Shown: in pieces, positions 1 through 41,500 of the stretch | Layout: the number at the start of each line of letters is the position of its first letter | How positions within the stretch are numbered: the first letter of the stretch is position 1 | Assembly (NCBI GenBank): GCA_030619085.1 | Contig: JAUXCD010000001.1 | Location: forward strand, 1 to 41,500 | DNA from: Candidatus Zixiibacteriota bacterium | Lineage (GTDB): Bacteria > Zixibacteria > MSB-5A5 > GN15 > FEB-12 | Direction of reading: 5' to 3' | DNA: 41,500 nt | Translations under genes and position numbers: made by a program | The notes under the pieces: model-generated | What the model saw: the letters and a program-made list of their open reading frames with translations, nothing else | Told to the model about the DNA's origin: nothing | Database searches by the model: none

Positions 1-969
1 AGCGATAAACAGCGGTTCAGTTACATCGGTTTTGAGGTCTTTCCCGGTACTCCCAAGGACCTGTTCAAGTCCGACGCAGAGAAGAAGAAACTGATAGAGC
101 AACTGCATGCCAGGCGCAGCGAGACCGGCGCTCGAGAACACTGCACCCTCATGGAAGAGCGGGTGTCGTTGGTAGATCGGCTCGTTCTGACTATCGCCTG
201 TGTGGTGATTCTGGCTGCGCTTTTTCTCCCGTGGTACTCCGCCTACAATGAAGTTGCCGAGGAGGTAACCGAACAGGCCACTACGGCAATGACGACCGAC
301 AGCCTTCTGACCGACAGCACCTTGGCCGACAGTACCATGTTGGCCGCGAATCTGGGCGATTCGATCGCAATGATGGCGGTGGTCACCGGTGAGGAAGGAC
401 AGGCGGCCGAGGGAACCTCCGAGGTCTCCGAGACTCCCGAGGTGGCGGCTGACGAGGGTACGGCAGGTCCAAAGATGGCGGTGACCAAGGGTGACCATGA
501 AGATGAAGAGCTTATTCACGGTTACGTGGCCAAAAAGAAAGTCCACCGGGATTATTCCAAGATGTCGGGTCTCGGCTCCGTTTTGGCGCTGGGCTCGGTT
601 GGGCCGATGGTGTTTTCTTCCGGAGGCATCCTGGTGCTGACGGCTTTCATACTGTTGATATACGCTCTTGGATGCATCGGACTGCCGCTCTATACTCTTT
701 GGGGGCTGTACGGCACCAAAGGCAATTCCGATGAAAGGGCGCTGCAGTTGAAGCGGATTACCAAGTTCAACTGGATTCCGGTGATTCTGTTTTTTGTCGC
801 TATGGTGCTTTCTTTCCTGGGTGCTGAATACGGTTTTGATTCGACAGTCCTTTATGCATCGATCGGTGAGGCTTATGGCCCCGGCGTGTTCTTGGGATCG
901 TTGTCCTGGGGGTTGTTTATATCACTGGCGGCCTTCATTTTGCTGGCCGTAAAAGGAATTGAGATCTAA
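1..969 (+). CDS. Integral membrane protein of unknown function; the 5' end may lie upstream of the window
   Basis: ORF track gives 151..969. Frame 1 has no stop codon from nt 1 to 150 and there is no SD before ATG151, so the CDS may continue upstream (SDKQRFSYIGFEVFPGTPKDLF...). It has an acidic Thr/Ser/Asp low-complexity stretch (TDSLLTDSTLADST) followed by about 4 hydrophobic helices (GILVLTAFILLIYALGCIGLPLY, WIPVILFFVAMVLSFLG, LFISLAAFILLAV). Confidence 0.6.
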   Translation, partial: SDKQRFSYIGFEVFPGTPKDLFKSDAEKKKLIEQLHARRSETGAREHCTLMEERVSLVDRLVLTIACVVILAALFLPWYSAYNEVAEEVTEQATTAMTTDSLLTDSTLADSTMLAANLGDSIAMMAVVTGEEGQAAEGTSEVSETPEVAADEGTAGPKMAVTKGDHEDEELIHGYVAKKKVHRDYSKMSGLGSVLALGSVGPMVFSSGGILVLTAFILLIYALGCIGLPLYTLWGLYGTKGNSDERALQLKRITKFNWIPVILFFVAMVLSFLGAEYGFDSTVLYASIGEAYGPGVFLGSLSWGLFISLAAFILLAVKGIEI

Positions 970-999
970 CAATAAAATACATTTTGGAGGTTAGTGTAA

Positions 1000-1758
1000 G
1001 TGCTCAAACAAACTCTCTTCGTAACGCTCAACGCTCTGGTGGCGTTTGCTATCGGGTTTGGTCTCTGGTACGGCGTTTTTCGGACATCAGAAAACCCCAT
1101 TGTCCACTCTATCTACATGGGGGGACCGTTGGTAGTCTTGTTAATCATGATGTTTATCATGTGTCTCGTGTTCGTCGTCGAGCGGTATATCTCGCTCTAC
1201 GGCTCGGCCAAGGGCACAAGCTCGGTCCAGGTCTTCTTTAAGAAGCTGGTGACCCTCCTTCAGAGTGAGGATTACGAAGGTGCTCTGGCTGCCTGTGACA
1301 AGCAGCGTGGTACCACCGCCAACGTCCTGCGAGCCGGTATCGAACGGTATCGCGAGGTCAAAGGTCATACTAGTTATGACGGCGAGAAGAAGATTCAGTT
1401 GACCCAGACGGCTATCGAGGAAGCCAATGCGCTGGAAGGACCGCTGCTTGAGCGTAACCTGATCGCTCTGTCCACTATCGCTTCGATCGCCACCATGGTC
1501 GGCCTGCTGGGTACTACCATTGGTATGATTCGCGCCTTTGCCGCCACCGGTAACGTTGAGGGCGGTGTTATTGACGCGACGGCGCTGGCTACCGGTATTT
1601 CCGAGGCGCTGGTCAACACGGCCGGCGGTCTGCTTTCCGGTATCCTGGGTATTTTCTTCTACAATTACTTTGTCAACAAGGTAGACTCCTTCAACTATAC
1701 GACCGATGAAGCTACCTTTGAGGTGCTTCAGATATTGAAGGAAAAAGAAGGAATCTAA
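1000..1758 (+). CDS. exbB: MotA/TolQ/ExbB family proton-channel protein
   Basis: 252 aa with a GTG start and GGAGG 9 nt upstream. There are three TM segments. The C-terminal signature is typical of ExbB/TolQ (LSTIASIATMVGLLGTTIGMIRAF ... GISEALVNTAGGLL). Two ExbD genes and TonB follow directly. Confidence 0.85.
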   Translation: MLKQTLFVTLNALVAFAIGFGLWYGVFRTSENPIVHSIYMGGPLVVLLIMMFIMCLVFVVERYISLYGSAKGTSSVQVFFKKLVTLLQSEDYEGALAACDKQRGTTANVLRAGIERYREVKGHTSYDGEKKIQLTQTAIEEANALEGPLLERNLIALSTIASIATMVGLLGTTIGMIRAFAATGNVEGGVIDATALATGISEALVNTAGGLLSGILGIFFYNYFVNKVDSFNYTTDEATFEVLQILKEKEGI

Positions 1759-1761
1759 ACG

Positions 1762-2229
1762 ATGGGGATTAAGAAAAAACGGCGGGTTTCAATTCGAATC
1801 GATATGACACCGATGGTGGATATCGCCTTCCTGCTGTTGATTTTCTACATGGCGACGACTCAGTTTAAACCACCGGAGGCCCGGGCGGTTGAATTGCCTT
1901 CGTCCCATTCGCAAATCGAGTTGCCGGATAAGGATGTGATTCATATCACCGTTACGAAATATGACTCCATCTATGTTGACTACGTCGAGAAGGTCGTTAT
2001 CAATATTGACGGCACTGATGTCAACACGGCGGCTCGACGGGTTCGAAGAGTCGATAAGTACAACGTTTCAGAAGCCATCAACCGGGCCAGGGCCAAGAAT
2101 TTCAAGGCGCTGCTCGTTATCAAAGCTGACCGAAACGCCGGCTTCGGGGTGATGGACGACGTGATGACGTCGATGCAGGAAAACAACCTCGAACGATTCC
2201 TTATTATTACGGACCAAGAGGTTGAATAA
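1762..2229 (+). CDS. exbD: Biopolymer transport protein ExbD/TolR
   Basis: 155 aa, starting 3 nt after the exbB stop. The N-terminal basic stretch and single TM helix carry the ExbD signature IRIDMTPMVDIAFLLLIFYM. Confidence 0.85.
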   Translation: MGIKKKRRVSIRIDMTPMVDIAFLLLIFYMATTQFKPPEARAVELPSSHSQIELPDKDVIHITVTKYDSIYVDYVEKVVINIDGTDVNTAARRVRRVDKYNVSEAINRARAKNFKALLVIKADRNAGFGVMDDVMTSMQENNLERFLIITDQEVE

Positions 2230-2306
2230 GGCGGTTTGCACATAAGTTAGACTTTATTCGTTTAATGTCTTGGTCGCATGTGACCGAGAAGGAGTGATTG
2301 AAATAG

Positions 2307-2960
2307 ATGGCTGGTGATGTTGTAGAACGCGCCTCGAAAGGCGGGAAAAAAGGCTTACGAAGACCGAAACGGAGAATCTCGATCCGAATCGACATGACTC
2401 CTATGGTCGATATCGCCTTTCTGCTTCTGATTTTCTATATGGTTTCGACGGTCTTTTCGATGCCTCAGGCGATGGAGATCAACCTGCCCCCGAAAGACCA
2501 GGTAGAGGAGTTAGAGGTCAAGGAATCCAACCTGTTGTCGATTCGCGTTGACGAGGAAAGCCGCTTCTGGTGGAACATGAAGACGCCTACGCCCGACAAC
2601 CTTCCGCAACTGCTGCCAGACGATCCTGAAAAGCCGGATAGTGTGTTAACCTACCAGCTCTGGTCGGATACGTTGCGAGGTTTGTTGACGGCGCAGAATC
2701 GAGCCAACAGTAAACTCAGTACGTTGGTTCTCATTCACCGGGACGCTACCTATGCCGACATGGTCAATATTCTCGATGAGATTGACCTTATCGAGCGATC
2801 TTGGAATGCTTTCACCGCCGAGCAACTGGACAAAAAGAGAGAAGAGTTGACCAAAGATGAGAAATTCTCCTACCGCTATGCTATCGGCAAGTGGGAGGAA
2901 AAGGACAACAAGATCATCTCGGCCGCTCTTACCCAGGCAGTTGAAAGAGGTGAACTGTAA
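2307..2960 (+). CDS. exbD: ExbD/TolR family protein, second longer paralogue
   Basis: 217 aa. It has the same 20-aa TM signature (IRIDMTPMVDIAFLLLIFYM) as the upstream ExbD, plus an extended charged C-terminus. Its stop overlaps the tonB ATG (TAATG). Confidence 0.8.
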   Translation: MAGDVVERASKGGKKGLRRPKRRISIRIDMTPMVDIAFLLLIFYMVSTVFSMPQAMEINLPPKDQVEELEVKESNLLSIRVDEESRFWWNMKTPTPDNLPQLLPDDPEKPDSVLTYQLWSDTLRGLLTAQNRANSKLSTLVLIHRDATYADMVNILDEIDLIERSWNAFTAEQLDKKREELTKDEKFSYRYAIGKWEEKDNKIISAALTQAVERGEL

Positions 2961-3691
2961 TGGCTATTCAGATTAACGCCCTGTACTCGCCTTACGGAGC
3001 TTACGAACTGAAATCCAAGTACCAGCGGAATCTCCTGTTCGGCACACTCTCCACGCTGGCCGTTGTGGCCCTGATTCTACTGGTTTCATGGGTTATCTCC
3101 GCTATGAGTGAGGAGGAGATATTTGAGGCGCCGGCAGTCGTTATTAAGACGATAGCGGACCTGGGACCGCCTCCCAGTGTGACCAAGAAACCGCCGCAGG
3201 TCCAGGTGAGTCAGCCCAACGTCGCGATGCCAAAAGTGGGTATTCCCAAACCGGTCGCCGATGATGAGGTTCTTGACGACGATGTAGTCATTGCCTCCCG
3301 TGAGGAACTGGCTGAGATCGTAGCTCCGGATATCACCGAAGCTGGCAACGACGCCCCCATCGTGGTGGATATCGCCGATGATGACTTCCTCCCGGCTCCC
3401 ACTGACTTTATCGCGGTGGAGATTTATCCTGAGATGATTTTCGAGCACGTGCCCGACTACCCGCGTCTGGCCGAGCAGGCCGGTATCACCGGTCTGGTCT
3501 GGGTGAAAGCGCTGGTTGACGAAGAAGGTCTGGTTCGCAAAGCTATTCTCGGTAAGACCTCCGGTGTGAACTCACTCGACGAAGCGGCTGTGAAGGCGGC
3601 ATACAAGTGCAGATACAAACCGGGTATTCAGAATGGCCGCCCGGTTAAAGTTTGGGTAACTTACAAAGTCGAGTTTGAACTGACCAACTAA
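2960..3691 (+). CDS. tonB: Energy transducer TonB
   Basis: 243 aa with an N-terminal TM anchor and a Pro/Lys-rich spacer (GPPPSVTKKPPQVQVSQPNVAMPKVGIPKP). The C-terminal TonB_C-like domain reads YPRLAEQAGITGLVWVKALVDEEG...AAVKAAYKCRYKPGIQNGRPVKVWV. Confidence 0.85.
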   Translation: MAIQINALYSPYGAYELKSKYQRNLLFGTLSTLAVVALILLVSWVISAMSEEEIFEAPAVVIKTIADLGPPPSVTKKPPQVQVSQPNVAMPKVGIPKPVADDEVLDDDVVIASREELAEIVAPDITEAGNDAPIVVDIADDDFLPAPTDFIAVEIYPEMIFEHVPDYPRLAEQAGITGLVWVKALVDEEGLVRKAILGKTSGVNSLDEAAVKAAYKCRYKPGIQNGRPVKVWVTYKVEFELTN

Positions 3692-3716
3692 GAGACTTCC
3701 AAAATCTGACTTCCAC

Positions 3717-3756
3717 AAGCATCCCTGCCAATCGGCGAGGATGCTTTTTCTTTTTC
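3717..3756 (+). terminator. Rho-independent terminator of the exbB-tonB operon
   Basis: 8-bp stem aagcatcc (3717-3724) pairs with ggatgctt (3739-3746). It is followed by tttttcttttt. Confidence 0.7.
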
Positions 3757-3835
3757 GGGCCGCGTCGGCTATTTTGATAACCCTTTGTAATTGAGCAGCT
3801 TGTGATAAAATTGGTGGTAGCCTGTGTTTTTTCGC

Positions 3836-3864
3836 TTGACAGGGGCACAAATGTGCAGTATTAT
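3836..3864 (+). promoter_or_regulatory. Sigma70-type promoter (TTGACA-17 nt-TATTAT)
   Basis: TTGACA is at 3836-3841, followed by an exact 17-nt spacer and TATTAT at 3859-3864. The promoter lies 45 nt upstream of the zinc-ribbon ATG. Confidence 0.65.
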
Positions 3865-3908
3865 GCCTGCACGCCAATAATTGCCACCAAATCGAAAGGG
3901 GATAACAA

Positions 3909-4124
3909 ATGGACCACTTCAGCGATAGGGATGCTGTCTTTGCGGCCGAGTTTTCTGAGGACTACCGCTACGCCCTGCCGGGTTTTGTCAGCGCCGAGGA
4001 AAGCAGTAGCGATGAGATCAGCTATCTCAATGCCGCCACCTGTCCGGACTGCGGCGGCGGTATGGTTCGGCTGGGTAACTGCTTCAGTTGCCCGTCGTGC
4101 GGATATCAGAGCTGCGGCGTCTAA
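3909..4124 (+). CDS. Small acidic zinc-ribbon protein (CPDC...CPSC)
   Basis: 71 aa. AAAGGGGA SD lies 6 nt upstream and the consensus promoter lies upstream of that. Third codon positions are biased to C/G/T like neighbouring genes. The C-terminus has two CxxC knuckles (CPDCGGGMVRLGNCFSCPSCGYQSC). The N-terminal half is acidic. Confidence 0.6.
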   Translation: MDHFSDRDAVFAAEFSEDYRYALPGFVSAEESSSDEISYLNAATCPDCGGGMVRLGNCFSCPSCGYQSCGV

Positions 4125-4254
4125 GCGCCGGCTGCGTGTGATGCCGCACACGATTTCGAGTAAGAGTACGGTGCCCGGTGATGTCCTGCCGCGTGCGGTG
4201 ATGGATACTCACAGGGTGTCTGGGGCTGGGGTACTTTATGAGAAGGTTACGCTT

Positions 4255-6963
4255 ATGTATTTGAGTGATCTGAGCAAATGGGGGATACCGGAGTGCGTGC
4301 TACAGCGTTGGCGTGAGCGCCAGGGGGAACTGCTTCTGCCGGTGCAGAGCAAGGCGGTCCGCCGGGGACTGTTGGGGAATCCGTCGCCGGCCGATCAGCA
4401 GCACCCGGTCAACGTGCTGATTACCGCGCCGACGTCATCGGGGAAATCGTTCTGTGCCGAGCTGGCCGGTCTTAAAGCGGTCAGCGCTCGAAGGCGGACC
4501 GTGATGCTATTTCCGTTGAAATCACTGGCCGAACAAAAATATCGGCTTTTCCGCCAGACCTACGGACCGCTGGGGATCAAATGCCTGATTGTCACCGGCG
4601 ATCATCCGGAAAACGACCGGCCGTTTGTGGAAGGGAAATTTCAACTGGCTTTGGCTATCTATGAGAAACTCGACCAACTCCTGACCACCTCCCTGGATTC
4701 TTTGAAGAACGTCGGCACGGTGGTTGTGGACGAAATCCAGACTATCGCTGAGCCGGGGAGAGGCGCCGTTCTGGAGCGACTGCTGACGAAGATACTGGCG
4801 TCATCGTACACGCCCACCCTCGTCGGACTGTCGGCCGTCCTGGGGGGCGGCCACAATGCTTCGGCCGAGTTGATGGCTTCATGGCTTAGGGCGGTGCTGG
4901 TGGAGGAGACCGTCCGGCCGGTAGATCTGCTCCGAGGGGTGGCCGCCGAAGGTTCGTTCTGCTATCGTTCCTACAACAATCACCTGGAGGGTTCCCAGCC
5001 TTTTGTCAGAATCGAGGCGGGTGATGACCCTTATGTCGGTTTTGCCAACCAGGTGAAGTCCGATGACGGTTCCACGCTGGTATTTATGAAGTCGCGCATG
5101 GATACTGTCAACTGTGCCTGTCGCCTGGCCGCGGCCGTTGACTGGGGCCCGGCCCGTCATGCGCTGGACTTGCTGAAAGAAGAAGAACCGTCCTTTCTGG
5201 TGCGCTCGCTACGTCAGGCAATGAGCCACGGGGTGGCTTTTCATAATGCCGACCTCTCGCCACGACAAAGAAACATGGTAGAGCAAGCGTTTATAGATAA
5301 AGAAATTAAGGCGATTATATCAACTACTACTTTATCTATGGGGGTGAACCTCCCGGCGGATACGGTCTATCTGGAGACGGTCAAGTACGCCGCCGGTGAG
5401 TATGGCGGCAAACCGTCGCTGGTGCCGGTAACGCGATGTGAATTTGACAATATGACCGGCCGGGCCGGGCGGCTTGGGTCGGGTGATCGGGAAAAGCCGG
5501 GTCGGGCGATTGTTATGGCCGACTCCGCGTTTGAGCGGGAAGTGCTCTGGGCCAGCTATATCACTGGTGAGAATCACGACCTGTTCGACTCCGCCTTTGA
5601 CAGCATGCCCCTGGTCGACTGGACGCTTAATATTATTGTCTGTGGGCTGGCCCGAGATATGACCGGTCTTGAAGCCGTGTATGCTCATACCCTCCGGGCG
5701 CAAGATGGCGATGGCAATGACTCGTTGCCGGAATTTGAATCAGCCGTCGAGGCGCTCCGGCAAGCCGGACTGGTCAGATTCGATAAAGCGACCGGCGATA
5801 TTTTGCCGACCGCCCTGGGACGGGCGAGTTCTTCCCACGGATTGTCCGCCGCAGAGGTCGCTTACTACCTTTCTGAACTGAGTTCGTCCTGCCCGGAGAG
5901 AACGCCCGGCTGGCTGGCGCTGGCCCTGAGCGGTCCCGGATGGGCGCTGCCGGCCTCGCTGCTGACCAAATGGGAGTACAACCGCAATACATCCGTGAAG
6001 ATGCTCTGTCGCTTCTATGAGGAGCTTGTAAGCGATGCTGAGCGGCTGGTGCCGGTCAATCAACGTCAGCGGCCGACCTACCGGTCCTCGGCGGCGCTGA
6101 AGGCCTTTCTGGTGCTGCATGACTGGTGTCGTCTGGCTCCGGTGGAGAAGCTCGAGGAACGCTTTCAGATGCATCTGGGGCAGATTATGAGCCTCGGCGA
6201 AACGGCCGCTCATCTGGTCACCGCGATATCGGCATTGCTGGAAGCGACTGATCCTGACCCGAGCCGCGCCGACCATCTCTCTCGCTACGCCTTTACCCTT
6301 CGCTACGGTCTTCCTGACAACTGGCGCAAGCACCACCGGCACTTCCGAAATCTTCTCAGCCGCGGTGACTATATCGCGCTGGAGAGAGACGGCATACATG
6401 ATCTGGTCCAACTCTGTGAGTTATCGCCTGACCAGGTCGACCGGCTGATACCGGCCGGTGGTAAATCCGCAAAGATAAATAAGAGGATATTATCACTTAA
6501 AGAGGAGGTTTGTATGCAAACCAGAACTACCATGACGACGGCTGTGCCGGGCGCAAAAGCGGCCCTGCTGCTGGGTGAGCCGGAATCGATTGAGATCGAC
6601 GGCCGCTACGAAAAGGAACGCTACCTGATCCGGGTCAACGGCTTCCCGGTCTGGCTGACGGGTAAATCATTCAAGTACTTCGTGAAGCTGGCCTGGACGA
6701 GGTGCCACCGCGAAGCGGGATGGATTTACAAAGAGGACATCGAACAGGGGTTCAACCAGGCCCGTTACCTGTATCGCATGAAAAACGAGATTGCCGCGGG
6801 ACTGAGTATCAACTGGTCCGTGATCGAGAACAACCGGTTGGGGTATTATCGGCTGAGCGCCTTACCGTCAGCTATTCGTTTCAGCCTGGAGAACCTGAAA
6901 GATCACCCGGATTTCGAATTGCGTCAGCTTGTGCTCAAGAGGATTTCCGAAACCGTCAACTGA
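4255..6963 (+). CDS. Ski2/Hel308-like SF2 DEAD/DEAH-box helicase with C-terminal OmpR/PhoB-type winged-helix domain
   Basis: The ordered SF2 motifs are: I APTSSGKS, Ia LFPLKSLAEQK, II VVVDEIQ, III GLSAV, IV TLVFMKSR, V TTTLSMGVNLPA, VI MTGRAGR. A WH/ratchet/HhH-like region follows. The last ~150 aa match the Trans_reg_C pattern (LIRVNGFPVWLTGKSFKYFVKLA...ARYLYRMKNEI...NNRLGYYRL). I chose ATG 4255 as the start (alternative 4201). The ORF-track start at 3802 lies upstream of the promoter and overlaps the zinc-ribbon gene in another frame. Confidence 0.85.
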   Translation: MYLSDLSKWGIPECVLQRWRERQGELLLPVQSKAVRRGLLGNPSPADQQHPVNVLITAPTSSGKSFCAELAGLKAVSARRRTVMLFPLKSLAEQKYRLFRQTYGPLGIKCLIVTGDHPENDRPFVEGKFQLALAIYEKLDQLLTTSLDSLKNVGTVVVDEIQTIAEPGRGAVLERLLTKILASSYTPTLVGLSAVLGGGHNASAELMASWLRAVLVEETVRPVDLLRGVAAEGSFCYRSYNNHLEGSQPFVRIEAGDDPYVGFANQVKSDDGSTLVFMKSRMDTVNCACRLAAAVDWGPARHALDLLKEEEPSFLVRSLRQAMSHGVAFHNADLSPRQRNMVEQAFIDKEIKAIISTTTLSMGVNLPADTVYLETVKYAAGEYGGKPSLVPVTRCEFDNMTGRAGRLGSGDREKPGRAIVMADSAFEREVLWASYITGENHDLFDSAFDSMPLVDWTLNIIVCGLARDMTGLEAVYAHTLRAQDGDGNDSLPEFESAVEALRQAGLVRFDKATGDILPTALGRASSSHGLSAAEVAYYLSELSSSCPERTPGWLALALSGPGWALPASLLTKWEYNRNTSVKMLCRFYEELVSDAERLVPVNQRQRPTYRSSAALKAFLVLHDWCRLAPVEKLEERFQMHLGQIMSLGETAAHLVTAISALLEATDPDPSRADHLSRYAFTLRYGLPDNWRKHHRHFRNLLSRGDYIALERDGIHDLVQLCELSPDQVDRLIPAGGKSAKINKRILSLKEEVCMQTRTTMTTAVPGAKAALLLGEPESIEIDGRYEKERYLIRVNGFPVWLTGKSFKYFVKLAWTRCHREAGWIYKEDIEQGFNQARYLYRMKNEIAAGLSINWSVIENNRLGYYRLSALPSAIRFSLENLKDHPDFELRQLVLKRISETVN

Positions 6964-6964
6964 C

Positions 6965-7528
6965 CTAAGCCTGCATTTCGCGGACCCGGGTCTTGGGCAG
7001 TTCTTCGTGGCAATGGTTGTCGAAGCGCTTGATGATTGTTGCGGGCGTGCCACCGACAGTGCAGTTGTCCGGAACGTCGCGCATCACCACAAAACTGTTA
7101 GCGCCGATCTTGACATTGTTGCCGACCGTGATCGGCCCCAGCAGAATAGCCCCGGTTCCGACCAGAACATTGTTGCCCAGGGTAGGATGCCGTTTGCCGA
7201 TGTGCTTACCGGTTCCTCCCAGGGTGACATTGTGAAACAGAACGCAGTTGTCACCGATTTCAGTCGTCTCACCTATCACCAGACCGGCACCGTGATCGAC
7301 AAAGAACCCTTTGCCGAGAGTGGCTCCCGGATGAATCTCCAAGCCGGTGAAGAAGCGCGTCAACTGAGAAAACAAACGTGGGATAAACGGTACACCCAGC
7401 TTCCACAGAAAATGATTGATGCGGTGGAAGAAAATGGCATGAAACCCGGGATAGAGGAGAAACTCGATATTCCGGGCGGCCGGGTCGTTTCTGTAAATGG
7501 CCTTGATGTCTTCTAAGATTGCAAGCAT
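6965..7528 (-). CDS. cysE: Serine O-acetyltransferase
   Basis: 187 aa. The N-terminus [28 protein letters not shown] is typical of CysE. Left-handed hexapeptide repeats follow ([38 protein letters not shown]...). It lies immediately downstream of cysK. Confidence 0.9.
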
Positions 7529-7553
7529 AGTCTCTTATATCGTCAAAAATATA

Positions 7554-8474
7554 TTATTTTTGATCATTGAATAATGCCGTGGAAAGATAACGCTCCCCGG
7601 TATCGCAGATGATGGTCACCACGACTTTGCCGGGCCCGAGCTTTTCAGCCACCTGAATCGCCGCCCAAACGTTGGCGCCGGCCGAGATTCCGCCCAGGAT
7701 ACCTTCCTTCCGGGCGAGTTGTCTGGCCATCTCGAAGGTGTCATCGTTTTTGACGCGAATTACCTCATCGACAACACTGGCGTCATAGTTGTCCGGGATA
7801 AAGCCCGCGCCGATTCCCTGGATCGGATGTGGTCCCGGCTCGCCGCCGGAAATCACCGGCGAGGCCTCAGGCTCCACCGCATAGATTCTACAGCCGTACT
7901 TGTCTTTCAAAACCGCCCCGGCGCCGGTGACCGTACCGCCCGTCCCGACACCGGCCACGAAGGCGTGGAGGGAAAGGTCAGCAAGGTCTTCGATAATCTC
8001 TTTACCGGTGGTGAGGCGGTGAATTTCCGGATTGGCCGGATTGCTGAACTGGAATGGCTGGAAATAGCCGTGCCGAGCGGCCAGTTCCTCGGCTGCCTTA
8101 ATCGCCCCCTTCATACCTTCCTTACCCGGAGTGAGCACGATCTCGGCTTCGAACATCTTGAGAACCGCCCGTCGCTCCAGACTCATCGTTTCCGGCATAG
8201 TCAAGATGCATCGATATCCCTTGGCCGCGGCTACCATAGCCAGGGCGATGCCGGTATTGCCCGAAGTCGGCTCCACTATTGTCATGCCCGGCTTCAGGGT
8301 ACCATCTCGTTCCGCTGTCTCGATCATGGCCGCGCCAATCCGGTCTTTTACCGAACTGCCCGGGTTGAAACTCTCCATCTTGCAGTAGATTGTCGCCGAG
8401 TTCTCTCCGGCGAGGCGGTTGATTCTCACCAGAGGGGTATGACCGATAGCCTGGATAATGTCGTCAAATCTCAT
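7554..8474 (-). CDS. cysK: Cysteine synthase A (O-acetylserine sulfhydrylase)
   Basis: PLP-dependent fold motifs are present: [25 protein letters not shown] (PLP lysine), [23 protein letters not shown] placed the start at the internal Met MRFDDI (8474), which matches family N-termini. The ORF track extends to 8525. Confidence 0.9.
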
Positions 8475-8785
8475 TTTTTGGTTCCTGTGTTTGGGACTGC
8501 CACGGCAGTGTTTAACCGTAAACAACCGCTAACTTCGATAGTGCGGGCCTATTGACTATACGACACTGCCGGCTAAGTTATTTGTGTTGGCCGGTCTGTT
8601 GGCGGAGCAAGTATGGCCCTTTAACGCTAAGACGTGGCAATAGGTTCCTTGACCTATTTCGGAAGAAATCACGGCCTTCTTGACTATCACGCCCGACCAT
8701 ATCAATTGACAAGGAATCAACAATTTTCGTAGCTTGGATTCAGCAACCGCCTGCTGAGCCGATAAGCAATATGACACGGTAGAAT

Positions 8786-11296
8786 ATGATCATACGACTG
8801 AAAAACAGACAACCCGTCCTGGTCACTGACAAAGTAAGTAAGTACCCAGTATTGCCGCTCAAAACGGGCGTGCTTTTCCCCGGGCAGGTGCTCACTATCC
8901 AGGTTGGCCTACCAGCCAACCTCAAGCTCATTGATTACTGCTTATCCCGCAACCGGGAGTTTATTGCGTCTTATTCGCCGTTCACCGACGATGACGAGGA
9001 GAACCCCAGGGTAAGCGAAATCAGCGTCTTGGGGCGGATTCGCGACGCCAAGGAAGCGTCATCCAATTCTAAGATTATCACTATTGAAGGTATTCAGCGG
9101 ATGGCTCTGGACAAGATTCTGGAGCGCCAACCTTTAATTAAAGCGACCGCCAATCGTATGCAGCTTCAGGCTGTTGGCGCCAAGGCCTTCACGGAAGCTA
9201 TCGAGGACGTTATCGATACCGTCCGGGAAATAATTCACCTGGATCCCACTTATTCGCCGGAAATGTTGCGGGTTATCAAAATGAGTCAGGATGATCCGTC
9301 TTTGTTTGCCGATGCCGTCGCGGCCAATTTCCGTTTTCCTCTGCCGTCGCGCCAGGAAATCCTCGAAACGGTTAATCTGAAAGTCCGTTTCAAGCGTCTT
9401 CTGAACCATCTTAATGTAGAATTGAGCCAGGTCGCTACCGTGTACGAAATAAATGAGAATGTCTCCGAATCACTCGAAAGAGAGCAACGCAAGCACTTCC
9501 TTCGGCAGCAGTTACGGGAGATAAGAAAGCAACTCGGCGAAGATCTGACCGAAGAAAGGGAAGCCGCACGCATCAAAAGCATGGTCAAGGCCCGGCCCGA
9601 CCTGCCCCCGGATGTTGTTTCCCGGGCGTATATCGAAGCTGACCGTCTCACCCAGCTATCGACCGCCTCGGCCGAATACGGTGTGACCAAAAACTACCTC
9701 GATTGGCTGTTAGCCCTGCCCTGGGAGAAATTTACCCCGGAGGAGTATGATATTCGCGATGCGGAAAAGGTGCTGTCAAAGGAGTATTTCGGTTCAACCA
9801 GCATAAAGGAACAGATTCTCCAGCGGCTTTCTGTCCGGAAACTTCTCGGCGGCGTCAGCGAAGGACCGGCGCTATGTCTGGTAGGTGCTCACGGCACCGG
9901 CAAGGCCTCCCTGGCCCGGGCGGTCGCCCGTGCGATGGGCAAAGAGTTTATCCGTATTTCGGCCGGGGGCATCGCCGACGTTGCGGAAATAAAGGGAACA
10001 CCGCGCACCTTCCTGGGCGCGATGCCTGGTAAGATAATCCGTGCTCTCAAGGATGCCGGTTCCTGTGATCCGGTGATTCTCATCGAGGATATCGACTATT
10101 TCAATATCGAGAACGACTCATCGGTAAACATGGCGTTGCTGGAAGTGATCGATGTTCGCCATAACTCACGGTTTCTCGACACCTACCTGGGCGTGCCGTT
10201 TGATTTGAGCAAGGTGTTTTTCATCTGCTCCGTGCGTTCCTATGAGGAGCTCCCCGAGCAGTTCATTGACCGCATGGAGATTTTGGAACTGCCGGGATAT
10301 ATCGAAAAAGAAAAGATTGTCATTGCCAAGCGGTACATAATCCCCAGCCTGCTGAAGAAGCACGGTATTCTGAAGTCGGAACTGAAATTCGCGCAGAAAA
10401 TACTGTCTAAGATTATCAACAATTATACGATGGAAGCCGGACTGACGGGTTTCTCCCAGCAGATAGAGAAGATCTGCCGCAAGATTGCCCTGGAAAAGGT
10501 TGAGAAGAAAAAGACCTCGTGGCGAATCAATGAGAAGAATCTCGAGAGTTTTCTCGGTCAGCCCATCTTCATTCCGGAAAAGCCGGACAGCCAGCCCGAA
10601 ATAGGTTCCGCAACCGGCCTGGCCTGGACCGGGTCCGGCGGTGACCTGATGTTCATCGAGGGTCTGAAGATGAAGGGGGATGGCAACATCTTCAGCACCG
10701 GCTCGCTGGGCGATGTGATGAAAGAATCCATTCAGGCGGCTCATTCCTATGTCCGGTCCAAAGCCGACATGTTGGGCGTTGATGCCAACGATTTTAACGA
10801 ATTCGATATTCACGTCCATTTCCCGTCCGGTGCCATCCCCAAAGACGGCCCCTCGGCGGGAATCACCGTTTGCCTGGTTATCGCCTCGGTGATGTCGGAG
10901 CGGCCCATCCGAAATGATATTGCTATGACCGGCGAGGTGACTCTGCGGGGTAGAGTGTTACCGGTGGGTGGCATCAAGGAAAAAGTATCCGCGGCATACC
11001 GGGCCGGCATTTACCACGTCGCCCTGCCGAAGGAAAACGAAAAAGATCTCAAGGAACTGCCCCGCGAGATTATTCGCAAGACGAAGTTCACGTATATCGA
11101 GCGAGTTGACGAGTTGTTTGAGACATGTCTGCTCAATTTCACACCGTCGGCCTTTACCCTCGAGAAAGTCTTTGCCGAGGAAATGGAGAAGGCCCGAAAA
11201 AAGCAGTTGAAGCGCACGCCTAAGGCCAAACCTAAGGCCAAACCTAAGACCAAACCTAAGACCAAGCCGAAATCTACCCGCACTCCCAAGAAGTAG
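8786..11296 (+). CDS. lon: LonA-architecture protease with divergent AAA+ motifs and a Lys-rich C-terminal tail
   Basis: 836 aa. It has the Lon N-domain ([16 protein letters not shown]) and an AAA+ module alignable by eye to E. coli Lon. The protease domain carries PKDGPSAG (Ser) and GGIKEK (Lys). The C-terminus is [18 protein letters not shown]. Confidence 0.85.
11219..11272 (+). repeat. 12-bp in-frame tandem repeat (cctaaggccaaa-like, about 4.5 copies) encoding (PKxK)n
   Basis: The copies are cctaaggccaaa x2 (11219-11242), cctaagaccaaa (11243-11254), cctaagaccaag (11255-11266) and ccgaaa. The repeat lies inside the 3' end of lon. Confidence 0.9.
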
Positions 11297-11331
11297 CGGT
11301 GCGTCATCGCATTCACTTTCCAACAAATATC

Positions 11332-11361
11332 TTGACACCACGCATCATCGGTTATTATTAT
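11332..11361 (+). promoter_or_regulatory. Sigma70-like promoter (TTGACA-18 nt-TATTAT), distal to the next CDS
   Basis: TTGACA is at 11332-11337 and TATTAT at 11356-11361. It sits ~245 nt upstream of ATG 11605. A second weaker candidate, TTCATA(11550-55)-18 nt-TAGAAT(11574-79), sits just upstream of the SD. Confidence 0.45.
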
Positions 11362-11604
11362 AGATATATAAGGGACGAGTACATTTTTCTTCGGAAACCT
11401 TGGTCCATATTCTGGGGCGTGACGTATTAGGTAAGAACTTTGAATCCATTCTAAACTTTGATAAAATTACTGATCTTCCTTACCAATTAATTGTACGCGT
11501 CACATCGAGAATGTCGTGGTGGTGGGTATAAATATGTTAAGGGCGCGGGTTCATAAAGATACAAGTAACTTGTTAGAATATGAATATTTGCATGGAGGCA
11601 AAAG

Positions 11605-13935
11605 ATGAGACGTGAGTTGTCATGGCTGCTTATCCTGGTCTTGTTGTGTCCATTTATGTCAGTGACGGCACAGGGGTTGATGTCACTGGATCACACTGAT
11701 GGCCTGTGGAATACCGATACGATTGAAATCAATCAGCCGGTAACATTCCATATCCGTATGAACAACAATACCGGCTATAATATTACCGGCTCCACCAACG
11801 GCTTCAGGGTTTATTCGCCCACGGGTGCACAGTGGGACACCACGGTGGGGACCGCCACCGGGGCCGTGACTGCTGCCATGTATGAACAGGGCATTTTCGT
11901 CAATAATTTCAGCATCGACGGCATAGGCGCCGATACAGTCGGTTTTGGAGGTTTCAAATTATTCGCACCCGGAATCCCGGCCGGCTTCAACGAAATCGTA
12001 TGGACCTTACAAATCGGTCCTATCGATGCCGCTTACCATCTCGGCCAAATCTGTCTTGACAGCAGTTTCTACCCGCCGATCAGTTTCTGGAAATGGTCAA
12101 CGACGGGAGGAGACGTTTACCCCGATTGGGACGGTCCGCACTGCTTTACGATACTCGACCCCGATGCGCCGATAGTCTCTAACCTGGTTTTGAGTCCTGA
12201 CTCGTTGCACTTCAGCGGTATGGAAGGCGCCGGAAGTCCCCCCGGCCAGATTTGTACAATTAGTTCCGATGGTCAGCCCCTCAGTTTCACGCTGACCGAG
12301 AATATCGATTGGTTGCTGCTAAGCCCGACTCAGGGAACCACCACGCAGGCCATCAACGTGCTGATTAACTCCACCGGACTGATGGCCGGGATGTATGTTG
12401 ATTCGGTGTTGGTGAGTTCGGCGACAGCCTCAAATTCGCCGCAGTACCTGGTGGTTACGTTGGAAATCATTCCACCGCCGCCGGTGATCGGGGTAGACCC
12501 GGAGCAGTTCTATTTCAATGCCGTAGCCGGTGAGGCTGACCCCGATGACAAGATTCTGACCATAACCAACATCGGTGGTTCCACACTCGATTGGACCGTG
12601 TCTAACACGGAATCCTGGCTGTCACTGAGTCCGATTTTTGGCGGTGATCTCGGCCATGTCACCGTATCGGTTGATATCACCGGTTTGCCGTTTGGAGATT
12701 ACGTTGATACTATCGTTGTAACGGATCCCAACGCGACCAACAGCCCGGTCAAAGTCCCGGTTTTCCTGTCGGTTGGCTCCGACCTGCCAATAATCGAGGT
12801 TGATTCCCTGTTCAACTATGTCATCGTGCCCACCGGGCAGCCCACCATTCCGCCCTGGACGATCACCATCCGCAACGGTGGCGCCGGCGGTATGTCTTTC
12901 TGGCTGGAAGAGGATTCCCCCCGGTTGTTTACGCTGACTCCCTCTTCCGGTGTGGCTCCGCAGGATGTGGAAGTTGGTTTCAAAATCACCGGCGGCACGG
13001 CCGGCGTCGATTACTATGACACCCTCTGGGTGTATTCCAATGAAGCCATAAACTCGCCGGTGCCGGTGGTCTTTGTGATGCATTATGTCGATGACCCTGC
13101 TGTTCTGCATCCGGGGAAAGATACCATCCGGTTTGAGGTGTTCGAGTGTGATATGGGAGCCAAGGTTTTGATGCCGATGGACTACTTCCTGGTCGATAAC
13201 ATCGGCGGCGACGATCCGCTTCCGTTCCAACTTATCTATGAATCCGATCTGTTCTGGCTGGACTATGATTCGGCTGTGGCGCCATTCCTGATTACAGCAA
13301 CCGCCAAAGATATCCAGCTCCCGCTAGGGACTTACTATGACACCATCTTGATAGTGGCACCGAAAGCGACTAATTCGCCGGATACCGTTATTGTCCGTTT
13401 TGACATGATTGCCGGGCTGGTTGATCCGGAGATTTACCTGAGCAAAGACAATTACATCATTTCTACCCAGGAGAATGCCGGTCCGACCCCGCCGAATGTG
13501 TTCGAGATTCTGAATCGTTACGGCGGCTGTATGGAATGGGATATTGATGAAGACGTACCCTGGCTATATCCCGACATCATTGCCGGTAATGTGCCGGGTA
13601 TTGTCGGGTTGACGGCCAATGCCGCCGGCTTCCCATTTGGACAATATGCCGACTCTTTCTACGTGGTGGCACCCGATGCGACTAATTCGCCGAGGAAGGT
13701 TACCCTGTTGATGAAGGTCTGGCGGTTCCACGGTGACTGGGATTATAACGCCGTAATTAACATCTCCGACCTGGTGGCCATGGCTGATTATCTCTTCGGA
13801 GGTGGCCCCGAGCCTCAACCGGAGAGGGTTGTCGGTGACCTCGACTGCAACCATCGTATCGATGTCTCTGATATGACCTATTTCTCTGAGTACCTGTTCC
13901 TGAATGGACCGATTCCGTGCGGTAATCCCTACTAA
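11605..13935 (+). CDS. Secreted multi-domain protein: unknown N-domain, ~5 BACON/Ig-like repeats, C-terminal dockerin-like module
   Basis: 776 aa with GGAGG 6-7 nt upstream. The signal peptide is MRRELSWLLILVLLCPFMSVTAQG. Repeats of about 100 aa each end in an x-[AS]-[TSI]-NSP-x motif (ATASNSPQYL, PNATNSPVKV, NEAINSPVPV, PKATNSPDTV, PDATNSPRKV). The C-terminus has two Ca-loop-like segments (INISDLVAMADYLFGGGPEP / DLDCNHRIDVSDMTYFSEYLF). Confidence 0.8.
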   Translation: MRRELSWLLILVLLCPFMSVTAQGLMSLDHTDGLWNTDTIEINQPVTFHIRMNNNTGYNITGSTNGFRVYSPTGAQWDTTVGTATGAVTAAMYEQGIFVNNFSIDGIGADTVGFGGFKLFAPGIPAGFNEIVWTLQIGPIDAAYHLGQICLDSSFYPPISFWKWSTTGGDVYPDWDGPHCFTILDPDAPIVSNLVLSPDSLHFSGMEGAGSPPGQICTISSDGQPLSFTLTENIDWLLLSPTQGTTTQAINVLINSTGLMAGMYVDSVLVSSATASNSPQYLVVTLEIIPPPPVIGVDPEQFYFNAVAGEADPDDKILTITNIGGSTLDWTVSNTESWLSLSPIFGGDLGHVTVSVDITGLPFGDYVDTIVVTDPNATNSPVKVPVFLSVGSDLPIIEVDSLFNYVIVPTGQPTIPPWTITIRNGGAGGMSFWLEEDSPRLFTLTPSSGVAPQDVEVGFKITGGTAGVDYYDTLWVYSNEAINSPVPVVFVMHYVDDPAVLHPGKDTIRFEVFECDMGAKVLMPMDYFLVDNIGGDDPLPFQLIYESDLFWLDYDSAVAPFLITATAKDIQLPLGTYYDTILIVAPKATNSPDTVIVRFDMIAGLVDPEIYLSKDNYIISTQENAGPTPPNVFEILNRYGGCMEWDIDEDVPWLYPDIIAGNVPGIVGLTANAAGFPFGQYADSFYVVAPDATNSPRKVTLLMKVWRFHGDWDYNAVINISDLVAMADYLFGGGPEPQPERVVGDLDCNHRIDVSDMTYFSEYLFLNGPIPCGNPY

Positions 13936-13966
13936 TCAAAGAATTGATTCGCACGCCTAAAATATG

Positions 13967-13999
13967 GGCGCCGTCAATCAACAGACGGCGCCTTTTTTT
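13967..13999 (+). terminator. Rho-independent terminator
   Basis: 9-bp GC-rich stem ggcgccgtc (13967-75) pairs with gacggcgcc (13984-92). The loop is 8 nt and a T7 run follows (13993-99). Confidence 0.85.
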
Positions 14000-14151
14000 G
14001 TCAATCCGGGGTATGGGATGCAGTTGCCAGCGAGTTGCCACAGGGGTTGGTAAATGTATAAATGGCATCCAAATAATCCATGAACTCGGCGCTGCCTCTG
14101 GCTGTTACAGAAAACAACGCACTTTCCGATCTGATCTAATAGGATTTGTGC

Positions 14152-14180
14152 TTGACAAAAAAGGCTGATATGGTACTTTT
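14152..14180 (+). promoter_or_regulatory. Candidate promoter (TTGACA-16 nt-TACTTT)
   Basis: TTGACA is at 14152-57 and TACTTT at 14174-79. A TATAAT hexamer is also present at 14221-26 without a good -35. Either could drive the M1 peptidase gene. Confidence 0.35.
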
Positions 14181-14272
14181 GGATAGTACCCACAGACAGT
14201 CTGCTTTATGCATGTGTTTGTATAATAACTATTTAGCCGCCACGACTTTTTGCCGTGCCTGGAGGAGTAGAC

Positions 14273-16522
14273 ATGACAGCACCATCGGCGATGATGAAGC
14301 AAATCTTGTTCGCGATTCTCATAACCCTTATTGCCTGGCCGGTTCTGGCAGCTGATGTTGAACCCGAAGTGGACTGGGATAATGTCCCGGCCTCGGAAAT
14401 ACATCGCATCCTGTGGCAATCCAAGGCTCAAGCGATCCTGGACCAGGATTTTTCACGCCGTCTAACCAGTAGTGCTGCAATCACCAGTACCCAGACCAAT
14501 TACGATGTCCTATTCTACGACATAAGCATCCGGGTAAACGATACGACGGAATGGCTGTACGGAAGGGTAAAGTTTGTGGCCAACGCTGCTGAAGATGGTG
14601 TCAGCGAGATTCAGGTCGATTACTATGCCTCGATGGCCATCGACTCGATAGTGGCGCCATCAGGGCCGCTGGCGTACACTCGCAGCGGCGACGTGGTGAC
14701 GGTGACGCTGGGCCAGACCTACATCACCGGCGAGACATTTGAATTTGATTTCTATTACAATGGTCACCCGGCCGAGGATGGTCTGCAGGCCTTTGCTTTT
14801 GACTGGCGTCTGAGCAAGCGAGTGATGACGACACTCTCCGAGCCGTATTTCGCCCGAACCTGGTGGCCCTGCAAGGACCGCATGGATGATAAGGCGGACT
14901 CCTTCCTTATCGAGATAATCGTTGATACCAGCTTCTATGTCGGTTCCAACGGCACGCTCGATTCTACCGTCGACCACGGTGACAATACGCACAGTTTCTA
15001 CTACACCTGTCACTATCCGATGGTTACCTATCTGTTTTCACTGGCCATCTCCGACTACACGATCTGGTACGACGAGTGGCCGTACAACAACGACAATGAC
15101 ACCATGCCGCTGGTTCACGCGGTGTATCCCGACCGCTATGATTATTCATTGACGAAATTCGATATAACGCCCAATGCCCTCACCATTTTTTCTGACCAGT
15201 ACGGACAGTATCCGTTTGTGGAGGAGAAATACGGTCACTCCAACTTCGAGTGGGGCGGCGCTATGGAACACCAGACCATGACCTCAACCTCTGGTGGCTC
15301 CTTCGGATTTTCGGAGCCGGTGGTGGTGCATGAACTGTCTCACCAGTGGTGGGGCGACATGATCACCTGCGAATCCTGGGGACATATCTGGCTGAATGAA
15401 GGCTGGGCCTCATACTCGGAAGCCCTGTATTATCTGGAGAAGGATGGTTGGGCCAGCTATCACTCGTACATGAACGGCATGGCCTATACGGGATCGGGAA
15501 CCATATTCGTAACCGATACGATGAGCGTGTGGACGATTTTCAACAGCAATCTTTCCTATGACAAAGGCGCCTGGGTGGTTCATATGCTCCGTGGAGTGCT
15601 AGGAGATCAGGCCTTCTTTGACGGCGTGGATGCCTACTACCATTCCGAGTACCAGCACGCCGCGGCCACGACCGAGAAGTTCCGCGATGTCTTCGAGGGC
15701 GCTACCGGTGTCGAACTTGACTGGTTCTTCCAGCAGTGGATTTACGGCAGTTACCAGCCGTCGTTTCGATTCTCCTACTGGGAGGAGCCGGCCGATGGTG
15801 GTGGTAACGATGTTTACCTGGCCGTGAGGCAGATACAGAATTCGAATCCGAGCGTATTCGCCATGCCGGTTGATTTCTTCTTTGATTTCCCGGGAACCGC
15901 TGATGATGACACGCTTACCATGTGGATCTATCAGCGCCAGCAAATATTCCCGCTGCATTTCGATAATTCCCTGGACATGATTAAGCTCGACCCGTCCGAT
16001 TGGGTGTTGAAACTCGAACAGATGGAAGATTGGACGCTGCATATCCTCAACACCGACAGTGTGCTGAGCGAGGGCGAGCAGACCAAACCGTATTTTGACA
16101 GTGTCAAGGTACGCACCTCCGGCTCATTCACCGAGTACAGTATTACTTCCGGGGTTTTGCCCACCGGCTACACGCTCGACCAGAACGGTGTCATCTCCGG
16201 TAGTACGACCGAGAAGGGCCAGTTTGACTTCACCGTTTATGTGCGCGACCTCGTCAACCCATACAGTGAAGAGAAGGTGTTCAGCATAAATGTTATTGCT
16301 TTGACCGATGGTATTCCCGGTGATGTCGACCTCAGCGGACAGGTGGATATTTCCGATATTACTTTCTTCGTGGATTATTTCTTCGGTGGCGGGCCGGCAC
16401 CGGCAGTGATAAACCTGGCGGATGTGGATGGCTCGTGTGTCCTGGATATCAGCGACCTGACTTACCTGGTTGAATATCTCTTCGGCGGCGGACCGGCGTC
16501 AGTGCCGGGCTGCGTAGACTGA
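14273..16522 (+). CDS. Secreted M1-family zinc aminopeptidase with He_PIG-like Ig domain and C-terminal dockerin-like module
   Basis: The start is set at ATG 14273, with GGAGGA at 14261-66. The ORF track uses GTG 14255. The signal peptide is MMKQILFAILITLIAWPVLAA. The exopeptidase motif is GGAMEH (a GAMEN variant). Zinc site HELSH-18 aa-E is present (VVVHELSHQWWGD...WLNEGWASY). An LPTGYTLDQNGVISGSTTEKGQFDFTV Ig-like segment follows. The C-terminus is DVDLSGQVDISDITFFVDYFFGGGPAP / DVDGSCVLDISDLTYLVEYLFGGGPAS. Confidence 0.85.
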   Translation: MTAPSAMMKQILFAILITLIAWPVLAADVEPEVDWDNVPASEIHRILWQSKAQAILDQDFSRRLTSSAAITSTQTNYDVLFYDISIRVNDTTEWLYGRVKFVANAAEDGVSEIQVDYYASMAIDSIVAPSGPLAYTRSGDVVTVTLGQTYITGETFEFDFYYNGHPAEDGLQAFAFDWRLSKRVMTTLSEPYFARTWWPCKDRMDDKADSFLIEIIVDTSFYVGSNGTLDSTVDHGDNTHSFYYTCHYPMVTYLFSLAISDYTIWYDEWPYNNDNDTMPLVHAVYPDRYDYSLTKFDITPNALTIFSDQYGQYPFVEEKYGHSNFEWGGAMEHQTMTSTSGGSFGFSEPVVVHELSHQWWGDMITCESWGHIWLNEGWASYSEALYYLEKDGWASYHSYMNGMAYTGSGTIFVTDTMSVWTIFNSNLSYDKGAWVVHMLRGVLGDQAFFDGVDAYYHSEYQHAAATTEKFRDVFEGATGVELDWFFQQWIYGSYQPSFRFSYWEEPADGGGNDVYLAVRQIQNSNPSVFAMPVDFFFDFPGTADDDTLTMWIYQRQQIFPLHFDNSLDMIKLDPSDWVLKLEQMEDWTLHILNTDSVLSEGEQTKPYFDSVKVRTSGSFTEYSITSGVLPTGYTLDQNGVISGSTTEKGQFDFTVYVRDLVNPYSEEKVFSINVIALTDGIPGDVDLSGQVDISDITFFVDYFFGGGPAPAVINLADVDGSCVLDISDLTYLVEYLFGGGPASVPGCVD

Positions 16523-16587
16523 TAAGCTGACACATACACTCGCTGCAAGTTTCAGGTGGCGGTGGATGTTTACGAAAATATTCAAAA

Positions 16588-16616
16588 AGAGAGAAGCCCC
16601 GGTTCTCTCTTTTTTT
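16588..16616 (+). terminator. Rho-independent terminator
   Basis: Stem agagagaa (16588-95) pairs with ttctctct (16603-10). The loop is gccccgg and a T6-7 run follows. Confidence 0.75.
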
Positions 16617-16728
16617 ATGCCAGGGACGGTCCGGTCGCTACAAGTTTTTATTTGCGTTTATCCCCAAAAACCTTGACATTTCAGCGTATTTGAAGGATAG
16701 GCACCAGTACATACCCTCGGAGATCAGC

Positions 16729-18051
16729 GTGTCACAAGACAGAAAAATAAGGACTTTTCATCTATCCACATACGGTTGTCAGATGAACCTGGCCGATTCA
16801 TCGACCCTCACAACCACCCTGATTACCCGGGGATACCGGCGCGTGGACGATGAAAAAGATGCCGATTTGCTCATCTTCAATACCTGCTCCGTACGTGAGA
16901 AAGCCGAGGAACGAGTGCTCGGTCGTCTGGGCGAGGTCTATCAATATAAAAAAAAGCGACCGCATATGAAAATAGCCGTCGTCGGGTGCATGGCCCAACG
17001 CCTGGGGGAGAAGCTGCGAGCCGAGGTGCCGTATGTGGATTTCGTGCTCGGCACCGACCGCGTTTTCGAGCTTCCGGACGTCATTGAAGGTATCGAGGGG
17101 ACATCGCCGGTGATGACGGCCTTCGGGCATGAGAATATGGACATGATCATGCCTTCGAAAGAAACCTCGTTTTCCGGTTTTGTCACGATCTCTCGCGGTT
17201 GCGACAACTACTGCACCTATTGTATCGTACCCTATGTCCGGGGTAAGGAGCGCGCCCACAGCGCCGACCAGATTGTCGGTGCCATCAGCAAGCTGGTCGA
17301 TGAGGGTGTGGCCGAGGTTACCCTGCTGGGACAGAATGTAAACAGCTATCGTTACGGCGACACCGATTTCCCGAGACTTCTTGAGCGCGTGGCGACCGGA
17401 ACCGGCATTCAGCGAATTCGCTACATGACGTCACACCCCAAAGACCTGTCGGAGCGCCTGGTTGACGTGATGGCCGAGCAACCGAAGGTCATGCAGCACA
17501 TTCACCTGCCGCTTCAGTCCGGATGCAACCGGATTCTCAGGAGGATGGGGCGAGTTTACACTATTGAACATTATCTCAAAACCGTAGAATACATCCGCAG
17601 TACGCTGGATTATGTATCGCTGACGACTGATCTGATTGTCGGTTTCCCTTCGGAGACGGACGAGGAGTACGAGCAAACGCTCGCGGCCGTACGCACTATT
17701 CGATTCGACGGCGCTTTCATGTTTCGCTACTCGGTGCGTCCGGGCACGACCGCGGCCCGCTTCGATGACGACGTAGCGGAAGAAGACAAGATCGATCGGC
17801 TCAACCGGCTGATCAAACTGCAGCAACAGATCGGCGAGGAGCAGAACCAGCGCGAGGTGAACCAGGTGCGCCACGGTATGGTTGAAGGGTTCTCACGACG
17901 CAGCGAGCAGTATTACCGCGCCCGCACCGAAGGCAACAAGATTGTCCTGTTCGAGAGCCAACGCCCTCTTGAATCGGGTACGGTGGTGCCGGTAAGGATA
18001 ACATCCGCGGATGCTTATACATTGCACGGCGATATGATGAGGGTAAACTGA
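16729..18051 (+). CDS. miaB: tRNA-i6A37 methylthiotransferase MiaB (radical SAM)
   Basis: The N-terminal UPF0004 cysteines are present (STYGCQMN, FNTCSVREKAE, VVGCMAQ). The radical-SAM motif is CDNYCTYC. A C-terminal TRAM-like domain is present. I chose GTG 16729, which has GGAG 6 nt upstream. The ORF-track TTG 16690 is less likely. Confidence 0.9.
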   Translation: MSQDRKIRTFHLSTYGCQMNLADSSTLTTTLITRGYRRVDDEKDADLLIFNTCSVREKAEERVLGRLGEVYQYKKKRPHMKIAVVGCMAQRLGEKLRAEVPYVDFVLGTDRVFELPDVIEGIEGTSPVMTAFGHENMDMIMPSKETSFSGFVTISRGCDNYCTYCIVPYVRGKERAHSADQIVGAISKLVDEGVAEVTLLGQNVNSYRYGDTDFPRLLERVATGTGIQRIRYMTSHPKDLSERLVDVMAEQPKVMQHIHLPLQSGCNRILRRMGRVYTIEHYLKTVEYIRSTLDYVSLTTDLIVGFPSETDEEYEQTLAAVRTIRFDGAFMFRYSVRPGTTAARFDDDVAEEDKIDRLNRLIKLQQQIGEEQNQREVNQVRHGMVEGFSRRSEQYYRARTEGNKIVLFESQRPLESGTVVPVRITSADAYTLHGDMMRVN

Positions 18052-20981
18052 TGGGAAGTTTCTCGGTCACGCTGATGGTGCCACTGGCGACTCTGACGGC
18101 ATTGCTATTTCTCGGAGTTAGATTGCGCTTTTTGACCTGCCGGGATACTCCGGGAAGATTCGCGTTCCTCAGCGGCTCTGTGTTTATGTTTGCCGCGGCG
18201 GTCTGGCAGGCGGTCAAGGCTCTGGCCGTTTACAATGTGTGGTTTATCGAGGGAGCTTACGGCTATATAGACATGGCGCAGTACATCGTGTTTCTGCTCG
18301 GTACTTTGCTGGTGGTGGTGGCGTTTTCGTTCTATGCCGATTTCTGGCAGATGCGAGCCGAGGAACTCTTCACCCACGATCAGAAACTGGCCCTCCTGAC
18401 GGATTTGCAGCGTGATGCCCGTGAACCGTACCATTTGCTCGAACTGCTCGATCTGGCTACCAAGGAGATCGTTTCCCACTTGCCGGACACTATGGGCGCC
18501 GTGTTTCTTGTCAACCGTACCCGTCGTCAGTTTGTGCTGGCGTCCTCAGCCGGGCTTACTCAGCAGGAGACGGCGTTTCTGGAACACTATCCGCTTGACC
18601 GCAATATTATCACCCAGTCCATCGATCTGGCCGAGCCGGTGATAACCGGCGGTTTCACCTTCATAGATCCCAATGGTAAAGCGGTCGAGTCACGCTTTCG
18701 TTCGTGTCTGGTGTTGCCGATGGTCTCCGGTTCGGAAAAAATCGGTGGTATCATCCTGTTTTCCCAGCAGGAGCGGCAATTCACGCGGGCCGAGGTGCGC
18801 TTCCTCTTACCGGTGGCCGAATGGCTCGCCGAAAAAATAAACTCGGCCCGTCTCTCGCGCGAACTCACCCAGGTCCGGGGCGAGATCGACAAGTCGCAGG
18901 CCCGCTACAGCGAATTCACCTCCCGGCTGTTGTCAGCTACCGGAGGGAACGAACTCGGCGACACGGTCGAGGCGTTTTGCCAGGGGATTGTCGGTCTGGC
19001 GTCGAGTCAGTCCGTGCATCTTTTTGGTCTGGTCAGCGGTGCGTTGCGCTTTTACGGCGGCAGCGAACCTCTTGCGGATTTGTCGGAGAACTACCGCACC
19101 GCCCTGATTGAAGCTCTCGACAAAAACAAGCCGCTGATAATCAATCAGGAAGCGGTCAGCGAAGAGGGCCGGTCCTATATATCTTTGTCGTCACTGATCT
19201 TCCCGGTACGCAGCCGGGAAGGACGCGATGCGCTGCTTCTTCGCAAGGAATCCTCACCGTTTAAGGTCGGGGATCAGGACCTGAAAGCGCTCGGCGTCTT
19301 CGCCGGTATGGCGCAGCTCGTGCTGAAACTTAACGAGAGCAACCGCCTCAATGTCACACGCCGGAAAGGATTCGAGCAGGTCATCCAGTTGCTTCGCTTT
19401 GAAGATCTGCAGCCGTTTTCCGATAGTCCCGGTCATCTCCTGGAGCATCTGGCCTCGTGTTTGCCGCGTAAGTCGATGTTGGTGTCGCTCGTTAAGCAGC
19501 CGGACGCTTCGTTTGTGGCGGCCGATGCCCGGCATGCTGACAAAAACTCGCTGGGCGACATCCGGGTTTATCCCGGCGAGGGCGAGGTCGGCCGCGTGGT
19601 CACCTCGATGCAGCCGAGATTTGCCTCCGGGCGCAGCCGAGTTTCCAAAGCACTTGAGTCCTACGATATGTCCAACCGCGAGGCCATCCTGAAGCTGTTG
19701 GGGGAGAAGGGCGTGCCCTCGATGATGGCTACCTGCCCGGTTGCCTGCGCGGGCGACGTGGTCGGCGCCGTAATGCTGTTTGTGTTCGATGTTGCCGAGG
19801 ACCAACATAGTGAATGGGAGCGTGTTATTACGCTGATTGTCGGTCTTTACTCCATGGGCCTGACTGTTGAACAGATGCAACAACGTCAGCTTCCGGCTGA
19901 AGGTGCCTCAATCGAGGGACTGGGGCCGGTGGTCAACCAGTTGAACAATTACCTCTCAGCCATAATCGGCAACGCCGAACTGGGGTTGAATCGTGATGAT
20001 ATCACCGGGGAAGTGAAAAGTCAGTTCCGCAGTGTTCTTGCCGAGGCTGAGCAGGCGGCCGGTTACCTGAAGAAATCGCTGGGAGAGCTATCCGCTCCCG
20101 AGGAATATACGCCGCCGCCGGTTACCGATGACACTCAGGACCTGGCGCCCACCGTCGAGCACGTGATTGCGAGTAGTCACATCTCGGATAATCTCTACAT
20201 GATCGCTGGCAGTCCCCGAGAGATCATTTTCAAGTCGACTGCTTCCGGCGTGGCGCTGCTTGGAGATTCTAACATCAAGATATTATTCGAGGAGGCTCTG
20301 GAATCGTTCGCGGCGTTGGCGGAAACTGATGATGTAATCACCGTGTCGGTGTATGAATCCGGCGATTATGTCTATTTGGATATCTCCCGTCATAAGAAAA
20401 ACTTCCCGCCCGTGGAATCCGTGGCCGGTTTTGGAAACTACGAGCCTCCGGACGAGGTCCTCAAGTACCGGCCATCAGATGCTTTCCTGGAGCATCTTCA
20501 TAAACAGGGTGCTTATTCCTTTGACCGGTTTAGCCGCACGCCGTCGTACTTGTCTTTCAAATTTCCTCTTCGGGTTCACAAACCCTCCGGCCCGGTCAAG
20601 CCGCGCTCGACCATCAGGATTCTGGCCATTGACGACCAGGCTATCATCCTGGATCTGCTCACGGCCATGTGCCAGTCGCTGGGCTATGAGATTAAGACCG
20701 CCTCCACCGGCCAGGAGGGGATAAGACTGGCCTCGGAATCGGCTTTTGATGTCGTGTTTACGGATCTGGCAATGCCCGGTATGTCTGGTCTGGAAGTGGC
20801 CAGAAAGATCAAGGCGCTACACGCCGATATACCGATTATTCTGCTGACCGGCTGGGAAGCCAGTGTCGACAGCGACCGCCTGGTCGAATCGGGTATCACG
20901 GAAGTCCTTTACAAGCCCTTCCGTATCGAGCAACTGACCGATGTCATCAAGTCGGTGGTTCAGTCCGGGTCGGTATCATAG
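18051..20981 (+). CDS. Membrane-anchored multi-GAF signalling protein with His-less DHp-like helix, degenerate HATPase-like region and intact receiver (REC) domain
   Basis: 976 aa. Its ATG overlaps the miaB stop (TGATG). It has 3-4 N-terminal TM helices and about three GAF-like segments (for example GAVFLVNRTRRQFVLASSAG...LVLPMVSGSEKIGGIILFSQQE). The DHp-like helix is VVNQLNNYLSAIIGNAELGL, with N-Q where H-E is expected. There is no recognisable N, G1 or G2 box. The C-terminal REC has DD, FTDLAMPGMSG, LLTGW and KPF. Confidence 0.75.
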   Translation: MGSFSVTLMVPLATLTALLFLGVRLRFLTCRDTPGRFAFLSGSVFMFAAAVWQAVKALAVYNVWFIEGAYGYIDMAQYIVFLLGTLLVVVAFSFYADFWQMRAEELFTHDQKLALLTDLQRDAREPYHLLELLDLATKEIVSHLPDTMGAVFLVNRTRRQFVLASSAGLTQQETAFLEHYPLDRNIITQSIDLAEPVITGGFTFIDPNGKAVESRFRSCLVLPMVSGSEKIGGIILFSQQERQFTRAEVRFLLPVAEWLAEKINSARLSRELTQVRGEIDKSQARYSEFTSRLLSATGGNELGDTVEAFCQGIVGLASSQSVHLFGLVSGALRFYGGSEPLADLSENYRTALIEALDKNKPLIINQEAVSEEGRSYISLSSLIFPVRSREGRDALLLRKESSPFKVGDQDLKALGVFAGMAQLVLKLNESNRLNVTRRKGFEQVIQLLRFEDLQPFSDSPGHLLEHLASCLPRKSMLVSLVKQPDASFVAADARHADKNSLGDIRVYPGEGEVGRVVTSMQPRFASGRSRVSKALESYDMSNREAILKLLGEKGVPSMMATCPVACAGDVVGAVMLFVFDVAEDQHSEWERVITLIVGLYSMGLTVEQMQQRQLPAEGASIEGLGPVVNQLNNYLSAIIGNAELGLNRDDITGEVKSQFRSVLAEAEQAAGYLKKSLGELSAPEEYTPPPVTDDTQDLAPTVEHVIASSHISDNLYMIAGSPREIIFKSTASGVALLGDSNIKILFEEALESFAALAETDDVITVSVYESGDYVYLDISRHKKNFPPVESVAGFGNYEPPDEVLKYRPSDAFLEHLHKQGAYSFDRFSRTPSYLSFKFPLRVHKPSGPVKPRSTIRILAIDDQAIILDLLTAMCQSLGYEIKTASTGQEGIRLASESAFDVVFTDLAMPGMSGLEVARKIKALHADIPIILLTGWEASVDSDRLVESGITEVLYKPFRIEQLTDVIKSVVQSGSVS

Positions 20982-21055
20982 CGAAAAGTCCATAGACGGT
21001 TAATCTTACCGGCCTTTTTCCGATAATAATATTAATTGGAAAGGGCTTACTGTAT

Positions 21056-22381
21056 ATGGACAAGATTACAATCATTGAAGAGATCAGACAAAACAAGCAA
21101 CTTTTGTCCCTGCCGCAGGTTCTGTCGGAGATTCTCGAAGAGGTTGGGCGCGAAGATTTTACCTCCGACTCCCTGGCGACCATCATCCTCAAAGACCCTT
21201 CCCTGACGGGTAACATTCTCAGATTGGCCAATTCGGCATTTTATCAGCGGTTCAACGAAATCAAGACGGTCAATCAGGCGATCTCCGTCCTGGGCGTCAC
21301 CACCGTCAAATGCCTGGCCCTTTCGACCACTGTCTTTCACCCTGATAAAATAGCGGGCGAATCCGGTGTTGAGCCCAGAGATTTTTTCAACTATGTCCTG
21401 GGTATTGCTGCCGCCTCCGAGAAGATCGCCCAAATGATTGGCTACGAGTCTCCGGAAGAAGCGCTTATTGCCGGGCTCCTCAACGATATCGGAGTGATGT
21501 ATTTCCTGCATCATTATCCGAGAGAGTACCGCAAGATTATTACCCGTGACGACAACCGGCAGTCGCTGGTCGATGCGGAGCGGGAAGTGCTCGGCATTGA
21601 CCATTGCGAGGTCGGCTCGCATTTGGCTGAAACGTGGAAGTTGCCGGACTATATTGTCAAATCAATTACGGACCATCACAGTCTGACTGACATTGCACAG
21701 AGTGAAACTCTGTCAAACATTGTTCGGCTGGCGGTCCTTCTGGCCAAAGACAACTTCTCCGGGCAGTATTACGGTCTGGAAGAACGACTGGACGCCATCC
21801 ACCGTATCTCCGGTGCCCTATCGCTGTCCAAGAGCAAGGTCGATGAAATATCGTTCTCGCTGATGACCTGGTCGATTGAAATGGCTGAATATCTCGGTCT
21901 CGATATTGGCAACTATGAGGAAATGCTCGCCAAGGCCAACAAGGAGATATGGCAGTCGTACCTGACAATTGAGAACCTCTTCAAGGAACGGCAGGAACTC
22001 AGCCGCAAGTTGCTGGTCGAGGAACGAAACCGGGGCGCCATCGAATCAAAGAATATCGCTATGGCCACCCTGTCGCATTACCTCAATAACGCCGCCATGG
22101 CCATCTACGGCCGTTCTCAGATAATGAGAATGCTCAGTGACAAGGGCAACAGTGAAAAGCTAATCGAGCAGTTCCCGATATCGCTGGACACCATTGACAA
22201 TGCTGTAAAGAAGATCGTGGCGGTACTGGAAGAAATGAAAAAGATCTCTCCGATTGACGAGATTGATTTCTACAATGTTTCCAAGGCGATGAATATCGAT
22301 GATCGGATCAATGAGCGTATGTCGGAAATGATCGAAGATTCCCGGTGGAACGCTCAGGTTGAAGTACTCGAACAGGATTAA
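21056..22381 (+). CDS. HDOD-domain signalling protein with C-terminal coiled-coil and HisKA-like helix, no ATPase domain
   Basis: 441 aa. The HDOD signature is LLSLPQVLSEILEEV...IILKDPSLTGNILRLANSAFY...AISVLGV...GLLNDIGV. After a coiled-coil comes IAMATLSHYLNNAAMAIYGRSQIM, which is DHp-like and has a His. Only ~90 aa follow, with no N/G1/G2 boxes. Confidence 0.75.
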   Translation: MDKITIIEEIRQNKQLLSLPQVLSEILEEVGREDFTSDSLATIILKDPSLTGNILRLANSAFYQRFNEIKTVNQAISVLGVTTVKCLALSTTVFHPDKIAGESGVEPRDFFNYVLGIAAASEKIAQMIGYESPEEALIAGLLNDIGVMYFLHHYPREYRKIITRDDNRQSLVDAEREVLGIDHCEVGSHLAETWKLPDYIVKSITDHHSLTDIAQSETLSNIVRLAVLLAKDNFSGQYYGLEERLDAIHRISGALSLSKSKVDEISFSLMTWSIEMAEYLGLDIGNYEEMLAKANKEIWQSYLTIENLFKERQELSRKLLVEERNRGAIESKNIAMATLSHYLNNAAMAIYGRSQIMRMLSDKGNSEKLIEQFPISLDTIDNAVKKIVAVLEEMKKISPIDEIDFYNVSKAMNIDDRINERMSEMIEDSRWNAQVEVLEQD

Positions 22382-22425
22382 TCAAGTCGGTTGACCCCGC
22401 CCCTCCATTTTATTACCATACGCAT

Positions 22426-23625
22426 ATGTTGAAATTTCTAACGGCCGGTGAGTCGCACGGTCCGCAGTTGACGGCGATTCTCGACGGCATGCCCGCCGGG
22501 TTGCGCCTCGACCGCGAGCAAATCGATTTTCAACTGGGCCGCCGCCAGAAGGGGTACGGACGGGGCGGACGGATGAAAATTGAGAAAGATTGCGTCAAGA
22601 TACTATCCGGTGTCCGACATTCAGTCACGCTGGGCAGCCCGGTCACGCTGGTTATTGAAAACAAAGACTGGGCCAACTGGAAGCGTATTATGGATCCTTT
22701 GGCGCCGCCGCCAAAAAGGCTCAGCGAACGGGAGAAACCGCGCGCCCGGGAGACTTTCTGCCCGCGCCCCGGTCACGCCGACCTGGCCGGTGGAATCAAA
22801 TACAATCATCACGATCTTCGAAACGTCCTGGAACGGGCCTCAGCTCGGGAGACCGCCGCCCGGGTTGCGGTTGGGGCGCTCTGCCGGCAACTTCTCGAGC
22901 ATTTCAATGTCCGGCTAGCTTCTCACGTAGTTCAGATCGGCGCTGTGAAACTTACTGGAAAAGCCCGACACGTTGAATTGACCGCGAACATTGATGCCGC
23001 GGAAAAGTCCGAAGTGCGCTGCATAGACCCGGCCACGTCGGCCAGGATGGTCAAGGCCATCAAAGCCGCCCGGAAGGAGCGTGATTCGCTCGGCGGAGTG
23101 GTCGAAGTGATAGTGCGCGGCCTGCCTGTCGGATTGGGGGGATATTCGCAGTGGACCGACCGGTTGGACGGACTTCTGGCCCAGGCCATGATGGCGATTC
23201 AGTCGGTTAAAGCGGTCGAAATCGGTGCCGGCGCGAAACTGGCCGGTAAACGCGGCTCGCAGGCGCATGATGAAATCTACCTCGATACCAATGCCAATTC
23301 ACCCGGGAAAGGCTTCGTCCGACGTTCCAATCATGCCGGAGGTCTCGAAGGTGGTATCACTAACGGGGAGGATATTATCATACGCGTGGCCGCCAAGCCG
23401 TTGTCCACTTTGAACCGCCCGCTGCAATCGGTGGATGTTCGTACCGGTCAGCCTCGAGACGCGATGGTGGAGCGTACCGATACCTGTGTCGTTCCGGCGC
23501 TGGCTGTGATCTGTGAAGCGGCCGCGGCCTTTGTCCTGGCCGATGCCTTTCTGAGGAAATTCGGTTCGGATAATCTGGCCGAAACCACACGCAATTACGA
23601 ATCGTTCCTCACCGCCGAATACTGA
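22426..23625 (+). CDS. aroC: Chorismate synthase
   Basis: The motifs are MLKFLTAGESHGPQL, GRRQKGYGRGGRM, RPGHADLAG and SARETAARVA. Confidence 0.92.
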   Translation: MLKFLTAGESHGPQLTAILDGMPAGLRLDREQIDFQLGRRQKGYGRGGRMKIEKDCVKILSGVRHSVTLGSPVTLVIENKDWANWKRIMDPLAPPPKRLSEREKPRARETFCPRPGHADLAGGIKYNHHDLRNVLERASARETAARVAVGALCRQLLEHFNVRLASHVVQIGAVKLTGKARHVELTANIDAAEKSEVRCIDPATSARMVKAIKAARKERDSLGGVVEVIVRGLPVGLGGYSQWTDRLDGLLAQAMMAIQSVKAVEIGAGAKLAGKRGSQAHDEIYLDTNANSPGKGFVRRSNHAGGLEGGITNGEDIIIRVAAKPLSTLNRPLQSVDVRTGQPRDAMVERTDTCVVPALAVICEAAAAFVLADAFLRKFGSDNLAETTRNYESFLTAEY

Positions 23626-23725
23626 TGGCTAATCGGACCGTCAAAAGCTGCTTTTCTATATCATGTAAAAGGTTGCCCCCCGCCGGACGATTGCGTACTT
23701 TGACCTCAAAATGGAGGAACTCGCC

Positions 23726-25225
23726 ATGACTTTCAATTATATCACTGGACCACTGGAAGAGATCAAAGTCGATACGATTGTGCTCTTCGTACCGGCCTAC
23801 AAGAAGACAACCAATCCGAGCCTTAAACGGCTCGACAAAGCCTCTGGTATGGCTGTAACCACGCTGTTGGATTCGGAAGAATTCACCGGGAAACAGGGTG
23901 AAAACGCCGTTCTGTATTCGCCCGATGGTTACCAGTCGCGGCGCATTATCCTGGCCGGTCTGGGGGAGAAGAGCGACCTTTGCCCCGATAGTTTCCGCCA
24001 GGCGGCCGGAACCGTCTCCCGTCACAAGGGCCTGTCCGGGTCTGCCAAAGCAGCCTTTTATTTCGACAAGTATGACAACGAGGCCTTTTTTCAGGCTGCT
24101 ATCGAGGGCTATCTGCTGGGTGCGTATACACTGCTCGAATATAAAACCGGCGAGGGCAAGGTCGATAAAAGGAAAATCAAGAGCCTCACTTTTGCCGTTG
24201 CCGGCGCAAAATCGTTGAAAAAGATGACGCGGGCAATCGAGCGGGGACAGATTATCGCTGAGGGGCAGTTGATGGTTCGTGATCTGGCTTCGGCTCCGGC
24301 CAACATGTTGACGCCCCGAATTCTGGCAGCTAAGGCCGAAAAGCTGGCCAGGACGCACAAACTATCGTGCAAGGTGCTCGATGAAAAACAGATTGCCAAG
24401 GAGAAAATGGGCGCTTTGCTGTCAGTCGCCAGGGGGTCAAAAGAGCCGCCCCGCTTTATCGCCTTGCAGTACAAGGGCGGTCGGGCCGGACAGGCGCCGG
24501 TGGTTCTGGTTGGCAAAGGCGTGACGTTTGACGCCGGTGGCATCTCGCTCAAGCAGGCGTTGAACATGCACGAGATGAAAGGGGATATGACCGGCGCGGC
24601 GGTAGTGCTGTCAACTATCGTGACGGCCGCCCGTCTGAAATTGCCGATAAACCTCGTGTCACTTATTCCCGCCACGGAAAACCTGCCCTCCGGTACGGCC
24701 ACTCGGCCGGGTGACATAATCACCTCGCGCAAGGGGCTGACGATTGAGGTCATCAACACCGACGCTGAGGGTCGGTTGATCCTGGCCGACGCTCTCGATT
24801 ATGCCAACGAATACAAACCGCAGGCGGTGTTGGATATTGCCACTCTGACCGGCGCGACGCTATACAGCCTGGGCTATGCCGGTGCTCCCATATTCAGCAA
24901 CCGGCGCACCATCATCAGCCAATTGCAGGCCGCTGCGGGGGCGACTGCTGAGCGCGTCTGGGAATTCCCCATCTGGGATGACTACCGCGAAGGAATGAAA
25001 TCGAGAATCGCCGACTTGGTCAACTCTGGTGGCCGGGACGCCGGTACCTGCAAGGCGGCGGCTTTTCTGGAGAATTTCATCGGTGACTGGCCTTGGGGGC
25101 ATATTGATATTGCTTATGTGGATCTCGAACCCTCAGGCAAGCCGTATACCCCAAGAGGGATTACCGGTATCGGCCTGAGATTGCTGATTGAGTTGCTTTC
25201 CCATTGGAAAAAACCCGGCAAGTAA
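23726..25225 (+). CDS. pepA: Leucyl aminopeptidase (M17)
   Basis: The M17 catalytic region reads LVGKGVTFDAGGISLK, MKGDMTGAA, NTDAEGRLILADAL and ATLTGA. I set the start at ATG 23726, which has GGAGG 8 nt upstream. The ORF-track start is 23711. Confidence 0.9.
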   Translation: MTFNYITGPLEEIKVDTIVLFVPAYKKTTNPSLKRLDKASGMAVTTLLDSEEFTGKQGENAVLYSPDGYQSRRIILAGLGEKSDLCPDSFRQAAGTVSRHKGLSGSAKAAFYFDKYDNEAFFQAAIEGYLLGAYTLLEYKTGEGKVDKRKIKSLTFAVAGAKSLKKMTRAIERGQIIAEGQLMVRDLASAPANMLTPRILAAKAEKLARTHKLSCKVLDEKQIAKEKMGALLSVARGSKEPPRFIALQYKGGRAGQAPVVLVGKGVTFDAGGISLKQALNMHEMKGDMTGAAVVLSTIVTAARLKLPINLVSLIPATENLPSGTATRPGDIITSRKGLTIEVINTDAEGRLILADALDYANEYKPQAVLDIATLTGATLYSLGYAGAPIFSNRRTIISQLQAAAGATAERVWEFPIWDDYREGMKSRIADLVNSGGRDAGTCKAAAFLENFIGDWPWGHIDIAYVDLEPSGKPYTPRGITGIGLRLLIELLSHWKKPGK

Positions 25226-25243
25226 CGAACCCGAATCAACGGC

Positions 25244-25283
25244 AAAGAAAAAGGCCACCCCAAAAGGGTGGCCTTGTTTCTTC
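25244..25283. terminator. Bidirectional rho-independent terminator between convergent pepA and the TolB-like gene
   Basis: Perfect 10-bp stem aaggccaccc (25251-60) pairs with gggtggcctt (25266-75). The loop is 5 nt. An A-rich run lies upstream and a T-rich run downstream. Confidence 0.8.
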
Positions 25284-25314
25284 TGTGTCTATATTCAGAC
25301 CAACTAACGACTCG

Positions 25315-26316
25315 TTACTTCTTTGACCAGGCCGGTGATTTGTCCAGTCCGGGCGGGGTCAACCGGCGGGCACCGTTACCGGTAATATCACAAATCCAGA
25401 CCGAACCATCAGTGGTCGCAAACGTCAGCCACTTCGAATCGGGCGAGAAGCTGGGGGCCACCGTGCTGACGTAGGTGCTCACCGGTGGGGAAAAGACCAG
25501 GTATTTTTGCTTCAGGTCGGGTGTGGCGAGATAAAGGCTGGCATCGTCCATCTTATTGTTGGTGAAGGCGACCCACTTGCCGTCCGGTGACCAGGCCGGA
25601 GCTACCATACCCTGGTTTCGCATGCCCATCAACTTTATCGAGTCGGTCGAGATCATGAACTTTTCGGGTGGAAGGACCAACACACCCTGGGGTCTCATCT
25701 CCGAGAACAACACGCACGCCAGGTCCCCGGCAGCGTTCATCGACGGATTCACCATGAAGTCTTTCTCCATAAACTGCCAGTCTTTGCGAAGAATCTCAAA
25801 ACTGCCGCCATCGGCGCCCATAGTGCAGATCTGGTAGTTAGGTGTGGCTGTGTTTACGAAGTTGGCGTTGAGGTCTTTCCAGAAAACTATGGTCTGGCCA
25901 TCAAGGCTCCATTCCGGGTCCCTGCTGCCGAGATCATCAGTGAGCCGATACCACCACATTCTATTACCGTTCATAGCCGAGTCGGGGTAGGCCAGGAAGA
26001 TGTCATAAACCTTGTGCTTGCCACCCAGCATGGCCGGGCCTTTAACATCAGCCATGCCGCTGCGGGTGAAGGCAATACGGGAGCCATCAGGTGACCAGGA
26101 AAGGCGGCCTTCGGCATTGGTAACCTCGGTTACCACCTGCTGGTCGTTGCCGTTGGCGTTCATTGTCCAGATATTACCATCGCGAATGAAGGCGACTTTT
26201 CCAGTGGGCGTGCCGATCTGACCGGCCTTGTCGGCCGGGAGCTTGTCAGCGCCAAAGACGCTGAAGCTGGCGGCGAGTATAAAGAAACAGGCAATGAGTA
26301 AGGCTTTTAGTTTCAT
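25315..26316 (-). CDS. Periplasmic TolB-like beta-propeller (PD40/WD40-like repeats) protein
   Basis: 333 aa with signal peptide MKLKALLIACFFILAASFSVFG. It has repeated PD40-like motifs: SWSPDGSRIAFT, EWSLDGQTIVFW, AWSPDGKWVAFT, SFSPDSKWLTFA. Confidence 0.75.
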   Translation of the reverse strand: MKLKALLIACFFILAASFSVFGADKLPADKAGQIGTPTGKVAFIRDGNIWTMNANGNDQQVVTEVTNAEGRLSWSPDGSRIAFTRSGMADVKGPAMLGGKHKVYDIFLAYPDSAMNGNRMWWYRLTDDLGSRDPEWSLDGQTIVFWKDLNANFVNTATPNYQICTMGADGGSFEILRKDWQFMEKDFMVNPSMNAAGDLACVLFSEMRPQGVLVLPPEKFMISTDSIKLMGMRNQGMVAPAWSPDGKWVAFTNNKMDDASLYLATPDLKQKYLVFSPPVSTYVSTVAPSFSPDSKWLTFATTDGSVWICDITGNGARRLTPPGLDKSPAWSKK

Positions 26317-26368
26317 AAATTGGTTCCTATATCGGGTCCGCAGTTATCGCTGTCAAATTTATCCGCTA

Positions 26369-26396
26369 AAAATAAAGCCAATACATTGCCTGTCAA
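26369..26396 (-). promoter_or_regulatory. Candidate promoter for the TolB-like gene (TTGACA-16 nt-TATTTT on the minus strand)
   Basis: On the minus strand, TTGACA is at 26396-26391 and TATTTT at 26374-26369. A second TTGACA lies at 26356-26351. Confidence 0.35.
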
Positions 26397-26414
26397 TGAA
26401 TTATTTTAAATCTC

Positions 26415-27266
26415 TTACCAACTGAAGAAGCGCTTTAGCTCAAGTCTTCCGCGGAAGCCGGAAAGGCCCAGATTTACGCGCGAATCTTCGGTAAAGTCCC
26501 AGGTTGCTATGATCTCCTGATCCAATGAATTATACCAACCGACATTGTTAAAGTTCAGGTAAAGATACCGAAAATCGAACCCAAACACCATGCCGAATAG
26601 GTTGGTTGGGTACTCAATCCCCATACCCATAGTGACTCCCGGAGCTGAACCGGAGTAGGTGGTGTTGGTGCCCGACGGAAGGGAGGTGGACAGATTGAGG
26701 TTCTCGTATCCGTCCCATACATCCCAGTTGACCTGGTAATAACCCACTGAACCGGTGGCTTTTATAGAGAGTTTTGAGGACGGCTCGCCGATGACCGGGG
26801 GGTTGGTCAAATAGTACTGTACTCCGGTGGAGACGCCAAAGACGGAGAGTTCCGAAACAATGTCTGTCACCGTGGTAGGGACACCGCCGTCCGGGATATA
26901 CTCGAAAGTCCCGGTCTGGCTTTCACCGAACTTCATCCAGTATTCACCACCGAGTGACCAGGCAATGCGGTTGCTGAGGACGATTCCGAACTCAATATCG
27001 AACGCCGGGGCCTGACTCAACCAGCTCAGGCTGGCGTCGGTGAAATTTTCCGACTGGTGCATGGCGAACTTGTTGTAGTCATTATCCCTGTTGATACGGT
27101 TCAAAATATAGCTACCGGAGATCCAGCCCAGTTTCCTCTTGTGCTTCTTCTCGGTTTTCTGGAGGTACTTGTTGATGATGTCCTGCTCAGTCTGAGTGGC
27201 AGACATCACCGAGGAATAGGCAAAGATAACCAACAGTGCCGCGATAACTGCTTTTATCGAATTCAT
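26415..27266 (-). CDS. Putative outer-membrane beta-barrel protein
   Basis: 283 aa with AGGAGG 4 nt upstream. The signal peptide is MNSIKAVIAALLVIFAYSSVMSA. It shows an alternating hydrophobic/aromatic strand pattern rich in Gly/Tyr/Ser. The C-terminus is aromatic (...LELKRFFSW). Confidence 0.6.
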   Translation of the reverse strand: MNSIKAVIAALLVIFAYSSVMSATQTEQDIINKYLQKTEKKHKRKLGWISGSYILNRINRDNDYNKFAMHQSENFTDASLSWLSQAPAFDIEFGIVLSNRIAWSLGGEYWMKFGESQTGTFEYIPDGGVPTTVTDIVSELSVFGVSTGVQYYLTNPPVIGEPSSKLSIKATGSVGYYQVNWDVWDGYENLNLSTSLPSGTNTTYSGSAPGVTMGMGIEYPTNLFGMVFGFDFRYLYLNFNNVGWYNSLDQEIIATWDFTEDSRVNLGLSGFRGRLELKRFFSW

Positions 27267-27331
27267 ACATCCTCCTGAATTGGCAACTTACACGATTTTT
27301 TCTATTTATCGGTAATTGCCGCCAGATTCTT

Positions 27332-27359
27332 GATTTAGATAAAGCATAAATACTGTCAA
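27332..27359 (-). promoter_or_regulatory. Candidate promoter for the OMP gene (TTGACA-16 nt-TAAATC)
   Basis: On the minus strand, TTGACA is at 27359-27354, overlapping the T-tract of the PFOR terminator. TAAATC is at 27337-27332. Confidence 0.35.
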
Positions 27360-27389
27360 AAAAAAGGCGGGCTCAAAGATGAGCCCGCC
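27358..27389 (-). terminator. Rho-independent terminator downstream of the PFOR gene
   Basis: 9-bp stem ggcgggctc (27366-74) pairs with gagcccgcc (27381-89). The plus-strand A8 run at 27358-65 is a T8 run on the minus strand. Confidence 0.85.
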
Positions 27390-27414
27390 CGAACACGGCT
27401 TAGAACTGTGGGTT

Positions 27415-30400
27415 CTACTCTTTTTTCATGCTGTAATCCATCTTGGCCATCTGTGAATAGAGATTCCAGCGACGGTCACAGTCGCGCTGGCCCAACCCTA
27501 TCAACATCTTGCACCGTTCCGGGTCCATCGATTTCAGGGTTCGGAAACGGTTCTCTCCAAGAGCATATTCCTCGAAGGAAATCGAAGGCGCCTTACAATC
27601 GAGTTGGAGTGGGTTCTTGCCCTGGTCTAACAGGTCTGGATTGTACCGGTACAGCATCCAGTGGCCGGACTGGACGGCTCGGTTTTCTTCTTCCAGACCA
27701 TGAGCCATATCAATGCCGTGGGCAATACAATGGCTGTAGCAAATCAGCAGCGAGGGACCATCATAGCGCTCGGCCTCGACCATCGCCTTAACGGTCTGGT
27801 TCTGACTGGCGCCGATGGCCATCTGGGCCACATAAACGCTGCCATAAGCCATAAGCATCAATCCCAGGTCCTTTTTAGCCAGCGGTTTGCCGGCGGCGGC
27901 AAATTTCGCCGTGGAAGCGCGGGGAGTAGCCTTGGACATTTGGCCGCCGGTATTGGAGTAAACCTCGGTGTCCAGAACCAGCAGGTTGACATTGCGGCCG
28001 GAGGCCATCACGTGATCAAGTCCGCCGTAACCGATATCGTACGCCCAGCCGTCACCGCCGATACCCCAGACCGATTTCTTGACGAGATAATCGGCGCAGT
28101 GTTTCAACGCGGCGACTTCATCGGTTTCTTTCATAGCGTCCAGTTTCTTCTTTAGCCCGGCAACGCGTTCCCGCTGTTTCTCCACACCGGCCTGATCCGA
28201 CTGGTCGGCCCCGGCCAGGTCGTCGTACATTTCGGGAACGAGTCTTCTGACCAGTTCACGCGCGTAACCCATCAGGTGGTCCGCTGTCAGGCGCATCCCC
28301 ATGGCGAACTCAGCATTGTCTTCGAACAGCGAATTCGACCAGGCCGGACCGCGGCCGTCGAAGCGCCGGCAGTACGGGGTGGTGGGTAAGTTACCGCCGT
28401 AAATGGAACTGCAGCCGGTGGCGTTGCCGCACAGGGCGCGGTCGCCGAACAACTGCGTCATCAGTTTCACATAAGGGGTTTCGCCGCAACCCGCGCAGGC
28501 ACCGGAGAATTCAAACAGCGGCTGCACGAACTGAGAGCCCTTAACGGTCTCTATATTGAACAGAGAGGCATCCGGCTCCGGCAGGGTATGCCGGAAGAAT
28601 TCCCAGTTTTCCTTTTCGTGCTCACGCAATGGTGCCTGCAGGGACATGTTGATGGCCTTGCGTTCGGTCTTGTTGCCATCGGCGTCCTTGGCGTAAGCCG
28701 GACAGGCGTTCACGCAGGCCTCGCAGCCGGTACAGTCTTCCGGCGCTATCTGCAGCGTGTAGGTGAGCCCGGCGAACTGCTTCGTGCGCGCCTCGGTGTG
28801 CTTGAACGTAGCCGGAGCTTTGTCAAGCAGCTTGCCGTCGTAAACCTTCGGGCGTATGGCCGCGTGCGGGCAGACAATGGAACAGATGTTACACTGGATA
28901 CAGGCTTCCGAATCCCACACGGGGATATCGACAGCGATGTTTCGTTTTTCGTAACGGGTGGTAGCGGTTGGGTAAGTACCGTCGATTGGAAATACCGACA
29001 CCGGCAACTGGTCACCACGCCCGGAAATGATCTCTGCCGTTACCGTCTTGACAAACTCCGGTGAATCCGTCGGGACGATTGGCGGCCGATGGGTAGTGCT
29101 GGTTACCTTGTTGGGGTAGTCAACCTGCTCGATAGCGTTGACGGCTCCGTCCACGGCGGCGAAGTTCATGTTCACCACCTTATCGCCCTTAGCACCGTAT
29201 GTTTTGACGATGGCATTCTTGATGGCTTTGATAGCCTCATCCTCGGGCAGAATCCCGGAGATCTTAAAGAATGCCGTCTGCATAATCATATTGATTCGGG
29301 CGCCGAGTCCCAGCTTCTTGCCCAGCGATATGGCATCGATAACGAAGAATTTGGCCTTCTTGTCAATAATCTGCTGCTGTACTTCTATGGGCATGGTGTC
29401 CCAGATTTCAGCCGCAGTGAAGGGGGAGTTCAACAGGAATGTTCCGCCTTCCACCAGTTTGTCCACCATGTCGTACTTCTCCAGAAATGAGAAGTTGTGG
29501 CAAGCGACGAACTGGGCATGGGTGATAAGGTAAGGCTTGCGGATGAGGTTCTTGCCGAAACGCACGTGGGAGACGGTGACGGCGCCGGCTTTCTTGGAGT
29601 CATAAACGAAATAACCCTGGGCGTAATTGTCAGTGTTCTCGCCGATGATTTTGATCGAGTTCTTGTTCGCCCCGACCGTGCCGTCGGCGCCCAGTCCGTA
29701 GAACAGGCCCCGGAAGTTTTCGCCTTCCAGGCTGAACGAAGAGTCCGACTCCAGCGATGTCATCGTAACATCGTCGGTGATGCCGGACGTGAAATGATTT
29801 TTCGGGGTCTTGCTGTTGAGGTTGTCAAAGACGGCCTTGGCCATCGACGGATTGAACTCAGACGATCCCAATCCATAACGACCGCCGACAATTAGCGGAC
29901 GGTCCGTGAACGAAGCTATGCCGGAGTCGAGGGCTTCATTTATCGCAGTCTGGACGTCGGTGTAAAGCGGTTCACCGACTGAGCCCGGCTCTTTGGTCCG
30001 GTCAAGAACGGCGATCTTTTTAACTGTCGACGGGAGAGCGCCGATAAAAGATTCGATTGAGAAGGGTCGATACAGTCTGACCTTGATAACACCGACCTTT
30101 TCACCCTGCGCGACCAGGGCGTCGACCGTTTCATGGACGACCTCGGCGCCGGTGCCCATAATAATGGCCACGCGCTCGGCTTCGGGATGGCCAATATAAT
30201 CGAAAAGTTTATATTGCCGACCGATAACCGCGGCAAACTTGTCCATGGCCGCCTGGACGTGACCCGGTGCTTCGGTGTAGAACTTGTTCACCGCTTCGCG
30301 CGACTGGAAGAAGACATCCGGATTCTGGGAGGTACCTTTGAGCGTCGGACGGTCAGGGGTGAGCGCCCGCTCACGATGAGCATTGACCAACTTGTCGTCC

Positions 30401-31044
30401 AACACGGCGCGCATATCGTCAAGAGAAAATTCCTCGACTTTCTGGACCTCGTGGGAAGTGCGGAAGCCGTCAAAGAAATGCACGAAAGGCACCCGGCTGG
30501 CCAGTGAGGCCGCCTGGGAAATCAAGGCCATGTCCATGACCTCCTGCACCGATCCTGAGGCGAGGAGGCCGAAACCGGTGGATCGGGTCGTCATGACATC
30601 GCTATGATCACCGAAGATCGACAGGGCGTGAGTGGCGACGGCGCGCGCGGAGACATGGAATACCGTCGGGGTCAATTCACCGGCGATTTTGAACATATTG
30701 GGAATCATCAGCAGCAAGCCCTGAGAGGCCGTGAAGGTCGTGGTCAGGGCGCCGGCGGTCAGCGCACCGTGTACGGCTCCCGAGGCGCCGCCTTCGGACT
30801 GCATTTCAGTAACGTTTGGAATCACGCCCCACACGTTGGTTTTCCCATCCGCGGATCTTTCGTCGGCGACCTCACCCATGTTGGATGACGGGGTGATCGG
30901 ATAGATAGCGATTACTTCGTTAGTAGCGTGCGCCACGTAGGCCGCCGCGGTGTTTCCATCTATCATGACCATTGGGCGTTTACTTCTGTCTGCTTTATTA
31001 GTTGTCTTTCCCATGTCTTTACTTTCCGTTGCTCCTTCAAGCAT
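27415..31044 (-). CDS. nifJ: Pyruvate:ferredoxin (flavodoxin) oxidoreductase, single-polypeptide NifJ/PFOR type
   Basis: 1209 aa with AGGAG 7 nt upstream of ATG 31044. The N-terminus is DGNTAAAYVAHATNEVIAIYPITPSS. It has two 4Fe-4S ferredoxin motifs (CIQCNICSIVCPHAAI and CTGCEACVNACP). The TPP-binding region reads GGDGWAYDIGYGGLDHV...NTGGQ. Confidence 0.93.
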   Translation of the reverse strand: MLEGATESKDMGKTTNKADRSKRPMVMIDGNTAAAYVAHATNEVIAIYPITPSSNMGEVADERSADGKTNVWGVIPNVTEMQSEGGASGAVHGALTAGALTTTFTASQGLLLMIPNMFKIAGELTPTVFHVSARAVATHALSIFGDHSDVMTTRSTGFGLLASGSVQEVMDMALISQAASLASRVPFVHFFDGFRTSHEVQKVEEFSLDDMRAVLDDKLVNAHRERALTPDRPTLKGTSQNPDVFFQSREAVNKFYTEAPGHVQAAMDKFAAVIGRQYKLFDYIGHPEAERVAIIMGTGAEVVHETVDALVAQGEKVGVIKVRLYRPFSIESFIGALPSTVKKIAVLDRTKEPGSVGEPLYTDVQTAINEALDSGIASFTDRPLIVGGRYGLGSSEFNPSMAKAVFDNLNSKTPKNHFTSGITDDVTMTSLESDSSFSLEGENFRGLFYGLGADGTVGANKNSIKIIGENTDNYAQGYFVYDSKKAGAVTVSHVRFGKNLIRKPYLITHAQFVACHNFSFLEKYDMVDKLVEGGTFLLNSPFTAAEIWDTMPIEVQQQIIDKKAKFFVIDAISLGKKLGLGARINMIMQTAFFKISGILPEDEAIKAIKNAIVKTYGAKGDKVVNMNFAAVDGAVNAIEQVDYPNKVTSTTHRPPIVPTDSPEFVKTVTAEIISGRGDQLPVSVFPIDGTYPTATTRYEKRNIAVDIPVWDSEACIQCNICSIVCPHAAIRPKVYDGKLLDKAPATFKHTEARTKQFAGLTYTLQIAPEDCTGCEACVNACPAYAKDADGNKTERKAINMSLQAPLREHEKENWEFFRHTLPEPDASLFNIETVKGSQFVQPLFEFSGACAGCGETPYVKLMTQLFGDRALCGNATGCSSIYGGNLPTTPYCRRFDGRGPAWSNSLFEDNAEFAMGMRLTADHLMGYARELVRRLVPEMYDDLAGADQSDQAGVEKQRERVAGLKKKLDAMKETDEVAALKHCADYLVKKSVWGIGGDGWAYDIGYGGLDHVMASGRNVNLLVLDTEVYSNTGGQMSKATPRASTAKFAAAGKPLAKKDLGLMLMAYGSVYVAQMAIGASQNQTVKAMVEAERYDGPSLLICYSHCIAHGIDMAHGLEEENRAVQSGHWMLYRYNPDLLDQGKNPLQLDCKAPSISFEEYALGENRFRTLKSMDPERCKMLIGLGQRDCDRRWNLYSQMAKMDYSMKKE

Positions 31045-31084
31045 TTAGCAACTCCTGATTCAAAATACGTTAACTGCCGGGCTG

Positions 31085-31639
31085 TCAGTCCGACTTGGAA
31101 TAAGTTATTGTTTTCTGTCCTTGATACTTACCCCTTTTATCCCCATAAGAAACAAGACAATCTTCTTTCGCTTCGAGGAAGAGAATCTGAGCGATTCCTT
31201 CGTTAGCATAAATCCGCACCGGCAGGGGAGCCGTGTTGGAAATGGAAATAGTCGCGTAACCTTCCCACTCCGGTTCAAACGGGGTTACGTTGACAATGAC
31301 ACCGCTACGGGCGTAAGTGGACTTGCCAAAACAGATCGTGATGACATCTCGCGGAATTTTGAAATACTCGCGCGATTGTGCCAAAAGGAAGGCATTGGGG
31401 GGGATCAGCACCGACTCGGCGGTGACACTTTCGAAGTATTCGCTGTTATCTTTCTTGGGGTCGATCTCCTCAAGTCCCTTCGGACGCAGGATCTTGAAAT
31501 GGTTCGATAGACTTATATCGTAGCCATATGACGAGACTCCGAAACTAATTCCGGCTCGTACCTGACTTTCGCTAAAAGGCTTGATCAGTTCATAGTCGCG
31601 AGCCATTTCGATTATCCAGCGATCAGACTTAACCGGCAT
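31085..31639 (-). CDS. dcd: dCTP deaminase
   Basis: 184 aa with GGAG 6 nt upstream. The Dcd-like motifs are SDRWIIEMA, GVSSYGYDISL, FGKSTYARSG and EPEWEGYATISISN. Confidence 0.85.
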   Translation of the reverse strand: MPVKSDRWIIEMARDYELIKPFSESQVRAGISFGVSSYGYDISLSNHFKILRPKGLEEIDPKKDNSEYFESVTAESVLIPPNAFLLAQSREYFKIPRDVITICFGKSTYARSGVIVNVTPFEPEWEGYATISISNTAPLPVRIYANEGIAQILFLEAKEDCLVSYGDKRGKYQGQKTITYSKSD

Positions 31640-31741
31640 TTTCTCTCCGCTTTCAATTCAGTTATCAAATCCCGTGTCAAAGTATGCAGAGACCGGCTCG
31701 CTGTAAACCAATATTACCGAAAAACTGCTATCCTTAACCGA

Positions 31742-32167
31742 TCATACCAAAACCGCCCCGGCCTTTTGCCACTTGGTCATATCAGCCAGGGTGTGACTCT
31801 TAAATACCTCCGCCATTCTGTTTTCAGCAATTATCACCAGTTCTCTGAGTGCGCAGAAATCCGAACATGCGCAGACGTCCGGATCTTTAATACATTTCAT
31901 TAAGTGATAGGGACCTTGAATTGCCTCGAGAACCTCCATTATGGTTATTTCACCGGGATCCTTACTCAAGGTGAAGCCGCCACGGACCCCACGGTGAGAA
32001 CGGACTATACCAGTGCGAGATAGGGACTGGAAGATCTTCGCCAGGAACTTTTCCGGGATGTCTTTGGCTTCGGAGATTTCGGAAAGCGGGGTAACCCTGT
32101 CTCTATCCGTCTCGGCCAGATAGAGCACCCCCATTATGCCGTACTCCTCAGCTTTTGTGAACTGCAT
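31742..32167 (-). CDS. Rrf2-family transcriptional regulator with a Cys cluster
   Basis: 141 aa. The N-terminal wHTH is typical of Rrf2 (TKAEEYGIMGVLYLA...ISEAKDIPEKFLAKIFQSLSRTGIVRSHRGVRGGFTL). The Cys cluster is C-x6-C-x-C-x3-C (CIKDPDVCACSDFC). Confidence 0.85.
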   Translation of the reverse strand: MQFTKAEEYGIMGVLYLAETDRDRVTPLSEISEAKDIPEKFLAKIFQSLSRTGIVRSHRGVRGGFTLSKDPGEITIMEVLEAIQGPYHLMKCIKDPDVCACSDFCALRELVIIAENRMAEVFKSHTLADMTKWQKAGAVLV

Positions 32168-32336
32168 ACTGCCCTTCTTTCGTTATTGTAGCCATCACCT
32201 TCAATAAAGCCAGTAAGCCGACTTTATTCACCTTAATACCCGTCTAAATATGTGTATGGTAGATAAAGAAGTCAAGTAAAACAGGTTAATTTTTTCACAA
32301 AACAACAATGGCTTTACGCGCTGTAAGTTCCAATCT

Positions 32337-32357
32337 GATATAAGATTGACTTATATC
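32337..32357. promoter_or_regulatory. Perfect inverted repeat GATATAAG-attga-CTTATATC (candidate operator)
   Basis: The 8-bp arms are exact reverse complements (32337-44 and 32350-57) with a 5-bp spacer. It lies in the divergent rrf2/cobO intergenic region, 52 nt upstream of the cobO ATG. Confidence 0.4.
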
Positions 32358-32408
32358 GTTTTTTTCGTAACTTGACCATAATTGGCATCACAATCAAAAA
32401 GAGTGATA

Positions 32409-32960
32409 ATGGAGAACTCCGGCAAAAACAAGGAAATCGGTCTGCTGGTTGTCTACACCGGCAACGGAAAAGGCAAGACCACAGCGGCCCTGGGGATGTG
32501 CGTCCGAGCCATTGGCTACGGATGGAAGATATGTATTGTCCAGTTTGTCAAAGGATCATGGAAATACGGCGAATTGAAAGGAATCAAGCGCCTGGATCCG
32601 AATGTTGAGTTGAACGTGGTGGGCGAAGGATTCGTCGGCATTATCGACGACAAGAAAGAATTCAGCGAACATCGACAGGCCGCCCGACAGGGCCTTGAGT
32701 TGGCCCGGGAGAAAATAGCATCAAAGCAGTACCAATTAGTTATCCTGGACGAACTCAATGTCGCCCTTAAACTGGGTCTGGTGGAGCGCCAGGATGTTGA
32801 GTCGTTGCTTGAGGCTCGGTCTGAAAAGCAACACCTGGTCATTACCGGCCGCGACGCCGCCGATTGGCTGATCGAAAGGGCCGACCTGGTGACTGAAATG
32901 ACCGAGATCAAACACCCGTTTCAGCAAGGCATTCTGGCCCAGAAAGGCATTGACTGGTAG
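32409..32960 (+). CDS. cobO: Cob(I)yrinic acid a,c-diamide / cob(I)alamin adenosyltransferase (CobA/CobO/BtuR family)
   Basis: The P-loop is VYTGNGKGKTTAALG. The family motifs are QFVKG, GE, DELN and ITGR. I preferred ATG 32409 over the ORF-track TTG 32382. Confidence 0.85.
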   Translation: MENSGKNKEIGLLVVYTGNGKGKTTAALGMCVRAIGYGWKICIVQFVKGSWKYGELKGIKRLDPNVELNVVGEGFVGIIDDKKEFSEHRQAARQGLELAREKIASKQYQLVILDELNVALKLGLVERQDVESLLEARSEKQHLVITGRDAADWLIERADLVTEMTEIKHPFQQGILAQKGIDW

Positions 32961-33232
32961 CCGCACAGCTCGGGAATATGCTTTGACGAAGACGCGGGGA
33001 AGATATGACAAAAAACAAGATGGGTTTGTGCGGTCTTGTTTGTATAATGATCTGTGCGGTGCTGAGGGGACACTGTTCTGGACGAAAAACGGAAATGCTT
33101 GAAATCCTCGAGATCTTGAGCAATCTTGATGCAACCCTGCGGCCGAGAGGCCGTTAGCAGCGGTGGCAGACCTCGGCAAGAGTCTATAACAAGGCAAAAA
33201 GTGAAAGTTAGCAATACGGAGGAAGTTTGAAG

Positions 33233-34186
33233 ATGACGGAAGAAAAAAGATACGACGTTGTCATTGTCGGCGGTGGTCCGGGGGGACTGTGCGCCGGTTT
33301 GTATACGGCCCGAGCCAATCGCAAGGTCATTTGCCTGGAAAAGTATCTTCCCGGCGGTCAGATTGCCCTGACCGGTGAGGTTGAAGATTATCTCGGTTTC
33401 GAACACATACAGGGGGCTGAACTGGCCGAGAAATTCACCAACCATGCCAAAAAGTTTGGACTCGAAGTGGCTATGGAAGAAGTCGTCGAGGTATATGTGG
33501 ACGGTGAGGACCGGGTCGCGCGGTGCGCTTCGGGCAATGTCTATCGGGGTAAAGCAATTATTCTTTCCACCGGCGGAACCCCGGTGAAGATGGACGTTCC
33601 CGGCGAACAGGAATACAGCGGCAAGGGCGTTTCGTATTGCGCCATTTGCGACGGGGCGTTTTTCCGGGGCAAAGTGATTGCTGTTGTCGGTGGCGGCGAC
33701 GCTGCCGTGGAAGAAGGCATTTTCCTTACCAAGTTTGCTTCCAAGGTCATTATTATTCACCGACGGGACAAACTTCGGGCCCAAAAGATCATTCAGCAGC
33801 GTGCTTTTGATAATGATAAAGTGGAAATCATCTGGGATAGCATCGTCGAGTCCATCAACGGCGACGGCAAGACTGTCACGAATCTGTCATTGAAAAACGT
33901 CAAGACGGGCGAAACGTCCACCCTTGAGGTCGGCGCGATATTCCCGTACCTGGGTTTCAAACCGAATTCCGGAATGTCCCGAGAACCCTTGAAGGCCGAC
34001 CAGGGCGGTTTTATTATTACCGATGACAGGATGGAAACGTCGGTGAAAGCCATATACGCCTGCGGCGACGTCCGCTCGCAACTGGTACGCCAGGTGACCA
34101 ATGCCGTCGGCGATGGCACTACCGCCGCGGTGGCGGCCGAAAAATATATGGAGGAACTGGAAGACAAGCACGCGTCGCGAAGGTAG
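33233..34186 (+). CDS. trxB: Thioredoxin-disulfide reductase
   Basis: FAD motif VIVGGGPGG, redox-active CAICDG, NADPH motif VVGGGDAAVEEG and C-terminal GDV...AVGDG are present. ATG 33233 has GGAGGA 9 nt upstream. The ORF track starts at TTG 33227. Confidence 0.92.
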   Translation: MTEEKRYDVVIVGGGPGGLCAGLYTARANRKVICLEKYLPGGQIALTGEVEDYLGFEHIQGAELAEKFTNHAKKFGLEVAMEEVVEVYVDGEDRVARCASGNVYRGKAIILSTGGTPVKMDVPGEQEYSGKGVSYCAICDGAFFRGKVIAVVGGGDAAVEEGIFLTKFASKVIIIHRRDKLRAQKIIQQRAFDNDKVEIIWDSIVESINGDGKTVTNLSLKNVKTGETSTLEVGAIFPYLGFKPNSGMSREPLKADQGGFIITDDRMETSVKAIYACGDVRSQLVRQVTNAVGDGTTAAVAAEKYMEELEDKHASRR

Positions 34187-34196
34187 CCGGCCGAGG

Positions 34197-34224
34197 TTGA
34201 CTTCCGCCCTCTTGATACTATACA
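34197..34224 (+). promoter_or_regulatory. Candidate promoter (TTGACT-16 nt-TATACA) directly after the trxB stop
   Basis: TTGACT is at 34197-34202 and TATACA at 34219-34224. It would start a transcript ~470 nt upstream of the next CDS. Confidence 0.35.
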
Positions 34225-34512
34225 GTTTGCTGAGAATCGCATATTCTGCGAAGGCTTGAGGTCTTTGCGTTATACTTCTGACGGTCTTCTGCCGTGAAAA
34301 GGGCGGTCAAAGTTGTACGTTTTCCGAGGCATATGTCCCGGCTATAAAGATACGCGGGCAGCGACTTAGGCTATTTTCGTCTTGCTAATCATGGCCTTAA
34401 TTATTATACTTTAAAGAGATACTTCATTGAGGATTATTGCAGACGTGTATCGACTGTGGTGTCCATTATTTACTGTGGTTTTTCCGGCAATCTGCCGATA
34501 ATCTAAAAAAAT

Positions 34513-34590
34513 ATGGGAGTGGTGTGCGCTGGTTTACCAGCCACCTGACGTTAGAGTCGGGCATCCCCCTCCACCACTCCCATTTTTATT
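34513..34590 (+). ncRNA. Candidate structured RNA element or terminator-like hairpin (function unknown)
   Basis: gggagtggtg (34515-24) is the exact reverse complement of caccactccc (34572-81), and two A-T pairs extend the stem. An internal hairpin gctgg-ttta-ccagc lies at 34528-41. T-runs follow on both strands (atttttattt, and atattttttt on the minus strand). Confidence 0.3.
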
Positions 34591-34704
34591 TATCAACCCA
34601 ATCTAACCCCGACCAATTTCATTTTTTAGTAAATCTGTCGATATACAGACAGATAGACACCATTGTATTGACATGCTCGGAAAGTAAAGTGACAGGACAA
34701 AATT

Positions 34705-36663
34705 ATGAATTTCAGGCCAGGTTTTCTTGTCAGGTTAAGTCACCTGATATTGATTCAAGTCATCTTTGTGTTCGCCGCGTTGGCCCTGATAATGTTCTTT
34801 TCGGGAGGCGACGGGCCAACCGACGGTGGATTGAAAATCACCAACCAGAAGATTCAGCCCCTGGCGGCGAGATTGTCGCGAATCATTAGCGAAGAAAGAT
34901 TAGATCTTGAAAAATCTTCTGTCGACCCCACCCTTCAGGGGCGGCTTAACAGCGTCTTTGTCGAAGACGATGAAATTCTCAAGGCCAAGGTGTTTCTGGA
35001 GACCTCGGATCATCGACTACTCCACGTGATAAGCTATGATAGCCCGGATTTGAAAGTGGCGAGCGATCTGACCGAAGAGGTTCTGTCCGTTCTGGCTGAC
35101 CAGAAAGTGGTGGAGTATGCCCTGCATCAGGACCGGGGGGGACTCAGCAAAGTGTTTTACAGTTCGCAGTATGTGATTCATTACTGTCCTTTTGATGTCG
35201 ATGACCAGTTGACTGGTCTTCTCGTAACACTGTCCGGGCATGACTACCTCATCTCCAGCCGAACCGACCTGCAGTACGCCTTGCTTCTGCTTTTTCTGGT
35301 GGCGGCGCTCATCAGTCTGCTGACGGTCTATCTTATCTCCAACCGTTTCAAAGATCCCCTTGAGAAACTGATCCACGGCTTCGAGAAGACGGCCCAGGGG
35401 GAACTGTATCACATGATGGAACCTGACGGTGACCAGGAACTGCGTCAACTGGCTACGGCTTTCAATACAATGTCCCAGAGTCTGTGGGACAATCATCAGA
35501 GGCTCAAAGGCTTCAACATTCGTCTTCAGCGCTCCAATAAGCTGCTGTTTGAATCTCAGGCGTTTTTGGCGGCGACGATCGACAACTCGCCGGATTGCAT
35601 CGTTGCCACCACGCCGGACGGAAGCGTGGTGCTGTTCAACGGCAAGGCGTCCTATGATTTCGGTTATGACGATGACGCGATCGTAGGCATGGGTATTGAC
35701 ACGCTCTTTACCCAGTCGCTGACCCAATCGATGGCGGCCCTGGCTCTCGAGAAGGGAATAGCTGCGGGAGAGATGCTGGGGAAACGACGCGACGGGACTA
35801 TCTTTCCTGTTTACCTGACGGCTGCTCCCATTATGGATACCGAGTCACGGGTTATTGCGTTGCTGTATATTATCAAAGACATCTCGGAAAGTAAGAACTT
35901 CCAGGACATGATGATCCGGATTGACCGCTATTACACTCGTGGCGAGATGGCCGGGGACATTGCGCATGAAATCAACAACTACCTGGCCGTGCTGTCGGGT
36001 AACCTGGAACTGATACCGATGTTCTTAAAGAAGGGGAACACCGAGAAGATTGACAGCAAGCTCGAACTGATGAAAAGCACGGTCGATCGTATTGTCCGCT
36101 TTGCCGATGGTTTGATGGATCCCAACCAGGGTGAGGCTCATTTTGAAGATGCGGATATCAACCAGGCAATTGAAAATATCGTCGCCTTCCTCAAGCCGCA
36201 AAACCGCTTTGACAACGTGCATATCGGCACCTGTCTGGCCCATGAAATTCCGCTGGTGGAATTTGACATTGCTCAAATTCAGCAACTTATGGTTAACCTG
36301 ATATATAACGCGGCCGATGCTCTCGAGGTGGTCGAAGAAGATAAGCGTATTTCGATTTCCACTTCGACCTGTACCATCAGGGACGAAAAGGCGGTGCGCA
36401 TTTCTGTCGAGGACAACGGTCCTGGCGTCCCCGAGGAGAAACGCGAACTGCTGTTCGAAAAGCGCTTTACCACCAAGAGGAAGGGACACGGTATCGGTTT
36501 GATTACCTGCCGCCACATAGTCGAAGCTCACAATGGCAATATCGGCTACGAACACACCGGCGGCGCCTCGTTCTATTTCGAGTTGCCGGTGCGGCGTCCG
36601 AAAGTCGCTTCGGGCAGCCAGGTGGCTTTCTTGGAACCGGCCGCATCTCCCGTAACCGACTAA
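34705..36663 (+). CDS. Sensor histidine kinase (TM-sensor-TM-HAMP-PAS-HisKA-HATPase)
   Basis: 652 aa. It has a HAMP-like region (NRFKDPLEKLIHGFEKTAQGEL) and a PAS domain (IVATTPDGSVVLFNGKA...KRRDGTIFPV). The H-box is IAHEINNYLAVLSGNLEL, the N-box MVNLIYNAADAL, G1 DNGPGV and G2 GHGIGL. Confidence 0.88.
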   Translation: MNFRPGFLVRLSHLILIQVIFVFAALALIMFFSGGDGPTDGGLKITNQKIQPLAARLSRIISEERLDLEKSSVDPTLQGRLNSVFVEDDEILKAKVFLETSDHRLLHVISYDSPDLKVASDLTEEVLSVLADQKVVEYALHQDRGGLSKVFYSSQYVIHYCPFDVDDQLTGLLVTLSGHDYLISSRTDLQYALLLLFLVAALISLLTVYLISNRFKDPLEKLIHGFEKTAQGELYHMMEPDGDQELRQLATAFNTMSQSLWDNHQRLKGFNIRLQRSNKLLFESQAFLAATIDNSPDCIVATTPDGSVVLFNGKASYDFGYDDDAIVGMGIDTLFTQSLTQSMAALALEKGIAAGEMLGKRRDGTIFPVYLTAAPIMDTESRVIALLYIIKDISESKNFQDMMIRIDRYYTRGEMAGDIAHEINNYLAVLSGNLELIPMFLKKGNTEKIDSKLELMKSTVDRIVRFADGLMDPNQGEAHFEDADINQAIENIVAFLKPQNRFDNVHIGTCLAHEIPLVEFDIAQIQQLMVNLIYNAADALEVVEEDKRISISTSTCTIRDEKAVRISVEDNGPGVPEEKRELLFEKRFTTKRKGHGIGLITCRHIVEAHNGNIGYEHTGGASFYFELPVRRPKVASGSQVAFLEPAASPVTD

Positions 36664-36705
36664 CTTTTTGTTGCCGGGATACTCCCGGGCGGGTAGCTTG
36701 AAGCT

Positions 36706-38727
36706 ATGCCAAAACCGTCTGAAAAAGCATCTTACCGGCGCCAACGCTATCTCCCCGTAATCTTCATCGCGCTGGCGATTGTCGTCTTCATTATCACCCT
36801 GGTCGGCATAAGAGAGAGTCGCACGGACTCCCTGCAGCTTCTGGTCAGGCAGGGAACGTCACTCACCGAGGCCCTGGCCCAGGCCGCCGAGAACGCCATC
36901 ATCTCAGAATCATTCTTTGACTACCTGGTGCACAAGCGATATAGCGAACTGGTCATAGACGTAGCCTCCTATGGCCTCGAACCCTCCGAACGGCAGCTTT
37001 CCCGTCTGGCCCTTGATCACGGCATCTATAGCATCCACGTGTTCGGGCTTGATTCCACCATTCGAGTCAGCGGCGTGGCCCGCCCGGCCGGGGCGAGTCT
37101 TCCGGATTATGTGGTCGAGGAAGTCGCTTTGCTTTTAGCTAATCCCGAAACGAATTACGTCTTGTTGCTTGATGCAGGCGACACTCCGGGCGAAGCCATC
37201 CATTACTATCTGAAAATCACCAATGATCTGCAGCGGGTGGTGATTATCGTCGCCGATGCCCTTTACTACACCGACGCCCTGAAGAAAACCCAAATCGGCT
37301 ACCTGGCTCAGAACATGTCCCGCGAAAAAGGGGTGGAGTATGTCATCTACCAGTCCAAACAGGGAATTGTGTTCTCTTCCAGAACCACCGGAGAACTGCT
37401 CGCAATTGACAGCGATCCTTTCCTGACCGAAGCTCTTCGGAGCGATACTATCTCCAATCGCATCTACGACTTTCAGGACAAGACGGTCCTGGAACTGGTG
37501 CGGCCGTTTTCCACCGAAGACTACCCGTTTGGTCTGTTGCGGGTGGGATTGTCGCTTGAACGCTACTACTCGGTGTCACGCGGCTTCAACATTCAGATGG
37601 TGACCCTTTCGGGCGTTCTGTTCGTGCTGGTTGTTGTCGTGCTTCTATATTTGAGCGGCCGGGAGAAGCGACAGGAGATTGCCCGCAAATTCGTCAGGAT
37701 AAAATCGGTGACGGATAAGATCTTCGATGAAATGCGCACCGGCGTGGCGGTGGTAGACAAACAGGGCACGATCACCCAGGCTAATAAAGCATTTGGGAAT
37801 ATCCTGGGATCATCGGATGTTGTCGGTAAACCGTGGTTGTCGGTGATACCGGCCAATGACCCGGTGTTAATGGGCATCCTCACTCCCGAGGGGCGAAGTG
37901 TTGAAAACGAAACCACCAATGAGTTTAAGTACGTACGCAAGACCTTGCTGGTGTCATCCTCGTCGGTCGAGCTTGAAGGCGACGAGACCGGCGGCATCGT
38001 CGTAGTGGTCTATGACATCACGCGACTAAAAGAATTCGAGGCGAAGTCGGTTCGCAAGGAGCGGCTTTCGGAACTGGGCAATCTGGCCGCGGCGGTGGCC
38101 CATGAGATTCGCAACCCGCTTAACACCATCTCAATCGCTGTCCAGAGACTGGCGTCAGAATTTACGCCAAAGGAGAATGCCGAAGAGTATCACAGTTTCA
38201 CCGGTCAGATCCGATCTGAAACGAAGCGTCTCAATGATATCATCACCCGCTTTCTGGCGCTGGCGCGGGACGAGAAACAGCGCCTAACGAAGGTCAACCT
38301 GAAAGAGCTTGTTGACGAGACCTGTCAGCTTTTGAAGCCGGAGGCGGATAAGCTCGGGATCGAACTGAAGGGTTATCGTGATCCGAAAGCCGTAATAACG
38401 GCCGACCCGGCCGGTCTCAAGCAGATTCTTTCCAACCTGTTCAACAACGCCAAGGAAGCACTGGCCGGCAAGCCGGGACGGGTTGTAATTGATGTGACTC
38501 GTGAGGAGGACATAGTGACCTTGGCGTTCTTCGATGACGGTCCCGGCATACCAAGGAATGTCCGCGACAAAATCTTCACGCCGTACTACACGACCAAAAA
38601 GTCAGGAACCGGTCTGGGGCTATCGACGGTGCACAAAATCGTGACCGATGCCGGGGGAGAGATCAGGATGGAGACCAGTCACTGGGGCGGGGCACGGTTC
38701 GTGATGGAATTTCCCCGAGAAAAATAA
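36706..38727 (+). CDS. Sensor histidine kinase (large extracytoplasmic domain-PAS-HisKA-HATPase)
   Basis: 673 aa. Two TM helices flank a ~270-aa sensor domain. A PAS domain is present (RTGVAVVDKQGTITQANKAF). The H-box is VAHEIRNPLNTI, the N-box LSNLFNNAKEAL, G1 DDGPGI and G2 GTGLGL. Confidence 0.88.
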   Translation: MPKPSEKASYRRQRYLPVIFIALAIVVFIITLVGIRESRTDSLQLLVRQGTSLTEALAQAAENAIISESFFDYLVHKRYSELVIDVASYGLEPSERQLSRLALDHGIYSIHVFGLDSTIRVSGVARPAGASLPDYVVEEVALLLANPETNYVLLLDAGDTPGEAIHYYLKITNDLQRVVIIVADALYYTDALKKTQIGYLAQNMSREKGVEYVIYQSKQGIVFSSRTTGELLAIDSDPFLTEALRSDTISNRIYDFQDKTVLELVRPFSTEDYPFGLLRVGLSLERYYSVSRGFNIQMVTLSGVLFVLVVVVLLYLSGREKRQEIARKFVRIKSVTDKIFDEMRTGVAVVDKQGTITQANKAFGNILGSSDVVGKPWLSVIPANDPVLMGILTPEGRSVENETTNEFKYVRKTLLVSSSSVELEGDETGGIVVVVYDITRLKEFEAKSVRKERLSELGNLAAAVAHEIRNPLNTISIAVQRLASEFTPKENAEEYHSFTGQIRSETKRLNDIITRFLALARDEKQRLTKVNLKELVDETCQLLKPEADKLGIELKGYRDPKAVITADPAGLKQILSNLFNNAKEALAGKPGRVVIDVTREEDIVTLAFFDDGPGIPRNVRDKIFTPYYTTKKSGTGLGLSTVHKIVTDAGGEIRMETSHWGGARFVMEFPREK

Positions 38728-38731
38728 GCAG

Positions 38732-38768
38732 AAAAAAAGGCAGCCCGCACAGGCGGGCCGCCTTCTCT
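38732..38768 (-). terminator. Rho-independent terminator of the citrate synthase gene (may act bidirectionally)
   Basis: Stem ggcagcccgc (38739-48) pairs with gcgggccgcc (38753-62) with one mismatch. The loop is acag. A7 on the plus strand gives T7 on the minus strand. The plus-strand side has only ttctctc. Confidence 0.7.
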
Positions 38769-38786
38769 CATAAAGCGAAGAAACTT

Positions 38787-40067
38787 CTACTTCTTGACCT
38801 GGTCCTGCAACCAAGCGGTACTTACCGATTTTGGACGAGTGATCGCGGTTCCCAGGGCGCGGTTCAGCACGAGCTGCGACAGCATTCCCAGAGAACGTGA
38901 AACGGAGAACAGGACGGTGTAGTATTCGAATTCCTTCAGGCCGTAGTAATACAGCAGAGCGCCGGAACCGGCGTCGACATTCGGCCACGGGTTCTTGGCT
39001 TTGCCGTGTTCCTTGAGGACCTCCGGAACGATGGTGAAGACGCGATCAACAGTCTGGAAGACCGGATCGTTCTTCATATACTTCTTACCAAAGGCGTTGA
39101 AGGCCGCAAAACGCGGGTCCGTGACGCGCAGGACAGCGTGACCGTAGCCCGGAATGACCTTGCCGCTGTTAAGCGTTTCCCAGGCATAGTCGCGAATTTC
39201 CTGTTCGGTCGGAGCGCCGTTGAACTTCTCCATAGTCTGCAGAACCCAGCCCAGGCATTCCTGGTTGGCCAGTCCGTGCAGCGGGCCGGCGAGTCCGTTG
39301 AGACCGGCGGAAACGGCATAGAACGGATCAGACAGGGCCGAGCCAACAGTGTGGCAGGTGTTAGCGGAGACGTTGCCGCCTTCATGGTCGGTGTGAAGGA
39401 CCAGGTACAACTGCATCATCTTGGCTGTTTCGCCTTTCTTGGGCGCCAGACCGAGCATCTTGACGTAATCAGCACCCCAGTCGAGCTTCTTGGACGGCTC
39501 GATGATCGGACCCTTCTTGTAGCGCAAGCGGTAGATACCGGCCGCGATCGTGTGAATGGTCGCAATGATCTTCATGGCATCTTCCAGCGCCGGTTCCCAG
39601 TATTCCTGCTTGGTCATGCCTTCGCTGTACCGTTTGCGGAAGACTGACTCGTTTTCCATGGCCAGAATCGCGGTGTCCAGCATCGCCATCGGATGCGAGG
39701 TCTTCGGCATGGCCTTGAGGACTTTCCAGATATAAGCGGGCACTTCACCGTGCGCTTTCAACTCTTTCTGGAAGCCTGCCAGTTCGTCGGCTGAAGGCAT
39801 TTCACCGGTGATGAGCAACCAGAAAATCTCTTCGGGCAGTTTCTCAGTAAGTTCCATTACCGGGATACCGCGTATGATCAATCCTTTGTCCGGTTCAACG
39901 ACTGATGTGTCGCAGACCATTCCCTTGACGCCGCGCATGCCGCCGATTGCCTGGGCAACGGAGACTTCGGAGATTTTGGCATCGCCGTAACCTTTGACGA
40001 GTGCCACTCTCTCTTCACGAAGCTTGGGGATCAATTCACCAAGTGTCTCTTTGAGTGTTTTGGCCAT
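38787..40067 (-). CDS. gltA: Citrate synthase, mitochondrial/eukaryotic-like type
   Basis: 426 aa with GGAG 7 nt upstream. The motifs LHTDHEGGNVSA, GLAGPLHGLANQE and GYGHAVLRVTDPR match the eukaryotic-type enzyme. The E. coli type reads GFGHRVYKNYDPR instead. Confidence 0.9.
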   Translation of the reverse strand: MAKTLKETLGELIPKLREERVALVKGYGDAKISEVSVAQAIGGMRGVKGMVCDTSVVEPDKGLIIRGIPVMELTEKLPEEIFWLLITGEMPSADELAGFQKELKAHGEVPAYIWKVLKAMPKTSHPMAMLDTAILAMENESVFRKRYSEGMTKQEYWEPALEDAMKIIATIHTIAAGIYRLRYKKGPIIEPSKKLDWGADYVKMLGLAPKKGETAKMMQLYLVLHTDHEGGNVSANTCHTVGSALSDPFYAVSAGLNGLAGPLHGLANQECLGWVLQTMEKFNGAPTEQEIRDYAWETLNSGKVIPGYGHAVLRVTDPRFAAFNAFGKKYMKNDPVFQTVDRVFTIVPEVLKEHGKAKNPWPNVDAGSGALLYYYGLKEFEYYTVLFSVSRSLGMLSQLVLNRALGTAITRPKSVSTAWLQDQVKK

Positions 40068-40118
40068 AATGGGCTCCTTTATTTGTTTGAGAACCGATTA
40101 GTGCAATTGTCAATCAGT

Positions 40119-40138
40119 AATGTGAAATGTTTCACATT
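40119..40138. promoter_or_regulatory. CRP/FNR-family type binding-site palindrome (AATGTGA-aatgtt-TCACATT)
   Basis: TGTGA is at 40121-25, followed by N6 and TCACA at 40132-36. The full 9-2-9 perfect palindrome aatgtgaaatgtttcacatt is centred ~61 nt upstream of the citrate synthase ATG. A minus-strand TTGACA lies at 40113-40108. Confidence 0.5.
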
Positions 40139-40208
40139 GCAAAAAACTACTACATATTTCTCGCCGTGTCAAGACGGGTTTGATCGATTGCCCTGCTTTT
40201 TTGATTAT

Positions 40209-41500
40209 TTAACGAAAAATCTTGCCCGGATTGAGTAGGCCGGAGGGGTCAAATATAGCTTTTAGACCTTTCATGGTGCAAATTGTCGCTAAGTCGAACT
40301 CGGCCGCCAAGTATTTCCTCTTTTCCAGCCCGATTCCGTGCTCACCGGTCAAAGTGCCGCCTAAAGCCAGGGTCTTAGACATGAGCCGGTCTATGGCCTG
40401 TTCAATTGCTTGCAGGTCACCGGCGCTACCGGTGGAGGAGAGGAAATTGACATGCAGGTTGCCGTCACCGGCGTGCCCGTAGGAATTAATGCGGACTGAA
40501 CTGGTTCGGTTCATGTCGTCTACGAAGGCTACCAGTTCGGGGAATTTTGAATTAGGAACAGCCACGTCCTCGGAAATGCGGACTTTGGCCAGCTCTTTAG
40601 TGGCTCGTGACAAGTTGCGGCGGATCTTCCACAATTGGTCAGCCTTTTCCGGTTCGCTCTCGGTGCGAAGATACGAACACCGGTTGTTCTTGCAGATATC
40701 CGCGATCCGTGCCGCCTGCCGGTCTGCGTCATCGCCGCCGCTTTCGATAAGAAGGATAGCGGCCACGGTGTCCAGGCTTTCGTTCTTCTCGTATTCGTTG
40801 GAGCATTGTGCGGCGTCACCATCGAGAAACTCCAAAACGGTCGGGATAATACCGGCTCCGGTTATATCTGAAACAGTCTGGGCGGCGTCACTCGCATGGT
40901 CGAATGCCACCAGGACGGTGATGCCCGACCGGGGTGCCTCAATAAGTCGCACGGTGATTTCGGTCAGGACAACCAGGGTGCCTTCGGAGCCAATCAGAAG
41001 ATCGCCAAGGTTGAAACCACGGTTACCGATATAGCTGCCGGTCTCGATTATCTCGCCCGCCGGCGTGACTCCGCGCATTCCCAGTATATAGTCACGCGTC
41101 ACACCGAAGCGTTTGCAGCGAAGGCCACCGGCGTTTTCGGCGACATTACCGCCCAGGGTGGACTCGTCATAACTGGCCGGATCGGGGGGATAAGCCAGGC
41201 CGAACGAGGCGGCCATATCGGCCAGGTCCTTGGTGATCGCACCCGGCCCGCAGACGGCGATCCGCTCCTGCGGATAGACGGAGATATCGGCCAGGTTTTC
41301 CGTGGACAGGACGATGCCGCTGCCGGTTGGCACGCAGCCTCCGGACAGGCCGGTCCCGGCGCCACGGGGGATCACCGGGAGACTATGCTCCGCGCAAAAA
41401 CGCACGGTGGCGACAACGTCATCTTCGCCGCCGGCCATCACCAGCGCAGCGGCCCGGCCCTGGCGGTCAGTCGCGTCAGTGAGGTACTGCTCAAAGCCGG
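40209..41500 (-). CDS. glcD: FAD-linked oxidase (GlcD / D-lactate dehydrogenase family), 5' end outside the window
   Basis: The FAD-binding PCMH motifs are PVIPRGAGTGLSGG and GGNVAENAGG. The C-terminal motif is GTLTGEHGIGLEKRKY...LLNPGKIF. The frame stays open from 41441 to the window edge (…GFEQYLTDATDRQGRAAALVMAGGED…). Confidence 0.85.
   Translation of the reverse strand, partial: GFEQYLTDATDRQGRAAALVMAGGEDDVVATVRFCAEHSLPVIPRGAGTGLSGGCVPTGSGIVLSTENLADISVYPQERIAVCGPGAITKDLADMAASFGLAYPPDPASYDESTLGGNVAENAGGLRCKRFGVTRDYILGMRGVTPAGEIIETGSYIGNRGFNLGDLLIGSEGTLVVLTEITVRLIEAPRSGITVLVAFDHASDAAQTVSDITGAGIIPTVLEFLDGDAAQCSNEYEKNESLDTVAAILLIESGGDDADRQAARIADICKNNRCSYLRTESEPEKADQLWKIRRNLSRATKELAKVRISEDVAVPNSKFPELVAFVDDMNRTSSVRINSYGHAGDGNLHVNFLSSTGSAGDLQAIEQAIDRLMSKTLALGGTLTGEHGIGLEKRKYLAAEFDLATICTMKGLKAIFDPSGLLNPGKIFR

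Follow-up and report, generated by a model that had tools for sequence, protein, structure and literature searches.

Archaeal Hel308/Hjm and the helicase domains of metazoan HelQ and PolQ share one five-domain architecture, composed of two RecA domains, a winged helix, a ratchet and a helix-hairpin-helix domain, and archaeal Hel308 acts at replication forks (Guy and Bolt 2005). Among the bacterial 3'-to-5' repair helicases of SF2, Lhr and MrfA combine a Hel308-like core with accessory domains at the C-terminus (PMC5758891, PMC7437997, PMC7797055), and mycobacterial Lhr is damage-inducible (PMC7437997, PMC5758891). The archaeal ASH-Ski2/Eta proteins are Ski2-like helicases that have been linked to transcription termination and carry a four-cysteine zinc finger at the N-terminus (PMC10946056). 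It has been proposed that, among the C-terminal cysteines of the class II ribonucleotide reductase (RNR) NrdJ, four bind zinc and two make up a redox pair (PMC5704485).

Here we describe a gene pair encoding a 71-aa zinc-ribbon protein and a Hel308-type helicase (Table 1), found in a 41.5-kb stretch of Zixibacteria DNA that was analyzed as a whole and is referred to as the window. The features first described all lie at the coordinates given for them, and both ORFs are genuine genes. The most likely role of the pair is that of an inducible helicase for DNA repair rather than a defence system. With about even confidence, we read it more specifically as a core Zixibacteria operon for a repressor-controlled, probably DNA-damage-inducible Hel308-type 3'-to-5' DNA helicase and its small zinc-ribbon partner.

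Table 1. Features of the zinc-ribbon/helicase cassette, in window coordinates
Feature	Position	Strand	Remarks
Intrinsic terminator, upstream ExbB-ExbD-ExbD-TonB operon	3717..3757	+	5' boundary of the cassette
Sigma-70-type promoter	3836..3864	+	TTGACA (3836-3841), 17 nt, TATTAT (3859-3864)
Palindromic operator GGCACAAATGTGCA	3844..3857	.	Between the -35 and -10 hexamers; candidate LexA-type repressor site
71-aa zinc-ribbon protein	3909..4124	+	Variable acidic N-terminal half, conserved C-terminal six-cysteine ribbon
Helicase residues 1-440, two RecA-like SF2 motor domains	4255..5574	+	Pfam, alignment to Hjm/Hel308
Helicase residues 441-752, Hel308 domains 3 (winged helix), 4 (ratchet) and 5 (helix-hairpin-helix)	5575..6510	+	
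Helicase residues 753-773, flexible, poorly conserved linker	6511..6573	+	pLDDT <50; unconserved in the family alignment
Helicase residues 776-898, OmpR/PhoB-like winged helix	6580..6948	+	Family-specific C-terminal extension

The helicase gene extends from an ATG at 4255 to a stop at 6963 and encodes 902 aa, and its homologues, of which more than 120 are full-length with 49-58% identity, share the start position. A longer GTG ORF from 3802, which overlaps the small ORF, was rejected as an artefact. Pfam DEAD and Helicase_C match residues 52-195 and 319-408, and motifs I (APTSSGKS), II (DEIQ) and VI (GRAGR) are invariant across the family. The NCBIfam Hel308 models cover residues 7-687 (E=4e-76 to 2e-53), with a score far below the equivalog cut-offs (257 versus 887 bits). 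In phmmer, residues 613-739 align to Hjm 569-692; Helicase_dom4_arc matches the helicase weakly within residues 441-752 and its relatives more strongly, and the relatives also match HHH_5. The sequence matches in the PDB include Hjm, Hel308 and PolQ. In the AlphaFold (AF2) model of the full-length protein (pLDDT 87.3), residues 1-750 are predicted to form a complete five-domain Hel308 fold, which Foldseek superimposes on archaeal Hel308/Hjm with TM 0.83-0.88 over about 700 residues and on the PolQ helicase domain with TM 0.75-0.80. The sequence profiles and the predicted structure thus bear out the original prediction of a Hel308-type helicase. At the ratchet positions that we take to be Arg and Trp in Hel308, the pairwise alignment places Ser and His; together with the DEIQ motif, this suggests that the substrate preference may differ from that of archaeal Hel308.

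The domain following the linker is the most conserved portion of the helicase protein, with 40 invariant columns, including an invariant putative recognition helix, GFNQARYLYRMK. Its AF2 model (pLDDT 87) has the topology beta3-alpha1-alpha2-alpha3-beta hairpin, and the best Foldseek matches are the DNA-binding domains of CadC, VicR, GlnR, YycF, PrrA and PhoP (prob 0.8-0.93, TM 0.54-0.58). Profile-profile alignment with E. coli OmpR-family domains by hhalign gives E=3e-4 over 88 columns, in register across the whole domain. The proposal of an OmpR/PhoB-type tail therefore stands as to fold and remote homology over the last ~125 aa, but the anticipated match to Pfam Trans_reg_C (PF00486) is missing, even at E<=10. 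In both domains, a beta sheet at the N-terminus is followed by three helices and, towards the C-terminus, by a beta-hairpin wing whose last residues are G-Y-(Y)-R-L, whereas the helicase tail has a very short helix 2, adds a C-terminal strand and helices (an invariant HPD.E motif and a terminal helix), and is joined to a helicase instead of a receiver domain. The tail belongs to an unannotated winged-helix family of 423 representative clusters; about 100 of these are stand-alone proteins of 110-160 aa, and homologues occur in phage-like contigs, the stand-alone ones also in archaeal-like contigs.

OmpR-family domains bear a surface that contacts RNA polymerase. It is conceivable, albeit improbable, that the helicase works in the manner of archaeal Eta/ASH-Ski2 or bacterial Mfd, with R-loops or stalled RNA polymerase as its target; the OmpR-like domain and the ribbon would then contact the polymerase and not DNA. 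The gene for the zinc ribbon lies immediately upstream, i.e. on the N-terminal side of the helicase, where ASH-Ski2/Eta carry their finger. In one phage-like contig, a stand-alone winged-helix homologue immediately precedes the terminase, portal and capsid genes, as late-gene activators typically do, and mycobacterial Lhr unwinds RNA:DNA hybrids (PMC5758891). However, the helicase has the Hel308 domain 5 that ASH-Ski2 does not have, and its top matches in both sequence and structure are the DNA helicases Hel308, Hjm and PolQ.

A conserved palindrome inside the promoter is the strongest clue to regulation. The promoter, originally described as a textbook TTGACA-17 nt-TATTAT element, indeed agrees with the consensus at 11/12 positions and is common to 26/26 related loci examined; its core holds 1.63 bits of information per position, the flanks about 0.5. 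The palindrome in its spacer had not been mentioned in that prediction. Its family consensus is TGCAC-AAAT-GTGCA, often lengthened to CTGCAC-N4-GTGCAG, and all 27 loci (27/27) fit TTGACAnnTGCACnnnnGTGCAGTAT at <=1 mismatch, although the encoded proteins are only ~50-58% identical. The copy in the window has 1 mismatch and is the sole such site within it; likewise, the palindrome occurs once per locus, at this promoter only, in the about ±6 kb searched around each operon. The region between the -35 and -10 hexamers is a classic repressor position, and TGCAC-N4-GTGCA is, to judge by its sequence, a putative repressor operator that resembles a LexA box. The LexA box of Fibrobacter succinogenes, reportedly described by Mazon and colleagues in 2004, is TGCNCN4GTGCA, and the Zixibacteria palindrome fits this consensus; the E. 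coli SOS box is CTGT-N8-ACAG, and the extended palindrome has the same CTG-N10-CAG frame. On one metagenome contig (L044), recA is preceded by the same layout (TTGACA, 4 nt, TGCACACCTGTGCA, GTAAT). When metagenomes were scanned for recA genes preceded by the palindrome, 4 distinct matches were found, one cyanobacterial and one acidobacterial, which is no more than expected by chance according to our rough estimate of the number of recA genes in the collection.

The repressor might also be the winged helix of the helicase or the zinc-ribbon protein, so that the operon would regulate itself independently of LexA; we regard this as unlikely. The operator is as invariant as the putative recognition helix of the highly conserved winged helix, the palindrome is confined to this promoter in the sequence searched, and OmpR/PhoB-type domains are typical sequence-specific DNA binders. 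On the other hand, direct repeats are the usual target of OmpR-family domains, and a palindrome points to a symmetric dimer instead. Much of the recognition helix is retained by the stand-alone homologues from phage-like and archaeal-like contigs, yet their loci are without the palindrome, which argues for a generic ligand. In addition, a monomeric state is reported for archaeal Hel308 (PMC10946056).

The small protein carries 10 acidic and 2 basic residues in positions 1-40, followed by the ribbon pattern Y.NAATCPDCGGGMVRLG.CFSCPSCG..SCG. Its length and acidic N-terminal half are as first described, but the CPDC...CPSC ribbon contains six cysteines where four had been seen: they are located at 45, 48, 58, 61, 64 and 69 (CPDC...C..CPSC....C; spacing C-x2-C-x9-C-x2-C-x2-C-x4-C), and all six are invariant. 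Homologues fall into 46 clusters. In keeping with the pairing first described, the ORF is syntenic with the helicase, being found upstream of it in 24/25 Zixibacteria loci with visible upstream sequence and in three more distant loci (L041-L043). In locus L011 the promoter lies directly before the helicase, without the small ORF between them, implying that the partner is not strictly required at that position.

It seems quite unlikely that the two genes are functionally unrelated, the zinc ribbon being a stand-alone counterpart of the C-terminal cysteine array of class II RNR that serves ribonucleotide reduction and merely shares a damage-inducible promoter with the helicase. Its cysteine spacing is nearly that of NrdJ Cys-920, 923, 933, 936, 939 and 945, the extreme C-terminus of the class II RNR model NF006417 matches it (E=8.6e-6), some NrdJ subclasses have the cysteine-rich domain on a separate gene (PMC5704485), and L011 retains the helicase alone. 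Nevertheless, the NrdJ cysteine-rich domain comprises 150-220 aa, of which just the last ~35 residues resemble the zinc ribbon; the small ORF directly precedes the helicase in nearly all of the loci above, and no RNR gene is found near the cassette.

The cassette is an independent transcription unit, as anticipated, having its own promoter, the terminator of the TonB operon upstream and a convergent hexapeptide acyltransferase (cysE-like) gene, ending at 6965, downstream. The terminator is a hairpin, AAGCAUCC...GGAUGCUU, with a T-run behind it in UUUUCUUUUU (-25.3 kcal/mol, z=-2.46), and the genes upstream of it match TonB_C, ExbD and MotA_ExbB. Loci from numerous Zixibacteria genomes repeat the order ExbB-ExbD-ExbD-TonB, zinc ribbon, helicase, Lon, and the pair occupies the same chromosomal position in all loci, sampled across the phylum. 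Because this gene order is conserved across Zixibacteria, the pair is a vertically inherited core operon and not a defence island. An anti-phage module on a Ski2-like helicase, Hachiman-like or new, as the original prediction had suggested among its options, is accordingly very improbable and already largely refuted by context: PADLOC (E=4e-25) and PDB (E=3e-13) HamB entries match the helicase and winged-helix homologues do occur in phage-like contigs, but the HamB matches are restricted to the RecA core (e.g. residues 52-225 and 263-409), no HamA-like gene adjoins (the neighbours are TonB, the hexapeptide acyltransferase, a PLP enzyme and Lon), the fixed, housekeeping-type position across the phylum is the opposite of a patchy defence-island distribution, and a strong constitutive-type promoter under a repressor fits a stress regulon.

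For the inducible repair helicase that we favor, the following mechanism can be envisaged, in which control by LexA and the parts played by both accessory modules are inferred. In unstressed cells, a dimeric repressor, with LexA as the favored candidate, would sit on TGCAC-N4-GTGCA in the promoter spacer and block RNA polymerase. On induction, the zinc-ribbon gene and the helicase would be co-transcribed, since no terminator or promoter was detected between them. By homology, the five-domain core with its intact ATPase motifs would load onto single-stranded DNA where forks have stalled or broken, and would unwind 3'-to-5' like archaeal Hel308. The winged helix, tethered by a flexible linker of ~20 residues, may add a contact with duplex DNA or a partner, targeting or anchoring the motor. 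Speculatively, the six-cysteine zinc ribbon could be an accessory subunit, possibly redox-sensitive.

The architecture is not described by any Pfam, NCBIfam, PADLOC or PHROGs family or in the literature searched, in agreement with the original prediction. The closest relatives, Hel308/Hjm/HelQ/PolQ, show about 22-25% identity to this helicase with conserved SF2 motifs. Unlike these archaeal and metazoan enzymes, however, it is bacterial and phylum-wide in Zixibacteria, carries an extra ~150 aa (linker and winged helix), has DEIQ in place of DExH in motif II, and comes with a zinc-ribbon partner gene and a putative repressor-controlled promoter. Similarity to Lhr is weak (TIGR04121, E=9e-16, motor only; Lhr structures, E about 1e-4), and Lhr is without Hel308 domain 5 and differs in its C-terminal region, for which a relationship to AlkZ DNA glycosylases and to SecB chaperones has been described (PMC10953399). 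ASH-Ski2/Eta is likewise a Ski2-like helicase accompanied N-terminally by a small cysteine zinc finger (PMC10946056), but there a four-cysteine finger is fused to a helicase without domain 5, whereas here a separate six-cysteine protein accompanies a Hel308-type helicase. The cysteine-rich C-terminal domain of NrdJ also has six cysteines with nearly identical spacing, yet the similarity is confined to the last ~35 residues, and the zinc ribbon sits in a helicase operon rather than in an RNR context. Finally, as in LexA/SOS operators, a 14-16-bp palindrome overlies the promoter of a DNA-repair gene, here as a putative LexA site.

The promoter and the two open reading frames that the original prediction had described at positions 3836-6963 are present, and their layout is collected in the table below. 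The start of the helicase gene is supported by its homologues, which begin at the same residue; a 1053-aa GTG open reading frame from position 3802, taken from a mechanical ORF list, is an artefact. Within the 130 nt that separate the zinc-ribbon gene from the helicase gene, neither a promoter nor a terminator was found and the predicted fold is not unusual (z = -0.04); the two genes would be co-transcribed. Scans of the window against Rfam and for tRNAs found nothing.

Features of the helicase locus and its immediate neighbours
Feature	Position	Strand	Remarks
Terminator of the upstream operon	3717-3757		Hairpin + T-run, -25.3 kcal/mol, z = -2.46; precedes the promoter
Genes upstream of the terminator			ExbB-ExbD-ExbD-TonB
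Promoter	TTGACA 3836-3841, 17 nt, TATTAT 3859-3864	+	11/12 consensus matches
Small ORF (zinc ribbon)	3909-4124	+	71 aa; AAGGGG precedes the start
Helicase gene	ATG 4255 to 6963	+	902 aa; GAGAAGG precedes the start
Hexapeptide acyltransferase (cysE-like)	end at 6965	convergent	Followed by PLP enzyme (cysK-like) and Lon

Structure prediction shows the helicase to have the full Hel308 fold with an intact motor. Pfam places DEAD at residues 52-195 and Helicase_C at 319-408, composing the two RecA-like domains, and motifs I (GKS), II (DEIQ) and VI (GRAGR) are invariant in the family alignment. The archaeal helicase domain 4 (Helicase_dom4_arc) is weak in the window protein (residues 590-668, E = 1.7e-4) and above the cut-off in its relatives, which also match HHH_5. 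The best sequence matches in the PDB are Hjm, Hel308, ASCC3, Brr2 and the PolQ helicase domain, with a second aligned stretch (residues 613-739) that corresponds to Hjm 569-692, i.e. Hjm domains 4-5. The NCBIfam Hel308 equivalog models align to residues 7-687 with E-values of 4e-76 to 2e-53. Because the scores fall far under their cut-offs (256.9 bits at best vs 887, and 181.8 vs 1200 for NF040935), we regard the protein as a divergent relative and not as an equivalog.

A full-length AlphaFold (AF2) model built from 62 sequences (pLDDT 87.3, pTM 0.78) retrieves Hel308/Hjm first in Foldseek, with E-values around 1e-36 and a target-normalised TM of 0.83-0.88 over about 700 residues, followed by the PolQ helicase domain (TM 0.75-0.80) and then Brr2. 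The structural alignment covers whole Hel308 chains, including winged-helix domain 3, ratchet domain 4 and HHH domain 5. The profiles, the PDB matches and the model agree with the Hel308 type proposed originally, and the five-domain architecture is complete. Two differences from archaeal Hel308 are apparent. Motif II (window 4729-4740) reads DEIQ, as in Suv3, whereas Hel308 has DExH. In a pairwise alignment of the ratchet helix (around 6190-6215), Ser and His are found in the helicase vs Arg and Trp in Hjm, and the His aligned to the Hjm Trp is nearly invariant across the helicase family. We take these Hjm positions to be the ratchet residues that stack on the tracking strand; the identity of the Hel308 Arg and Trp was reportedly given by Buttner et al. 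in 2007.

At the C-terminus, the model further shows a flexible tether that carries an OmpR-like winged helix. The linker (residues 753-773) is unconserved and predicted to be disordered. No part of the protein is more conserved than residues 776-898, in which 40 columns are invariant, including LTGKSFKY, GFNQARYLYRMK, ENNRLGYYRL and HPD.E. The isolated tail (152 or 222 aa) gave no Pfam match even at E ≤ 10, and therefore the assignment to Trans_reg_C in the original prediction did not stand as a Pfam match. The same model, PF00486, was absent from 40 tail-family members at E ≤ 10 and matched one of 78 distant tail homologues (E = 0.011).

The fold that had been predicted for the tail did stand. 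In an AlphaFold model of residues 760-902 (pLDDT 87, pTM 0.82), three strands at the N-terminus lead into helix 1, a short helix 2, a long helix 3 and a beta hairpin, after which come one additional strand and two more helices; the model contains the beta sheet, the alpha1-alpha3 helices and the hairpin wing of the OmpR/PhoB fold. Its top Foldseek matches in the PDB are the DNA-binding domains of CadC, VicR, GlnR, YycF, PrrA, PhoP and NsrR, with probabilities of 0.8-0.93, a target-normalised TM of 0.54-0.58 and E-values of only 0.1-0.6. The profile of the 78 distant homologues matches the DNA-binding domain of ArlR in the PDB over the domain's whole length with E = 0.07-0.09. When that alignment (A2) was compared by hhalign with eight OmpR-family domains from the E. 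coli MG1655 genome, 88 columns aligned in the expected register (E = 3e-4, probability 39%); the shallow alignment A1 gave 25 columns (E = 0.01). In this register, LT.KSF corresponds to LT..EF, the NQARYLYRMK helix to the recognition helix, and GYYRL to the GYRF wing. From the model and the profile comparisons we conclude that the tail is probably a divergent OmpR/PhoB-like winged helix that lies outside PF00486 as now defined. An acidic motif after the wing, HPD.E (6904-6921, residues 884-889), is invariant and is kept in many stand-alone homologues, where its Asp is nearly invariant; OmpR/PhoB domains have no equivalent of this motif.

The tail domain is not confined to helicases. A profile search over 1.84 billion cluster representatives yielded 423 proteins carrying it at E ≤ 1e-3. 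The best 149 of these 423 comprise 23 helicases of 800 aa or more, 30 proteins of intermediate length and 96 shorter than 200 aa. Nine of ten intermediate proteins tested were Pfam-positive, each being a helicase fragment, and 91 of the 96 short homologues have Met at the start and contain nothing but the domain. One stand-alone homologue, P0235 (L052:4176-4556), is located on a phage-like contig, where two small ORFs and about 1.2 kb separate it from the terminase (GpA), portal and capsid genes that follow; late-gene regulators typically occupy a position of this kind, just upstream of phage structural genes. P0194 is part of a phage-like early region that also encodes an XRE regulator, a Rad52-like recombinase and DUF5131. 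Small co-directional ORFs surround P0200, and P0191 is on a contig with archaeal-looking neighbours, which we take to be a TFIIS-type ribbon protein and a Cdc48-like ATPase. A further homologue on a short contig, P0212 (198 aa, L054:71-667), carries a C-terminal cysteine-rich extension, CGCG...CFFCGLWFCHQC, and, judging from its sequence, joins the winged-helix domain to a zinc-binding-like module in one chain.

No Pfam annotation was found among the stand-alone homologues checked, and neither the tail nor the zinc ribbon nor any of five stand-alone homologues had a match in PHROGs. Likewise, no GenBank phage was matched in tblastn searches with the tail and two of the stand-alone homologues, an IMG/VR scan with A1 did not find relatives, and Foldseek against the viral structures of BFVD did not find a named match. 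The tail domain is a family of its own, without Pfam or PHROGs annotation.

Across the related loci the promoter is strong and its palindromic operator, a candidate repressor site, is invariant. All 27 loci examined keep the arrangement CTTGACA-nn-TGCAC-AAAT-GTGCA-GTATnnT, none with more than one mismatch over the 21 specified positions, and the promoter core carries 1.63 bits per position compared with about 0.5 in the flanks. The 14-bp palindrome, often extended to 16 bp (CTGCAC-N4-GTGCAG), occupies the spacer between the -35 and -10 elements, which is the classic position of a repressor. The copy in the window (3844-3857) has one mismatch, and is the sole match with at most one mismatch in 41.5 kb. 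A second, semi-conserved element with the consensus gCCGATAAaa follows about 12-20 nt 3' of the -10 element, in the zinc-ribbon gene's 5' leader (window 3876-3886, GCCAATAATTG), and is found at the same position in L002-L028.

A dimeric regulator would repress the promoter from this operator, and LexA is the favoured candidate. The LexA box of Fibrobacter succinogenes was reportedly defined by experiment (Mazon et al. in 2004) as TGCNCN4GTGCA. The palindrome fits this box, and the LexA-type label rests on such published consensus sequences; the extended form also shares its CTG-N10-CAG frame with the SOS box of E. coli. Zixibacteria are usually placed in the Fibrobacteres-Chlorobi-Bacteroidetes (FCB) group, the home of Fibrobacter. 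In metagenome contigs, we looked for the palindrome at a distance of 86-145 nt 5' of the recA motif FGKGx[IV]M, and obtained 6 stretches representing 4 distinct recA promoters, none assignable to Zixibacteria; L046 is cyanobacterial, and L049 is acidobacterial by its RecA homologues. Given the approximate number of recA genes that we assume for this collection, these 4 distinct promoters do not exceed the count expected by chance. The recA gene of a metagenome contig of 65% GC (L044:5830-5925) has a promoter layout near-identical to that of the helicase operon, cTTGACAaccTGCACACCTGTGCAGTAAT, composed of TTGACA, 4 nt, TGCACACCTGTGCA and GTAAT. The rival explanation for the operator is self-regulation, in which the tail or the ribbon would bind it in place of LexA.

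The helicase would unwind DNA in the 3'-to-5' direction at damaged forks, by analogy with archaeal Hel308 and damage-inducible Lhr, and the winged helix would target or anchor the motor. The archaeal Hel308 work is that of Guy and Bolt (2005) and Buttner et al. (2007), as cited in PMC7437997, and Lhr has been described as damage-inducible (PMC5758891). A transcription-coupled role of the kind known for Eta or Mfd is the rival to this fork repair.

The small ORF is a conserved six-cysteine partner gene. It lies 5' of the helicase in 24 of the 25 loci with visible upstream sequence, a conserved neighbourhood of the kind that the original prediction had named as support. The sole exception is L011 (1-420), in which 46 nt without an ORF lie between the promoter-operator and the helicase start. 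The gene was also found 5' of the helicase in L001 by tblastn, and in a more divergent form in L041-L043. Residues 1-40 of the protein contain 10 acidic and 2 basic residues. Conservation is limited to the last ~32 residues (consensus Y.NAA[TS]CPDCG.GMVR.G.CF.C.SCG..SCG), where the six Cys at 45, 48, 58, 61, 64 and 69 are invariant.

The spacing of these residues, C-x2-C-x9-C-x2-C-x2-C-x4-C (window 4041-4121, residues 45-71), is nearly that of the C-terminal array of NrdJ, C-x2-C-x9-C-x2-C-x2-C-x5-C, from which it differs in the last spacing. The NCBIfam ribonucleotide reductase (RNR) model NF006417 matches the C-terminus of the small protein with E = 8.6e-6, and NF005122 matches the same end. 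In the class II RNR array, four Cys are proposed zinc ligands and two a proposed redox pair (PMC5704485). A role of the ribbon related to RNR is the rival that this likeness brings up. The small protein is neither fused to nor beside a class II RNR; no RNR gene was found in the window or, near the operon, in the related loci. As a partner of the helicase, the ribbon would be an accessory, possibly redox-sensitive.

Full-length helicase homologues number more than 120, with about 900 aa and 49-58% identity, and those with a named source are almost all from Candidatus Zixiibacteriota. A scan with one genome per species gave 31 loci, almost all labelled as Zixibacteria or binned with them. The recurring order is a conserved 272-aa protein, ExbB-ExbD-ExbD-TonB(-TonB), the small ORF, the helicase and Lon; it is also kept in P0198 and P0216, more divergent members reached via the C-terminal domain. 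The locus is a vertically inherited core locus, neither mobile nor a defence island. Anti-phage defence, which the original prediction had offered as an option, is largely excluded by this context, and a Hachiman identity was rejected, since PADLOC matches to HamB are confined to stretches of the RecA core and are not full-length, no HamA (DUF1837) partner is adjacent to the helicase (the neighbours being TonB upstream and hexapeptide acyltransferase, PLP enzyme and Lon downstream), and the 71-aa partner has no meaningful PADLOC match.

Two further observations concern the neighbours. Compared with the helicase-Lon order common in Zixibacteria, the cysE-like and cysK-like genes (window 6965-8525) are inserted; L028 also has the pair between helicase and Lon, and in L008 cysE alone is seen after the helicase, at the contig end. 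The 272-aa protein (window 151-969) stands 5' of ExbB in the same position in many Zixibacteria loci with 44-56% identity, and has no Pfam match.

Taken jointly, the observations would allow a further-reaching interpretation, which we consider unlikely: a complete archaeal-type Hel308 was acquired by Zixibacteria and rebuilt as a three-part machine of motor, tethered winged helix and ribbon, with no described match. It would include, at the same low likelihood, a winged helix drawn from the unannotated DNA-binding family that also occurs in phage-like contigs and a ribbon that may be redox-switchable. In its strongest and equally doubtful form, the winged helix or the ribbon would read the invariant palindrome, so that the machine would be both a self-repressor and a site- or structure-targeted remodeller.

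No family for the helicase-plus-tail architecture or for the tail domain exists in Pfam, NCBIfam, PADLOC or PHROGs. Our literature searches found nothing on the architecture, no paper tying Zixibacteria to this helicase, and none usefully tying them to LexA. Accordingly, the earlier claim that the architecture is undescribed holds within these databases and searches. What is new here is the domain fusion, the partner and the regulatory site on a Hel308-family repair helicase of a bacterial phylum. The promoter-operator unit is unusually conserved for genomes so divergent. If our interpretation is true, the operator would be the first functional handle on the DNA-damage response of an uncultivated phylum, the system would offer a tractable bacterial model of Hel308/HelQ/PolQ-type fork repair, and the winged helix (423 clusters, none annotated) would be a new family for the domain databases. 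The six-cysteine ribbon, common to this locus and class II ribonucleotide reductases, hints at a reusable zinc/redox module. To our knowledge, the Hel308 family has been regarded as archaeal and eukaryotic, with Lhr standing in for it in bacteria; here, an entire phylum of bacteria has retained a full five-domain Hel308, extended by two modules, in a fixed place on the chromosome.

Follow-up and report, generated by a model that had tools for sequence, protein, structure and literature searches.

A conserved gene pair in Zixibacteria encodes a His-less histidine-kinase homologue with a receiver and an HDOD protein whose DHp hairpin bears a His

In a window of 41,500 nucleotides from a Candidatus Zixiibacteriota genome, two adjacent genes located between miaB and aroC encode proteins with complementary losses: the first (gene 1) resembles a hybrid histidine kinase without a phospho-acceptor histidine, and the second (gene 2) carries such a histidine but no ATPase domain. 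The question raised by this locus is whether the two proteins act together, and if so by what chemistry.

The miaB-to-pepA gene cluster

The cluster contains the following features:

16690..18051, + strand: miaB, tRNA methylthiotransferase (Pfam UPF0004, Radical_SAM and TRAM)
18051..20981, + strand: gene 1, 976 aa, pseudo-hybrid histidine kinase with a membrane anchor, three GAF or GAF-like domains and a receiver
21056..22381, + strand: gene 2, 441 aa, HDOD domain, coiled coil and His-bearing DHp, without an ATPase domain
22426..23625, + strand: aroC, chorismate synthase, conserved downstream of gene 2 (Pfam E 1e-119)
23711..25225, + strand: pepA-like leucyl aminopeptidase, the last co-directional gene of the cluster (conserved position; named from sequence features)
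25251..25275, bidirectional: terminator-like hairpin, the first strong one downstream of miaB

The coordinates of the two open reading frames agree with those of an earlier, sequence-only reading of this DNA, as does the overlap with miaB, in which the TGATG at 18049-18053 has one base common to the miaB stop codon and the gene 1 start codon. Genes 1 and 2 are separated by a stop codon and a gap of 74 bp, and no terminator was found inside the miaB-to-pepA cluster. No fused form of the two genes, with REC and HDOD in one polypeptide, was found among 80 loci. The two kinases encoded at 34705-38727 in the window, which the sequence-only reading named as hypothetical phosphate donors, are both orphans without an adjacent response regulator gene.

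The gene order miaB-gene 1-gene 2-aroC-pepA was recovered in 60 of the 67 testable genome loci, nearly all of which are labelled or classed as Zixibacteria, and gene 1 is located immediately upstream of gene 2 in 60/67 loci, so that the pairing proposed from a single genome held up across genomes. In related loci miaB is found directly 5' of gene 1, and aroC lies at most 400 bp from gene 2 in 58 of 61. The family comprises hundreds of sequences and is carried by every genome sampled from the same family and the same order.

Domain architecture of the two proteins

Gene 1 is divided into the following regions:

18051..18365, + strand: membrane region at the N-terminus with three predicted helices, aa 1-105
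18435..18785, + strand: GAF domain 1, aa 129-245 (Pfam GAF_2, GAF and GAF_3, E 2e-10; AlphaFold2)
18963..19250, + strand: GAF-like domain 2, aa 305-400 (AlphaFold2 alpha/beta pattern; Foldseek; Pfam-negative)
19431..19784, + strand: GAF-like domain 3, aa 461-578 (AlphaFold2; weak Pfam match to SpoVT_C, GAF-like, at 555-580)
19920..20084, + strand: pseudo-DHp hairpin, aa 624-678, motif VVNQLNNYLSAIIGNAEL (hhalign to kinases of the same genome)
20142..20570, + strand: pseudo-CA domain, aa 698-840, HATPase_c homologue (hhalign, family consensus)
20616..20969, + strand: receiver domain, aa 856-973 (Pfam Response_reg, E 4e-25; PDB receiver matches)

The layout TM-GAFx3-DHp-like-CA-like-REC read from the sequence was borne out, with GAF domain 1 and the receiver identified by Pfam and the remainder by AlphaFold2 and hhalign. 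The sole Pfam matches are GAF (residues 131-260) and Response_reg (857-966); GAF domain 1 alone passes the Pfam thresholds, while domains 2 and 3 rest on the AlphaFold2 model. This model (pLDDT 85.5) contains three transmembrane helices (2-24, 36-56 and 69-123), three GAF-like domains and a DHp hairpin (624-678), followed in the C-terminal half by an alpha/beta domain (698-840) and REC (856-973). In Foldseek, gene 1 comes closest to phytochrome kinases over their full length, to WalK and to the hybrid kinase ShkA, and GAF-like domain 2 has matches to tandem-GAF and phytochrome structures. The membrane region has no Pfam family match, and its conserved columns (R24, G35, W52, Y61, W64, F65 and Y70) include no Cys or His among those conserved at 80% or more.

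Neither HisKA nor HATPase_c gave a Pfam match in gene 1 (for HATPase_c none at E<=1), and none of the 30 matches of a whole-genome HATPase_c search is located inside it. Homology to kinases was recovered with a reference profile built from the DHp-CA region of 20 true kinases of the same genome, which a profile of gene 1 residues 615-850 matched over 214 columns (hhalign probability 98.1%, E 7e-13). In this alignment N629 and Q630 (codons 19935-19940) are placed under the H-E of AHEINNYL, which together with AHEIRNPL is the motif of the two comparison kinases in the window, and the N-Q replacement was thus correctly read from the sequence. The phospho-acceptor His is replaced by Asn at N629 (19935-19937); Asn is found at this position in 110 of 113 relatives and also in deep orthologues of only 27% identity, and His in none across 80 loci. 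The neighbouring N632 and N633 are conserved in 113/113 and 112/113 relatives, respectively, and N633 corresponds to the phosphatase-specific His+4 position, at which Asn is retained.

The ATP-binding motifs are also missing, as had been proposed. The place of the N-box Asn is taken by S752, where the family has Arg, the DxGxG of the G1 motif aligns to R780-H-K-K-N, and the G2 motif (GxGxG) is absent from the kinase-profile alignment, which reveals no canonical His or ATP-binding residue that had been overlooked. The pseudo-CA domain has instead its own conserved motifs, YLDISRH(R/K)(K/R)NFPPVE, VAGFG, RPxD and PSYLSFKFP, of which the basic patch SRH(R/K)(K/R)N occupies the place expected of the G1 box. 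Mean identity is 49% for the DHp and 48% for the pseudo-CA domain, on par with the GAF domains. As judged from profile alignment and the structural model, gene 1 is a His-less histidine-kinase homologue with a DHp-CA fold in which the ATP motifs are replaced, and its motifs predict that it lacks autokinase activity. It fits the description of a bacterial histidine pseudokinase, with no catalytic His and with maintenance by selection in the clade. Because Asn is kept in 110/113 relatives and in the deep orthologues, and the core is as conserved as the GAF domains, the inactivation is ancestral and maintained.

The receiver domain is intact. The residues of its pocket (D861, D862, D905, T933 and K955), which the sequence-only reading had listed as kept, are invariant in 101 relatives, and the receiver thus has a complete phospho-acceptor pocket and is predicted to be phospho-competent.

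Gene 2 contains two identified regions:

21095..21745, + strand: HDOD domain, aa 14-230 (Pfam HDOD, E 2e-53)
21914..22246, + strand: coiled coil and DHp hairpin, aa 287-397, motif MATLSHYLNNAAMAIYGRSQ (AlphaFold2, hhalign)

Pfam, hhalign and AlphaFold2 all agree with its earlier description as an HDOD domain, a coiled coil and a His-bearing DHp without a catalytic domain. The HDOD domain scores 181 bits against PF08668 (cut-off 22.9) and matches the PDB structures 3hc1 and 3m1t in both sequence and fold. The di-metal site of the Geobacter protein 3HC1 consists of five His and one Asp (PMC12075610). In gene 2 this site is preserved in part: the metal-site residues D144, H183, H207 and H208 are retained, the first His is a Tyr, and the His of the HD motif is N143, a position at which 45 of 77 relatives have His.

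In the AlphaFold2 model the HDOD domain is followed by a long helix (287-362) and a return helix (366-397). The Pfam HisKA match in this region is below threshold (14 bits, residues 334-401), and residues 290-441 match the same-genome kinase profile with an hhalign probability of 90.9% (E 1e-6), with H341 (22076-22078) aligned under the phospho-acceptor His of the kinases. Conservation within the protein is highest in DHp helix 1 (80% identity), and H341, Y342, N344 and N345 are each conserved in 117/117 relatives. The conservation of H341, like that of N629 in gene 1, speaks against a chance pattern. Y342 stands in place of the kinase-specific acidic residue at His+1, and N345 is located at the phosphatase-specific position. 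There is no HATPase_c match in gene 2, which stops 44 residues past the hairpin. On this evidence gene 2 combines an HDOD domain with a DHp that carries a His, and has no ATPase; the missing CA domain and the replaced acidic residue set it apart from a complete HDOD-histidine kinase, and a His-bearing hairpin without a functional ATP-binding domain is what characterizes DHp-type phosphotransferases in sequence. Judged by motifs, neither protein should be able to autophosphorylate alone, a point on which we concur with the sequence-only reading.

Origin, lineage variants and possible function of the pair

The longer relatives of gene 2 are HDOD-HisKA-HATPase_c kinases with a canonical AHE(L/F/V)NN box, which suggests that gene 2 derives from HDOD-histidine kinases by loss of the CA domain and that this loss goes with the change from Glu to Tyr at His+1. 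In HisKA proteins the acidic residue at His+1 serves the kinase reaction and not the phosphatase reaction, whereas Thr or Asn at His+4 is required for phosphatase activity and not for kinase activity (PMC3510030). The DHp helices of gene 1 and gene 2 both keep the Asn at His+4 and both lack the acidic residue at His+1, which would leave His-Asp phosphotransfer between H341 and D905 and hydrolysis of the receiver phosphate as the remaining reactions. We therefore tentatively prefer, at somewhat less than even probability, a reading in which the pair forms a module without an ATPase by which phosphoryl groups are passed on or removed, with exchange between receiver and His and with the phosphate supplied by another kinase.

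According to this preferred reading, the ancestor of gene 1 would have been a membrane-bound, GAF-sensing hybrid histidine kinase, the core of which was inactivated long ago by the replacement of His by Asn, the loss of the adjacent acidic residue and the replacement of the ATP motifs. Selection would have kept the dead core as a dimer that transmits signals or provides a docking site ahead of a phospho-competent receiver. Gene 2 would be the descendant of an HDOD-histidine kinase that lost its ATPase domain and kept the DHp hairpin with the acceptor His. H341 of gene 2 and D905 of gene 1 may exchange phosphoryl groups, which would come either from small phosphodonors or from one of the approximately 20 complete kinases that the genome encodes, and signals received by the TM/GAF region of gene 1 and the HDOD domain of gene 2 would set the amount of phosphate passed on or drained. 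The contact between the proteins, the direction of transfer and the role as sink or relay are all elements that we infer. Precedents are provided by RedE, which cannot autophosphorylate and takes its phosphate from a receiver (PMC2755868), and by the kinase-like phosphotransferase PhyT (PMC5898713), whereas the hybrid pseudokinase PsmA counts against this reading, since its intact receiver Asp need not be used (PMC12963549).

PsmA, which functions without need for either the receiver Asp or the H-box (PMC12963549), also speaks for a scaffold that works independently of phosphorylation, as in DivL or PsmA. The dead core and the receiver would then serve as binding surfaces only, a GAF or membrane signal would change the binding partner, and gene 2 would be that partner or a separate adaptor resembling SadB, an HDOD adaptor that requires no ligand. 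The strongly conserved surface motif that the pseudo-CA domain bears at the place of the ATP site fits such a role, as does the partly degenerate receiver pocket in one lineage described below. Against it stand the invariance of the five receiver residues (101 relatives) and of the gene 2 His (117 relatives), in which the pair differs from PsmA, and the phosphatase-type Asn retained in both DHp helices. We regard the scaffold as possible, with a probability clearly below that of phosphoryl transfer.

Natural variants of the locus indicate which parts are dispensable. In genus g26 (L055, L056 and L088) the DHp of gene 1 is deleted, and in genera of family f4 (L086 and L087) both the DHp and the pseudo-CA domain are deleted; in all of these gene 2 and its His are unchanged. 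The receiver of the f4 genera has DD replaced by AD and T by A, which argues that phosphorylation is dispensable in L086 and L087. The parts that are constant across the lineage variants, TM-GAF-REC followed by HDOD-DHp(His), fit a pairing of REC with DHp. Proteins of the gene 2 type also occur on their own. Two paralogues are present in the same genome, in one of which the His is shifted by one position; the paralogue C240 has kept the His and has no gene 1 nearby, and the same is true of CA-less relatives such as P0366. Divergent relatives, likewise with the His, adjoin an RNase_H_2-like gene in the absence of gene 1, and genomes of family f5 have gene 2 and no match to gene 1. These proteins suggest that the His of gene 2 has a role that is independent of gene 1.

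The variants bear most directly on the suggestion, made from the sequence, that the two genes form a split or heteromeric module. As an obligate arrangement of the two DHp helices this is weakened, because the g26 and f4 lineages delete the DHp or pseudo-CA domain of gene 1 yet keep the His of gene 2. A true split kinase, in which the pseudo-CA domain binds ATP or another phosphodonor in a non-canonical manner and phosphorylates the gene 2 His in trans, possibly within a mixed DHp bundle, would account for the complementary losses (a CA-like domain without a His in gene 1, a His without a CA in gene 2) and for the selection on the pseudo-CA domain with its basic patch SRH(R/K)(K/R)N at the place of the G1 box. 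However, all ATP-contacting motifs of gene 1 are replaced, the His persists in the deletion lineages as well as in C240, P0366 and the relatives next to RNase_H_2-like genes, His+1 of gene 2 is Tyr rather than the acidic residue required for HisKA autophosphorylation, and the longer relatives of gene 2 are complete kinases. We consider the split kinase very improbable.

The same observations are compatible with two independent neighbours that have separate partners and owe their adjacency to a stable housekeeping cluster (M1 peptidase-miaB-...-aroC-pepA). The conserved order extends over six genes and not just the pair, relatives of gene 2 occur in other contexts and in genomes without a gene 1 match, and gene 2 is unaltered where gene 1 has lost its DHp or pseudo-CA domain. 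Rate covariation between the genes gave no signal (rho -0.20 to 0.17, 39 genomes), in a test of little power since rho within each protein was just 0.08-0.28. On the other hand, wherever both genes were detected they adjoin each other in the same orientation, down to 27% identity for gene 1 and 42-46% for gene 2; a receiver and a DHp are a canonical pair of interacting domains, REC-HDOD is a recurrent fused architecture, and the cluster of L033 has lost gene 1, which argues that the adjacency is not imposed by the neighbouring genes. We consider independence rather unlikely.

In its strongest form, phosphoryl transfer by the pair would make it a self-contained, ATPase-free His-Asp device present in most sampled Zixibacteria lineages, in which the complementary losses reflect a designed division of labour and not decay. 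It would join a kinase-dead hybrid kinase, reduced to its phosphatase determinant and its receiver, with a His protein of the HDOD-DHp type that has no CA domain. Such a device would be signal-gated, would drain or redirect phosphoryl groups of other two-component pathways as a sink or relay, and would be coupled translationally to miaB within a housekeeping operon. We think it doubtful that the pair is specialized to this extent.

To our knowledge, just a handful of model bacteria have provided the known examples of histidine pseudokinases and of kinase-like phosphotransferases. The family described here is large and old, with a fixed replacement of His by Asn and the phosphatase-specific Asn retained, and gene 1 is encoded beside a His-bearing, CA-less descendant of HDOD kinases. 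Current annotations as "response regulator" (gene 1) and "HDOD domain-containing protein" (gene 2) overlook the kinase-derived cores. If the transfer or sink function is true, the pair would provide a clean natural case in which the kinase determinant of HisKA is separated from the phosphatase determinant, and the HDOD domain would gain a role as an input module; if it is false, gene 1 would be one more pseudokinase scaffold.

Comparison with known systems

The sequence-only reading was not aware of any described system in which the labour is divided in this way. This is too strong in view of the hybrid pseudokinase PsmA (PMC12963549) and of RedE (PMC2755868) and PhyT (PMC5898713), kinase-like His proteins that do not autophosphorylate and obtain their phosphate from a receiver. 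PsmA of Streptomyces venezuelae resembles gene 1 in having sensor domains, a DHp, a CA-like domain and a REC, in lacking the phospho-acceptor His and conserved ATP motifs while retaining the receiver Asp, and in being conserved in a single clade and a conserved gene context (PMC12963549). It differs in being a cytoplasmic, DivIVA-binding protein with PAS domains and a long disordered region, in the variability of the residue that replaces its His, and in the loss of the D/ExxT/N phosphatase motif (PMC12963549). Gene 1 has a fixed Asn, an invariant Asn at His+4, a sensor region of TM helices and three GAF domains, and an adjoining gene for a His-bearing DHp. The likeness is at the domain level only, and the two are set apart by description.

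The plant ethylene receptors of subfamily 2, ETR2 and EIN4, combine TM helices and GAF with a degenerate histidine kinase domain without the His and ATP motifs and with a receiver. For gene 1 this is an analogy of layout only, its TM region being without a family match. DivL of Caulobacter has a CA domain that can still be recognised and lacks a receiver, whereas in gene 1 every ATP motif is gone and a receiver is present. The two are alike as histidine-kinase homologues without the acceptor His that are retained for signalling; DivL is described as having Tyr at the His position and a core repurposed to read the state of a response regulator (PMC4211667, 10.1101/812529).

RedE of the Myxococcus xanthus RedCDEF system is similar to gene 2 as proposed here, being a kinase-like protein with an acceptor His that does not autophosphorylate; it receives the phosphoryl group from the receiver RedD and dephosphorylates the receiver RedF (PMC2755868). 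RedE is encoded in the same operon as its kinase RedC, whereas gene 2 has no adjoining kinase gene; gene 2 also differs by its HDOD domain, and the likeness is claimed for the DHp only. Spo0B and ChpT are dimeric His phosphotransferases with a DHp four-helix bundle that lack ATP-dependent kinase activity and shuttle phosphoryl groups between receivers. PhyT, a kinase-like phosphotransferase, is a protein of the same type (PMC5898713). Gene 2 has in common with all three a His-bearing DHp and, as predicted from its motifs, the inability to act as an ATP-dependent kinase. Spo0B, ChpT and PhyT all have a degenerate CA-like domain after the DHp in the same chain, in contrast to gene 2, which has none and carries an N-terminal HDOD domain instead; here, the degenerate CA-like domain is located in the neighbouring protein, gene 1.

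The HDOD-HisKA-HATPase_c kinases (for example P0342, P0344, P0355 and P0392) share with gene 2 an N-terminal HDOD domain followed by a DHp, and in matches to the gene 2 profile they rank directly behind the gene 2 family itself. They continue into a CA domain and have the box AHE(L/F/V)NN, whereas gene 2 stops past the DHp and has SHYLNN at this place. Finally, the REC-HDOD regulators (MmoQ, PDB 3ljx and 3p3q; P0361) resemble the pair in the order of receiver and HDOD, which they join in one chain with no DHp past the HDOD domain, whereas the pair consists of two genes separated by 74 bp.

Conservation of the gene cluster

The source genome is a metagenome-assembled genome of a Zixibacteria bacterium, 2.5 Mb in 252 contigs, with a completeness of about 94%. 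DNA near-identical to the locus was found in at least 20 metagenomes from cold seeps and marine sediments, all 24 of the 24 sequencing runs that contain the locus are DNA metagenomes, and the named homologs are nearly all from "Candidatus Zixiibacteriota". The gene pair is flanked by miaB on the 5' side and by aroC and a pepA-like gene on the 3' side, with the following features:

18051..20981, + strand: gene 1, 976 aa
21056..22381, + strand: gene 2, 441 aa
25251-25275: terminator-like hairpin, 3' of the pepA-like gene

From miaB to pepA, no notable terminator-like hairpin was seen upstream of 25251-25275. The miaB stop codon and the gene 1 start codon share one base in a TGATG overlap, which was recovered at 18049-18053 as reported from the sequence alone. 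The tRNA-modification gene is in this manner translationally coupled to a signaling gene, and the tblastn end and start coordinates indicate that the overlap is apparently also present at loci from several other genera (L002, L006, L008, L015, L020, L051).

Among the 80 genome loci retrieved with gene 2, the order M1 peptidase-miaB-gene 1-gene 2-aroC-pepA is recurrent. The sequence-only reading had treated the two genes as one module, and their adjacency is kept in relatives: in 60 of the 67 testable loci, gene 1 shares the strand of gene 2 and ends at most 500 bp 5' of it, and in 58 of 61 loci aroC is located 3' of gene 2. In a screen of 251 genomes of the phylum, a strong match to gene 1 was obtained in all genomes of the same family and the same order. 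Gene 2-type proteins are more widely spread (220 of the 251 genomes); most positive genomes have 2-4 matches, and the maximum is 6. Such proteins are also present in family f5, in which the gene 1 match is absent from several genomes and borderline (E about 1e-31) in the rest. A suspected fusion of miaB and gene 1 in one genome (G234) was rejected, as these are two separate genes, and a search with the PADLOC defense-system models gave noise-level matches only.

The kinase-like core of gene 1

Searches against Pfam and NCBIfam identified only the GAF and receiver domains in gene 1, and a HATPase_c scan of the whole genome recovered 30 sites, none of which is in gene 1. A PDB profile search with the gene 1 family alignment likewise recovered receiver matches only, leaving the kinase-like core undetected. 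The family contains hundreds of relatives of similar length, of which 113 were aligned by script and 101 were retained as alignment A1. An AlphaFold2 model built from A1 (pLDDT 85.5) shows three N-terminal helices and three GAF-like alpha/beta domains with long helices between them, as well as:

residues 624-678: helical hairpin, corresponding to the dimerization/His hairpin (DHp)
residues 698-840: alpha/beta domain, the pseudo-CA (after the HATPase_c-type ATP-binding domain, CA)
residues 856-973: receiver

The best Foldseek matches to this model were full-length bacteriophytochrome and plant phytochrome kinases, WalK and the hybrid kinase ShkA. A transmembrane domain of the ethylene-receptor type was considered and rejected: the region matched no known family, and its columns conserved at 80% or more contain neither Cys nor His.

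We compared the gene 1 family profile (residues 615-850) with a reference profile of the DHp-CA regions from 20 real kinases of the same genome. The two profiles aligned over 214 columns in hhalign (probability 98.1%, E 7e-13), with N629-Q630 placed on the H-E of AHEINNYL, S752 (which most relatives replace by Arg) on the N-box Asn, R780-H-K-K-N on the G1 motif DxGxG, and no counterpart to the G2 motif. This agrees with the claim that N-Q replaces H-E and that the N-box, G1 and G2 motifs are absent. The His position is occupied by Asn in 110 of 113 relatives and, in a few, by Gly or Leu. His was never found there, and the Asn persists in syntenic orthologs with an identity of only 27%. Because the replaced positions are themselves conserved, as YLDISRH(R/K)(K/R)NFPPVE, VAGFG, RPxD and PSYLSFKFP, and because relatives share, on average, 49% identity in the DHp and 48% in the pseudo-CA, on par with the GAF domains (33-56%), the core is a maintained domain rather than a decaying one. 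The receiver pocket, described as intact in the sequence-only reading, consists of five residues (D861, D862, D905, T933 and K955) that are all invariant among the 101 relatives in A1.

Gene 2, its relatives and candidate partners

The HDOD domain of gene 2 is strongly matched (E 2e-53), and solved HDOD structures agree with it in both sequence and fold. In the Geobacter HDOD structure 3HC1, five His and one Asp bind two iron ions (PMC12075610). Of these ligands, gene 2 keeps D144, H183, H207 and H208, which leaves a partial metal site. Since the first metal-binding His is replaced by Tyr across the gene 2 family (residue 113), a 3HC1-like di-iron site is unlikely. The HD motif (residues 141-145, window 21476-21490) reads ND, and its His is present in 45 of 77 relatives. 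Close HDOD relatives in the representative proteins P0336, P0354, P0360, P0367 and P0351 are located upstream of GGDEF domains, and one case among these representatives is a ParA-HDOD-GAF-HisKA-HATPase_c protein; in those relatives the HDOD acts in signal input or transmission, not as an output domain.

In the model of gene 2, the C-terminal part consists of a helix of 76 residues (287-362) that is followed by a return helix (366-397). A PDB profile search with the family alignment recovered HDOD matches only, without detecting the DHp, and a word-based search with residues 285-441 recovered only the family itself. The family profile of residues 290-441 did align with the kinase DHp profile (hhalign probability 90.9%, E 1e-6), with H341 on the acceptor His. 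H341, Y342, N344 and N345 are invariant in 117 relatives, and no part of gene 2 is better conserved than DHp helix 1 (80% identity). With no domain found beyond the hairpin, gene 2 matches its earlier description as a His-containing DHp that lacks a catalytic domain.

An exhaustive profile search placed gene 2 in a wider family of about 55 clusters at 50% identity, 425-450 aa in length, with the motif T(L/F)SHY(I/L/V)NN. The next-best matches were longer proteins, all of them complete kinases of the HDOD-HisKA-HATPase_c layout. Some of these also carry a receiver, and in most the H-box is canonical, of the AH(E/D)xxN type. Gene 2 therefore descends from HDOD kinases and is devoid of the CA domain. 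The loss of CA is accompanied by a change from Glu to Tyr at His+1, counted from the acceptor His. Two additional HDOD-coil-DHp paralogs of gene 2 are encoded in the same genome:

C240:2520-3863, + strand: FNHYINN, His kept; 3' of a 410-aa RNase_H_2 (PF13482)-like ORF
C210:6190-7494, - strand: AQHLNN, His shifted by one position

The pairing with an RNase_H_2-like ORF was also seen on two unrelated contigs (L081 and L082). We looked among the genome's short HATPase_c ORFs for a free-standing CA domain that might serve gene 2, and rejected them because, on visual inspection, they resemble other kinds of protein (a HisKA_3-type kinase, RsbW-like or STAS-linked anti-sigma kinases, and GyrB). No complete HDOD kinase that could act as a heterodimer partner was found in the genome; C173 is a stand-alone HDOD protein. 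The window also contains two complete PAS histidine kinases in tandem (34705-36663 and 36706-38727), next to a thioredoxin-reductase-like gene and citrate synthase, with no adjacent response regulator and no tie to the gene pair found. The H-box of the first, AHEINNYLAVLSGNLEL, is of the same subtype as the pseudo-H-box of gene 1.

Possible function of the pair and known systems

Natural variants bear on how the two proteins may work together. In genus g26 (L055, L056, L088), gene 1 has no DHp hairpin and retains the pseudo-CA and an intact receiver. In genera of family f4 (L086, L087), TM-GAFx3 is joined straight to the receiver, without DHp and pseudo-CA, in a gene that is still located between miaB and a gene 2 with TLAHY(M/I)NN. 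The f4 receiver has AD in place of DD and Ala in place of Thr, a partly degenerate pocket beside which a phosphorylation-independent scaffold has to be considered; for the pair we regard such a scaffold as somewhat unlikely. At one locus (L033), gene 1 is missing from the cluster and miaB directly abuts gene 2. In genome G191 (L090, L091), gene 1 seems to be divided, its N-terminal part being next to miaB and its pseudo-CA-REC part, 395 kb away, next to gene 2. A natural split was rejected here in favor of an assembly or masking artifact because both copies end in masked runs with identical flanks.

The part that is constant across the variants is TM-GAF-REC, with HDOD-DHp(His) after it. This constancy speaks against an obligate mixed DHp bundle of the two proteins and weakens the heteromeric module suggested earlier. 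It speaks equally against a true split kinase, in which the pseudo-CA would phosphorylate the His of gene 2 and which is highly improbable.

Experiments on four HisKA kinases showed that only kinase activity depends on the acidic residue adjacent to the His, and only phosphatase activity on the Thr or Asn at His+4 (PMC3510030).

Residues of the gene pair at the acceptor His and adjacent functional positions
His position: gene 1, N629; gene 2, H341
His+1: gene 1, variable (R/E/Q/K); gene 2, Y342, invariant
His+4: gene 1, N633 (112/113); gene 2, N345, invariant

Judged by these sequences, an ATP site is absent from both proteins, which would leave the pair with two reactions, His-Asp phosphotransfer and dephosphorylation of the receiver. 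A DHp has a receiver as its canonical partner, and the fusion of receiver and HDOD domains is an architecture that recurs elsewhere. On these grounds we tentatively propose that the gene 1 receiver and gene 2 may form an ATPase-free relay or sink, which would be charged by some other kinase and which signals would enter via TM/GAF in gene 1 and HDOD in gene 2. That the two proteins interact is what we infer. Rate covariation between them (39 genomes, fixed topology, per-domain branch lengths) gave no signal, but within-protein correlations were equally weak and the comparison had no power. That the genes are unrelated neighbors seems unlikely to us.

For the proposed relay or sink, a precedent is provided by RedE, which does not autophosphorylate and receives its phosphate from a receiver (PMC2755868), and another by PhyT (PMC5898713). 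Hybrid pseudokinases are already described, such as PsmA of Streptomyces, in which the His is absent, the ATP motifs are degenerate and the receiver Asp is retained yet not needed (PMC12963549). Gene 1 differs from PsmA by its fixed Asn at the His position, the retained phosphatase Asn, a TM-GAF sensor and a set of conserved motifs particular to its pseudo-CA. Unlike Spo0B, ChpT and PhyT, gene 2 has an HDOD input and no CA-like domain. The building principles of the pair are already known, while the pairing of gene 1 with gene 2 and its spread across the sampled Zixibacteria are new.
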